From contig CM102285.1 in NCBI GenBank assembly GCA_046563655.1, positions 11,160,001 to 11,224,000 of the forward strand: 64,000 nt of DNA, read 5' to 3'. A program made the translations under genes and the position numbers. Below are positions 1-64,000 of the stretch, piece after piece; the stretch's first letter is position 1, and the number at the start of each line of letters is the position of its first letter. The notes under the pieces are model-generated. The model worked only from the letters and a program-made list of their open reading frames with translations. It did not search any database and was not told where the DNA came from. This DNA is from Yuukianura sp. NJ FZ-2021 (taxonomy: Eukaryota).

Positions 1-186
1 AAATAAAAACCAGTTTTATAAGGCATCGCACCGAGCAAAGCAACCATTGCAATCCGTAGTAGATACTGTAGCATATAAAACAACAACGCGCTTGGACTTG
101 ACTTGAGATTACTGCTTACTACCGGGTTGGTATAATTAATACCCGACTAAGATTCGAAAATGTTCTTATTTCAATTAAAAACTCAC

Positions 187-1110
187 CTAGCTGGTTTGTG
201 GTATTCGCACAAATAGTCGAACCTTGAATCCGGCACGGCTACCCTACGTAAAATACAATTGTTTCATTAAAATAGATAATTCGTAACAAGAATTGAGCAT
301 GTTCTAGGATATCACCATTATCCTACTACAAAGAAGCAAGCAAATGCAAGGAAACAGTGTTTGGCAAGTTAAAAACGTGGAACATTTGTTAGGTATGTAA
401 ACACATCAATACCGCGGGGTGTTAAGTAGTAAAATGCAAGCACTTTTGAAATTGAATAAATTGATAATTGAATAAAAGACTTATTTTCATTCGGATCGAT
501 GGTACAGAAGGGGAAGTTTTCAGCCGGAATTGCACTTTTCGTCAAAACGTTGAAGAACGTAGATTTACCCACATTTGGTAGACCAACTGAAATCAAATTA
601 AAAGATGATGACATTAGAATACGGCAGTTTGACAGCATTGTAGTTGATTCTACGGTTTATACTACTGCATACTGTCTGACTTCAAATAACTATACATCGC
701 AGGCAGGTTCCGTTTCCATTTAACGGTGATTCTTTAACGATCCACTATATCTTCGACGAAGACGAAAGAATAATAATTGTATACTTACCTTACTAAAAAT
801 TAACTCTATGTCTAACATTGCTTGACGTAATCTCTAAAGTTTTAAAAGCAATAGGATGTACGGCACTTCCACGAGTATCGATTTCTTTCCGAGCCGATTA
901 CTGTAGAATCGCCAACGTGAAAGGGATCATGACTATTGACACCAAGTGACACCAATGTCCCATCGCTTGATTGATTAATTCACGCTTACAAGAGTAACGA
1001 ACGATGTAATAACGATTTACTAACAACTTACCAACTCCAATTTTGAGATTAGTTCCTATCCTTCCAATCAATGGTTTGGGTTCGACGACTTCCGGCTTCT
1101 TTGGAGGCAT
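187..1110 (-). CDS. OLA1: Obg-like ATPase 1 (YchF/OLA1 family), 5' part only. Exons 1110-1032, 586-485 (or 586-481) and 247-187 (or 243-187); the gene continues beyond the left edge.
   Basis: Spliced translation [81 protein letters not shown]. It contains the P-loop GLPNVGKS and the switch I region FPFCTIDPN typical of OLA1/YchF. Donors are GTAAGT at 1031 and GTGAGT at 186; acceptor TTTCAG at 587. Confidence 0.96.
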
Positions 1111-4100
1111 GACTGATGTGTCACCGTCTTCCAGGTCACTACACTGGACTAACGACTGAAGTGTCAAATGTCAACTGTCAAAATCAATTAACTTTAACTG
1201 GTTAATTACAATTAACTAGGCTCGAACACCTGTTTTTATGAAATAAGCACCGGATAGTTTAAATGCAGCGGGAAAAAAAAGACTGGATTTTCAAATCACA
1301 TGATAGTCCGACTGAAGGCTCCACACAACCCCGCATCACCACTTCACTTGGTATGGGCAGCGCATCACTAATTTAACAAATTAAAATTATTTGCAATTAA
1401 ATAAAAATCTTCGAAAATTAATTATAATTAATTTAATTCATTTATGTTTTAATTAATCTGTAAATTAATAGCTTCAGAATTATGATTTTAGTATTATATT
1501 AACTAGGGATACCAGATTTCAGTCTTCTTTGTACCCCTCTTAAACCTATTCTTCCAAGAAAACCAATAGTTTTAAATACATTAATTATATTTATATTTAT
1601 TTTAAAAGTCATTTTAATTAATGGTAGTTAAAATTATAATTTTTAATTACAATTGATAAAATTATGTATTTTACTTCATCGGTAACACTAAAATCCGAGT
1701 TTTTAAATATTGAGTAGCTTCAACATCGCTCATCTCCAGAGATGGCACACGTTTAGCTCAAAGCTCAGCGTTCTTTTGAATGGATTTGGGATTTTACAGA
1801 ACTGCCTGTTAGAAATATGAAGTAGAATTCAACAATTAGAATTAGAATCAACAATTTTAATTCTTGGAATGGTGTAGAGTTAACTATCATTTGTTAGCTA
1901 CGAGTAATTAATTTGTTAGAATTAATTAATTATTTTAATTCCCCCACAACAATTTAAGTATAACTGTATTTGCCGATATAAGACGTGTTTTGATTTGGTT
2001 GAAACTGCAAACGGCGTTAAAGTTAAGTTAGGTAAGCCTTACAATTAATAACGGTAAAACTGAAATTTTGTTTCGCCTAATCAGTTTTTTAAGACTTTTC
2101 AAGACAAAATTGATGAATTCATCATGAATAGCCCAATTGCCAGAGAGAGAGATACAATTGGAAGGTTCCGTTACTAAAGTTCAGATTCAATTGTAAAGAC
2201 TTTCACTCAAGTGGTTCCATTGAGAAGTGTGGCTGTAGTTTTGAGGAGTAATTTGGTATATGATGATGGATCTTCGTACTTTTGTGGGATGATTAGCACT
2301 GCTTCAGTGGATTTAATTGTGGTGTTTGTGGTAAAGAATGGAGGCTGCCGGTCGTTCCGACGAAGAAACGGTGACAGGCGACCACAGTCAAAAAGATTGA
2401 AGAGAAACCGGGCATGCCTGCCTGCCGACACGGCGTTATGACTCTGCGGCTTTCCCTTGCGCTTCACTCAAAAAACACAACAAAAATCTATACGAAAATG
2501 CAAAAATTCTTCAAACTTGATGTTAAATTGCTCATGAAATTTTTCCTTAACCACATGAACAATGGGATCTGGACGCTGCTCGGCTACTGTTAAGTTCTTC
2601 CGTCATGCGAACTTTCATTCATCTTGTGGTTTCAGCCGCAAAAATCAAATGAGTAAGAAAATTGAATGGAAAGTAGACACAAAATTGGTTAGTTTCTCAA
2701 TTCAAAAACCAAATTATGAAAGAAAAAAAAAGAACCGGGGAAAAAATTCGTCTTTTCAACCAAAAATGTTCTTTCTCCCAAAAATTCGTTGTTGCCTCGA
2801 GTCCATTGGAACAAAACCGTATTCTAAAAAATTGGCTCTTTTGATAGTTACTTTGAATGCATCTGTCCCATTGTTTTGATCCACATTTTCTTTTCAGATT
2901 GAGCTAAAAGGGGCTGAAACTGTATGGAGAGAGGGAGGCTAATGCATTTTGGTGAGTAGGTAATCATGGCGTGTGAATCCAAGTTTGTTCATTGTACTTG
3001 CTCAATTGTTGTAGTACCTGCGACGCTGCAGTAGACGCTGAGCGCTGCTAAGGCTCCAAAAGTAGACTTTAGGCAGCACTGTAAACGAAAAAACGATAAA
3101 AAATTCTAAAAGTCATTGAATAATGGGGGGCGTTTCCCTTTAAAAGTTGAGGGAGCCTTTTCAAAGGGAAGGGGAAGAGGAGATGGGTTTGAATTCAACA
3201 TAAATAAATATGATCATAAAATATGGAAAAACATCAACTCCCTCCTAAAACACATTACTTTACTTTTACTTTACTTTATGAACATTAGAGTAGAGAGGAA
3301 CATTTAGAAGTCAAGTCATTTTCCAAAACCATAACCAAATCATGCAATCCACAGCTCAATTTTTTGTTTCGTTTTTTTCTCTCTAGATTATAATCGTTTT
3401 CTTAAAATAAAAACTGAAAAAGAAAAACAAAACCGAATGAGCTCATGTTTTCACAAAGTGCATTTCAAAAAAAAAAAGTGAAAGCGAAAGAGAAAGTGGA
3501 ACTTTCAAAATTTGTACAAACCGTACGTATATGTTTCAGAAAATTGCAGTCGGCGTTTTTGTTTGACAAGTATTGTTAGATTGTCCGATTGTTTTGTTGG
3601 CTTGTTCCGCTTAGCTTGTGTCGCGCCGCCGTGATCAGGGTGACCGTGCCGTAAATCCAAGTGTTCCTGAAGGCCGTTTGGCTGATGCCTTCGTAGTTGA
3701 CAGAAAATGAAGGGCCCAGGGTGTCACAGGTCCCCTCCCTGGAGGAGTTGTAAGGCGGGGAGTCATTGGGTAACAAAATTGAGTAGCTCACCTAACCTAA
3801 CACAGCCTGAAAACCAAACAAGAAAGAGAAGGAAACCGGAAGTGAGGACCCGGGTAATAACCGAATCCGAATTGTATTCATCTCCTACGAAGAATACAGG
3901 CGGCTTGCTTGCTTTCATTTCTTGTGACCTATTGTCACACTACCGTCGTTTTCTTCTTGTCGGCTTGTTTTTTCCTTCAAGGCGGCCGGCTGCTTCTGTT
4001 ATTGATTTTTTTGAAAAGTAACAATTTTGAAAAAAAATTAACAATCACAACAATACGTTTTTACCATCACAGTTGAATGACATACCAGCCCTTGTGGTCT

Positions 4101-7100
4101 TGTCACAAGAGAACAAAGTCACGTTAACTCAAAAGTGCTAATTCACCTTTTCTCTGAATGACAAATTGCCAAGAGCCAAAATTTTGATTCATGAGTTTCT
4201 TGTTCTTTGAGCCGATTGTGTAGCCAGTTTTTAAAAAATATGAAACTTATTTTTCAGTTTTTCACGCCCATTTGCCTAATCACAGTCAATTAATCAAGAG
4301 AGATTTCTAAAACAAGTTTTGATGTCGACATAGTAAGTACAATTTGTCTTATAGAGTTAGGAAGTCCTTGTATTCATCTGTCTCTTGATTGAGTCTACAT
4401 TGTCTTATATTGTCAATTCATCAAAAGAGAGTAGGAAGAGCCTTAAGGGCTCAAGTCCATTTCAAAAATTCACTTGTGATTAATCAAGTGAACAGAAATT
4501 AATGGATTTAAGTTTGATTTGATTCAAACAACCAAACTAATTTGCTATTGAAGTCTCTCCAAAGGTGTTAAGTGCATTTGGTTCCTGAATGGCTCAAGTG
4601 CTAACAGTAAAAAATTGTTGACTGATGGATGTTTCGAGGCTGAATTCCTTTGATTTCACTTTTCACACCTGAATTAGTAATTAAGGTAACAATTTCTCAG
4701 TCATAAAAGATTCAATTCTTCTACTTTTTTTGAGTCCAAGATGTTCTGGTATCTGTGTTGATCTTGATCTGATTCTTGGCGTCTGATGGAGTAGTGAAAG
4801 GTGCGTTTTCTAATGATCCACAGCTCAAATGGTTCCACTTGAAGTCAAAATGGAGGACAAGTTTTTTTGTCAGTCGAAACTGTAGCGCTGCGGCACGGCG
4901 TCGGCGGCGTCAACGGTTCTTCGGAGAGAATGAAGTTATTAGTCCTTGGTCTCTTTTGTAACGATGCTACTTGAGCTATTTTAGATTCATGTCGTCAGTG
5001 AGTTGGCTTTTTTAAGGATTGACTTGGCTGGAATTCCTTCTTCAACAATTGAATTCAAGAGTGATACAAATCTTTTAAACATCTCTGAGGAACAATACAG
5101 TTTCTGTTCAAAAAGATTCTTTGAGACCAAATTGCCTCTTCAACACCTCTCTGACAATACACCGACGTCAGACTGCCGACGACTGACGGCAGCAAATATT
5201 AGCTTTTCTACTTCCAATGCTATCTCTAACCCAATTTACTAACTTCGAAGACTCCCTGACTCTGCAGATTTGAAAATGATTTCAAAAAAAGATTCAGAAA
5301 TTTTGTGGAAAAGATCCGGAGATGTAACAGCTTTGACAAAGTTTTTGACTTTCCTGTATTTTTGGAGAAAGTTAAGACAATTTTTGGTGGAAAACTTTCC
5401 CCGTGCTTTTTTTTCCTGATTGTAGTCAACCAAATAAGTTTTGTTGCGCTGTGCTTGTGGTTTTTTTTTATTGTGGAAATGTTATGTTCGTGTGAAACGA
5501 TTTGGATTGAAGCGTTGAAGCAGGATTAATCAAGACTGAAGGGCGCGTAGTCTGTTCCCCCTTTATTGATGCACATTTGAAGATCGATTGGCAATTTGGC
5601 AGAGCTCTTGTTCAAAGTCAGTGACGACGAGGGGAGAAAGTTCAAAATTCTACGAAAGTGTCTTCGTCATTTGAAGCTGTTAAGATCTTCCGCTTTTTGT
5701 TCTTCATTCGACGCAAGTTCTAAAGTTCTCTCTCCAAGTCCATTAGGATCTAGAGATCTTCTTCCAGAACTTCCACAGAGACGCTTGTGCTTTTCGAAAT
5801 GCTTTTGTTTCTAAGAAAACTTGACTTTTCTCCCTTCATTCTGTCCCTCGAAACTTCGACTTTCTGCCACGCCCATTTCTTCCCTGTTCACAATTTCCCC
5901 CTTCCCAATCCCAGTTCCTGCCGCAGAATCGGTCATTTCCAAAGCGCTTTACTTTTAGCAGCGAAAAAAATCCAATTCCTTTTGATCCTTACCGCAGTGC
6001 TTGAAAATGTTCCCTTGACTTTACGTTTCTCCTTTGCAAAGAACCATGGTGGTGAACCATTATTTACTTTTAGACGAAAATCGTCGAGTCTTAAAGGCTC
6101 CGGAGAAAGGTGTCTGGAGGCCCTTAGCCTTTCATGTTCCAACCCTTGCATGCAGAAACAAACCTTACATAACATTTACTTTTTGGAAACTAAGGGCCCC
6201 TGCCCTTAAAAAACCTGACCTCGACCTTTACCTTTCCCAAGAAGAAAAAACTTAAAGGAGGCGGTTTAGCTAATTTCCGTTGTAGAGCCCGACAGAAGGT
6301 CGGCTCCACTTTTGTCTTTAACTATATCCTATGGTCTGTCAATTGGTTAAGCAAATGCCATTTTAGACAACTTCAAGGCTTCAAGGTAGGCGACTAAGGG
6401 CCCCCGTCCAGAATTTACCTTAGGAAGGACCCCCTTCATGGGTAGGCTGCTCACTTTCTTCTAAATCAAAATTATTATCCATATTTCTCATGCTTCGGCG
6501 CCTCGAAATTGCCAAGAGTTTGAGCAATTTAATTTTCGAAAAGTGGCTGAGCATTTTTGTTTCAGTTTTTTAAGTTGAAAGGAAATGGGCCGTTTTCTTT
6601 AATAATTTTGTTTCAGTTTTGAAAATAACAAGCCCCTTTAACCTCTATCATTACTCAAATTAACAAGGTAGAAATTTCTGAACAAAACGACATGGATTTC
6701 GAACTGTGAAGTGGTTTTCAGGAATTTTGGATTTCGTTTTTGAAAACTTGGAAAATCTGAAATTTCATCTTTCAGTAGATTATAGTCATCACAAATGTTT
6801 TGGACCCGCCCGATTGTCTTGACTTTCTCCGAATTGTGTCGTTGAGTGAAAATAGATTTTCAATTTGACAAAATTTTGAAAAGCGGAGGGACGAAACCTT
6901 ATTTAAGTTTTAATTTAATAACCAGGCATTGGATATCTTAAAAATTAAAGCCTTTTCCTAAACCTCCTCGTACGTTATGGAATTAATTAAATAGAGCAGA
7001 GACATAAGTAGGAAATTATAGAATTCAAAATTTGAAAAAGGCGTTTTCTTCCAAATTTTGAAAGGAAAGAAAGAAAACTGATTACAATTTAAAGAAAATA

Positions 7101-10100
7101 GAGGCTACTCCAATTGAAATTAATTTATAACAATTTAGTGGATTACTCATGCAAGGTTATCTTTAAATTTTAACTCTAACCTTTTGGAGACTATCAATTT
7201 TTGAAAAACAAAAACAGGACACGGAAAAAGAATGATCACAATTTGGCCTAATACTTTCTCCTGCTTCTTTTTTCCAAGTTGGAACAACTCCGCCCATTTT
7301 GAAGGAGAACTGAAGTGGAAAAATTTAATTCCCAATTTCCATTGTTCTTGTTCCTTTGTTTCTCGTTTTATAAATTGCTTTCTGTGTAGCACTTTTTCTT
7401 TGAAATTTTTAAAGTTTTTGATGTGAGTAATTTCCAATAGTTTTCCAATCAAGCCGACGAATATCAGAATTTGGCTTACGCTTGAAGGGGTAAGGTTGAA
7501 GTAAGGGAACAATCGCAACGTTGTATCCAATCGAGAGATGTAATTTGTGTCGTATTTATCTAACCAACTCAAAATGTCCGTTGAATGCTTCTATGACATA
7601 ACAGTATGCTGTTTCGTTAGATTCGCTTCAAACTTAATTTAGTTTAAAATTTTTAATCAACCATGTATCGGTAGCTTATGAAACATTAAACGTACCGTTT
7701 TCGCAGGAATGTCACAGTAGTGTAGTTTATTTCTTGTTTCAACCACAAGCTACGTTTGACTTTTTTTTTAAAAAAACCTGAGTTTGAAGTAACTTTTCTC
7801 TTATAACTTAGGGAATAGAAAGAGGCTGAGTCGATATCATATTTTTCATGTTCCTGTGCAGAGGACCACGCCCCAAAGAAATGAAGGAGGACGGCCCAAC
7901 ATGTCCTTTAAAAAAGATGATAAATAGTTAAATACTACATGGAAGCTCACTTCTCACAGCAGGCCACTAAGAACCCCCTCCTGAGATGATCAATTTTTCA
8001 ACATTTTCAGGTTTTTTAAAGAAAAAAAGTTGTTCGAATTGGAAAACCTGGAAGGTTGTGCACGGGGAAAGCGTAATGATTCAATAGGTACTATGTGAAC
8101 TGAGGTGTTTGGATTTAAGCGTCTGTGACCTTAGGTTCTCCGGCTGAAGATGAGCTATTACTAACAGTAGTTGTTCATATTAACTTAACAGCTTGTCCAC
8201 CTCCTCAAAACTATACTTTATCATCCAAAAACTTCATCTTTTGCGTCTCGAATTCTAAATAACATTTTCTAAACACGAAAAAAGTTGTTCGCATCTGCCT
8301 AGCTTGGAAACAACACTTTCGGCTTATTTTAAAACAAGAAATTGTATTTTGTAGAAAACGGGAGGAAAAAGAAGGGTTAAAATATTTTACAACTCAAAAA
8401 TGAAGTTACGGTTCGTTTGAAATGCAAAATGTGGTTCCCGTGTGTGGTGTTGGTTGCCAGAATTTACTAATTCTTCAGCACGTCTTTCAAGATCCCATCT
8501 TTTCGCCTTCGTTTCCTTTCTGGAATTTGGCAGAAAACAAGTTTTTATGTTCGGAAACTAATTTTTGAAAGAAAAACGACAAACTAAAATTTCGAGTCAC
8601 TCCAATTTAGATCTCCTCCGCAAATACCAACTCTCAGTCAGTCATTCCTCCACACCCAGGTTTCATTTTAGTTTCAATTTCGTAATGTCACACTTGAATT
8701 CAATTTATGTGTCAAATTCTTTAGATTAAATTCGACAAAAAATAACCCTAAAAATAATCTTCTGTTAATGCGACAGACTCTCTCTCAGATGGCGGAGTAC
8801 CAAAGAAAGTTTGGAATTGGAGAAAGTTGACGCTTTGAAGTTCACTAGTGAAAGTGTGGCAATAGACGAGGGAAGTTTCGAATAACTAATTAGTTGAGAT
8901 CTCATCTTCCGCAGCTTCCTTCATCTTCATTTTCCCTTTGGTGACATTTGAGGACCATTTCAGTCTTCCCAATTAGCCTTTTGCCTCTTTGGCTCGTGAA
9001 CTTCATAAAATTTGACTCCTAGAAGCTCTCCCTTTGACCCATTAGCTTTTCAAACTCTCTTCCAAAAATTAGTCCTCAAATGTCTACAAAATGCTTAACT
9101 GTTCTTTCTTTTTCAGTTTAAAAAAAAATGAAGTTTTGAACTTTACAAATTCTCAATGTTAAATTTTGAAGCAGAAACAAAATGTTTTATTGAAAGTCGA
9201 TTGGAGAAAGTTCGGAAATTTGACCGTCTGTAAATTTTCTAATTCAGTTTCCACTTCTAGCACAAGAAGATTTTCCTGTGACTGTTTCCTTGTTTATTAA
9301 AGTGACCTGTATGACCTTTCACCTGTTTGTATTACCAGAGGTTTTCTTAACTATAAAAAGAGAAATTTTGGCAACAGTTAGATTTCAAACCACAGGAATT
9401 GCCTAGCCCCAATGTTCATGTTCCTTTTTTTGAATCATTGAAGATTGAAGCTTATTTTGACACGGTGCAGTGCAGACAGAACAAGTTAATGCTCAAGTCT
9501 GTTTCTTTTGTCTTGTCTCTTGAGATCTCCTGGTCCTATGGAATGCTGGTAGTTTTTGAAGATGAAGATCATCATGTCGTGGCAGATCTTGAAATTGACA
9601 GGGGAAGTTGAGGTTGGGTGCCTAATGATTCGTGAAATGCTTCCATGAACCATGCATCATCTCTCGAAGGCTTCAGAAGACCCACCACCATCATTTCAAA
9701 GTTAACTTGATCAAAAAGCCTCTAAAATAAATTCACCATTATTTATTACCCAACCGCACAGCTCCCTGTCTCGAAACGGTGGAGAAAAGCCTTTCAATTT
9801 CATTTCCATTGTCAAATCTACACAGTTCTTTTTTCGAAGTGCAAGTCTGTTTCAGTAGCACCCAGATCTCCCTTCCCTTGGCTAAAGCCACCATGTCATT
9901 CCAGTATTTTGATTCAGAGCCCTTCCTCTATTCAATTTACAACTGCTGAATTCGTAAAGTCAAAAATCAAAAGTTACCACCACAGTGGGCATGGTTTTTG
10001 AAATGCCTTCTCCAATTTTATGGACCGCCGTTCCCAACAAATCTAAAACTTCATCCGTGTCATTCGGATGTTTAAATCGAACCCTCACCAACATTAATAC

Positions 10101-13100
10101 TTTGCTGTTAGCAAAACGAGCCCTTGCGAATGGGACCCTAGGGACTTAGGAAAGGCAGTTGCTTAGAAAATAGGATGAGTAGCAGAACCAAATCGCTACT
10201 TCAAAATCTAAACACCGAAACCAATGTCATTTCTAATAGAATTACACGCTCTTAGGCAAATTCGAAAGTTTTCAACGATATGTGAACCTTAAGGGCATTA
10301 GAATCAAGCGTTATTTAGAAAATTTAAGCTGGTTTAAAAAAAAAGCTCGACAAACTCGAAAACCCTGGCGGGTTACCTCCATACGTTATGAATTTTTGTC
10401 AAACCTTGTAATTAGTTTTGAATTCAATATTTACGTTAGGTCACAGCCGGATTACAAACGCTGTTGGACGTTACGGTAGAGGCCAGATTGAATGAAAAAG
10501 TTGAGCCCTGACTGCGTGACCCCATAGAGTGAATGTGTTCTTCCCTAGTCGAGGTCATTCAATTGAAGATGAAGCTATTAGGCGTCGGATGTTGTGCCAT
10601 TAGGCACCAGCGTAAGCCGTTATGTGGATCAGGAAGCACAATGAAACTCCAGTTTGGATTCAAAGGGTTCTTACATAAGGAAAGGATCCATCTGCATGGG
10701 GGACTTCCCATGGTTTACTGTTGACGATTTGTCCCTTTTCAGCTCACACTTTCAAAAACAACAATAGAAAACAGGAACAGAGATCATCAATTCAAAAAAA
10801 GTAGTGTACTATGCCACAACATTGAGCCAAACAACGAACATCAAAGTTAAGTCCAAAGTAAATATAAGTTAATTAACTAAATTCATGAAATTGTACCAAC
10901 TACACAATTAAATCATAACTTTTCTCCTAAGAACTTTCCCTTCCATTGATCGAACAAAACTTTCACTTTTGAATTTTGAAGCACCTGAATTATGAGAAAT
11001 TAACACACGGCGCTTTAGTTTTTTCACTTTTAAATTTCTGGATTTCATTTTCTAGGTTGACTTCATTATCTTCTGAGATGCTTATTAAATTCTATTGTAT
11101 AATTTTAAATTAAATTTCACATTTTTATACCATTTTTAATATAGGTGACCCAATTTTTGATTAGTTGCAGAAGTTGTGTACAGTTGGTCTCTCCTCAACC
11201 CTTTCTCTGACACTCGGAAGAGACTGCGTGCTGTGTTATACAACACAACATGAATTGAGATCTTCTTCCTATGTTATTAGTCCAACTCTTTTACAAGATG
11301 AAATTAGACTCTAATTTTTTACTTTTTTTTTAAATTCAAAGCACTTGGCTTCCGGTCTCTCATGTTCTGAGGAAACTGCATTGTATTGAAAGTGAAAACA
11401 CATTCGCATTCTCTCGTGATCTTTGAATCCCTGATTCCTTAACCCTTCTTTTGACAAAAGTTCTCAACAATTGAGACTTGCGTGTGCTCAAAGGGTAAAT
11501 ATAGGTTAGCACAATTCAGCTCAATTGAACTCTGCGCTACTACTACCGTGGTGGTGGGCTGACCCTGGACATATTTTGCCTAAATAGAGAAAGAAGACAT
11601 TGTGTGCTCGCTGAGTCAATTCGGAATTGAAAAGTTTTGGGCGTGGTTCGTAGTTCCTTCAATGAAATTGTAAAAATAAAATAAAAAACGAAACCATTTA
11701 GAATTTGAATTACAATTGAATCAAAAATCCAACAGTCCAAAAATTCTCTGTAGATCAGAACAGCTTGTTTCCTCAATTTTGATCTACTGCTGGGTATTCG
11801 TGTCTGATTTTTTAGGGGACAATGTCATCAGTGCTTTTTTTTCTCAAAAGTTGTTTAATACATTTTGCTCAGAATTCAATTGAAAGTCAATAATTATAGA
11901 GAGCAGGAAGGAGTTACTGAAAGTAGAGATTTATTTTTATTTATTTTTCTTCATAAAAATAAACCCTAACACTTTTTTGGTTTAGCAGGAGCCAAGGCTT
12001 GGTTGATTTAGACTCCACATTCCCTAGAATTCATTCTGATCTTTGTCGTCTTCTTTTGTGTGTCGACAGACGCTTTTTAGCCATTATTAGACCTAGGATG
12101 CATTTTTCAACCTAACTGCACCCATTAACGTCAACAGCCTCTGAGAACTGCTTGCAGGAACTCAACCCTTTCCCAGACACATTTTAAACAGTTGAAGAGC
12201 TCCAAGTTCCTGTTCTTACGGCGAAAAGAAAATTATTGAGTTTCCACTTCCGTTTAATTCAACCCAGATTTAATTTAATGCTTCATCTGTCCCTCCAACG
12301 ACATTTCTAAAATACAATACAACTACTGCGATAAAACAAAATTGAAATTGGAATCAAACTACAAGTTTTTTTTTTTGTGTGTAGAAGTAACCCAAAACTA
12401 GCCAAAAGCTGGAAAGTTTTATCGAAATTAAACTCTGGTTAAAAAATTCCTTGAACAAAATTGTGAAAAACTCCAAATAAAATTTAGTTTTTTCCGTTTT
12501 TCCCAGGTTTTTTCAATATCTTGCGTAAAGGCTAATTTTCTAAAAATAATTTATTGTCCCTACTGTGTACAGTTCAAAAGAAAAAGTAACTTTCACCTGT
12601 TTATAATTTTTGGATTTAGTTTTTACATCCTTTTACGCTCTTTAACGCTTTGTTAGTATTTCAATTTTGAAATTTAACAGTATTTTCAGGAGGAATGAGC
12701 CCAGAACATTTTTATAAATAGCATAAAAAGGACAGTGACGATGTAAGAGCATAACCATGTGCGTCCTCGTTAAAATGACGAATTGTTTTCCAGGGACACG
12801 TTGAAATGCTGGAACTCTGTGCAGAGTCACAAGTCTCTAATTTTAAAGTAATAATGAAAGCTACAATTTGGAATGACAAATGGTCCCATGGTCCTTGGCC
12901 TTTGACAATTTCTAAACTCAAGTCTCCATTCTTCATCTTCCCCAATGACAAATCTGCTGCTGATTTAGACAAACCTACCCCATATCAACACTGCATTCGA
13001 CGTTTGCAGTCCAAATTTTACAATTCGAGCACAAGAAAATGCTTCCATCAAGATAAAAAATCAAACGTTCCGAAAAAATAATATGATGAAACCGTGCTAA

Positions 13101-16100
13101 ACTGTGTCTAATTGAATTTTCATGGACTTGCTTCAAATAAAAATTTAAGTGGCGTTTAAGTAAAACCAAAATTTTGTGGAAAATTTTGGTTTTTAAAGTT
13201 TTCCTGCTTTTTCATTTCTAAAAATGGAAAAGCAGGAAAGGCCAGCAGAAGCAAATCTGCAGCGACTTTTTTTTTCTATAAAAGTGCAGTTCAAAATTGC
13301 ATCAAAACCTTCGCAGTTTTCAATTTTTTTTTCCTACCCACTGTGGTGGTCTACTTGACTTTAATAATTTCCTTGTTTATAACTCCACAGTAATTGAAAC
13401 TGTGGCAGATTCGAATGAGTCTAATAGACTTAAATTACCATCATTAACTTTAACCAAGAAGACTGTTTAGAGTTGGTGCTTAACAGAATCGGTCCACCCT
13501 TTAGTACACTGCGCAAACCTACAACTTCAAATCGCGTGCAGAACTTTTCCATTTGAGTTTTTGAAATTTAGTAGAAGCCAAAAGCAACAATGGAAAAGAG
13601 TCTTTTGACATTTAAACATTGTCATTATACTTCGTTTTTGTTGGGTTAAAGAATGCACCAACTGTGTAAGGCAATCAATTCATTTTACGGTACTCTTCGT
13701 TCCTAGGCCACACAGATCTTGTCACTCGCATCTTCCCAATGTTTGCTCTTCTTTTGAAGTTGTTCTGTGTAGGTGGGTGGATGAATATGGATGATAATGA
13801 CTTGTTGTGTCACAGGAACTTCTTCAAAATGACTTCTAGCATGCATGTTACAGGAGATGCTTTTACAAGAGTCACTAGGCCGTAAATGCTTTCATGCAAA
13901 GATCATTTCCAGCAGTACTGAAAAATGGAACTACTCTGACAATAGGATTCCCACAAAATCCAAAGTCCATTTATCCACTTTTATTAAGCTCCAACTCCCA
14001 TTCTTCCTTTCCTTTGTCACTAGGCTGTCAACGCACGCTTTCTACTATTTTTATTTCAAAAAGTACAACTTTTGAACCCAAAAATAAATTTGAACAAGAA
14101 AATAGTTGGTTCGCCTAAAAATAACAATTGGAAGTACAAATATTTTAAAATTTGAAATTGAACAACAAAAAGACGCGTTTCTCATAAAAATTGACAAATG
14201 GTGAAAGTTCAGTACTGTAAATTAGGAGCACGGAGGGTTTTTATTGAATTTTCTGGTAGATCATATTTTTATGGACTTTGTCCAACAAAGTCTGTCCATT
14301 ACATTTGGGATGACAATGAAATGACATTATTATGTCTTTTCCATTGCGTATAAATATGAATGACTCTGCTGGGGCAGTTTTTTCTCTGTCTAGTTTTGTA
14401 GCTTTCAAAATTTGTCGTCTTTTGTAGTTTTTTTTTATAATAAAAACGAAGAAGGTTTTTTGAAATTGTAAATTGATGGGACATTTGTGTGGAAAGTCAG
14501 TTGAGGAATCGATGGGATGAAATACGACAAAAGCCCCTCCCTTGTGTCCTCAACTCTTTAAAGGCTGAGCTACGCAGGGAAAAGCACGGGCTTCAACTTT
14601 CTCTCACTGACGAGCTACGGCCGTGGTTAATGTAGCGAAAATTTACTTTCGCTTCAACTTCCAACAATTTCCAATTGAACTTTTTTAAAGTTCCCCCCTT
14701 TTGTCATTGACTTCATCTAAAGTCAATTTTGAACTTTTTTGAAACTTTAAATTCGAGTCAGGCACGGGTTAAAAAAATTCAGAAAAAAAAAGACTCAATC
14801 AAGCAACTTTTCTTGAAACTAAAAAAACTAGCCTAACAAGCTGATGTGAAACTTTTCGGACTTGAATTTTATATCTGCTAACAAAAAGTACAAAGTTTGA
14901 AAAGTTAGTTTTCAGAATGTCGAAAAGTATAAGGTCAGAGGTCAGGTACTGCTGCTGGCCGTGCAGTATGTAAAGTTAGTTTTAGTTTGAACAAAACGAA
15001 AGGTCCGCTGCTTTCTCTTTGAAAGTTGATATTGAATTTGAAATTGTGCGCATGTAATTTCCGGCTGAACGAACTTTGGGAACAAGAACAACTTTCAAAA
15101 TGAACTGCTGCGTCACAAAGCGTCGCGCGCAGTGAACACTGAAGGCTAATTTGGAAGCGTTGGTCTTGATCATGTTCAAATATGTTCAAATAGAACAGTT
15201 TGAATTTATATGAACTTTTTACCCATCCAAATTTGAACCTTTAAGTCCTTGGACCGAATCAATTTCTTTGTTTTGTCGCTCGGAACAGGAAATGCTGAAC
15301 TAAATCTCTGGCTCTGTTTGAAACTCTGTTTGAAATTGAGACGCTTGATTGTTCCACCTCCGTTGTCGGCTTCAAAGAGAATTTTAAAAATAAACTAAAA
15401 AACGAAGATTAAAAAAGTATCAACTTTCTTTTGAACAACAGCTCCGCATTTGAACAACATGACACAAAAGGATTCCAAATTGTCTCAGATGTCGTCTCTT
15501 ACATTCGAAATTTCAACTGCTGCTTGTGTAAGACTTGATTCAGATGAAGTCTTTATTTGCTTTGGCTGTGCTAAATTATCCGATTCCTGTTGTCATTATT
15601 CCAGTTGTTGGAGAGATAATTCGGCTGATTCTGTCTGAAGTCTGATCTGCAAGAGCCGCACGATACGAGAAATTAGGCGAAAAGAGTTGCGGTGGTGATG
15701 AATACATAAACCAAAGCATTACTTCATCAAGTCATTCGAGAGATCAAATAATCTGGATCCGCCGTATCATCATTTTCATTAGCCTCACATTGTCTTCTAT
15801 TCATCTTTCATCTGCATATTCGTACACAAGCGTACAATAGGCTCTCTGATTCTGCGTCTCTGTTCAAAAGAATCATCGATTCTGCCGAAGTATTTGTCAA
15901 CTTGCTAAAAATAGCAGTTTCTGACGCAAGTTAAAAAAAAAACTTGCTCAATCGTTGGATTTCAGAGAAAGAAAAGTGGGTGAAAGCTTACAGCGGGTCA
16001 GTTGTCAACCGTTGGGGTCAAGTGACTTGAACACCATAGGTTAGGATTTAGAGTCAGTTACTTACCCTAGGGAAACAACGTAGAAATCTGATCATTTGAA

Positions 16101-19100
16101 GAGTCCCTTGATGCGACGACCCTGAAACGGATTTGTCCTCATCATCTACCCCCTCCTCCATTAATCTTCATCCCTGCCACATTTTCCACTTGAATCAGAA
16201 AACCTCAATTCCCCTAACCATGGTTATGGTTCGGATTTTGAAAATGAACCCGGTTGGATATCACCCGCATATTCGTTCTACTCCGGGTCATGTCAACCAT
16301 AATTTTTGCATAAAAATTTCGCAAAAGTTTCTTAGATTAAGCATTTTTTACTTTGTTCGAAATATTTCTTAACTAATTCTTTAAATTCTTTCTGAAAATG
16401 GTCCTATGTGGTTTTGTTAAGATTTTCTACTCAAGAGCCATGCTAAGGCTGTAGAGAAAGCTTTTCAAAGACCGAGAAGATCGATGAACTGTTGGGCAAA
16501 GTGCCTCGGTTTTAGTCTTTGGAGAAAACCGCAGTGATGGTCGGAATGAAGTTGTGGGAAGCTGTGAAGATGGTTTTGAAACAAAGGGAAGTGATCTTGT
16601 CGGGTGCTGGACTGGAAGAAGAAGAAGCTTCGGCGTCTGCGGCATCTTCTTCCTTCCACGCTCGACTGTCATGCCACCAGGGACCGTGGAATAAGTGTGG
16701 GCGTGTCACCCCAAAATTTGTCAGCGCTCGTTTCCAACTTCCCCGACTTACTTAACACACAAGAACTGAAACTTCCTGAGGTTCAGACAACGTCTCAAGG
16801 AACACATCCAAACAACTTCCATTCCGACTTGGTAAAAGTTCTTTCCAAACTCGAAATTTTGGCCACAGCTTCCTTCTAGTGACGCTCAAAGTTGTATTTT
16901 CAGCCTGGCATAAGTCATCCTTGATGAAAAGCAGTTTTGGCTGTGAGGTTGAATGACTTTCACTTTTGGTGAATTAGAGAATGGAATTGATCAATAATTG
17001 ATGAAATGGTCAACATTTGTAGGTAGTCACTGCTACTGCGTGTTGAAACTATTCACACTTTGCGATAACTCGGAACTGCCGAGGCTTCTGGTCCATTCGT
17101 CAACAATGAAAAGCTTAATGAGACAGAAATACCGATTTGTAAGGAACCTGTGACTACCTGGACAGAAGATGAGTTTGCAACTATTTTTGAACTGAAAGCT
17201 ATGAATAGAAACACTAATCCGAAAAGTATTTCATCGTACAAGGCACTTTTTAGAAAAAAAAACATCTCGAACAAATTGAGAAAGAATGTCGGTGTTTTAC
17301 AGTGAAAGCAAAAATAATTTGTAGTATTCTTTTATTAATAAACTTTTTCGTAATATAACTTGTTTCAAAATTTTGGGCAATATTTATTTATGATCGATTC
17401 TAGTATTTGAGTAGGACTTAAGAATATGTGTTTCCCTTGCTAAATTAGTTAAAAGTTTACGAGTAGTTAGGTATATTTCATTTTGTTAAGTCAATGCACG
17501 TATACATTATTTAATTTTAACTTTATACATTTTACAAGAGAAATATAACAGAACAGAGAGCCCATGAGATTTTAAAATACTTTGGATATAGTTAAGGGTG
17601 AGTTTTGTCAATCCCTTAAACTGTGAGTAAAATTTTAAGTTAAGCAGTTACTGTTTTGATACTATTTTTTGTAATGATGCCTTGTCACCAAATCAGTGAC
17701 CTCCAGGAGGTCAAAATCCTCGTGACCCTTAAGACTATAAGTTACCGACGACACAGAATAAAAATTTTCACAATAGTAAGAAGTTTTAACAGTAACACGG
17801 GCATGAGGGAGTAAGTGGTTCCTTGTGAAAACTGTGAATGTTGCTAACATTATGTTAGTACAAGGGATAAGGAGACCACCTCTAGGTGAGCACAGCGTGA
17901 ATTCAACTTAAGTGTTACACACCGGTAATCGTCCCGTTGTTCCTTGACTCTATTATTCATCAGATCAAACCCCAAAGTCCAACTGAACTAAAAAGAAACG
18001 AACAACTTTCACCTGGGGAGAAAGCAACAAAGTTAATAAAATATTTAACTTTTTCAGTTTCTTCAGATCGATTGAAAAGTTTAAGAGAAAGTGTGAGCGC
18101 AACTATTAAAGTAATAGCTTATGCTTACTACTTTATTTTGGTTGTTGACATGCTACTTTCTAAGAGGTGAAACTAATAACTTTGTGTTCAAACAGAACTT
18201 TCACCACAGTGTCAACATGAATGTTTTTGAAAAAATCAAGACCATTTCCATTTTTGGTAAAGAACTGTTTGAATTTTTGAAGGTAAAAAATCGCAGAATC
18301 GTCAAAATGGGACTGAATTGGAGCTTGATCTGAAGGTTTTAGATTTTTTAGCTCATTTTGAGCGGGATGAATCACATGAAAAATTGTGTTAACTTTGGGA
18401 TTAATCTTGGGAGAATTGATGGAGGGGCAGGGCAGTGGGGGCGAGGGTGGGTTAAGTTAATAAATAAATGGCACTGGGTAGTAAGTAGTGATTGACATGC
18501 ACGCAGTCACTTGAATTTGTCAGTTAGCGTAGGAGTGAGAAGTCGTGGCAGCAGTGTACTTGCGGGACTCAGTGGTGCTCTCAAGCCATTGCATGACATG
18601 GCGGAGTTTGAACGTCCAAGTCCAATGTCAGAATCAGTTTAAGTCACTTGACATGATTTTCACACCCTGTCACACCCTTACCCTCGGGTACTTCAACCGC
18701 TACCCCATTCAAAATTGGATGAAAAACCACAAGCACCAATTCAAAATTCTCAAAACTCAAAATTGTCCAACTTTTTTCAATGAAAGCGACTTTGGACCAG
18801 GCGATGCCGCCACCACAAAGGGGATGAAAGTCATGTTCGAAATTCATGGAAGTGACACTCATCGTTTGTCATTTTTTCAAAAAAAAAATTGGACAAGGTT
18901 AGTCAGTAGCGAAATCGTCAACTGTCATTAGATCAACAAAAAAATGTTCAACTAACGTACCTTTGTCAAGACAGGCGTGTGATGGAAGAATAAATTGTGA
19001 CACTTTTTCAATAGCAGAGGTGCTTTGTGTGGGGAAAATTTGGTTGAAAATGTCATTTTCTTAAGAAAGTTGGGAGAAAGCGAGGTTTTGAGTTTTAGAA

Positions 19101-19314
19101 AATCGTGGTAGGAAAGTGTGCAGTCGAATTTTGAATTTGAAAAATTTGGGGGTCAAAGTTAGTTAGCTGTAATTAGCCTAAAACTTAACTTTTCTTTAAC
19201 TAATTAACCCAGAGATCATCCGTTGAATAAATTTTCTCTTCGTCCTTACCTACTTGTAAATAAAGTTCGGGGTACTCTTGAAGATTTTGTTGGGGCAGAG
19301 GGTTAGAGCCACTT

Positions 19315-22300
19315 TCAAATGGTGGGTTTGATGTCTTGAGCCATGTGACCGTGACTGTGTGGATGGTGGCTGTGGAGATGGTGGTGGGGCAAGTGGTGGT
19401 GGGTCGGAAGTGGAGGTGTTGTGACGGACGAGGCGGGGCTGTTTCCCGAGTTTCCTTCGGAGGGACTGTTGTCATCGTCGTCGTCGTCTTCGGAACAGCT
19501 CCGTTTACTGCCCTCGTTTCCTGATCCGCTTCCGTTTGCACTGTGGGTTTTCACATGCTTGCTGAGGTGATCTGATCTCATAAATCTTTTAGAACACACA
19601 GGGCAACTAAAACGTTTTTCGCCAGTGTGGGTGCGGAGGTGGCGCTGAAGCTCATCTGACCTGGTAAATCGCTTCCCGCAGAAGAGCCAGTTGCATACGA
19701 ACGGGCGCTAAAGGCAAAATATTTCAAAATTTAGAGTTTTAGCCAAAACCAAAAGCTTCGGGAAGGAAACAATTCCATTTCATCAAAGAAAAAAACATTT
19801 TCAGTTTTTTGTTTTCATCGCCGTTCACAAAATTGAAGTATTTATTTCAGGTAGTATTTCAAAAATTTGAAGTTGAAGTTTGTGACACTGTCGCAGAAAC
19901 ACAACTATTTTTGAAATCCTATTTTTAAAAATTTAGAAAATGCTGTGTACTTACTTCGCCTGTGTGCCACCTGAGATGAGCCTTGAGATGCGACGTCTTT
20001 CCATAAACCTGTTACAGACAAAAAACAAACAAAAACCAAAAGTCAATTTCATTTTAAAATTGAGTCGATTTAGAATTTTTTCAATTTCCTTTTACGCGTC
20101 TTGCTTTGGAAATCAACTGCGGTAAAACTCGTTCTTTAATTTTTTCAAAAGTGATTTTATTTCCCATTTACCAGAAGACTAACAAACTTATTTAAGAAGT
20201 CTTGGCATGAAATATTGCATGAGACATTCAATTCCACACGATCTGTGTGGTCAATTTCACTTGCAAAAGGAAATGGTCTCTCTGACACATCATCTCCGTT
20301 AAGGATCTTTTAGTTCTCTCAACTGCTTCACACAGCTCTTCCTTAGCTACTTTTAAATTCAAAATTTCAATTCACAAGAAGTTGAAAATTGAAAAATTAA
20401 AACCAGTTTCGAGTCTAAGTCGCAGAGCAGAATTCAAAATGCGTTTTCGGTTTAAAGATTCCTTCAACTCCGAAATCCACTTTACATTTTAACAGAAATA
20501 AAAATATGAATATAGGAAAACAATTCTACAACAGTTCGTAATCTTCATGTCAACTTATTGCATTCGGAAGAAATTCGTAATGTAATCGACGAAATATTTT
20601 AAATGGTTTGTTGACATGACGGAATTGGAAAGGTCAAAGGTCAACTGTACGTGGTACTTCCAAGTTGGAAGTAATCCCACAAAATTTTGATTCAAAATTT
20701 TCTCGTACTCATAAAATTCATCAAAATTTCGAGTACTAGTAAATGATGCTTACCTTTCCACACCCGGGGATATGACAAGAGTGAATATTTTTCTTTCTGA
20801 GATGTGCCCCTGCCGGACCGAGTCTCTCAGCCTCTTGACAGTTTGGACAATCACAGGTTGCTCGACCAGTGTATCTCCGCTGGGATCGAGGTGAAGGCAC
20901 CTGCTAAAAACAGTTAAAAAACAAAAAGAAATTATACAATTTTTGTACTTAACATTTTTTTTCAAAATTACGAAACATTCCTCAGAAAGTAATTTCCGAG
21001 TCCTGAGGTAAGCGAGAGGGACTCACACTCTCCTATTCATTGTCAAGTCACGAGTTGGTGGCAATGATCAAATTGGAAATTACGTTGAGGAATCTGCAAC
21101 TTTTGTGTTTTAAAGTGACTAACCTGTTGTAGAGAGGTTTGGCCCAACCCAAATCCCACATTGGAGCCTACAGTTTGTGTTGGTAGCATTGACTTGTAGG
21201 TGTCCTAGAATTACGCAGAAATTTTATTACCAAATCTTAATTTCCAATTAAAGTTAATAGTATTTTTTAAGAGCGTGGATGATTTTTAGTCGCTTTGGGA
21301 AGTTAGAGATGAAATCGGAAGTTGTCATCCTTCCATCAGAGGTTGGCGGAGAGGAAGATTTTACCTGAAGAAGATGTTGACCTGAGGTCAAGATATGCGG
21401 ATTAGAGGCGGCTAGTGTATGTGTTAGGGTCGAGTAGTCATTGTAGTTGGACATCTGATGATGTGGGTGATGAGCATGATGCATTCCAGTGACGGCGGCT
21501 GAACTGATTCCACTGTCCAGCCAACCAGCTCCGGTGGCTACACCGTGCACTGCGTCCCACCATGAGGTACCGTTCATTCCTGACATCTATTCCACAAAAT
21601 CACAATTTCAACTTTGACCTCAAAATCCTTACGTATTGTGGTTTTACACGAAGGAAAGTTAAAAGGAAAGCATTTACGTAAGGAATTTTCGAAAACGGAA
21701 AAATTGCGGATCTTTGAACAGTGAAAGTTAAAAGCGTTCCCTTTCTCTGATTTTTTTAAAAACAAATTTTCGAAAAAAACGAATCGAAAAGTATGTCAGG
21801 TTGGGCCATTTTTTTTAGAAAAATGTCGTGGAATATTTGCTTACGTCTGCCTTAATCCCTGAGTGAGCTCCAGACATTGCATTGAAGGCCCATTGGTCAT
21901 AGGCTACACGAGAGTACACAGCGCCCACTCCAGCGTCCATCTTGGTAATGTACCCAGGCGGAGACTGGTCACCGCACGACGCCGGATTGGCTGACCTGAA
22001 ACACAACCGTTAGCCCGGGAATTTTAAAACAATGTTCTTCAAGTTCAACACGAAGGGAGACCAATTACCCATGAAAATAGAGTTCCGCAGCATACCCTGG
22101 ATTTCCACATGAGGTCGTGACCGGAGTCCGACCATATCCAGAACTTTGGTTGCTCGAAGAGACAGAGGAGGCTAGGCTTCGTTGAGCAGCGCTCAGGAGA
22201 GACACTCCTGTATGCGCCAATGAATTTCCAAGCGAAACAGCGCTACTTGAAGAAGAGCTCGTTCCGCTCGTAGGAACATTTGACCCGAGATGACCTCCGC

Positions 22301-22457
22301 CTGAAGATGGACCAATGCCCATGGACGGTGACTTCTTCCAGGGATGGAACCCTTTACCCACAGCAGCATCTGCCAGAGGTGGTGGACTTTTGGTACTCAG
22401 CTTGTTGCACTGAGCAGCTAACATTGCCAGTGGAGTTCCACGGAGTCCTGGATGTTC
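19315..22457 (-). CDS. Sp6-9: Sp6-9 class (Sp8/Sp9-like) C2H2 zinc-finger transcription factor. Exons 22457-22069, 21995-21845, 21586-21365, 21204-21124, 20903(or 20900)-20754, 20008-19955, 19707-19315. The start-codon exon is upstream and not firmly located.
   Basis: Sp box [20 protein letters not shown] followed by [20 protein letters not shown], and Btd box [19 protein letters not shown]. Three fingers: [73 protein letters not shown]. All introns are GT-AG and frame-consistent; stop TGA at 19317-19315. Confidence 0.95.
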
Positions 22458-25400
22458 CTGGAAAGCAAACCATAATCAATTGATTTTGGACGGAAAATTA
22501 CTGAATTTAGTAGTTATATCGTTGGGCTCCAATTACTCCTAATTTACTTTTCCCCGCTAAAGGAAAAGTTTCAACTAATTTTCTCCCTTGTGCCAATTTT
22601 TATTTTGAGGTTCTCTGTTGACCATTTTTAGTCTGACACGGTTTTTAATTCATTTCCGTTTTCTAGCACCCGAAACCAACCAGAGGAGGAAAATTTGGAA
22701 ATGAAAAGGGAAAAGTGGTAGGGTTCAAATCGATATTTCGTTTGTGTACAAAAAAGAAAACGAAAGCCTTTCTCCTAAGTTTTCTCGAACTTTAGTATTT
22801 TCCTTTCCCTTATCCAAAACTTTGGTGTGAACCGCTAGAATAGAAGTAGAAAAACTGTTCATTTTCTGTGCGTTTTGCATTATTTGAGCATTTACGCGCA
22901 AGGGCCATCATGTCATGTCGTTCTTCAAGAGAAAAAAAACCTCTTTGACAACTTTTTTGCATTAAAAAAAAAAAACAAAAAAGTTTTGATTTTGAATCAA
23001 AATTAAATTATGAAACTGAGAACTGATCTAAAACTGAACTGACGTAAAGTAAAAGTAGTAATTCCGATGTAAAAATCTTCTTCTCAGTGGTGTTTTCAAA
23101 GGAATTTTTTTGGTGAAAAGTTTTTCATTTTTATAAAAAACCCAATTTTGAATGCATTTTCTCGGTAAAAGTTGACTTTGTGTAACTTATTGGTGGGGAA
23201 GCTGTTAACGCGAGCCCCGTGCTTACTCTTGGAGATCGTAAAGTGTGGAGAGCCTAACCTAATGGTGGTGCTATTGATGTCGAATCCCTGCTGAGCCTAC
23301 AGACCCACCGAAGTTGCCGAAAAAGCACAAATCATCCACCGAGCTCCCTTAACTGTCAACCCCACCACCGAACGAGTCATTGTCTTCCGTCTAGCCCTAG
23401 ATCACCCGCCTGATGAAGATGAGTCTTCCGTCTGGACCAAATTCACTTAACAATGGAACAGCATTAGACGCTGATTGCCACCAAAACTTTCAAATCCAAA
23501 GTGGATCCCCTTTCATCCCCTTCCCACTAACTGATCCACGGGAATCAAAACAAACCGACTTCAATTACCATTTCAATCTGGCCCCAATATGTGCAGAGAC
23601 AGATTGAAATTTAGTAGACTTTATTTTATTGCGACCGACAACAGAGGAAAGTGAGAGGGGAAAATTCAATTCAAAAGGAACAGGGAGATGCAATTTGTAA
23701 AAAGAAGAAGAGAAAAACAATTGAAAATTAAAATGAGGGAAAAAAGGAAGAAAATAATAATAAGTTGTATTTATTTGCACAACTTATATAGAATAAAAAA
23801 CTGGCTAAGAAAATAGGAGGATTGGAGCGTTAATTACAAAGGAAAAGAAACCCGAAAATTCATTTCCTTGTGTATCTACTGTTTGGGTGTGAATCGAAAT
23901 CCTTAGCACGAACGCTATAAACTTTCTTTGGAAAAAATTTCAAATCACGCAATCTCTGCAAACAGAAACATGAATTTGTCCTTGAAATTCAATTTTCCAA
24001 ATCTTGAAAAACAAAAAAAAAAGTAAAAGAAAAACCTGTTTTCATTTAGAGTTTTAAATTTCTAACAAGTCTCCAGCGAAGCACGCAGTCAGCGATACTC
24101 ATTTAATTTCATATTTGACATTCTGAAAAATAATTGCGTTATAAAAATATTCATAATTATTTTACTAATTTTCATAAAATCTTGAAACTTAACTGCCACT
24201 TTACAATTCAACTTCAAACTGATGACTGGAAAAGTAGCGCTTTAAATAGATCATCCCCTTTTTTGCTCCATTCTGGACACAGTTTTTCGGAATTTCAAAA
24301 AGCAAGGTTAAAACAATGGAGGGGCCGAAGCACAAGCAGACTTGAATTGCCTAACTGCCTCCATTTTCCCATTGTTTTTTTGTGATCAGAAGAAGTTGGC
24401 TGGAGGCAGTTTTAATTCGGAATGATATCATGGCTTCCCTGCACTTTTCCACTGGAGCTATAAACTTCCTCCATTCCAGTGCATCTCCTATGTTATGGCT
24501 TCCATTAGAGACAATCATAAATCATGGCTTTCCACTGCCTTTTGTTCCTAACCAAGATGTGGTTTTATACCATAGGATCAACTACACTACTGCTGCTGGT
24601 GATCATCCTCTTGAATCCAGTGCAAACCAACACCAAATGTAATCCTGGTAATACTGGAACAACATCCAGGAAAGAACCCTAGGGAGCAGCAGTTAATGTT
24701 AAGAGGCACTAATACGAACAAGGGAACCCCAAATACGGTAAACATTTGAACAAAAGTTGGATTAGGACTTGGGAAGAACCAAGCTTACATGCTACTTGAG
24801 ACCATCTAATACCATCAAGGGCCCTTCCTGGACCCTACAAACATTAATTGTGTCCCCTTTCAAAGTAGACTGCTCATCCACAACTTATCAACCAAAAATG
24901 TCATTTGTCCTGTTCTGAGCACCCTACAACATGAACTTAAGTTGTTCATTTTTGGAACTTGGACAATAACTAATCCAGGTATTGAAAATGACTAAAAACG
25001 GGTAACTTAAGAGGGGACCCTTAGAAGATCCAAAGGGCCCATCTTAAGATTTTCTTTAAGAAAGTGATCAAAGACTTCAAACATTTGAGAATAAGAACAC
25101 ATCATTTTTAATCCCTTTCTTTCACAACGCTGAATCTTCGAAGAACTCTGTTTGGAAATTTTGAATTGAAAGGAAATGCATCATGCAACCTCAAAATTTT
25201 GAAAGATGTGAAATTGGATAGCTCCGCCTTTGCAACGCCTTTTGGAATTGAACAAATTCTTTAATCCTTAAATGATTCAATTTGATTCACAACAATTTTC
25301 TTTTGGATCTTATCCAATTTCAGTCCGTGTTGTTTCACTAATACATTTTTTAAGTGCAAAAATTCAAATTAAGAAACTCGGAATTCAAAATTCAACTTTT

Positions 25401-27845
25401 TTAAATTCAATTTTACAACTCGAAAAATAGCAAGTTTCATCAGAGATAAATTATGTTCGAGTTAAATCACACAGTAAACTTTCACTCTTACTTTCTCCAT
25501 AGTCTCATCCAACGGATTTTACGAATGGCATTTAAGTTTTTTTTTAGTTTGCTCGTCCGCACAACAGAAGTGCAACTGAAAATGAAATTCAGTTTCAAAA
25601 TCTCATTTTTTGAGATTTGTTTTTGTGATACTAGTGTAGTACTGTGCTCCATAACTGTAAAAAACACACAGGTCGTAACAATGAATCAAGCCATGATTTT
25701 TAGGGCGTTGAAGTCATAATTTCCAACCAGAAGGAAAAGCAAGTTTGGAAAAAACTTTGAAAAAGTGAGTTTTGGGCAGGACGTAACAAAATGTAAAGTT
25801 TAATTTCCGCCGTAGTCCCAACTCCTGCTCTTTTTCCACTTTATGTGTTCGTAACCTTTAAAAACTAGAAACTGAGAAATAGAATGAAAAAAGTTATAGT
25901 TTAGTCTGTACTTGGATAGTAATAGTAACTACACCCAATGTGTATAATGGCATAACAAGTTTTCAAAAAAAACGAGTAAAATTCTGGACGAACGAGCCCC
26001 GGTCTGTCCATCCATCCGTCCCAAAAAGTAGACAGAAAAAAATTGTTGGATAATTACGAATGATGAAGCAGCCTTACTCACGTCCGTACCTTTAGCAGAA
26101 AACAATCTCCTTCATCCTTACATCATAAGCTAGGCAGCACTAACATCTTAGGTAACATTACACAACAACAAATAATAGGAATTGGACTCCTTTTAAAGAT
26201 ACGAGGGCCATTTCGAACTGCAGCAAGAAGCCAGCATCTTTCAGAAGTGCGACTTTTATTACAGACGAAAACGAGTAAAACTGGTAGAATACAAATAGAA
26301 CATTAATTTTGAAGGGCTCTGTTCAGGGTCAGCCCAGCACCCAAAAGGCGATTGTCGATTTTAAAAATTTCGGAACAAAAGAAATTACGGAACTTTCCTG
26401 TTCTAAACAAAAGATGATGAGGAATTGTGTTGAAAAGAAGCGTCCGACCAAAGGTACTTTCCATCAGTTGTCATTCCTTCGTTCAACAACATTTCAAAAT
26501 CAACTTTAGCTTTTGACAGGAATTCATCATCTTTCTCTTGACTTTAGGAAGATGGAACCCACAGAACAACAATCTCTGCTTGACTTTTGTATTATTTTTC
26601 AGCTTAAAATTTGAAAACAGAAGAGCTCCTTTTTAAATTTAAAAAGTTTTTTTCAGAAGCAGCGTACCGAAAATCCCTGAGAATAAACAGACGTTACCGG
26701 TAATTAATTTTCTCGGAAATGAGGTAGGCCCTAGGAGGTAAAACTTGAGTCTGATTTAGGCTAAACTGTAAAAGCGCAGTCTACTGAAATGTGGCATTTT
26801 TCGGCAATTTTGAAGCTTCCAGAAAAAAGTGAAACAGAAAAACTAAAGATCCGAAAAGCATCCGGCACGAACTATGCAACCCTGTCAAACTTTTTACTTA
26901 AAAAATTTTTCAAAAAAAGCCTGGTTACTTTGAAGTGACTTTCTGCTGCCAATTGACCTTTAGTAAAGTGAAAACGACCATTGCATGCTTCGACCAGGCA
27001 CGTCGGAATAAAACAAAGGTTTCTCACCCCAAAAAATAAATTTCAAAGTTACGACTGACTGAGTAGTGGCGGCGGCGGTGGGACTTTGGTGTGCTCCGCC
27101 GCGGTTCTTGCATGTTTTGGTTCGCAAGCAAAGAAAACAGACTTTGTGTTTTTTTGTTGGCAATTTTTCAGCAACTGAATTCCAGTGAAACCATTCATTT
27201 TCACTTGGCCAAAAATTAATTAACGATTTCCAAGCTGCAAAAGCCTCGAAACTCTTTTTCATTTTCCAAAATGAGTTGGGAAGAAGAAGAGAGTTCTAAT
27301 TAATCCAAAGTTTACTTGGTGTGTTCCATCAGAGTAAAATTGAGGCAAAAGTCGTATGAGAACGTTAATAATTATAAGTGAAGATAATAATCAAACGTGG
27401 CATGTCGAAATATACGGAGAATCCAGTTCCACTTGGACACCAAGTCCAAAACCTCATTGTCTTTTAATTCTCCTTGCAACCTCTGATCCAATCATCTCTC
27501 ACATTCTGAATAATTTAATAACTTACAGTTTCCTGTTTTCTTAGCATTTAAGTACACAAAAAATTATATTTTCAATCCCACTGAGGCCATTTTTTTGCTT
27601 CAGTTTTCTCAAAAGGTCGTTTTTCAGTGAAAAAAGGATATCATGCGTATCAATTGTTTGAATTTCAATTAAAACACTAAAAATTCAAAGTGGAACTCGT
27701 GGAGCTGGAGAAAGTTTTGTAAAATAAAATTGGCAAAATCTTAACACTTCTTGTTTCAGTTTGAGTTTGATTTTCAAAATTCAAATGAAATGCCGGCTAT
27801 AACAAAGTTTTCGCATTTTGTTAACATTTCAGCTAAACTTGTTTT

Positions 27846-28060
27846 TATAGTTTGTCTATTTTAAGAAGGCGGGTTTGTTTCGTTGATTTTTTCGCTTCCA
27901 TTGCGACGCTTATGGCAAAACTCAGTTTTTGAAAAACACTTTCTCCATTAGGTTTGTATACAAAATTTCACAAAATTGATAATTTCTGTGTTAACGGTCC
28001 ATAAGGCGACTGAAATTTTTTCAAATTTGAAAACCGCCTTCTAAAAATAGACAAACTATA
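27846..28060. mobile_element. MITE-like non-autonomous DNA element, ~211 bp, with ~30 bp terminal inverted repeats and a probable TA target-site duplication (Tc1/mariner-type signature)
   Basis: Left end TATAGTTTGTCTATTTTAAGAAGGCGGGTTT versus reverse complement of the right end TATAGTTTGTCTATTTTTAGAAGGCGGTTTT (2 mismatches in 31). There is a weak internal inverted pair, CGCTTATGG / CCATAAGGCG, and no coding capacity. Confidence 0.8.
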
Positions 28061-28223
28061 GTTCTAGCCAATCCACATGATTTCCATCATAAAGATTGAT
28101 GCAAACAAGCGAACTTTTTTTTCATAGATTTTTTTTAGTTTACTTTTAAGAAATTAAAAGTTTAGTTTAGCTTTTTTTTTACTATAGAATTTTGAAATTT
28201 TGAAAAAGGAAGAGCATGCTTAC

Positions 28224-28322
28224 CAAGATTTCATTGTCTGTGAATAATTTGGCTCCTTTAGAGGAAATGAAACCCAGACTGGTTTGAGCATGTGACACTT
28301 CTGTTGACTCACCCACCTGCAT
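28224..28322 (-). CDS. Candidate first coding micro-exons of Sp6-9 (28322-28313 and 28255-28224), giving MQVGAKLFTDNEIL joined in frame to EHPGLRG
   Basis: ATG CAG GTG G|GTGAGT, then a 57-nt intron ending TTTCCTCTAAAG, then a 32-nt exon ending TTG|GTAAGC in phase 0, matching the phase-0 acceptor at 22458. Supported only by splice signals and frame. Confidence 0.3.
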
Positions 28323-31300
28323 GTCAAATATATACACACAGAATGAGTCCTCTCATTTGAACAACATTTTTTTAAAAAACACTTTTTAATAAAAAAAGGA
28401 AATGTGTTACTACAGTAAGAACTAAAAATATAAATTGAGTTCTTCCATTTCCGCCCGCGCAAACCGAGAAGTAGTCCAGAGGCGATAGAAAAGCCATTTG
28501 AAACCAGATGTTCCAGCACACGTAATTATGCCTCCTACGACCCCACCACAATTCCAATAATAACGACAAGCCCAACAGCAATATTCCAGGCAAATAACTC
28601 CGTTTTGTTGCGTACCAAACACATTTGAGTGCCTCTTCACACTAAACTTTATGGTGAAACTAACTTTTAAAAAAATTGACACCCAGAGAAAGTCAATTTC
28701 CCCAAAAATCATTTAGAAAGATCAGTAAAAATCTGGTTTCGAGTTACTTTTTTCTATTTCCCAAGTGTCCACTTTCACCCCAAGCAAAATACGACACTCG
28801 AGGGTGTCTAGATCTCAATACAAGCTAAATTAAGCGTAAACTTAAAGCGCCTCGAAGCGAAAATCCGATTGGCCTATTATGCTACGAGGGAAAAATAAAG
28901 TTTTGACACACAGTTGGATTTTACAGTTAATTTTCATTCTCCCGTGTGCTGACAAGATTTGAGCAGCCGAGAAGTTGTCAGGAAATCCGAGAATCAAATC
29001 ATTTTCTTATCCTAAAGTTCTGACAACATCTTTCCCCACACACAGACACAAGATTTTACCATATAGAAAACATTAACGTTGAAGAATCACTATCAAGCCT
29101 TCAGCAGCAGAAGAGAAGCCTTTTGGCTTGAATTATTTAAAGAAAAAAAGTTTCTAATAATAAGAAGACAAAAGGAAAAAGAAGAATTTCTGATCTCAGA
29201 ATAACTTGACTGACAGGACACTTCATCGCAGGAAAAGTTGAACCGCTGCTCCTGCTGCTACAAAAACCAAAGCCTTAAGACACAAGACTAGTCGATGAAA
29301 GGGGGCCCTTGGGGCCCTTTCCCTTCTAAAAGTTCACCTTTGACCTCCAACTGTCACTTACATGGAAGTGACAACAGACAAGGTCAAGTCTGTTTCCTAT
29401 TCCTTTCCTTCTTCGAAAGTTTAGAAACTAATTGAGTCAAAATAACTTTAAAAAGAAAACTTTGAAAAAAAAAGTGTTGCATTGGAGTAATTTGCCTCAG
29501 GAGAAACTTTGTGCAGAGTCATGTTGTTAGTAAGCAGTAAAATACATAACTGTGCAAATTAAAATTGACGTGAAATCCAACCTTTTGAGTGTTGAATGCA
29601 CTAAATGTCTTCATGAACCAAAAAAAAAAAATGAAATAAATAAGTGAATAAGATTTTCATTTTTGATTAGGTAATACAAAAAGCTAGAGATTTGATAGAT
29701 GAGTCAAGAAGAAGGCTTGAAGGCAGGTGAGTTTTAGTAAAAGTTAGACTAGCAAAAACTAACCTGAAGCTAATAGGTCTAAGTGCAAAATCCTTCATTT
29801 TCGCCTAATCTAGACAGAAACAATGGGCGTGGTAGGCCATTTACTCAAAAAGAAACTGCAAAGCTTGCAAATGTCATAATTTCAAAATGTGAAGTGTCAG
29901 AAAAATCATGTAAACGTTTGATATAAGAAATACCACAATGTACGTGGCATAAATTGGCCACGTTTTTATGTGCTTCCGCTTATACCAGAGTGGAATTACT
30001 CATTTTTACAACATAAAAATATCGAAAATTGACTAACTGCAGTTAATAAATGGATCTTAAATTCTAAAGGTGACACAAAACATGCATTGCTGTCATACAA
30101 AATTATCTGAATCGGAGGGCTCAGAGGAAAACTAAAACAAAAAAAAAGATTCATCCCAGATGTGGTAATCGCAAATTCTGGAGTAGTAAAAGCGCAGACT
30201 TAAAATATTTTGGACGAAAATGATTTTCTGGTTTTGAAAATTTTTGAAAGAAAGAACAATAGGCAAAATTACCTGCATAATCCGTCAAAAAGTCAATCTC
30301 ACTTTTTGTTCTTTTTTTGAAAAACGTTGTAAAGTGAGCATTGTTGTAAAGTGTTAGAATATGAAGAGGTTCTTGCATGTTTAGAACTCATTATCCTTCC
30401 AACAGTCGTGTTTCCTCTCCTTGTCCCAAAAAATATTCAAAGTTTCTTCATATTTTCAAAGTTTCAAAAAACCGAAAAAAGTCAAAGTCGACTAGCAGTG
30501 TGCGTGTCGGTTAGAAAACGGTGCCGTTCCAGGGTAGCGGTATTGACACTTTATGTGTTCCCACTTTCCACAAGTTCAATAAAAGCCAAAACCTGAGTGT
30601 TTTAGCTGCAGCCAAAATGTTTTTTTTTAGATTTGTGAGAACAAAAGTAAAAAATTCTTGTTTTAGAAATTGTTCTACGCACACACATGGTTTTACTGGA
30701 GCAAGAAAGAGAACTTCCGCTGCTAAACGCTTGGGCCATTGAAAAGTATGGTATGGGTGCCATTATCGACACGTTTGCGGCTCTCCAACATTTTATTGTT
30801 AAGGGAGAAACAGCCGTTGTGCGTCTTGTATACTTTTTGAACACGAATTTTGAATAGACTTAAACACAATTGAAAATGGAGAAAATTTGAAAAAGGAAAA
30901 ACGAAACAATCCCGGTACTGCTTGGATCGGATAACAATGCCCGGATTTTTATTTTTAGGTGTGAACTTTTCGGTTTTTGTTACTTTTTGCAACAATTGTG
31001 TATACTTAGGATCAAATACCGTAAAATTCGTTCTCTTCAAACAAACCCGTTTTTATGAACCACAAAAATAACTTTCCTACAATTCAAAAATAGCCATCGA
31101 AATTGTTAATCCAAAAGGCACTATAAAATCGAATTTTGTTCAAAATAAAGTGAAAGTGTCAACTTTACTAAAAACGAATTGTTGTTAATAAAGTCTTTGT
31201 TTTCGTTCATGTTAGCTGCAGCAGGAGAAAAGAAATGTTTTCTAAATTTTTGATAACTTTGTGTAGTTACTCCCTTCAAAATAATTACAGGTGGAAAAAA

Positions 31301-34300
31301 CTTTTTCTACTACAAAGTTTTAGTGTGAGCACAAGAAAAAAAAATTCTGTCATGATCAATAACATGGAGTAGGGTGAAAATTCAATACTGCTTGAATATT
31401 CAGTTCCTCTAAAGAGAAAGTGAAGCTGAACTCACTATCACCTGATACAAAATGAAAAAACTTAAAACGCAGCGTGAATTTCTCCAAAAGTGTCAAAATC
31501 AAGTAATAAAAATTTTTCAGTTTTAAAACGAAAACTTTACAATTTTCGCCGTTTTTTTTTAGAGTAAAATTACTTTGAATTTGATGAAACGTGAAACTTA
31601 AAAAGAGAAAGCACTAATGAAAACCGTTACTTTCCCCAAATTGCCAATTTTCGCTTAGTACATGGTTATCCTTCCTTAATTTCCCTCTCAAATTGGTGCA
31701 AAAGACAAACAAAGGGGGATGGGTTCAAGTTGAGCAATTATTTTCATTAGGGTTTACGTTATTAGGTTTCGGGTTAGGAGTTTGTTAAAGTTTTAGGTTA
31801 TGATGCAACTGGAGGGTGCAGAAATCGAAAGTTATACACTTGAATTAGAATGATGAATTCATTGACCCATCTCATGAAAGTAACAAAAGGAAAACTGTAA
31901 AAACCGAAGGAATAAATAAGCGATTGGTCATTTCGGTTGGCTTTTAAACTCAAGTTGCTTCTGAGGTTGAGGTGGTGAAGCTTGTGCCACCGGGGAGTCA
32001 ATTCATTTCAAAAACTTAAACGAAAGGTTCTCAGCAGGCTCTCACTTTCCAGCGATTTCATTTTTCAAAAAAAAAATGCTCTTTTTTCTTAAAAACTGGT
32101 GTTCCTTTTTGAAATCCTCACACCTACTGCTGACATGAGAATGAAGGCCTTGTTGGTCATAAATTTTGTCAACCTTTTAGCAAAAACTTTAGCAAACAAG
32201 GGTAACGAAAGCTGAATCCATAAAATCCATTGTTGTAAACCCTGACCTTGATTTTGCAAAAATCATCGTGTTCCTCTGCTTTACATCATGTACACAAAAC
32301 ATTTTGTAAAACGCAGAACACAATTCTCATGTCACGGGCAATTGATATTTCCTGATTCAACTTACTGAATTTTTCGAAAATAAAAGTTTGTCTAAAAAGA
32401 AAACTAAAACTATGAAGAAAAAAAACCGAAGCAAAAACATATTTTCGAAAATAAAAACCAAAAATGTATGAAGTCGTTTTAAAATTTTGATTTACAGGAA
32501 AGTTAAATTTACGGCTTTAACAGTTAGTTACGATTTCACGGTGATATTCTGAATTTCTGTAAATAATGCGAATTTGGAATTTTCGTTCGAAAAATTATGC
32601 GCATAAAATTTTCACTTCAGTAAAATAATGGAACCTGTTAAAGAAATTAGGTTCAAAAATTGGCCAATTTGGCAAAGTTGAAGATAGTTGGAAAAATTAG
32701 GTGAAAATTGGTTGTTAATCTCAAGGATCTTGAAAACAGTTTTACAATGAAGAACGGAGATTGAAATTGAGGATAAGTAGGACTAAAAGGGCTTCGTTCA
32801 AACCATTTTACAAAAGGAAAGATGAAGATCTACAACCCTAATTAAATTCAATAGAAAATTTAAAATTAGTTGCATAATTCCTTGTTTAGAACGTGTTAAA
32901 TTTACTTACAGCTCTGTCTAGTAGATGTGATGTTTGAGAATGCGAGTAAATGTCGGGCCGTACAGCCGGGCTTATGTCCGCTGTCAACATTTTGACTTTC
33001 TCAACTGAACCACTTTAAAAACTTTTTGACAATAATTTGACAAAAACTTCTTTCTTTACTAACAAAATCCCAGTGTTAAGGAAGTTCAAGTTGCTTGACC
33101 TCAAAAGTTTTTGAAGTTGGTGGTCATTCACTTTTGGACGTTTCGCGAAATGACTTTTTAGAAAGAAAAGTTGTCACTTTTGAAAATTGTAACATGAGTG
33201 TAATCATAGGATGTTTCCACTTGTTCCCATATAACTATTCCCATCCAATTATTACAGTTTTGATGGGTTGATTACACAGTTTTAGGCAAAAGGACTTTTA
33301 TTGATCTCAAAAGTCCAACTATACACACGAATACTTTTCACTGTCAAAGTCACTTAAGAAACAACTCGAAGATTCCGGGGGTGAAAGGTGGAGAAAGGCA
33401 AATCACAAACTTTTTCTCAAAAGAAAAGCTCGCGGGGATGGAAAAATTAAAAAGTATTGAGTTCAGGAGGTTAGTGTTGCTCAAACAGGAATCAATTATT
33501 GGTGAGGGTTAATGGGATGATTTTCGGGTATCAAATTCTGAGCTGAATTTGCGTGGCAAATTGTTTTTGAGAGATGGATTAAAATGCAAGTGCCTTCAGG
33601 TGAGCTTGTGGGCAAAGACTCTTGTGCCTTCGTGATCTTGGTTTTTGTGGTTAATTTTTTTCCTAAAAAGCTGCAAGTCTTGTGGTTGAAAGGAGACTGA
33701 CGCTGGGTGCTAGCGGTTTAAGGTTGTTGCCGTAAGCCGTAGAGTGGATGTCGTGCTTGCCTAACTGTTGGCATGAGCAGAATGAGGTACTTGGGCGAGT
33801 GTTGTGGAGGGCCAGGGAACTTTTGAGTATAGTTTGACGTTATGCGGCTGATTCTGTGCTGGGTTGGAAGGTGCCTAGCTAAAAAATGATGGGGTGGCTG
33901 GGGCAAAGCTGTATTGATGGAGGTGTAGCTGACGTAACGCCCAGGCCAGCCCCGTTCCGTCACGCCCTTTACAAAAAATAGCGAAAGAAGCGGAGGCTTT
34001 AGTTGCGCTGGGACGAAGGAGCTGTGGGCTGTTGCCTTAGTGTTGCTGGATACTAAGTGGTGGGCCAAGTGGGACTGGGAAATAGAATCCGATCAGGACC
34101 AACCCAGCTATCCCAAAGGTGGAGTGGAACACCCACTTCTACACCCAATTCCCCGCTATAAAACAGTTAGCAAACCACGGACCCACCGAATGCAGTCCTG
34201 TCAATCCCAACCAGGATCCAGACAAAACGGACTTTCACTACCACTGGAGAAATGACACACGACAACATTATTAAGCTTTCAAGAAGCCTTCTACTCAAAA

Positions 34301-37300
34301 CCAAATTCACTCTTGTCAATTAGAACTGCACAATTCATGTCATTTCAAACACATCCTTCAACTAGTTAGTTAACAAACCAAAAGCGTTTCCAATTTGGCA
34401 AAGTTTTCAAAATTTTAAAGTCGAAACTCGAAACCCTCAAATGGAACGGATTTTGCTATTTCCAAAGATTTTTACTGAAAAGAGCAACACAAAAAAATTG
34501 TCTTTTCAGTTTTGTATGCTTTTCTCTGTAATTTGAAATTTTTCAATTGCTAAATTTTTTTTTTTTGCTTTCGCAACTCGGTGAAAGTCAGAGGACAAGT
34601 GAGTCCTCTACGGACCAAAAAAGCAAAGAGAAAGTAGCTTTCACTTTACTCATCAACAGCCTATTCGACACACATCAAAAATATCAACGGCGCTAATGTC
34701 AACAGCAAAAGAAAAACTTCAAAAATGAAAAATAATGTTAAAATTCACTTTCTAATTCTAAAACTTTTTGCAATTGGTTTTGGAACCTAAAAAGCCTAGT
34801 TAAATTTAACATCTTATGAGAATCCTCGTCACGGTTAGTTGATTCCAGTAGAACCTTCATTTTTCAAATAATTGCCCAATCTTAAAGGAAACTTGCGTTC
34901 CTCGTTAACAATAGAACTTAAGAATGGTTTCCTTTCCTCCGATAGCCGCCTAAATAAGAACTAGCCAAAAATTAAGCACTACTTGGTAATGGTTGCTTGA
35001 TTTACGCCATAAATCTCCTCCAAATCACCAAGATCCACCAAACAACCTCTTCACTACGACCAACCACAATTACCATTTTAATCAACGTAATAATCAACGT
35101 GAGAAGAGGCAGGAGTGGCCAGGCTACCCAGTTGCAACGGGAGTCTTTTTGCCAATTGACAATAGAAGACTTGACAAGACCATAAAGCACGACCAGATCC
35201 ACCAATTTCCTTCATCTTGTTCCTGATCATTGTCATTACTAGTTATGCCTTGGTGGATCATGATGAGCCACCACCTACTATCTTTGTGAGCCACCACTTA
35301 ATTGATTGCATTATTCAAAGATCCATTGGATTTGGTGCCCTATTTCCTACAATAACCTAACCATCTCCCTACTGTACAAGAATAAAAAGTAATCACGAAC
35401 CCACGATCGCACGTAGTCAATTTCCAATTAACTTTCTCAATTGATCATAAATCAGAAGTTGGATTATTCCAAGGAAATTGGAATAATAATTTAGTAAAGA
35501 GATAATATTACTCAAAGGGCTAGAAAGTTAGTATGGATTGGCCCTCTCAAAATTTATTACAGAAGCAAATCAGTAGTGAATTAATTCAACTTTTTATGCA
35601 ATAACTCTTAATTTTTCAAGTTTCCGTAATCAATTCATTTATAAATTATAATCGAAAACTTAAGAAAAACGAGTTTAGCATCACAAAAGTTGTCATCCTT
35701 CAACTTTTGATCCTCTTCAATTGCAACCAAAATTCTTTGCATCTTTACTATGCACAAAAACATCGAAAATCTTAGGATCAATGGTTCGACAAATACTTCG
35801 TTCACATCAAGAAATTGGAGAAAAATTGCATTTTCTTTTTCGAAAAAATGCATTTTTTCTTGGTAAAAATTCATAATTATGGTTTACATCCTTTCGATGC
35901 TTCCAGAAGATAGTGCCTGGCTGTGTAAATATTTGAGCAACATTTCTGCCAATGTCACTCGCTTTTGCCTGTGCTTTTTGGTAATAATTGCCGGTTGGCG
36001 TCTGTTTTCTGGAAGTTTGCTAAAACAAACAAGGAAATGCTCTCTTCTGAAAACTCACTGAGTTGAAACGACCAAAGACAATTAAAAGGAAGTTGATTAA
36101 CAAATTAAGAGCAGGACGTAATTGCTACATTGTTACTTTCATTTGATCTTTTTAGACGGGCAATTTCAAACCTACAATTAAAATTTGAAATGGTAACAAC
36201 TGAAGGTTCAGAAGGTGGCAGAATTTGTCCTATAGAAATTGGTTTTTGGCAGCATTCTCGGCAGTTTTTGAGCGGATAAAACCAAAATGGAGCCTAAATT
36301 TGAACTATTCAATTTTAGATTGGGAGTAATAACAGTAATAGTGTAAAATAGGCTAATCAACACTCTCTCCTCTCTCCGTCGATGATGATAGAGATGATGG
36401 CGAATATTACAAGGTTTTGACTTGCTAATTGTTACAATTACTCCTATCCACACTCACCTTGATTACTACTATGTTCAACTTATTCAGAAATTGAATGGAT
36501 CCATAAGAGTGTTGTGCCATTATTACGAAGGAACATAAGCCCTGTCATGCGGTTTTCCTCAATAACAACTTGCACACACCCTACATAACACGCAATGTTA
36601 CTTTTCTGACTGATTTCATTGAATTCCTTATGTTTAAACTTAACCACAGAAGTCAACAATTCCAACTTACAATTTCATTGTGCATGGTGCACGAAGTGCA
36701 GTCGCAATCCACACGACTTTCACTTTTCCGCAATTCCACTTTCAAATTTTAATTACTAGGTAGTTTAATTTTTTTGTATAAATTTGTATAAAAATACAAT
36801 AAAACAAGCTTTTCTGCTATTGATTACAATACAAATATTTATTAAACTACAATACGATTCAAGTGAAAAGGAAAGTCCCTACTTATTCATTCAGTTGTGA
36901 TCCATAAAAAAACTGTACAACAACCTGGAATCTAGGCATTAAAAGCAAGCTGGAACTGGCAGTATCCTAAATGTTTTTACATGGCGGTTTTGAAAATAAA
37001 TTTTGACATTGAGATTCAGATTTTCTGTTTTTTACAAATGAAGCACAGCGGAATATGCTAACTCCAAAATTACATCCAATATATACTATGATGCTTTAAA
37101 TCCCAGTCCAAAATTGATACTGTATGAATTTGGAAGGTACGAGTATTGTTTTGATCATGAAGACCACACCCAGTCGTCCATTGAATTTGGATTCTGTGCA
37201 CAATTTCCTTGGATGTGTTATATGGAATATCCGTTCAAAACGTGTGAATCATTTTCACTGTAATGAATTTGAGTCACGCACAGTCTACTATTTGGAAGGC

Positions 37301-40300
37301 TACAGATTTCATGGTGAACCCTATCCTCCATCCTGATTCTCACAATCAACTGAATTACATCCACAGATCTACTGAGATCAACAATCAACATGGGGCAGAA
37401 GTTATTATTAGTTTACAGAACGTTGGAAATCAAAACCATTTCAATTTAGAAATGTACGTCCACACAATTCTTGAATGAAAACTCAAAAACCACAAAAGCT
37501 CGCGAAATATCGTTTGTTTCGTGATTTGAAACTTTCTCCAAAAATGAAAATATAAAGGTGGAAAAAAAAACTGTTGAACCCAACTAAAAAAAAAGTCCTG
37601 TTTTTATGAAATTTTCCTTCTCCAAATTACAAGCTAACTCTTGTAATGCCGTACTTTTGAGGAACATTTAGCAAAGTTAAGCTTCTGGGATGACAATGAC
37701 TTATGAATCTGTTCGTTTTAAGCACTATTACATCTAAACTCATTTAGAATTCAAAAGTGGGAGGACTTTCATTGTAGTTTGTTATGAACCTTAACGTGTT
37801 TCAAGAAATGTTAAGAAACTTCCTTATTTAAATCCGTGAGTCGGGTCCAGTTTTCAAGAAGAAAACGCCGAGAAGTTCCCTTTAAATAATATTTTCTCGT
37901 ACCCTGTAATTATAAGTTTGTAAATCAAACGGAGGAACAGAATTCTTTTTCTCTTTTCGTTCTTTCTCCGCCTACTTTTACTCTTTTATGATTTTGCGGT
38001 GGACTTAAGGGCTCTCCTGCGTTCCCTCCAGTCCTTGAGGCTTCGGACGTAAGACACATTATTTTAAGTTTCAGCCTCCTCTGTCCAAGGAACAATTCCA
38101 GTCCCTGTCTTGCGTGTCCTTATGTGGAGCCATGCCTCAATATTTTACCTTTTATCCATCCAAGTCCCAATATGGACTTGGACCAGCCCACTTTCTTCTT
38201 TTTTAAAAATTAGAAACGATTCTAATGAACTTTATCCCAAAGATAATGAGGCCTGATTCTCGTAACAATTTGTTCTTACACCGCCGCGGCGTCTGTTCAA
38301 ACAGAAAACACAACTTGACCTTTTGGTTTTTCAAAAAGCTCCAGCTAACTTGAAGCGCTAACGTTGTGTTCGAATTTTCAAAGCATCAAGTAGTTGAAAT
38401 CATCAAGTAAGCTGTCTTTTTTAAATTTAACTCAAATTCGATCACAGAAATCAAGAAAGAATTCCAAGCTGAATTAAACTTCGGGTCAAATCAATTTTAA
38501 ACTACAATCAATGTAAAAATCACAAACTAAAGCTAGAGCTTGGCATTGGTTTGATTGTTGTGAGTTATTGTTTAGTGTTAGTTAGTAAAGCAAAGGTTGC
38601 AATTGTAATTAAAATGTAATTGAACCCTGATGTGAATTAATAACTAAAATTAATTTTACGTGGCTCTGCCTCCATGCCTCCTTGAACCACAGCGTTGCAA
38701 CACCTACTTGACTTTCTGTAAAGCGTGTTTAACCACGCCTGAGATCTCCCTCCTGCTGCGAAAAGGCAGTCTCTCCACTTGTAAATGCTCTTGGAAATAC
38801 AATCAAAACGTCAGTTTCCATTATGCACCTATGTCTTCATTTTTTCAAAGAAAAAATCCTGCCATTTCTATTCCTGAGTCACCAAAATTCGGAAATTCTT
38901 TCAAAATTAGTAGAGGGAAAGGTGAAAAGTGAAAATAGACAAATAAAACCGAATTTTCTTTCCAAAATTCTCCGAAATCATTTTTTGCCCAAACTAAACT
39001 CTCAAATCTCAATCAACTCAACTGCGAGACTGCTTCTTCAAAGTGAAAGCAAAAAATTCAAAATTTTGAAGTGCCACCGACTTTTTCCACATAAAACCTG
39101 GGCTTATCAAACAAAATTTATTACCAACAAAAAATATTTTTTGGTTGGGCAATATTTGAAAACAAAAGAAATTCTTTCTTTGAATTGTTTGCAAAAAGTT
39201 GCAGATCATCGACCAAGAATCTTTCGTTTTCGTTAAGGTTTTGTTTGCTCATTGTTTCTTTTGTTTCAATTTTTTTGTCAATTTTAAATTGCCGAAAATT
39301 TCCGTGAAAACTGTATGTGAGTCAAAACCATTTGTTTTTCCGAGTTTTTTGTGACTCCCTTGTGGTCATTTGGGAGGAGGTTTTGGATTAAAAGTAATTT
39401 GTAATAAATCAACTTATTCTCTCAAATTCTTCAATAAAAAATTCGTTTGCACGATTTTGGTTAAGAATTTATTCCCTTGAGAGACATGCCAAGAAACCCT
39501 CTCAAAGTTCATAAGTTTAAAATGGTCGGATAGAATATGAAGTCATGTTTTGTTTCTCAGGAAAGAATAGATTCGCTTCAATTGGGTAGTCAAACCGGAC
39601 GATGAAAATTAGGAAATAAGGAAAACATGTCATGAAAGGAAAATAATCGAGTCAGGGATTCGGGAACTTTTAATGAATTTATGTGTTTGCGTTTATTCCG
39701 CTTTCTACCCCTGGGAAAATTATTAACCAATTCAACGCTTTTCTAATGTACAAACCGGAAAGTTTGAATGAAGCCTACGAATATATTTTTCAAAATTAAT
39801 GTTCATAAAATAGGAAAACCGTCGGAGTTACAAGAAAACTGAACACAGCAAAGTTAAAACAGGTACGCGAAAAACACAAAAGTTTTATTCGTTTCTGTTA
39901 AAAACGTTCTGGAGGATTACAGAAAATAACATGCACAAAGGTGCTAGACATTTGTCAATTTCTGCCGAAAAAGTTTCAGTGATCATCTCATAGAAATGTC
40001 TTCCAAATACACGTAAAGTTGCTGGACATGCGTTTCTGGTCAATGAACTGTGCTCTGAATTGAAACTCATTGTTGTCTTATGAGTGGCTTAATTTCCACA
40101 AAAGCGGGTAATCAACTTGACCCTAATGATGACCCCAAAACTAAACGACAAAACCCGAAAACCTAACCTTTACCATATTGTTCATCAGTTCATGTTAATC
40201 AAAAGCAGCTACTCATGCAGTCTTTCATTTATATCAAAAAATATGCACCCTCTCCTACCGAATCCGTAATTCATCTTCATCCAATGCAAAATTAACCCCA

Positions 40301-43272
40301 TGCAGGGCACATCTATTCACGAAATTCATTTTCCCAATCCCACATGCGTCAGTTCACAACACCCTAATCGAAGTTTATGTCCAACGACATGGCTAACCCA
40401 AAACCAAAACCTGGATATGTTCAAATTACTTCTTTTTGAACAAAACAAACCAAAATTGTTGCAAAAATTACTGCCAAGTTTAGGATACATGCTTTTGAAA
40501 TCTTGAAATTGAAATATTTTGAAATGAAGTAACGCTGTAAGGTCATGTTTTGGAAGAAAGTACTACAGAAACCCTAGTTTACTAATTGAGAAAATTAGGC
40601 TAACCACTGTAAAGTACGTCTGTAAGAAACTGAAAAGCATGATTTGTTGAGGTGTGACTCATGTCCTATCTGATGGTGCGTCTACCTCTTGTGCCTACGT
40701 TTCCAAATGCCCTGTCCAAAAATCCATAGTCATCGTTATTAGAACCATTTCCAGTTCCTAAAGTCACGGGGGAAGACGAAGATTAAGATCAGAACTTTCC
40801 TTGGTTCTCTCACGTCATAAAGGAACCAAAATGAGCATAATCATAAAGTCAAGGCATCTTTATAAAGTCCTTTCCACGCTGTTTCTTAATCAGATCCTGC
40901 AGAACTAGTACAATGTTACAAAGGCTCCTTCAAGTGTTACAATGAAACAATTCCTAAGAAAATAGAAGAAAACACTGTCAAGTCCAATGGAACAGAGACA
41001 ACCAATTCCAAGGGATCCACTCACGAAGGCACTTAAGGCCACTTGCATTCCATTTCTCACGGTCATTGTTACTTTGAATATAAAAAATTCAGATGTGAAG
41101 ATTTTCACCACAGAAATTCAAATGTAATGGTCAATTCTAATTGGCCCTACAGTTCATTTTATTCAAAACTGGAAAACGAACGAACCAGTAGCAATTCCGA
41201 ACTTCACCTAAAATAAATTTAAAATTTCAAACTAAAATGAAAAACTTAATTGGCTACTACCACTAGCATCAACATGAAAAAAATTTTGGACAAAAAAGTT
41301 ACAATTTCAACACCAACTGTGTTTTCCTTTGAAATTATTCATAGTGAAAAACTGCACATTTGTGTAGTTTGTTGTAAAAAAAACTAATTTTCTTACTCGA
41401 GTATTTTAATTTTTTGTAAGTTTTCTGTTTCACTCCTAATTAGTTTAATTGCTACAATTAAAACTTCATTTTACGTGAAGTTAAATAGAATTTTTCAAAT
41501 ACCGCAACTTTTCAAAATGTAGGATTTTGGTTCAAAGTTAGTTAGGATGGGAAACTGACACTGCTTGGGATAAGTTGCTCTTGAAAACTGTTGCATGTCT
41601 GAGGACTCTTGTGTTTTTGGATCGTAATTACAGAAGAGCCTAGTGGTAAGTTTTCTTGAACTTTGAAGGATAAAATTATAAGGTAGAGCACATTAACATG
41701 AAAAATATTGTCTTCAATTTCAAAAAAGAAGAAGAAGGTTAAGTTTAAAACATGTTAAGGTTAGGTCCAAGGGAGTTTTCTTAAGGCAGGTCGTGGGCAG
41801 CATTCACTCCGCCTGTCTCTGGGCCAAAGGTCATTCCTTTCCTCTCAAAATTTAACAGTTTTAACATGATTTTTTGGATTTTCTTCTTTTTTGAAACAGT
41901 CATGCCTCAAATTTTTGAAAACGTGTAATTTTGGAACGCATCCTTGTTTAGAGTGGTGCCACCAAGGAGAGCTCTGTGTCATGTTCTCAAGACGTTATAA
42001 CTGGAGTGCCTAAGGGTACTGATACGCAGTGTACGAGATTCTCTCCAGCGCTGGTGAACTAAAGCGCTTTTCAAAACTTGTGTACGTTTTTACCAAAGAA
42101 AAATCTGAGGAAAGTGTAAAACAGTTTTGATCTGAGCTCAATTCGTATGTCGAAAATCGCCCAAAAATCCCGGAACTGTACAATTTTTTAGTATTTTTTA
42201 ACGTTTCGTACGCATTTTGAAAACGGTAAAACTTTAAATTCAAAGGCAACTGAAAATCCAACGGGAAACATCGCCTTTCGAAATTACAGCAATTTTTTGC
42301 GTTGAAAAAATTTAAGAAAAGGTGGATGCACTACGGCATCTACGAGCATAGTCGTTCCAGAACCCACAGACAGAATGTTCCATTGTCTTAAAAACGTAAC
42401 CTATAATTTTCTTTGGGAAAAAACTCAATAATTTAATGGTTCATCGGAAATATATTTCCAGGGATAACATCTCTCCAACCTTAAGTCGCTACTTTTACAG
42501 ATCACAAAGAGTTCATCTTCCAGAACCACCGATACTACACTAACTTAACACATACGGTTAATGGTACTAAACACAAAGGTAGAAATGTGTCAGTTGGTTA
42601 AGCTTCATACAAAAAGGAAATCGTTTCAAAAGTTACACAATTCAAAATTTTGGATTTCGAAAAAAAAAGTCTAAACCAAATTCATCCTGAACAACGAAAC
42701 ATGAAAGAGGAAAAGTAAAATTAAAAGTTTCAGTTTTCGAACATTTATTTTTTGCACAGAAAGAACAATAGAAGCAAGCACAACAGAACTGAATCCAACA
42801 ATTTAATTTTCTGCACGCAATAAATTTTCCACACTTCTTGGTTTTCATCAAATCAAGTAATTGGTGTATACAGTTTTATGGGAATAAACAGGGAAGAACA
42901 AAAAAAGTTCAGGGAGGAGGCGATGATCATTTTGAATGATAAAGAAATACTAAGTTAAGAAAGACATGATTCTTGCGCGTAGGTGGAATTCTCTAACATC
43001 AGCCATTTTCTGCAGAACTTTAAACTAACATCCTTAACTGCTGAATTCAGAAACAAAACGAAGGATTTCATGTCATTGTGCCAAAGGTTTCTAGCCATTT
43101 TAGGAATATCTGAACAAGGAAGCGACGGAAACTTTGGTTTTTGCATTTGTCTCACGCTCTCTGCCTTCTTCAAACAAGTGGGAAGATGAAGATGAAGATT
43201 TTGTTATGGTGAGATCAAAGGCCAAATTAGCCACACCATTAAAAAAGCGTAAATTTACTTGCTCATTTTTTC

Positions 43273-44027
43273 AAGAAATTTGGGGACAAAGTAAAAAGAA
43301 ATACCTCAAACCAATGGAAAAAGTGATAAGATCTGCAGGGAGATTCACTTTAAGCGTCAAAAAGTTCGATCATGTCAAGCTAGAAATTACTAAGAAGTTA
43401 CAATGGCTATTCCCTAAGCATCTAACCGATTACCGGCGTCTACTTCTAGCAAAAGGAATAGTTGCTATGAATTGTCCAAAATACTTCGAGGGGTACTTCG
43501 ACGAGATAGAATCACGCAAAAAGAAAATTGTCACCAGAAAACATACACACACCATCGTCATGTCAAACAGCGCTAATCATCCGCTTTCCTTCAAAACCTC
43601 TGCAGTCAGCAAATGGGAAGACTTACCAGAAGATCTCAAAAATGAAGCGAACTCGCATAAGTTCAAAGTAAAGATTAAGAAGTACTTCCTCACAAAACAG
43701 GAAATGGAAGCGGAAGCTAAGAAAATTCAGACGATCATCACCTCTCAGAGCAAGATTAAAAGCAATTACAATAAACAATAATTTTATACCTAGATAATTC
43801 GTAAACATACAACTACATTCTCATACCTCATAGCATTTATAACTCAATTTATCTTAACAAACACACCCGAAAACCAGCAATTTTAAACTAGTACACATAA
43901 TTTTTCTTAACCATCACCCGATAACAGTAGCAACGTAATAATCTCATAATTTTGTAAAACATTTATTCCGAAAAACCTGCGCATTTAGTAGGAGAATAAA
44001 TTATTGAATTGAATTGAATTGAAGAAA
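43273..44027 (+). mobile_element. 5'-truncated non-LTR retrotransposon (LINE, CR1/L2/Jockey-like): C-terminal part of ORF2, 3' UTR and simple-repeat tail
   Basis: Open frame to 43781 reading IWGQS...LQWL...CPKYF...SFKTSAVSKWEDLPEDLKNEANSHKFKVKIKKYFL, matching the W-x-x-LP...FK-x-x-(L/I)K pattern at the end of LINE ORF2. AATAAA at 43995-44000 is followed by (TTGAA)4 at 44004-44023. Possible TSD AAGAAA at 43273-43278 and 44022-44027. Confidence 0.8.
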
Positions 44028-45817
44028 CAAGCCGTTAGGAGAATCAAAACGTTTCCAAAAGTCAATTTCATGGTAAACCTACAAAATTGTGAGATTTCAA
44101 AATTCTAGGAAAGACAAAATCCGCAAAAATTATTGCCAAAATGTGTCCCGGTCAAATATTTTCAGAAACCAGGGAATAGAATACGAACTTCTCAAAACAG
44201 TTTTGATCGTTCATTTAAGGGAGGTTAACCAAGAAAACCAGAGAAACTTACTTCCAAATGTGATCCGTTTCCATTTGCTTTACGATCCATGATAAGTGAA
44301 AGCAACTTTCCCTTTTGAAAAAAGTTACCACAGAAATCTGAAGACACTCAAAAATAATTCCCACACAAATTTTTAAGAGTAATTTGCAAAAATTAAAGTT
44401 ACTCTACATTATTGCACTCCCATAATTGCATTTATTGCACTTCTGTGGACTTCGATAGTTTGTTGTTCACCGAAAAGAAAACTTCAACTTAAAATTCCGT
44501 TGACTTCTGGTGAAAGTCAGAAATAAAGTGAAAGTCACCCAGCAACTTTGAATTTAGAGAAATTCTAAACGACACCAAAGAATGAAAATCACTTCAAATT
44601 TTTTCCCTCAAAGAATCGATTGTAAACGGCACACTACACTTTTCTCCAAGGCTAAATTTTTGGAATCCAATTTCAAAAAATTGCTGACTAGTGAGGCCCC
44701 AATTTTAGTTTCAAAAAACTTTTTGCACCGAATTTTAAATTTGTGAATATTGTTCATTCAGTTTAGAACTATTGAGGGAGGCCACTTTATCCAAGTGATG
44801 TTCCCGAGAAGAAGAACAATGGGAGACTGTGTAATCCAAAAGGACAGCTGATATTAAATTTTGGAAATTTTTTTTCTGCCTTGCTTTTTTTCACGTAATG
44901 GAGACGAAATTATAGGCTTTGGTCAACCAGCGCATAAGGGGAACCTGGGCTTCATAAAAAAAAGAAGGATGAACAGAACATAACATACGCTGCTGTTCCT
45001 TTAAAAGCTAAACTCCGTGGCTAAAGTCATGAAGAAATTGATGGTGGTTTCTCTGCATAACCTTAATTTTCTTTGCTTCACAATGAATACTTAAAATCCC
45101 TTTGTTTCTTCACAAGAACTTAAAACTTATAAGCAAAAGTCATAGACAAAAGTGTAGGATGGAATTGGTCATAATTGGCAAACTGACAACAGGCAACAGG
45201 ATTCTCATATCCAACAACTAATCACTTCAAAACCTTCAAAAATTTGCAAAACTTGGAAATTTTGACGAGTCGGAGGAAACCCTAGACGAGTTTTTAAAGA
45301 GTTCTGACGTTTGCGAATTAAAATTGCTCCAAATTATGCGCAGAATTCAGAAACCAACAGGACATGAAAATTGTTCCTCTCTGTGCCAAAAATTTGCACA
45401 AAAAAAAGCGAATCCAAAAGTGACTGTAGCATGTCAAGGCAAGAATTGCGGATCCTTTGATATTTTGGCCATGAAATTGGCAAATCCGTCCTGAGTTTCA
45501 TTTTAGCACGCGATTTTTTAATTAAAGTTTTCTACTCATTCAAAAAATGCTTTTGTTAACAAAGATTGTCACATTTGGGGCAAAGTTTTGTTTCAGAAGC
45601 CTTTTATTCTCAAATTAACTAAACTAACATTTAGTTAATTAAATTAACTAAGTGCGGATTGTCTCATTCTGTACAAAAAAGTACAAAACATTTTAGGAAC
45701 TTAACAAAAGGAACGTTAACGATTTTCAACTTTTCTTTGACTTTTTGACATTTGAGTATTTCCCAAATGTGAAAAGCACAAAAATGATTGACAGTTTTTG
45801 AGCCTCCGTTTTTATTG

Positions 45818-47665
45818 CTAGTAGAAAGTGGGGTAAGGGTACTGGTAGTGGTGATGTTCTTGTTGTTGAAATGAAGGGAAATGATGATTTGAAGTCATTG
45901 ATGACATCAAGTTGAAGTTGGTTGAAGTGTTACCGAAAGCAGTGTTAGAAGTGGCAGAAAAATTTGAACTTGGTGTCCCTTCGTTTCCACCTTGTTGATG
46001 AAGTGTACTGTAAAAATTTGGAAAATGGGCCGAAGATGAGCTACTGCTGCCAAAAGTGACATTAGCAGGAGGGCCCTTGACAGGTGACCCAACTTCGGAC
46101 GAGTCGTCCGAGTCCGAAGAAGCAGAAGACTGGGACGAAGGGGACAGGGGACTTGACATGATTGAAGACGACGGAGGTGACAGAGAACGACCTGTAGTTG
46201 ACGTGACTTCGTCCAGAGTCAATTCAGATTTTGGAAGGGTCCTGTCACTCAAGGGCTCCTTTGAATTATTCGTCTGCTTCTTCACTCCATTGTTTCCATT
46301 GTGCGTTTTGATGTGTTTTGAGAGATGGTCAGATCGCATGAATCGTTTAGTGCATACTGGACAGACAAACCGTTTTTCTCCAGTATGAGTTCGGATGTGA
46401 CGCTGCAGTTCGTCGGAACGTGTAAACTTTTTTAAACAGTACAACCAGCGACACAAAAATGGCTTTTCTCCGGTATGTCCTCGGATATGGGCTTTCAAAT
46501 GTGATGTTTTCCCATAAATCTAAACAAAAAAATATTGATTGTAAATTCTTAATTAAAGTAATTGTAGCTTTAATTTTCAAAAGGAAAGTTATAATTACCT
46601 TTCCACAACCAATGATGTGACATATATGCTGTCTTTTCTTTTTCTTTTCACCTTCCACTGCAAGAAACAAAACAAAATTTTTGAGTATAAGCACAAGACG
46701 ATTGTAACTTGTATAATTGCTTCAATTTTCGACAAAAAAGCCTACAATTGTACATTTACATTTATGTGCCTTTCTCCAAATTATGATTTGCAGTTTTGGA
46801 ATCATGGGCGTAGTGAATGCAAAAGGAAAAAAAATCCGCAACTGTCATAACTTAAATTTCTTTCCCATTTTTTGTGATGTTAATTCTTTTACAATTCTTT
46901 GGAGTTTCAGCAGTAATTACACAATTTCAACACAACATGTAATTATTTTTGTCATTTTTGTCAAAAGCACATAAGGTAAGGTGAACAAAAAAAGTTCGTT
47001 TCTTCAATAAGAAAGAATTAAAATTTAAACACCAGAAGTGGGTGGTTGAACAAAAGTAATTGCAGAAAATAACTTTGGTTTGTAAAATTATTATTTTCAA
47101 AAAATAATTTTTACCGTTAAGTGGTTGAATTCCTGAAAGACAATTTGGACATCGACATCTTCTGGATTTGCGTTGAATGGAAAGTGGAGATGCTGAGTGA
47201 AACTGTAGTGGATTCGGTGGAGAAAAGTAAGTTGATTGGGCTGATGATGACGATGGCGTCATTTGGACTGATGGTGGAGACAAGGACGGTGGGGGAGAAG
47301 GCCACCACTGGAAATGGTCTTTTTGTGACCCACCAGCCCCACCGCCAGCACATCCAGACCCCACTTGATTGTGAAAGTTCGTCATGTTGTAAAGTGAGGT
47401 GTGATATGGAGTCATCGTTGGTGAATGATAAGTTGGAAACTATAGAAAAAAAATGAAAAATTGTTACAAAATTGGCAAATATAGTGAAAGTTAAAATTTT
47501 AAATTGAGGTGACAGTGTCAAAGACATTGGTTTCAACGTAATTTTTGAAATTTTTTTTTCTCAGAAATAAGATGCAAATTACAAAATTTACAAAATTTTG
47601 CTTACCTGATGAGAAGACATGGAGCTGTACTGATGATGAAATCCATTCATGAATAGGCCATCCAT
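45818..47665 (-). CDS. Sp5/btd: Sp5/buttonhead-class zinc-finger transcription factor, 381 aa. Exons 47665-47606, 47439-47115, 46657-46599, 46519-45818.
   Basis: Btd box [10 protein letters not shown] of the Sp5/btd type. Three fingers: [73 protein letters not shown]. Long Ser-rich C-terminal tail. GT-AG introns with consistent phases (60+325+59+702 = 1146 nt). The Sp-family call is firm; the subfamily call is by motif. Confidence 0.88.
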
Positions 47666-50600
47666 TGTGTAATTAATTAGGAAGTGATGATTAATTGAAT
47701 CTTGATTAACTGAAGTTGCAGGCACCAATGTTCTTTCACTTTCACTTTAAATTATTGTCCTTAATTTTACTTTTTTGAAGCAATTAAAGTGCGACTGGAC
47801 CTTACAAATTCCAAGGGGCAACTGATTTTTTCCAATAACGAGAAAACGGGGGACTTCAAAATCAATTTCAGACTCCCACAAGTGAAGTGACCCTTGGAAC
47901 TTTTAAAAGTTCCCGAATAGCAGAGTCCTTAAGGGTACCCCTTAGCGTCCTTAGCCTTACAAGTACTTTGTGCTAGTAGGATGAAGGAACAGAGAGTGAC
48001 AAAACATTTTCTGTTGGACATGACCAACCCTAAGGTAGTAAGAAGCGTCTTCTTAAAGCATATGTTTTGAGTTACACCCTTTGTATGACATTGGGGCAGG
48101 GAAAGGCGGGTTCTGGATGGAAATTGACTATATTTTGGAACTATTTCCCTTAAGTCCCTTAAGTGTCTCATGAGGAGTCGGATTAAGGGCTTTTGCCTCC
48201 TCAATGGAGAACTCACTGCCCGGATTAGACTCTTTGACAAAGGGCCCTTCAGTGACAATAATCTTTTAAGTACTCGAGGATTAGAAAAGCTGAAAATGTT
48301 AGTTTAACACTAAACAATCAAGTTTTTTGCTATTTTGACACTAGAGAGAACTCAAGGGCCCTCAGAAGTGCTTTTGAGCTAAATGAATCAATTAAGCTCA
48401 CAGTTCTGAGTACTGTCAATTGAGTCAGGGCTCAAATGAAGATGTTTTTGTTTTTCAGGTGAAAGTGGGGGAGTTAAGGGCTCCTAATGATGGGAACTAG
48501 ACGGCATGACACCAAAACCAATTGAAAAGTGAGGGAGCCCACACGGACTGAAAGGTGGAGATGACTGATTAGAGGGGACTTGAAGTTTGTTTTAATATTT
48601 TGGGGTGTAGGATTAAGGGCCCCCTTAAACACACGCTTTTTGATTGTTTTCCTACTACAGGGAAGTTCTGTTTTGCTCAAATTTTTGACAGCTTGCAATT
48701 AATAATATGTTCAGAGTCTCCGCTTTTTTGAAATAGGAAGCCGCTTACGTCAAGAAAAACGACAGATACAAATGGCCCTTAAGTCTGGTCAGTCATTCAT
48801 GGCCAAAAAATTTCGAAAAAAAAATTCTAGAAAAAAATTGGTCCTGACTTGTTCAAAATTTGTTGAAATGTTTTGTATAAATAAATTTTAAAGGTGATTG
48901 AAAATTTCATTGTCAGATTTTGAAAATATAGGCTCAACTTTTATCGTATTATTTGCTTCTCCCACGCTTGAAAACACAATTTCAAAATACAAACAAGAAA
49001 GAACATAAAAATCGAAATTTTGAAGGAGGTTTTCTATTATTGAAAAACTTGAAAGTTTTTCATTCAGAAAAGTGTACGAGTGACTCCTCCGTGTTCAAAA
49101 GAAGCCTTTGTACTAAAAGATCTTCCAAAAACTACTTATTTGATCAGTACTTTCTTAATATTTTCGAATGAAATAAAAACATATTTCATAAACAGAATTC
49201 TCTGTACTATCCTCCAAGAAATGAATTGTAAATACAGAAGGTTTGAACTGACAGCTACAAGGAGTCTGACTTTTAGAATCCAACAGTTATTCATTCCTTT
49301 CTCCCGTGTATTTTCCACAAGATTTCACCCAAAGGGACCCTTACAATCTGAATTCGGTTTGAATTTGGCACCTTTCGAAGTCTTGGCTTCGGAGGGGGTC
49401 ACTTTTGACTCCAAAAAATGCAGTCATTACATTCAACAATGCAATAAGGGACCCTGACCAAGCACCCTTCGCCCTTTGCACCTCTCTCGATTCATTTATC
49501 AAGCAACAATGTCCATTGTGATACAATTTGTGTGGGTGAATTGGTCGAATTTTGAAGTTACGCGGGATCTAGATCTACGCAATACGTTAGAAACAGATTT
49601 TTAAGCTACGTTTGTGTAAAAATTCCTGAAAAAGAAAATCAAAATATCTTGCAGATCAAAGTCATACTCAACATAACGCTTCAATTTACACTTTAGGGAA
49701 AGCGTTCCAAAGCACCTAACAGTCCTTTCTAGTACGCTTGTGAGTTACAGAACTTTAGCAACTGGAGTCGAAGCATTTACAATTTTCAAAATTTCAATCA
49801 GCGAAAAACCCAATCTTTCAAAAAAAAAACTAGAGAGAAAGTTTTCAAAATTGTCCAATCCACAACGAACCCATAATCAAAATCTGAAATTTCAGTAAAA
49901 CTTTTCAGATTTTCGTAAAATTTCAGTTTGTCGGCAAAAGAACAAAACGGCTAACCGCTTTTTCCAGTCAAAGAAGAAGGTGACATTTTCGTCTCCTCGA
50001 ATGTCAGTTAACGATATTTACCCAAAAAGTCTTAGAACTTGGCAATTTTCTTAAAAGCAACTCACCGCTTTCTTTCGTTCTTTGAAACAGTAAAGGCTAA
50101 AAGTTAAACCGTAGCGGAGACCCCTTAGGAAGAAGGTCACATTCGAACAGGTTTGACTTTTCCCTTTGACCCGAACCCTCAAAAGTCAAAAAGTCATTGA
50201 AAATGGGTTCCGTTTCCTTTGGTTTCGGTTGTCAAAGTTAGGAGGGGGTCTCCCTTCAAACTTAAAACTCCCTCACTTAACAGGCACCCTTCACTGGAAC
50301 TATAGTCGTAGTAAAGGGCCCACAAATTTTCAAAAAATCTGAACAAAAGTGTTCGAAAGCATGGTTCAAACGGGCCATCAACGTCTCCAAGGGGTCCCTC
50401 ATAAACGACACAATTGTTCTGGAAGTCTCCGTTTTTTGGTAGAATTGAATGATACTGATGACGAGAGGGAGACGCGCAATAAGTATATTTCGTTTCAGGA
50501 CATTCGAATGTGGGAAAACAGTATCCCTGAAACACATCTTTTCTTAAGAATCGCTTCTCAGAAACTTACCGACACTTTAGAAATGGTTCAAACGAAAAAG

Positions 50601-53600
50601 TTTTCTCTTTTTAAAATTTTTTGAAAACTGGATTCTCCTTCAATGCTTTCAAATTACAGTTTATCTTGTTTCCAGCATCTACCTATTCCATATTTTGGAT
50701 TCGAAACTTGTTCTAACCGATTTCTAAGAAATTTGAAGTGTAGAGCAGATCTAAGCATTACTACGATGGATCTCTAACCCTAAAATTCAGGCCTTCATGC
50801 ACCTCCGAAAGAGTTTTGACTATGAAGTATGAACTTTCTTTCAAAAATGGAAGAATTTGGAACTGAATCTTATCAATTTTGAAAATCAAAGACGGCTTGT
50901 TCTGTTTACTTGTTCAAATACAGCTGGTTCAAAGGAAAATGTCACCGGTGCAAAAAGTGCCGTTCGACACTCGATGTCACCGAAAGCTCCTCCATTCCTT
51001 CCGGTTTTGAATGTCCAAAACCAATTGCCTCTGCCTCATTTTAAACGAAAAGTGTAAACAGGAACTTTCAAACCCTTTGTTGACATTTCAGTGATGATGG
51101 AACCTACAGCGGCGCTGATTACTTTTGTCACATCGACTTTGAACAACACAAATTCTGTAGCCAAAAGGTTGGAGGTCACTGCTTCACCGGCAGGAAAAAC
51201 CTTTCACGGTTTTTAAAATTCTGCAAGAAGCAGAAGCTATTAAACTGTCAGTAACCAAAATCCTCCAGCAAATAATAGCCAAAATGGACAAGGATTTGAA
51301 GAAAACAATAGATTTGTGAAAAAAGGACAGAGGGAATAAGGGGGCCATAAAATAAGAGGACTTAAGGCTCATAAATTGCTCACTCTTCGGTCCAATTCAC
51401 TCTTCAATATAATTTGAAGGGGCCCTTCGTTCAGAAACCAAGACATAACGATCCTAATTATTGACTGCTTGGCAAAGGCCCTTAAACTGGCTGTTTAGGT
51501 TATTTTTGCAGTTTTAGAAGTTTAGAGTTTTAAGAAGAAGCGTAGGAGGATGATTGGCATGTCGTATTTTATGTCTTTGACGACACAATAAATGCCTACT
51601 TAACAATGACAATGGGACATGCTGTAAAAGTATCTCTCTTAAGGGACGGCCATATACATGAACAATCATCTTTAGTACTTTAAGGACCGTGGGAACTTTT
51701 CTGACGAAAAATCCCATTCTTACCGAAATTACTCCAAAAATACAAAGACCAAAAAATTTGTTGGTTTTTCACCAACAAATTTGGAAGAAAAAAATTGCTA
51801 CAGGCAATAGAACGAAAAGTGGTTAATGGAATTAGTTAGGAACTCATTGCCGATTTGTACAAGTCATTCCTCATTCGTATTGAAAAATCCGAAAAAGTTT
51901 TAAGCAAAGGATTAAGTATTAAGTTTACAAAACTTAGCTAAAACCAAAAAGTTGTGAAGAATATAACCAATATTGACAAAGTTAGTGAAACGGAGTTCAG
52001 ATTTTAACTTGGAAAATTTCAAATCTAAACGGAGACGAAAATTTTTGTCTTTAGGTGACTTTTACTTTTTCGTTCTGAAATCTGAGAAGTTTCTACTTCT
52101 GGAGAATTGAACACGAGTCGAAATGTCAAAAAGTTCAAAAAGTTCATGAAACGTGAAATGTGACACTGAAAATAAGGAAACAACACCACATCTGACTGAC
52201 CAAACGCCGTGTGCTTAACACCCTTGAAAGCAACAAGAAGCTCAATTGACTCTCCGACTTTGACCCTACGCCGGCCCTTAAGGGCTCGGGTCACTTCGTC
52301 CACTTAAATCCGGAAGAGAAATTGTTTCAGTTTGACACTTTTTGCCATGTGCCCGCTCCAAGCACTTTGACAGTTTTTCGGTCTTTTCCAACTTTAGAAA
52401 AAGTACTAGAAGTTCAAAAATTAAGAGACGCTTGCTACGCTTTCTGCATCATTGACACATAAGGGGTCACACACACATGGGACAGACCTTGCGGGTACTA
52501 ACATTTTGAAACTCCGCCTCCAAAACTTCATTTCAATTATTTCTAAAGTTTCGCTTCCGGATTTACTGCCAACCGTTCATTACAGTGCCAAATGGAATGA
52601 CCCCCGAGGGGGTCAGACGTGACGCAGCATTGTGTCTGGTACTGAAAATTCAAATTTCTGACAATTTCACAATTTTGGAATTGTGTGACCCTACAAAGCC
52701 CTAGGGTGACCCAGAACTGCTTCGCAAGCGTTTTTCTGGATCATCATGTGTGGTAAACTGTTGATGACTTCTTTTTGCCTATTGGTCGACTGTCACTATC
52801 TAAGGTATGAAATTATGACAGAGTGCGTTTAATTTCTCCCGGAGGGACACTTAAGCTTGGAAATCCGGATTTCAAACATGACTATTTTTTTCGATCCTTC
52901 CTGAATCCTAGGCTAGCCCTGCTAAAACGCATGAAAGAAAAAGCAATTCCACCTCAAACTTTGGTTTGTTTGAAAGATCAATCACAGTATTCAAAACTTC
53001 AGTAACTATTCTTTTTCAAAAATCTCGACACCCAAGTGCTAAATGAGTTATCCCGTATTTTGTGGAAGGACTTTAGAACAAGGTATTCAACATGGCATGT
53101 TCAAAACGTCTCCTGCAAAGTGTACAAACACCCACATCGACTTGTGTGGCCCTTAGATTATGGTTGTTTCCCAAGAAGTCGTGGTCAACTTTTCGGTTGA
53201 CCTCTTGCTGAGGTACTGAAATGGAACTTAAATTTATGAGTTTTTGAACAAAATTTTCAACAACACACTAGTTGCATTTCAAGTCAAAATTTTCAACAGC
53301 AAAACAGTTTGAAAAATACGAAATCTTAACGAAAATTCGAAAATTGAAGAAACTTTTTAAAACATCCAACAAAATTCGATGCATAACTTGCGTGCCACGT
53401 AACACTAAAGTGAGTTTAATTTTGAAATTTTACTACACTTGAATTTGCTTTTCTTTCGAGTGGAGCTGACCCTAAGCAAAACTTTCAAAATTTGAACCTA
53501 CGAAACACCAAATTTGGAAAAACTTCTGAGAAAACTAATTCCTGTGAAATCTTCTAAAATAACGGGATGAGCATTTACGAAATTTCAGGTTAGTACATTG

Positions 53601-54420
53601 TTCATTGACACCGAGAAAGGACCTCCCAAGTTCTAGTTATTCTGGAAGCCATGTTCTGTGGCTTGTCGCTTGAAAAGATAGTACTTGGACAGGCGTGTGC
53701 TCTGAGACAATTTGAAGGGACTACTGGGCCCTTTAGAACAAAAGTCAAGAAAACCCGCCCCTCTATGTGCCCTTATGCAGATGTTTGACTGGCTGCATGT
53801 CAACCCGGGTCTTAGCGCTTGTTCAAACAGGACACAACCACATGCATGCTAATTCCTTGTTGGTTTTGTTCAAAACCCAAAATATTTCAAACAAGAAATA
53901 CCACAAGAACTGCGAACAATGAAACGAATCCTTTACAATTTTAGAAACTGCGGGGATCTAAACGTTTGAAAACTTTTTCAACTGGGAATTCTATAGCAAA
54001 GTATGTTCGGAATGAACTAGATCTCAGAATTTGGTTGGATCTCAAGCAAAGTCAGAAAAATACTTTCGGATAGTTGTGCATTCTTCTAATAAAAGAAAAT
54101 TAAGGAAATTGTGCTGACCTGAAACGGAGCTGGAAACAGTCGGATCAAAGGACGGCGCTGACTCCCGGGGTTCCATGACTTCTGCTCCAATGATTAACGT
54201 CCTGTGGATCTTGTTTCTTCAAAGTGTGCGGCATCAGTTTACACTAGGTCTTCGGACCATAGGTCTAAAGGTCAAGTTCAAACACTAAAACACTAACGAA
54301 TTCGGGCATCTTTAGAGTTACAAGGAGAAACAACCCTCAGTCATCTCCTCATCTCTGTCCAAGTTCACAATTTACGACTTTTCCCAAGAAGCCAAGATGC
54401 GGTTCTTGGAAAGGAACTTC

Positions 54421-54487
54421 AAAGTGTTGTCCAAAAAAGATGTTGAAAAGTGCTGTCCAAAAGTTTTTGGAAAGTGCTGTCCAAAAA
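54421..54487. repeat. Three direct copies of AAAGTG(C/T)TGTCCAAAA with short spacers
   Basis: aaagtgttgtccaaaa ... aaagtgctgtccaaaa ... aaagtgctgtccaaaa, read directly from the sequence. Confidence 0.85.
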
Positions 54488-55524
54488 ATATCTTGAAACG
54501 TGAAGTCCAATATGGCCGGAGTTGGAAGATGGTTGCGCGTTTCCTACGAAGATCATAATAATCGTAGTCCTGAATCTAATAATTTTAAAATAAAAATGCA
54601 ATTAGAACAAATTTAAGGCTCCAGGAACCTTTTATTAGTGTACAACTTATAAACAATTAATTCGTCGTTTGTAAATTGTAATCTAATACCCGGACTCTGG
54701 ATAAATTACTGGATCTAGAAATACTTGCTATGTGCAAACAATTCAATAAATCCTTAATTAACTTCGATTGTCACAATCGAATTTAATAATTTAAACTTCC
54801 AACATTGTATAATATAAGTTAGTTGTTTTAACAAATATTGTTTAACCGTATTAACTTGGAGTAACTTTTTAGAACACGTTTCGAATAGAACAAGCTTTCC
54901 ATTTGGATCTTAATTGCAATACTGATTTCTTACTTAAATTAGTTTCTTACTGACACAGCACTGAATAATTCAGATCGATAAGAGTTCACATTTCATGGCT
55001 GCAACCATTTTAAAATGGTTGTAACCGGCTCTTGAATGAGTTGAAAATTATAAATAAGTTTCTAACAAACTAAACGCATATGAAAAAAATAAATAAATAA
55101 ATAAACTTTGGACTAGAATTTAAGTTAGAATAACAAGTTGACCGTTTGTTGTAAATTATGGTTCGAAAATTATCGGTTGGCTTTGAAAACAAAGCTGGAA
55201 TACTTTAGTAATTAGTAAACTGTAAACCAGAAATCTTTGGTTCATGTTGAATTAACCTAAGATTTAAAGCTCTAGCACGGCGCATAATCGATTGATCTTA
55301 AATGATTGTCGAAAAGATTCGTCAGACACAAGTTAAGTGCTGATAATACCCATAATTCGAAGAAAATATAAATTAAGCAATCGACTGACTAACAATTTTG
55401 GCAAGTTCCATTTAGCTTGAGCTTCCAATTGTAAACAAAATTGTCACCCACCAACCCGTGGAAGAGCATACTGGAAGTTTTATCATAACTTTACGTTAAA
55501 ATACTGATGGTAACAACTTTACGG

Positions 55525-56571
55525 TTAGTGCTCCGCTGAAGAAGATTGTCCAAGGGACCTGGCCTTAAGTTCTCTGCTCCCATGCAATCCAGCACCATTC
55601 GTATAAGTTTTGCAAACGTTTCCAGCAGAAACAATAGGCAACAGTGGTGGTTGCACATACGGAGAGATTGAATTTGAAAGTTTCATACAATCTTCGAGAG
55701 TGTTGATGAATGTTTCACAAGTAGCAGAAAGCAACCCGGTACATTCGTCAAGTTTCTGTGAAGAAAGATCGTTTGAATTATCTCAAACACATTGACCTTT
55801 TGTAGTTAGCGCTTATAAGTAAAACAATCGCTCGAAGGAGAGCTTAGGGAAAGAAAGGAGAGCTTACGACAACGTCCGTAGTTTCGGCACTCGCAGCTTC
55901 CTTGATGGAATGTGCCAACTGCATGAGCAAATCACAATACAATCGGAGTTCCGATTTCTTCGTTTTAATTGCGTCTGGATTCGCAGAATCTATAAAATAA
56001 TTAACAAAGAATTGAATAGGCAGAATTACGTTTGTGGGAATAAAAGGGTGGCAATCGGTCAATCAAACTTAACTCACCAACCACTGATTTTCGAACCCCT
56101 GATTCAACACCATGAGCCTTCGCAGTACCAAGGGCAACTAACCACTGCTGCCTTTCCAGCGTACTGCTGGCTCTCACATACATATGTTGCTCCCCTGGTA
56201 TGACGATGTCAAGACGGAGGTTGTCAGTTGGATGGACTAAAAAGATGAGAAATCTTAGTTTAACCATGTCATATGTTGGCAGTTGACCATTGCAAATAAC
56301 TAACCATTGATATTACACGCAGAAAGGCATACGGACCCCTTACAACCTTGTGTGACCTCGTCCTCTGAGGTGTAATACGATAGAACACCATCGTCCAGAA
56401 TAAACCACCTTGGCTGCCAGCCTAATACAAAGAATCGTCTTCATCAGGCTCCATGTCATGTTTACGTTCTACAGTATCTGCATAAGTAGTTAATTTATCA
56501 ACATTCTCTGTTCTTTTTCTTTATAACTTACCCATCCAGTAGTTTGTCCATTTCCAAAGAATCCCTTTCAT
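55525..56571 (-). CDS. PLEKHA3: PH-domain protein, PLEKHA3/FAPP1-like (no GLTP domain), 222 aa. Exons 56571-56532, 56421-56305, 56236-56078, 55989-55868, 55755-55525.
   Basis: [30 protein letters not shown]...GCKGSVCLSACNINVHPTDNLRLDIVIPGEQHMYVRASSTLERQQWLVALGTAK is a FAPP-type PH domain. It is followed by the conserved KTKKSELRLYCDLLMQ and LLSATCETFINTLEDCM segments. 669 nt in frame. Confidence 0.9.
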
Positions 56572-57349
56572 TTTAAGTATCTGAATTGAGAACCCGACGT
56601 ATGAATAGACAAAAACGGAGAGACACACAATATCCGCAAATTAGCGTTTAAATGATAAGTCTGAGTTCAGTGATCCAGATCTTTGATCTTGTACTGTAAA
56701 CTGTTTAATTTAATCACTAAATAAACACGTCTACAAACTAATTAAAAAATTTAATCTTTTCGCGAACTGTCATTTCAAAAAAAAACTTCCGAATCTTAAC
56801 ACAACCTCAATCACCCAAATTTCACATATGGGCAGAAAAATGGGAAGTCATACGAGACAAATTATTGCACAATTAAAATGGAACTTTAGCAGACTGTAAT
56901 GGATGTTCTCTGCAACTTATGCATCATAACTGCCTAAATTAAATATAATAAGTTTTGGAATAATTAAATAAGTTCATAAAAACTTTAATTAAGTACCATT
57001 TTTTCTGAGTTTACTAAATATTACAAATGACACAAAATTGACATGATTATTTAAATACTCAACACTGGAGGGTGCAGGGGAAGCTGTTTAGATATCCGTG
57101 TTTCATGAGAGTGCAACCGTGTGAACATATGATGACGTAAACTTCGCGTAACGGTAAAGAGCGTGCAAATTGTGAAAACAACTTCATTTATCTGTAAAAG
57201 GTTACGGCAGGTCAAGCGACACGACAACACGGAGGACATTCGAGAAGCGGAACAGCTGTTGGGTCAACTCATTGTTGTAAGTTCGTAATACAAGGTCAGC
57301 AATAGGAAAATTGGTTTGGTATTTATCATTTGTTTTATTTCCAGTGAAA
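56572..57349. promoter_or_regulatory. Head-to-head intergenic region (probable bidirectional promoter plus 5' UTRs) between the PLEKHA3-like and GlnRS genes
   Basis: Divergent ATGs separated by 778 nt. A splice acceptor TTTTATTTCCAG ends at 57344, just before the GlnRS ATG, implying a non-coding first exon. The TSSs cannot be determined. Confidence 0.55.
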
Positions 57350-59641
57350 ATGGAAGACGGAAAAACCGGTGAAGATATGTACAGCGAGCGGCTAAGGAAA
57401 ATGCCGTTACATAAACCCGGTGAAAATCATACCATGGATGGGTATCCCCAATCGGAGAAAGTTCTGAAACTTTTGGATGACCATGCAAAAAGGACTAACA
57501 AACAGGTAAAGAAAATGGTTTCGCAACATAGTAGAGTAGATTACATCATTCTTTAATTTTATGTTGATGATGCTTTACTAGGTCAGAACAAGATTTCCAC
57601 CAGAGCCGAATGGAATTCTGCACATTGGTCATGCAAAAGCAATCAACATCAATTTTGGTTATGCAAGGGTGAATGATGGAATCTGCTTTCTGAGATACGA
57701 TGATACGAATCCTGAAAAGGAAGAAGAACGTTTCTTCAAAAGTATTCTTGAAATGGTGAATTGGCTAGGCAAGTAACGTTTGTAATTGAAGGAAACAAGT
57801 CCATGATCTATCTATTCAATGGCAGGATTAAGACATTAAATTGTTATTTTTCAGGTTACACGCCTTACAAAGTGACCCACGCTTCGGATCACTTCGATCA
57901 ACTGTACGAATGGGCTCTTGTATTAATCAAAAAAGGGCTTGCGTACGTGTGTCACCAAAAACCAGAAGAATTGAAAGGATTTAATCCTCCGCCATCGCCA
58001 TGGAGGGAAAGACCAATAGCTGAAAGCTATCAACTTTTTGAAGTGAGTTAGCAATGGACTGGAGAAAGACTTCCAATTTTGAAAACTTAATTTTGTTAAC
58101 TGATTATAGGATATGAAGAATGGAAAGTTCGCTGAAGGCGAGGCTACTCTACGAATGAAAATTACACTGGAGGAAGGGAAACAGGATCCCGTGGCTTATA
58201 GGTAAAATAAATCTTACGAAGCGCTTCGTTTCTAAATATCTACCTGACCTGTAACCTGCATTTGACAGGGTTAAATTCCTCCCCCATGCGAAGGCTGGCG
58301 ACAAATGGTGCATTTATCCAACCTATGACTTCACACACTGTCTATGTGATTCCATAGAAGACATCACTCATTCTCTTTGTACCAAGGAATTCCAGAATCG
58401 TCGATCTTCGTACTATTGGCTATGTGAAGCTGTGGATACTTATGTTCCAGTTCAGTGGGAATATGGACGTCTCAATGTCAACTACACAGTTGTGTCCAAG
58501 CGGAAGATCGCCAAACTTATTGAGGAGAAAATTGTGAAGGGTAAATACAGTTACGCCTTATTGAAATTTTAGTGTTCTAAGTTAATCATATGAACTCTCT
58601 TATTTTACAGATTGGGATGATCCAAGGCTGTTTACGCTTCCAGCTTTACGTCGTCGTGGGTTCCCACCTCAAGCTATCAATGAATTTTGTATTCGCATGG
58701 GAATCACCGGTGCCCAGATTACAGTGGATCCAGGAATGTTAGAAGCCTGTGTTCGAGATTATCTTAATGTCAACGCCCCTCGGACTATGGTTGTAATTCA
58801 TCCTCTTCGTGTTGTCATCGAAAATCCAGAAGATCTTCCCCAGACGATCACAATTCCTGACTTTCCTGTAAATCCTACCACTTCTCCGACTCATCAAATC
58901 GCTTTTGACAAGGTCATTTACATCGAACAAGAAGATTTCAAAGAGGTAACTCTGTCTTTAGACAAATCTTGACCGTCTATAAATTCGTCGAATTCAACTA
59001 AACATAATTTTCAGAAATCCAACAAAGGATACAAGCGATTTGCCGTGGACCAATCTGTAGGCCTCCGGTACGCGAATCTCGTCTTGACTTGCACTGAAGT
59101 CGTGAAAGACGGGGAAGAAATCAAGGAACTCCGCGTCAAGTGTGCCAATGTCAATGCAGTTCCAAAACCAAAAGGATTCATTCACTGGGTCGCAAAACCG
59201 ATTAATTTGGAAGTTCGTCAATATGAACGCCTGTGAGAACCGCATCGCGTGAAAACGTATTAGATAAGAGTTGCTGTATTTTCACTTTATCATTCCTTTA
59301 CTTTTAAAGATTCAAGCACAAAAATCCTGAAGACAAGGCCGAAGTTCCGGGTGGATTTTTATCGGATTGCAATTTGGAAAGTCTAAAAGTTGAAAAAGCC
59401 TACGGAGACGCGTACCTCAAAGATGCACAAGTTTTTACTCAGTATCAATTCGAACGCTTGGGTTATTATTCAGTTGATCCAGATTCAAAACCGTCCGAGG
59501 TAACTTTCTAAATATTTGCATATTAGCGTTAATTTTCACCGCGAGTGATTTTTTTTTGAAAATTCTAAATTCGCTTTGTTTCATTTCTAGATCGTTTTCA
59601 ACTGCACAGTCTCTCTGAAGGAAGATCCTGGAAAAAATTGA
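57350..59641 (+). CDS. QARS: Glutaminyl-tRNA synthetase, 562 aa, lacking the eukaryotic N-terminal domain. Exons 57350-57505, 57582-57768, 57855-58042, 58110-58201, 58269-58540, 58611-58945, 59015-59232, 59310-59499, 59591-59641.
   Basis: Motifs [20 protein letters not shown] (HIGH), [42 protein letters not shown] (KMSKS equivalent), [26 protein letters not shown] and terminal LKEDPGKN. 1689 nt in frame; AATAAA at 59691-59696. Confidence 0.96.
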
Positions 59642-60135
59642 CAACATCGATTTAGCAAATCCAGAAAATTAAGATCTTCTTAATTCATGAAATAAATTCA
59701 AAAACTCACTTGGTATTTTCTGTTGTATTTCTTCACGAATTCTGCTGCTAACAACATGCTCAGGTGAAATATTTTGTAATTTAAATGTCTTTTGTGTTTC
59801 TAAGAGGGTGTTAGGGTGGACGCTCGTGTTATGGCATCCTGTTTGCGAGTTTTGTGGTATGAATCACTCTTTTTCTGTTGTAATACTTTGGTGCTGCATC
59901 TTCTGTACATGCATTGTTGTGTATTTCTGTTGACTATAGTGAAATATAGACAAAAGGTGGGGTTCTGTAGGTAGTTCATCGATTCGGATTGAATTCAAAA
60001 TCAGGTTTATTTTAAATTGAATTGAAATTGAAAGTCGATTAAATAATCCATCCTGACCTGGATATGTAGCGTTTTCTGACACCAAAATTTAATACTTTTT
60101 TTATGTGACCGACGTCAAAGCGAGGAAGAATCAGA

Positions 60136-60815
60136 ATGAAAATTTTATTTTTCGTTTTGTTTTCATTCACATTAGGTGAGAATATTTATTATATTAAACT
60201 AATTCTAAAATTAATTAATTCCAATAAACTAATTATGTTATTTTTCAGAAACGGTGAAAGCCTTGGAATGTTATGTCTGTACAAAACAGGAAGGGAACGT
60301 GGAAAAGTGCCTATCAACTGTAAAGACGTGCAAAGAGGAAGAAAACGTGTGTCAAACTGAACTGCGGTGGGGCAGTAAGTTGACGCTGAAGAAAATCAAA
60401 CTGCGTTTTAATCGTTCGTTTAGTTAAATTGAAGTTTTAACTTTCACTGATGCTGTTTTCAGGTACGCCATATTGGAATCAAGTAGCAGAGAAACAATAC
60501 TATGTGACCAAACGATGTGCCAAAGCTGATGACTGTGCCCATCGGACGCAACAGTTCATGATTCACTGTCACCGAATTTGGTATGAGGACTGGAAGTGTG
60601 CTGAATGCTGTCAGGGCGATCGATGCAATTACTACATAATGGTGAGCCAATCAGCGTTATTCCGAAATTTCAATATCTGTATCAATTTGTATTCAATCCG
60701 AAATTTGGTCGCAGTATTCTTAAATTTCAATTCATTTTAGATGGGAAGCAGCAATTTAAAGATGTGTTGGCCTCTTCTTCTATTTCCGTTAGCAATTCTC
60801 TGGTTTCAAAAATGA
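60136..60815 (+). CDS. cold: Ly6/uPAR three-finger GPI-anchored protein, coiled-like (septate junction), 139 aa. Exons 60136-60175, 60249-60374, 60463-60641, 60741-60815.
   Basis: Signal peptide MKILFFVLFSFTLETVKA. Domain LECYVCTKQEGNVEKCLSTVKTC...ELRWGSTPYW...KQYYVTKRC...CHRIWYEDWKCAECCQGDRCN, with a CCxxDxCN end and a hydrophobic C-terminal GPI signal. Closely resembles Drosophila Coiled as I recall it. Confidence 0.88.
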
Positions 60816-61962
60816 CCAAGACAATCTCTTCCATAAGTCATCACTTGACCTCTGACCCAGCAATCTACTTGAAAACACCGACAACGACAACACTGGATTT
60901 TGACATGACATTGCCAGAAGTGCTGAAAATAACATTCTCGTGAGCATTACATCCGTCCATATTCCTTTACTTTAGTAATTAGTTTAAATCTTAGTTCCGC
61001 AAAGTTGATGTGAATTTACCTTGTCCTTAGCATATGAATCTCCAATCCGAGTGAGCGAATCATGATTGTTACTGCTACTAATTCTAATTTTAGTTTTACT
61101 TTTACAACTAGAAGTAAGATGCTACTTTACTGCCATTTTTGCAAAATATATTATAGAATTACCATGATACGTAGAATTCATCAGCTCAATATGAATCCTA
61201 CTGTCCTATACTCTTATTCTGGTTCGTTACTTTGGCTAGAAACTATTTCTGTTGTCCAAAACAGGCGTAAATATGTCCAAAGTCATTGAATTTCTCTCAG
61301 CAGAGTCCTTCCGCTGACTTTCCCTAGTGACTTTCACTCAAGGAATTCTTTGGACAAGTGTCCACTCAACTGTCACGACCAGAACCAGCATTTTTACAGG
61401 ACGATAGCTGCGTTAGTCCAATATTTTCAATCTTGACTTTCTCCAAGGGGAAAGTCAAGGAGCCAAGTGTCACCGGACCCCCATGATTGAAATTGACATG
61501 AAATTTTGGGAACGGAAACACGAAAGGCGAAAGGTCAAATTTTTGGATAGTACTATTGAAAGTCCCGTCTGCTTATTCTGCGTGTCTCTTCACATATCAT
61601 TCCTGTCACCCTCGAAATAGAATTCCTTTGACATTGGTGTTAGATTAGAAGGCAAGCGAGGAAAATTTTGGGAAGAAAAGGCCTTTCCCTGCGTCTTCTA
61701 GCTGGATGTGTGGCTCCTTAGGGGTCTGTCGAGATCAGGAGAAAGTCGGAGGATGCATTCAGTGACTTGGGCCAGATCAGGAAGGATCTCTGTCGTCTAT
61801 CTGCCCAGGAGTAACATCACTTTGACACAAACAGAAGCTTACAGTCAAGGATTTGTACGCAGGAGACGTTAAGACGCGGGCTGTAAGCAGACACTTCGGG
61901 ATCAAGTATCAAAACAAAAGGGAGTAACTACGTAGTCTACTTTCTCTACTTTCACTGACAGC

Positions 61963-62050
61963 ATGGACTTCAAAATGAAGCAATTGACCCAAACATCAGC
62001 ACACGTCTTGCTATTGCTCCTAGTCTTCTTCATATGCTTCATTTCCTTTG
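61963..62050 (+). CDS. Probable first coding exon (signal peptide) of a secreted or membrane protein; the remainder was not identified in the window
   Basis: Pyrimidine-rich acceptor TTTCTCTACTTTCACTGACAG ends at 61961 and the ATG is at 61963. Translation MDFKMKQLTQTSAHVLLLLLVFFICFISF has a basic n-region and a hydrophobic core, followed by a strong phase-1 donor G|GTAAGT. Confidence 0.55.
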
Positions 62051-64000
62051 GTAAGTTCTTTCTACAAAAATTTCCTTGTGTAACGTTTAAAGATTTAAAG
62101 TTTTTGCACTCATCAGTTTCTGGAACCACGAAATCTTATATGAATTTTCCAAAATGCTACTGGAACAGCTTTGTTTTTGAGCGTAGCGGATCTGCTCTGT
62201 TGTTAGCAATTCATTAGAAATCTTGCCTTGCATACCAAGTCATGAACTGAGAGTTTTCACCTTTTAAACTTTGTCTGTTATTTTCAAGTTTTGTGCTTTT
62301 CATGTTCATCTTACAAGGAGTCGAGTAAAAGTTTTGGATGAACCGTGAAAGTCTCCATGGAATGACACGTGAAGAGGTTATTTCTGAAGAAGAGCAGGAA
62401 AGACCCGTTTTCCAGGAATGATCAGACACAGTGAAAGTAGAAAGTTCAGAATTCATGGGTAGTGCAGGGAGGATCTTTAGGAATAACAGACTTCATTTCG
62501 TTGTTTTGCTAGGGTTTATCGTAACATAGGTTAGGTTAAGGTGTAGACTTTGTTTTCACTTCTGTATTTTCTTTTGCCAGGTTCAGGTTCGTCGGACTCA
62601 TAAGTATCCGCAATTGGATTTGGGAAATATATGGAATGACTCAGGGCAAAAAAGTTAGTAAGGTCCTTACGGTTCCTTTCACCCTAACCAAAAAACCGTA
62701 TGAAGAAAGTCACTGAAACCCTAACTGAAACTAACTTTAAGAGAAAAGTGGAAGAACTAATTCATAATCTTATTCCCTCGAGAAGACAGTTTCCCTTTGG
62801 CCGAAAATGTTTTTATGAAGGCAATTTCCTATCATTTGAACCCAAACCAGTGCCAAAATCTTTTAGGATTCTGTTCCTGGACCTTCATAAATAATAGAAC
62901 GGAAAATGTGATTGCTTTTTCTTCATCTTCCTCTTTCCAACGTTGAGTAAAGTTAGTTTAAGGGAGCTTCGTGTGTGGTTGGAGGCGAAAGTAGTAGTGA
63001 AAGTCGTGCGGTTCAGAAAATGCTACGAGGGAAAGGAGAGACATGATTTTCTGATAATAAAAGTAATTAAATGTAGAAAATGGTGTTGCTTTTCCGGTGC
63101 GTCATTGACGTCAATTACGTGCTTCAGGAGAGAGAAGAAGATTTTAGAAAGTCGTTTGGCCTAAGGGCTCGGAAGTGTCACGGGTCAATGAAAATGAGTG
63201 AGAGGGAGAGAAAATGCTTTTGGTTTCAACTGTAGTATTTGTACAAAAAGTGGGTTCGATTCAAGCACTGACTGTGGTTTAATGCTGGTGACTTATGCAA
63301 ACTACAGTGAAAGGAACGATGTGATGGCAGGGAGCTTCAGTGCCTTGTCATTTCCTTGTCAAAACAAATTTATTAGAAAGCACGAGGTTCTCAAAATTAA
63401 ATTAACATTTTGGTTATAACCAAAACTTAGAGTATAATGAACTCAACTTTCCTGTGTTTTCGCAAACTTTGTTGGAAGGAGTGTGACACGTTTTCAGAAA
63501 CTTGAAACTCTTCATGACTTCATGTTATTCATTTATGAAACTAATTTAGTTTCATATAGCTCATACGTTTTGAGGAAAAAAGTGTCAACTTTCTCCCATA
63601 GGATGAGATGGTTAGAAAAAATTCAAATAATTCTCTGCATTGCCCTGATCAAGTTTAAGAAAAATTGACACAAATTTGCTTTTCCCAAAACTTTAGGGTT
63701 TTAAATGATAATTTAAATGATAGCATTTTAAATTTAAAAAAAGCAGAAAATATGAAAAATAATTCCGACAACAGCACGAAAGTAGAAAAAAATAGTTTTC
63801 ATCTTGAAATAAAGTTGGACGTCGTTAAAAAAAAAATTTTTTATTAGTTATAGCTTTAGAAGCAAAAAATAATTTTTCCTCGAAGAATAATTTTTTTTTC
63901 TAAACGGCTTCAAACTTCTGCAAAAGTGAAATTCCAAAATTCGGTTTTCTAAAATGTGTTTTTGTCGCTTTCTCCTTGTTCTAAGTATTGTAAAAAGCAA

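Follow-up and report, generated by a model that had tools for sequence, protein, structure and literature searches.

Which splice sites remove the second intron of OLA1 (Obg-like ATPase 1) in Yuukianura sp. NJ FZ-2021? The beginning of this gene lies in a stretch of DNA of 64,000 nucleotides, called the window below, and its second intron can be read with two complete pairs of splice sites that overlap and are offset by four nucleotides. One pair has AT-AC termini and the other has canonical GT-AG termini. The features on which the question turns are the following, with coordinates counted from the first letter of the window.

Within 1-1300, minus strand: 5' end of OLA1 (Obg-like ATPase 1) with exons 1-3; the rest of the gene, where the C-terminal YchF domain (PF06071) of the family would be encoded, lies beyond the window start.
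1032..1110, minus strand: OLA1 coding exon 1, with ATG at 1110-1108, 26 residues and the first base of a Val codon, followed by GTAAGT at 1031-1026.
587..1031, minus strand: OLA1 intron 1, canonical GT-AG (GTAAGT...TTTCAG); the join of G and TT gives Val.
485..586, minus strand: OLA1 exon 2, with the P-loop GLPNVGKS; 34 residues and an A, translated in frame from 587.
248..484, minus strand: OLA1 intron 2, 237 nt, with AT-AC termini, phase 1 in a Ser codon.
479..484, minus strand: 5' splice site of intron 2, ATAAGT, equal to the U1 consensus GTAAGT at +2 to +6.
266..270, minus strand: candidate U2-type branch site of intron 2, TTAAT, from a scan for the yTrAy motif; the predicted branch A267 is 19 nt upstream of C248.
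248..249, minus strand: 3' terminal AC of intron 2, read from the sequence; orthologues agree.
187..247, minus strand: OLA1 exon 3, beginning GT AGG GTA...; (S), 19 residues and AG, followed by GTGAGT at 186-181.
479..480, minus strand: decoy GT in the context TAA/GTCTTT, equal to +5/+6 of the AT-AC donor.
244..245, minus strand: decoy AG, formed by bases one and two of exon 3's arginine codon, AGG.

The gene was called OLA1 in the initial annotation, and both Pfam and homologues confirm this identity. Exon 2 matches the Pfam families MMR_HSR1 (E=5.8e-10) and FeoB_N (E=1.8e-6) and carries the OLA1/YchF motifs GxPNVGKS and FPFCTI(D/E)PN in its P-loop G domain. Its identity to matches named obg-like ATPase 1 is 92-97% over the exon, and its peptide is identical at 34/34 residues to those of two metagenome loci (L013 and L028) and of several proteins from transcript-like contigs (P0058, P0065, P0074, and P0076). 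The N-terminus encoded by exon 1 is like that of L013 and P0058. A search with exon 1 and its read-through (window 991-1110) returned 28 candidates, none of them significant, and did not find a protein of the same species. A pseudogene or a sequencing error is ruled out, since the three exons are open and conserved and the donors of introns 1 and 3 (GTAAGT and GTGAGT) are good.

Elsewhere in the window, two open frames on the minus strand (19315-19707 and 45818-46519) contain Sp/KLF-like C2H2 zinc-finger triplets, with Pfam matches to zf-C2H2 (E = 3e-11 and 9e-12) and zf-H2C2_2 (E = 6e-17). In Drosophila, Sp1 and buttonhead are located close to CG1354, the homologue of OLA1, on the X chromosome. 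By this comparison, the Sp/KLF-like frames in the OLA1 window may represent conserved synteny with that Drosophila region.

Read on the minus strand, the donor end of intron 2 is ...AAT GAA A(485) / AT(484-483) AA / GT(480-479) CTTT and the acceptor end is ...TTTT AC(249-248) / GT(247-246) AG(245-244) / G(243) GTA GCC. A listing was made of all GT-AG, GC-AG, and AT-AC pairs that have their donor between 520 and 440 and their acceptor between 300 and 200 and keep exon 3 in frame with no stop. Two pairs of 237 nt each stand out in it, AT484-AC248, which yields ...DPNESRVAVPD, and GT480-AG244, which yields ...DPNENKVAVPD. Among canonical pairs the listing contains just one more, GC441-AG244, by which 13 residues are inserted. 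Sequence and listing thus bear out what had been noted at the outset, that two complete in-frame pairs of equal length lie 4 nt apart and that the AT-AC pair (484-248) restores the conserved ESRV, here as ESRVAVPD.

Taken by itself, the second pair calls for no special explanation. A donor that reads ATAAGT automatically has GT at +5/+6, an arginine codon of the form AGR places AG at exon positions 3-4, and an AGR codon is found in 6/16 of the orthologous AT-AC loci described below. The context of GT480, TAA/GTCTTT, agrees poorly with the donor consensus. The opposite coincidence, in which a real GT-AG intron has an accidental AT...AC at -4 that restores Ser-Arg, has a chance of (1/16)(1/16)(1/8), or ~5e-4, by our own estimate with uniform base composition. 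A real GT-AG intron with a chance AT-AC at -4 is therefore unlikely.

Orthologous introns were collected with a degenerate pattern made of the 10-residue end of exon 2 followed by A-R-TAAGT. It matched 43 metagenome loci, and had 0 matches in prokaryote genomes and 0 in viral contigs. Because the pattern fixed the donor side only, the 3' ends of these introns are independent observations, while the six donor bases are set by the pattern and hence give no independent evidence of the donor in the metagenome loci. Exon 3 (V-[AP]-VPD...) was located downstream in 26/43 loci; in the other 17 it was not found in 86 to 6006 nt of downstream DNA, and these loci are uninformative on the 3' end. All four loci with a GTAAGT donor and an exon 3 have a 3' terminus of AG at the phase-1 position (4/4). 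The 22 loci with an ATAAGT donor and an exon 3 end in AC in 16 cases and in AA in four, with no recognisable terminus in two. At a chance rate of 1/16, the binomial probability of at least 16 AC termini in 22 AT-donor loci is 3e-15. The first and last intron bases covary, G with G and A with C (16 AT-AC and 4 GT-AG loci), the exceptions being the four AT-AA loci. In every AT-AC and GT-AG locus the A at the end of exon 2 and the GT or GC at the start of exon 3, followed by the arginine codon, read Ser-Arg. That codon is CGN in 10/16 AT-AC loci. These lack an AG at +4 and hence a GT-AG alternative, and only AT-AC keeps the frame in them. The remaining 6/16 have AGG, as does the window, and the second pair is present in them.

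The introns are mutually unalignable (<70% identity), apart from one multi-copy family (L005, L009, L016, L026, and L038) and one identical pair (L028/L035). After related copies are collapsed, ~14 distinct AT-AC introns remain, in addition to that of the window. By their exon peptides, some loci agree with Hymenoptera-, Lepidoptera-, and Coleoptera-like proteins in 34/34 and 17-18/18 residues, others have their best match in the sponge Geodia barretti (P0106), and still others are Daphnia-like. Judged by these loci, the AT-AC intron is conserved from sponge-like to arthropod-like sequences. A multi-copy OLA1 family with its best match in Geodia barretti comprises L005, L009, L016, L021, L026, L038, L039, and L041, and shows signs of decay, namely an altered P-loop exon in L009, L016, L021, and L041 and a stop in exon 3 of L039. 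The two loci with odd termini (L009 and L016) are identical and come from this sponge-like family with decayed members.

The two sequences closest to the window make the same comparison at short range. The exon 1 peptide of L013 equals that of the window at 24/26 residues. When the window, L013, and L028 are aligned, the exons have many synonymous differences and the introns are unalignable, while AATGAAAATAAGT and TTACGTAGGGT are invariant. The donor ATAAGT is the same in all three and the bases that follow it diverge at once, so that the region of the decoy GT reads GTCTTT in the window, GTTTCT in L013, and GTGCTA in L028. Positions +3 to +6 of the would-be GT donor (CTTT, TTCT, and GCTA, respectively) are neither conserved nor consensus-like, and therefore no donor is maintained in the +4 register. 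The AGG codon is kept in all three and the dual pair is in this sense locally conserved, although three sequences with AGG are too few to tell selection from shared ancestry.

The termini raise the further question of which spliceosome would recognise this intron. AT-AC termini are mostly of the U12-type according to the account of Frey and Pucker (2020; PMC7072748), and this speaks for a U12-type (minor spliceosome) intron here, as do three insect-like loci (L002, L006, and L014) whose positions +5 to +10 read GTATCC. Against it, the donor is ATAAGT and not ATATCC, and the window itself reads GTCTTT, not GTATCC, at +5. U12-type introns are marked by a donor that starts ATATCC or GTATCC at +1 and by the branch sequence TCCTTAAC, placed 10-26 nt before the intron's 3' end. 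A simple motif search of 27 introns, from the 26 loci and the window, found such a donor in 0/27 and a word resembling TCCTTAAC within the final 45 nt likewise in 0/27. A U12-type intron is thus extremely unlikely. Read against the consensus, by the criterion of Sheth et al. (2006), the window donor ATAAGT matches GTAAGT at +2 to +6. In insect-like loci the match to U1 extends to ATAAGTAT, with A at +7 in 28/40 and T at +8 in 27/40, counts in which related loci are not independent of one another. We conclude that intron 2 is very probably a U2-type (type II) AT-AC intron spliced with the pair AT484...AC248. The initial annotation had likewise proposed a U2-type AT-AC intron, on the ground that the donor is U1-like, not U12-like, and has no U12 branch motif with it. 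Those observations hold, with U12 motifs in 0/27 introns by the motif search, the ATAAGT...AC arrangement turns out to be kept in relatives when the intron ends of orthologous loci are compared (AC in 16/22 ATAAGT-donor loci), and the U2-type reading emerges as the best one from the donor, the absent U12 motifs, and the conservation in orthologues.

Two further features of these introns may be recorded. Most insect-like loci retain ATAAGTATC at donor positions +5 to +10, with C at +9 in 31/40, and the three loci with GTATCC, the U12-type donor core, at these positions (L002, L006, and L014) are without a U12 branch motif. A YAG ending 3-4 nt upstream of the terminal AC is present in 6/17 AT-AC introns (L006, L014, L024, L027, L034, and L042), an AG lies within the first 6 exon bases in 9/17, and neither is present in 5/17. 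In these sequences an AG close by may assist in recognising the 3' site, though it is not required.

What do OLA1 proteins read at this position? A first search used a 47-aa query made of exon 2 and its read-through, and its 120 matches are biased towards ENK words by the read-through. Among them, 52/120 come from genomic contigs and are short products of read-through that go on as ...DPNENKY, which corresponds to GAA A/ATAAGTAy. Named records of this kind come from Coleoptera, Diptera, Hymenoptera, and Lepidoptera. A second search, with a full-length hoverfly OLA1 as the query, returned 120 full-length proteins. A full-length protein on a contig of <4 kb is here termed transcript-like; this is our own criterion, applied to lengths copied by hand from the tables. 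The second search contains ESRV in 83 of 120 proteins (35 of 44 transcript-like and 48 of 76 others), ENKV in 19 (0 of 44 and 19 of 76), ENRV in 14 (6 of 44 and 8 of 76), and EARV in 3 (3 of 44 and 0 of 76), the remaining one being a mispredicted model outside the transcript-like group. The 20 transcript-like proteins of the first search divide into 12 with ESRV, 7 with EARV, and 1 with ENRV. ENKV therefore occurs in 0/64 proteins from transcript-like contigs (44 + 20), and Arg precedes Val in 64/64. The transcript-like proteins nearest to the window (P0058 and others) read ESRV.

All 19 ENKV proteins of the second search come from genome annotations (19/76 vs 0/44; Fisher p = 1.2e-4). These insect proteins are P0114, P0120, P0127, P0130-P0132, P0134, P0135, P0154, P0188, P0191, P0193, P0198, P0205, P0212, P0213, P0219, P0225, and P0230, and the annotations of Orchesella (P0019) and Geodia (P0106) have ENKV as well. 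In Musca domestica, P0137 (ESRV) and P0134 (ENKV) differ at residues 61 and 62 only. Annotated isoform pairs whose sole differences are S61N and R62K are found in Bactrocera neohumeralis, Condylostylus longicornis, and Cylas formicarius; a similar arrangement had been expected to be on record in other arthropods, and the annotations of these three insects contain it. In Hermetia illucens, a read-through product (P0023, ...DPNENKYPNF) and an annotated protein (P0144, ...DPNESRVPVPD) have their first 60 residues in common, and because they diverge after residue 60, the donor of the annotated mRNA is neither GT nor GC. The only other forms with Lys are Daphnia models (P0037, P0051, and P0102), which read ESKV or ENNKV. 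A Drosophila immigrans model (P0178) is without SRVPVPD; it carries ENNEAVFNL... and 25 additional residues, as though prediction had met no canonical intron there.

Taken as sequences, the ENKV models appear to be either a systematic error of annotation or an isoform that does not exist, produced by the choice of the GT-AG pair at +4. The ENKV and ESRV products are two bases apart, and an aligner that prefers GT-AG could misplace ESRV reads with two mismatches. The annotated ENKV isoforms may also rest on real junction reads, in which case there would be some use of GT-AG in those species.

These observations bear directly on the two alternatives in which the GT-AG pair is functional. If GT480-AG244 were the sole real intron, the protein would be ENKV and the AT-AC pair a coincidence. 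The termini of such an intron are canonical, ENKV is present in 19/120 full-length OLA1 proteins, and the Orchesella (P0019) and Geodia (P0106) annotations agree with it. Yet every ENKV protein is from genome annotation, the GT donor is poor, AC is present in 16/22 AT-donor loci, most of them without AG at +4, and an accidental AT...AC that restores Ser-Arg is as rare as estimated above (~5e-4), so that we regard this alternative as very unlikely. The other alternative is that both pairs are used in this organism and yield ESRV and ENKV proteins of equal length as a real, possibly regulated, isoform pair. Both pairs are indeed complete and in frame, the S61N/R62K pairs of B. neohumeralis, C. 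longicornis, and C. formicarius have the form that it predicts, AGG is retained in the window and its two closest relatives, and Asn is natural at the first position, as shown by ENRV in 7/64 transcript-like contigs. The second position tells against it, since 0/64 transcript-like contigs have ENKV or any Lys there. Moreover, the GT donor context TAA/GTCTTT is poor and not conserved in L013 or L028, and the annotated ENKV isoforms may be aligner artefacts, their products being only two bases apart. Because AG at +4 is absent in 10/16 orthologous AT-AC introns, a dual-use switch is not ancestral. Use of both pairs in this organism is in our view unlikely. A conserved form of the two-residue isoform switch suggested by the initial annotation finds no support in the 10/16 introns that have no AG at +4, in the 0/64 count of ENKV, or in the unconserved +3 to +6 positions of the GT donor.

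On the U2-type AT-AC reading, splicing could proceed along the following route. U1, and later U6, would pair with the donor in the register A/AUAAGU, and cleavage would occur before A484. Aebi and colleagues reportedly found in 1987 that the position of cleavage is determined by the 5' splice region as a whole, and not by GU itself. The branch would form at the predicted yTrAy word TTAAT (270-266), at A267, 19 nt from C248. In the second step, the A at +1 would be compatible with the terminal C248, in place of the usual combination of G with G. Exon 3 would then begin at G247 and the protein would read ...DPNESRVAVPD. The AG four bases further downstream would need a G at +1 in order to be used. 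According to works cited in Sheth et al. (2006; PMC1557818), the combination of A with G blocks the second step, and a change of G to A at +1 is rescued by a change of G to C at the last intron base. Judged by the ends of the orthologous introns, the G/G and A/C covariation at the OLA1 site is this rescue rule seen in nature. Use of GT480 would require U1 and U6 in a shifted register, in which GU and one further base alone fit the consensus, and mixed pairings would shift the frame by 4 nt. Because its GT lies within the ATAAGT donor word and its AG is the start of the AGG codon, the pair GT480...AG244 is probably a by-product with little or no use in splicing. A gene predictor that accepts only GT-AG would pick GT480...AG244 and report an ENKV protein.

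AC is not universal among AT donors, since AT-AA termini are found in four loci (L004, L015, L022, and L026). Three of these (L004, L015, and L022) are cladoceran-like, apparently intact over all exons, and have AGG, so the GT-AG pair at +4 exists in them. The fourth (L026) is a sponge-like copy with a CGC codon and no alternative pair. Intron sliding in progress was the other option of the initial annotation. It is possible, though we hold it doubtful, that an AT-AC intron overlapping a GT-AG pair at +4 marks an intermediate stage in a genuine slide of the intron by 4 nt. Where the codon is AGG, loss of the terminal C would pass splicing to the GT-AG pair at +4, and ATAA would turn into coding sequence for Asn-Lys. 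Such a slide fits the intact-looking genes with AT-AA termini and AGG (L004, L015, and L022), as far as their sequences go, and also the Daphnia annotations with Lys at the arginine position (ESKV and ENNKV). Two Anopheles models (P0052 and P0107) whose read-through is ESRY would fit as well, with a GT intron at +4 in phase 2 of the arginine codon. Alternatively, and this would be equally unrecorded, the AT-AA loci may splice AT-AA with the major spliceosome. Genomic products that read ENRVPVPD...KPAR with no intron at the OLA1 site are also found (P0046, P0056, and P0087). Judging by these Anopheles models and genomic products, a slide or a loss of the intron at this site seems to have taken place in some Diptera-like lineages.

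The U2-type AT-AC reading matters for several reasons. U2-type AT-AC introns are very rare, and OLA1 would provide an example that lies in a housekeeping gene and that very distant animals have in common. With GT-AG, AT-AC, and AT-AA states at one site, it offers a ready comparative series on the pairing of the first and last intron bases and on whether introns can slide. The reading would also explain a silent change of SR to NK, beside switch I, in no fewer than 19 public OLA1 models of insects, and it illustrates how an aligner that favours canonical sites could create spurious "isoforms" when the decoy preserves the frame. Public annotations already hold ESRV models that imply the AT-AC intron. 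Among the papers searched, none was found that links OLA1 or CG1354 with AT-AC introns, or OLA1/GTPBP9 with minor introns or U12. The U2-type AT-AC kind is already known, and the OLA1 intron may yet stand in the supplementary intron tables of Sheth et al. (2006) or of the minor-intron surveys.

Wu and Krainer are said to have described U2-type AT-AC introns of SCN4A, SCN5A, and TAF2 in 1997. In their survey, Sheth et al. (2006; PMC1557818) count 15 U2-type AT-AC introns among ~186,000 human introns and 3 among ~40,800 fly introns, with 6 for mouse. They define the class by a donor that is U2-type apart from +1, as it is in OLA1. With the SCN4A, SCN5A, and TAF2 introns that these authors list, the OLA1 intron has in common its AT and AC termini, a donor whose remainder is the U1 consensus, the lack of a U12 donor or branch motif, and conservation in orthologues across distant animals, and it is consistent with a terminal C rescuing an A at +1. 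It differs from them in its gene and in an orthologous site that exists in three states (GT-AG, AT-AC, and AT-AA), and about one third of its members also have, 4 nt further downstream, a GT-AG pair that keeps the frame. For OLA1, use of the major spliceosome is a prediction. With U12-type AT-AC introns the OLA1 intron has AT-AC termini, rarity, and deep conservation in common, but it is without the ATATCC donor and the TCCTTAAC branch site and should be a substrate of the major spliceosome.

Stoltzfus and colleagues reportedly studied intron sliding in 1997. The two frame-preserving boundary pairs of OLA1, 4 nt apart at both ends, have the form of a possible slide intermediate, whereas the window itself contains no demonstrated slide and the sole hints of one are the AT-AA loci and the annotated proteins with Lys. 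Sliding is "at most very rare" according to literature cited in PMC10639083. Finally, annotation is biased against non-canonical introns, as the account of U12DB describes (PMC1635337), in that a nearby GT-AG pair replaces the true intron, and the ENKV models of OLA1 resemble this. OLA1 differs from the usual case in that the replacement keeps both frame and length, and for that reason the error in the model is only two residues and passes ordinary quality checks.

Follow-up and report, generated by a model that had tools for sequence, protein, structure and literature searches.

We show here that a gene in the analysed window, the whole 64-kb stretch of DNA under study, encodes a eukaryote-type class I glutaminyl-tRNA synthetase (GlnRS) in which the catalytic and two anticodon-binding domains are present, and that the locus has no coding sequence for the N-terminal domain (NTD), a part of ~200 residues present in almost every eukaryotic GlnRS, nor does any lie within 57 kb upstream. 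We consider it probable that the gene specifies a cytosolic-type GlnRS that lacks the NTD because the domain was removed from the locus in an ancestor common to the window's organism and to the organism behind L001, the metagenome locus that carries the sister gene. An earlier note on this DNA had described a GlnRS of 562 aa without the appended NTD, and the gene model, the Pfam matches, and the tblastn and profile searches all agree with that description.

An exhaustive search over GT/GC-AG splice sites gave one sensible gene model, on the plus strand at 57350-59641, with nine coding exons for 562 aa that run from an ATG at 57350 to a TGA and are free of stops and frameshifts. Coding exon 1 (57350-57505, 52 aa) begins in the context AAAATGG and carries the tail of Pfam R2, which forms the ordered hinge helix, followed by HKPGEN from residue 21; the earlier note placed HKPGEN 20 residues and an 11-residue motif 52 residues after the start, and the latter motif was found at residue 53 as described. 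The class Ic catalytic domain (PF00749) matches exons 2-6, with E values down to 1.4e-33. It starts in exon 2 (57582-57768; E 3e-30), which holds HIGH at residue 66, and continues through exon 3 (57855-58042; E 2.1e-12), exon 4 (58110-58201; E 0.0098 on a 31-aa piece) and exon 5 (58269-58540; E 1.4e-33), where the KMSKS-type motif VSKRK stands at residue 283, intact as is HIGH. Exon 6 (58611-58945) matches both PF00749 and PF03950, since the catalytic domain ends and the anticodon-binding region starts there. Exon 7 (59015-59232) belongs to the anticodon-binding domain and aligns with homologues, although the piece alone has no Pfam match, and exon 8 (59310-59499) holds the second such domain; the two C-terminal domains are matched by PF03950 at E 1.2e-12 and PF20974 at E 1.9e-9. 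Exon 9 (59591-59641) closes with the TGA at 59639-59641, and an AATAAA at 59691-59696 (+), 50 nt past the stop, is a likely polyadenylation signal. All eight coding introns measure 67-91 nt, and intron 2 is of the GC-AG type (donor GCAAGT at 57769), which corrects an assignment as GT-AG.

Residues 3-562 of the protein align with residues ~220-781 of full-length arthropod GlnRS at 64-69% identity. In the alignment with the human GlnRS chain, residue 2 pairs with residue 210, and the start, 20 residues ahead of HKPGEN, falls at about human residue 209. Homology to glutamine--tRNA ligase proteins at this level of identity, together with the placement of the gene in a GlnRS clade, predicts a specificity for glutamine rather than glutamate. 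Mitochondrial targeting presequences are basic and poor in acidic residues. The first 20 residues here include 5 Asp/Glu along with 4 Lys/Arg, unlike such a presequence, and this speaks against the suggestion in the earlier note that the enzyme might be organellar.

Several searches bear on the absence of the NTD. Pfam R1 (PF04558) has no match in the gene, and R2 (PF04557) is matched only over profile positions 56-92 of 94, with an E value of 0.0035 and 18.5 bits against a cut-off of 25.1. When the NTDs of 18 homologues were compared with the window by tblastn, only the retained tail at about 57344-57520 was found, and the same was true for the Allacma NTD and six short NTD-bearing ORFs. Profile searches were run against all 3457 six-frame ORFs of at least 12 aa in the window. 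For a profile built from 117 NTDs the best E values were 0.54 and 0.59, and on inspection these look like noise; for one built from the 18 NTDs the best was 1.1. Two stretches matched at E ~0.5, at 5242-5481 on the minus strand and 8562-8726 on the plus strand, were looked at as candidates and discarded as noise, having few residues in common with the NTD. Applied to genomic contigs of relatives as positive controls, the 117-NTD profile detected four NTD exon ORFs in each of L002 and L003, with E values of 2.8e-20 to 8.3e-5 and 6.7e-23 to 0.1, respectively, all of them within ~1.1 kb upstream of the homologous exon. When longer proteins were sought with the peptide of exon 1, there were five candidates, none of which scored.

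As the earlier note had it, 778 nt separate the GlnRS ATG from the ATG of a divergent PLEKHA3 (FAPP1)-like gene (56571-56569, minus strand), whose first exons extend leftwards to ~56004. The identity of this neighbour is supported by a Pfam PH domain (E 4.7e-6) and by the best PDB matches of its PH-domain exons, which are the human PLEKHA3 chains 3rcp, 2kcj and 2mdx (E 1e-13 to 1e-14). The 778 nt hold no ORF resembling the GlnRS NTD and neither does the rest of the window, so that the claim of the earlier note that no NTD-coding ORF lies upstream is borne out. With coding introns of 67-91 nt and a divergent gene 778 nt away, a giant first intron leading to distant NTD exons is unlikely.

The sequence immediately ahead of the start suggests how the gene now begins. 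An AG acceptor (57343-57344) lies 5 nt ahead of the ATG, with the reading frame open across it. Together with a GTAAGT donor, a pyrimidine-rich tract and the CAG acceptor, it would delimit a putative 5'-leader intron at 57278-57344 (+), whose length of 67 nt fits the other introns of the gene. The putative 5' exon at 57136-57277 (+), which ends at the GTAAGT donor, contains 47 codons that are open in the frame in phase with coding exon 1, but it has no ATG and is preceded by an in-frame TAA at 57133-57135; indeed, no plus-strand ATG occurs between 57132 and 57350. Its GC content is 0.46 compared with 0.32 upstream, and the values by codon position (0.55/0.33/0.50) are coding-like. The acceptor at 57344 is in phase 1, as is the ancestral intron that in relatives lies between the NTD/linker exon and the HKPGEN exon: in both L002 and L003 this phase-1 intron lies 21 codons before the His of HKPGEN, compared with 22 in the window. 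The candidate exon was also considered as a decayed R2/linker exon, given a faint 'LLG' likeness by eye; this was rejected, since the exon reaches 1.1 bits with the NTD profile and is not matched by Pfam. Coding exon 1 has another in-frame ATG at 57377, and it is this one that L001 shares.

Phylogenetic placement ties the gene to springtails. In a 40-row GlnRS tree, which took in no bacterial sequences, the window sequence clusters with springtail GlnRS. It pairs with L001 at an SH-aLRT support of 100, within a clade of support 99 that also contains Allacma, P0159, L002, L003, Orchesella and P0007; the end branches are 0.10 for the window and 0.06 for L001. The eight introns and this nested position at support 99 uphold the statement in the earlier note that the core is eukaryotic and intron-rich and not a recent bacterial transfer. 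L001 is 88% identical to the window GlnRS and has the same intron positions and the same downstream Ly6-like neighbour, with DNA similarity between the two beginning at 57366. Over 548 codons, pN is 0.061 and pS 0.71, corresponding to a dN of 0.064 and a saturated dS of ~2.2 (ratio ~0.03), and the GlnRS cores of both loci are thus under strong purifying selection.

L001 likewise shows no canonical NTD in the available 951 nt ahead of its exon, the best match to the NTD profile having an E value of 1.7. In contrast, the domain is present in other springtail-like sequences, namely Allacma P0086, P0159, L002 and L003, a distribution that fits the lineage-specific event proposed in the earlier note. 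L001 does contain an upstream in-frame, coding-like exon of 101 codons with good splice sites (L001:563-865) and a possible ATGCAG|GT mini-exon at 327-332, indicating that the lineage may carry non-canonical extensions rather than none. This exon gave only weak, coiled-coil-type Pfam matches below the cut-offs, and its best PDB match was Sec72 (E 0.007). Other NTD-less proteins were P0116, P0119, P0089, P0117, P0074, P0007, P0047 and P0004. The window, L001-L004 and L012 hold no tRNA genes and hence no tRNA-Gln discriminator base.

Four other explanations have to be weighed against removal of the NTD from the locus. It is unlikely, although conceivable, that a full-length, NTD-bearing GlnRS is encoded elsewhere in the genome and that the window locus is an NTD-less paralogue, specialised or redundant. 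L001, which lacks the canonical NTD, and L003, which has it, bear the same collection prefix and might conceivably both come from one organism; moreover, deletion of the NTD is reported in PMC4838373 to abolish aminoacylation by human GlnRS, which makes a sole NTD-less animal enzyme harder to accept unless the loss is compensated. However, the short end branches and the low dN against a saturated dS describe a slowly evolving core unlike that of a relaxed duplicate, the tree shows three springtail-like subclades, as three orthologous lineages could produce, and the GC contents of L001 and L003 differ (0.42 and 0.37). Nor was a second GlnRS-like sequence present among the 120 matches listed at >70% identity to exon 6. 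Contigs of run X3 that fit the locus only in part, with loose ends at 57894 and 58185, were considered as a second gene copy and rejected: the joins lie at GATC sites and connect parts of the same gene, and we therefore read them as proximity-ligation chimeras. It is rather improbable that an extension remains hidden, either in canonical NTD exons that lie beyond the 57 kb upstream or on a different scaffold, or in a short non-canonical piece that takes in 57136-57277 and, as may be the case in L001, starts from a small exon with an ATG. The frame open across the acceptor at 57344 and the coding-like, in-phase 5' exon do allow for a further unrecognised N-terminal coding extension, as do the 101-codon exon and the possible mini-exon of L001. 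On the other hand, NTD similarity is absent from both strands of the 57 kb upstream, the eight introns are all short, the divergent gene is close by, and the in-phase frame runs into the stop at 57133-57135 without an ATG. Nothing in the window corresponds to the L001 exon, and a search of 1.84 billion representatives returned only the exon's own ORF plus one match at E 8.5e-4, so that it does not appear to be a conserved module. Even if real, such an extension would not be the canonical NTD, given the 1.1 bits of the candidate exon.

It is very unlikely that the gene underwent fission and that the NTD survives as a separate gene elsewhere, acting in trans with the core. What speaks for this is an analogy, in that the yeast NTD alone is described as binding RNA non-specifically and as resembling the tail domains of GatB (PMC3333875), while no stand-alone NTD gene appeared among 45 matches to the Allacma NTD (30 to 1075 aa) in a search that was not targeted at the window's organism. 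The short R1-only proteins P0156, P0157 and P0158 are exon ORFs, because each is the first coding exon of an ordinary gene, ending in read-through into the intron directly behind it. Loss of the NTD exons through local misassembly, which the earlier note had named as a possible refutation, is scarcely credible: contigs from four DNA runs of two studies cover 52001-60500 in 30 of 30 bins, and those of both studies are continuous over the region. A single contig of the second study spans 56739-58857 unbroken, with a neighbouring contig over 55808-56735, and the independent metagenome contig L001 likewise lacks the canonical NTD.

Enzymes of this architecture have precedents. The NTD, for which an origin from the tRNA-recognising tail of GatB is proposed (PMC3333875), is called ubiquitous among eukaryotes in PMC4838373, which also attributes brain disease to NTD mutations in human GlnRS. 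However, NTD-less GlnRS has been reported in Trypanosoma brucei, Leishmania major and some Eurotiomycete fungi (PMC3333875), and the statement in the earlier note that animal and yeast GlnRS carry the domain thus overstates its universality. The window GlnRS would be an animal instance of this variant already described in trypanosomatids and some fungi (PMC3333875). By their description there, those enzymes are natural and NTD-less like that of the window, but they belong to protists and fungi, whereas the window gene is nested among hexapods with NTD-bearing close relatives. Bacterial GlnRS of the E. coli type is similar in size, domain set and absence of the NTD; the window gene differs in its eight spliceosomal introns, its eukaryotic hinge helix and its grouping with springtail genes. 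Compared with canonical animal GlnRS (human QARS1, 775 aa; insect, ~775-785 aa), it has the same catalytic and anticodon-binding domains, HIGH, VSKRK and hinge helix but lacks the equivalent of human residues 1 to ~209, which comprise the two-lobed NTD and the disordered part of the hinge, by the limits given in PMC4838373. A literature search on metazoan GlnRS NTD loss found no report of such a loss in an animal, and no published work joining glutaminyl-tRNA synthetase and Collembola was found.

Truncated enzymes studied in the laboratory indicate what such a protein could do. The calpain fragment of human GlnRS, residues 199-775, has a near-identical N-terminal boundary (199 compared with ~209 in the window) and is described as stable and active, with a 5- to 7-fold lower kcat/Km, although it is a proteolytic product with a higher Km, whereas the short form in the window is encoded by the gene (PMC4646279). 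Yeast Gln4(211-809), likewise eukaryotic and NTD-less but an engineered laboratory construct in a fungus, supports viability as the only GlnRS, while being cold-sensitive, sensitive to glutamine limitation and poorer at binding tRNA (PMC3333875). The earlier note regarded the NTD as the contact to ArgRS and AIMP1 in the multisynthetase complex; according to PMC4394549 this contact is instead made by the catalytic core, and human GlnRS without residues 1-198 still enters the complex, co-precipitating its members (PMC4646279).

We therefore return to loss of the NTD from the locus as our preferred explanation. The product, 562 aa long, or 553 aa if the second, conserved ATG serves as the start, would comprise the catalytic domain and both anticodon-binding domains, preceded by the ordered hinge helix, and nothing more; R1, most of R2 and the disordered linker would be missing. 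Removal would have taken place in an ancestor shared by the window's organism and the L001 organism, both springtail-like hexapods, most likely through rearrangement of the DNA at, or a short way upstream of, the ancestral phase-1 intron preceding the HKPGEN exon. The acceptor of this old intron may still be used, joined now to a short ATG-less exon transcribed from the 778-nt region that the gene shares with the divergent PLEKHA3-like gene. Because the new 5' exon has no ATG, translation would begin within the old internal exon, at the first ATG there. The gene is presumably expressed from this predicted start and its product active, charging tRNA-Gln as the N-terminally truncated yeast and human enzymes do, and it would be the organism's main GlnRS. 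Its affinity for tRNA and glutamine is probably weaker unless compensated, and the core should still allow entry into the multisynthetase complex.

A broader proposal, which we put forward only tentatively, is that a springtail-like hexapod lineage relies, in translating its glutamine codons, on a single GlnRS that no longer has the ancestral tRNA-sensing NTD and whose gene is open to turnover at its 5' end. Such turnover would account for a plain truncated start in the window and an unrelated orphan extension, coiled-coil and Pro/Ser-rich, in L001. If true, this would be the first case in a free-living animal, and one would expect compensation through changes in tRNA-Gln, for instance at the discriminator base, or in the enzyme core.

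The finding would be an ordinary annotation detail if a full-length paralogue or a hidden exon exists. If true, however, a natural NTD-less animal GlnRS with NTD-bearing close relatives would offer a ready-made experiment on the role of the NTD in metazoans, for which the human truncation studies conflict, with activity abolished in one report (PMC4838373) and reduced 5- to 7-fold in another (PMC4646279). It would let one ask whether loss of the NTD accompanies a change in the discriminator base (N73) of tRNA-Gln, for which PMC3333875 connects U73 with an NTD being present, and it would illustrate how the front of an essential gene can be replaced at an intron.

The GlnRS gene of the window resolves into nine coding exons on the plus strand. 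When 55800-60200 was read and its stop-to-stop frames were listed, the GlnRS-like pieces formed a plus-strand series, and an exhaustive search of GT/GC donors against AG acceptors yielded two stop-free models. Setting the exon 5 donor by eye at the consensus site 58540 gave a single splice model, with coding exons at 57350-57505, 57582-57768, 57855-58042, 58110-58201, 58269-58540, 58611-58945, 59015-59232, 59310-59499 and 59591-59641, separated by introns of 67-91 nt each. Intron 2 (57769-57854) is a GC-AG pair with donor GCAAGT; its counterpart in L001, the sister locus on a metagenome contig, is GT-AG. An AATAAA lies 50 nt 3' of the stop. The product has 562 aa, as the earlier note had stated; along it, HKPGEN, [11 protein letters not shown], HIGH and VSKRK start at residues 21, 53, 66 and 283, respectively. 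Pfam, applied exon by exon, detected the class I Glu/Gln catalytic domain and both anticodon-binding domains. Within the appended N-terminal domain (NTD), R2 was matched in single exons over its last 37 positions only (E 0.0035, below the cut-off), and no GlnRS exon searched singly matched R1.

Longer proteins were sought with exon 6 as the query, and 1980 of 2137 candidates matched at E <= 1e-10. Of these 1980, the 120 best were taken for comparison; the top identity to exon 6 among them was 70%, and none was identical to it. In local alignments, residues 3-562 are 64-69% identical to the part of full-length arthropod proteins that spans residues about 220-781, and in a search against solved structures residue 2 falls at residue 210 of the human GlnRS chain. 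PMC4838373 places the human NTD at residues 1-182, a disordered part of the hinge at 183-216, and a helical hinge remainder, packed on the catalytic domain, up to 263. Given these limits and the alignment at residue 210, the window protein begins at the ordered hinge and, unlike the human enzyme, lacks the entire NTD together with the floppy linker.

We looked for the NTD across the whole window in four ways, using two sets of tblastn queries and two profiles. With the N-terminal parts of 18 of 77 full-length homologues, chosen by motif-pattern match, tblastn returned 162 pieces at E <= 10 (best E 0.12), and the sole recurring site was the retained tail at 57344-57427. A profile of these 18 N-terminal parts, run against all 3457 six-frame window ORFs of at least 12 aa, reached a best E of 1.1. 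The second queries were six short NTD-bearing ORFs and the NTD excised from P0086, a stored springtail protein (Allacma fusca, as its source names it); their significant matches fell only at 57392-57520 (E 8e-13 to 3e-10), which is the tail again. On the window ORFs, an improved profile (117 NTDs, 240 positions) reached no better E values than 0.54 and 0.59, at 5242-5481 (minus strand) and 8562-8726 (plus strand), and both candidates were rejected because their profile alignments share almost no residues. As controls, the 117-NTD profile recovered four NTD exon ORFs in each of two related genomic contigs (E 2.8e-20 to 8.3e-5 in L002, 6.7e-23 to 0.1 in L003), all of them no farther than about 1.1 kb upstream of the counterpart of window exon 1. 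It scored E 1e-58 or better on transcript-like or intron-poor loci spanning the domain (n = 6; L004-L006, L008-L011) and 3.5e-11 on the short locus L007. Given four null searches and the success of the profile on exon-sized pieces, neither the 57 kb upstream of the gene nor the 4 kb downstream of it encodes the canonical NTD on either strand; the absence reported in the earlier note thus holds, the tblastn searches having recovered the tail only.

Directly upstream, the minus-strand ORFs represent the opening exons of a gene with a PH domain (Pfam PH) whose closest solved relatives are human PLEKHA3 (E 1e-13 to 1e-14). Its ATG at 56571-56569 (minus strand) lies 778 nt from 57350, just as had been noted for a divergent PLEKHA3. 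Few recognisable genes were otherwise seen in the 57 kb upstream of GlnRS; C2H2 zinc-finger-repeat ORFs occur at 45821-46519 and 19318-19707, both on the minus strand.

The 5' end of the GlnRS gene can be read in two ways. An AG at 57343-57344 with a pyrimidine-rich tract stands 5 nt 5' of the ATG, with the frame open across it, and a GTAAGT consensus donor at 57278 stands 67 nt 5' of this acceptor. An in-phase TAA (57133-57135) precedes the stretch 57136-57277, no plus-strand ATG occurs from 57133 to 57349, and GC is 0.46 in this stretch versus 0.32 farther upstream. From these signals, 57136-57277 (plus strand) would be an untranslated first exon, the next 67 nt an intron in the leader, and 57350, in the context AAAATGG, the start of translation. 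The alternative, to which we give a small chance, is that the window GlnRS has an unrecognised upstream coding exon: 57136-57277 is open for 47 codons in precisely the in-phase frame, and its GC by codon position (0.55/0.33/0.50 versus 0.54/0.35/0.40 in coding sequence) is coding-like. It shows no likeness to the NTD profile (1.1 bits) and no known homology.

Other explanations would place the NTD elsewhere or make its absence an artefact. A full-length GlnRS paralogue elsewhere in the genome is unlikely, though it deserves slightly more weight than a coding leader, and a separate NTD gene is improbable; these estimates overlap with that of our main reading wherever the explanations are compatible with it. 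Local misassembly that removed NTD exons, which the earlier note had named as a possible refutation, is a scarcely credible explanation. Five runs contain this stretch; all behave as DNA, and none is recorded as RNA. When contigs of four of them were compared with 52001-60500, 30 of 30 bins were covered in each run, and in X4, a run from a second study, one contig corresponds to 56739-58857 and its neighbour to 55808-56735. Over the same interval, no long loose contig ends were found in the intergenic region or at 57345 in the four runs. In another run, X3, contigs have loose ends at 57894 and 58185; both positions are GATC sites, and the contigs connect distant stretches of this one GlnRS gene, as would proximity-ligation chimeras, which we take them to be. 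With this coverage, the spanning contig and the lack of long loose ends, and with contigs from two studies running through the region, misassembly is very unlikely. Variants are numerous among the aligned contigs (95-99% alike); the sample is therefore either heterozygous or pooled.

The window GlnRS clusters with two springtails, Allacma fusca and Orchesella cincta (SH-aLRT 99), in a quick maximum-likelihood tree whose 49 rows were hand-chosen from the first 120 matches. P0086 has a normal R1 (1148-1311) and R2 (1314-1406) immediately before the core. In its public model, residues about 73-910 belong to a PR-domain/C2H2 zinc-finger protein and 1148-1950 to a complete GlnRS, a fusion that probably represents two adjoining genes merged by annotation. 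The Orchesella protein is a partial model that begins inside exon 2 and is therefore uninformative on the NTD. When metagenome contigs were scanned once, the query being aligned exon 1 peptides, 12 loci emerged, of which L001 is the closest relative found (88% projected identity over 553 residues, and the same intron positions). DNA similarity extends from L001:959 (equivalent to 57366) through the gene end into a small Ly6/uPAR-like gene just downstream of GlnRS in both (60127-60740, plus strand, in the window; signal-peptide-like start; three-finger domain matches to Pfam PF00087, PF00021, PF16975). This common neighbour indicates that downstream synteny is kept, whereas upstream synteny is not.

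A second tree of 40 rows comprised the window, 30 hand-picked proteins and nine loci projected on the window model, which may flatter their likeness to the window GlnRS. It joins the window to L001 with support 100, within a support-99 clade of (window, L001), (Allacma, P0159) and (L002, (L003, (Orchesella, P0007))), P0159 and P0007 being stored proteins. NTD sequence is present in Allacma, P0159, L002 and L003, and only the window and L001 are without it, although in L001 the absence rests on 951 nt of upstream sequence, less than in the window. The most parsimonious account is a single event in an ancestor shared by the two organisms. Over 548 aligned codons, pN is 0.061 and pS 0.71; given a dN of 0.064 against a saturated dS of about 2.2, both copies are under strong purifying selection. 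The intron before the HKPGEN exon is in phase 1, 22 codons 5' of the His, in the window, and in phase 1, 21 codons 5' of it, in L002 and L003, so the window still uses the ancestral acceptor.

Upstream of the L001 core lies a 101-codon stretch (L001:563-865) whose join is in frame; its acceptor is strong, its donor is GTAACT, and a gap of 77 nt leads to an AG at 941-942. A possible mini-exon, ATGCAG|GT, lies at L001:327-332. The GC of the 101-codon stretch is 0.51 versus 0.42-0.43 around it, highest at codon position 1, and its product would be a segment resembling a coiled coil with a tail rich in Pro and Ser after it. The stretch matched no Pfam family above cut-off, has no convincing solved relative and no counterpart in the window; a search of 1.84 billion representatives returned its own ORF (P0164) and, beyond that, a single match at E 8.5e-4. 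L001 may thus carry a young, unrelated replacement extension; alternatively, the stretch may be a separate small ORF, with the enzyme beginning at the Met common to the window (57377).

Several stored animal-type GlnRS models also start 7-30 residues before HKPGEN: P0047 from a mite (Halotydeus destructor by its NCBI name; 540 aa, C-terminus also cut), P0074, P0116 and P0119 (562 and 563 aa), and the bug model P0054, probably a model error given a full-length sister in the tree. At the DNA level, the 117-NTD profile found no match in 4.7 kb upstream of the GlnRS at L012:3384-6366, another metagenome locus. This GlnRS starts just before HKPGEN and reads as having a three-codon first exon; a divergent gene, which we take to be MCM-like, ends 1.3 kb upstream. 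These short forms suggest either that invertebrates have lost the NTD repeatedly or that model errors recur; with them, a natural NTD-less GlnRS in an animal gains plausibility and the window case becomes less unique.

Taken together, we favour, with somewhat better than even confidence, a constrained NTD-less orthologue of springtail cytosolic GlnRS that would have been re-headed at an ancestral intron adjoining the divergent PLEKHA3-like gene, a state shared with L001. The organellar role proposed earlier fits poorly with the acid-rich first 20 residues. According to PMC3333875, yeast can live on the core alone; with gln4(211-809) as the only source of the enzyme, growth is poor at 14-19 °C, and binding of tRNA-Gln and of glutamine is weaker. 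The same paper reports that the NTD is absent from Trypanosoma brucei, Leishmania major and some Eurotiomycete fungi, and that its presence correlates with U73 in tRNA-Gln. PMC4838373 terms the NTD ubiquitous among eukaryotes and reports, for human GlnRS, a 270-fold lower kcat/Km upon N1 deletion and abolished activity upon deletion of the whole NTD. In PMC4646279, the stable calpain product 199-775 has a 5- to 7-fold lower kcat/Km, through a higher Km, and still co-precipitates complex members, whereas fragment 1-198 does not. The ArgRS/p43 coiled coil touches the catalytic core of GlnRS (PMC4394549), and these papers do not give the NTD the link to ArgRS/AIMP1 that the earlier note had assigned to it. 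These truncation studies suggest that an NTD-less animal enzyme would be biochemically credible and probably costly, and could still be a complex member. The literature searched held no paper on GlnRS in Collembola and no report of NTD loss in an animal GlnRS. Given that natural NTD-less eukaryotic GlnRS has already been described, the window enzyme would belong to a known variant, of which it would be, as far as the literature was searched, the first in an animal lineage.
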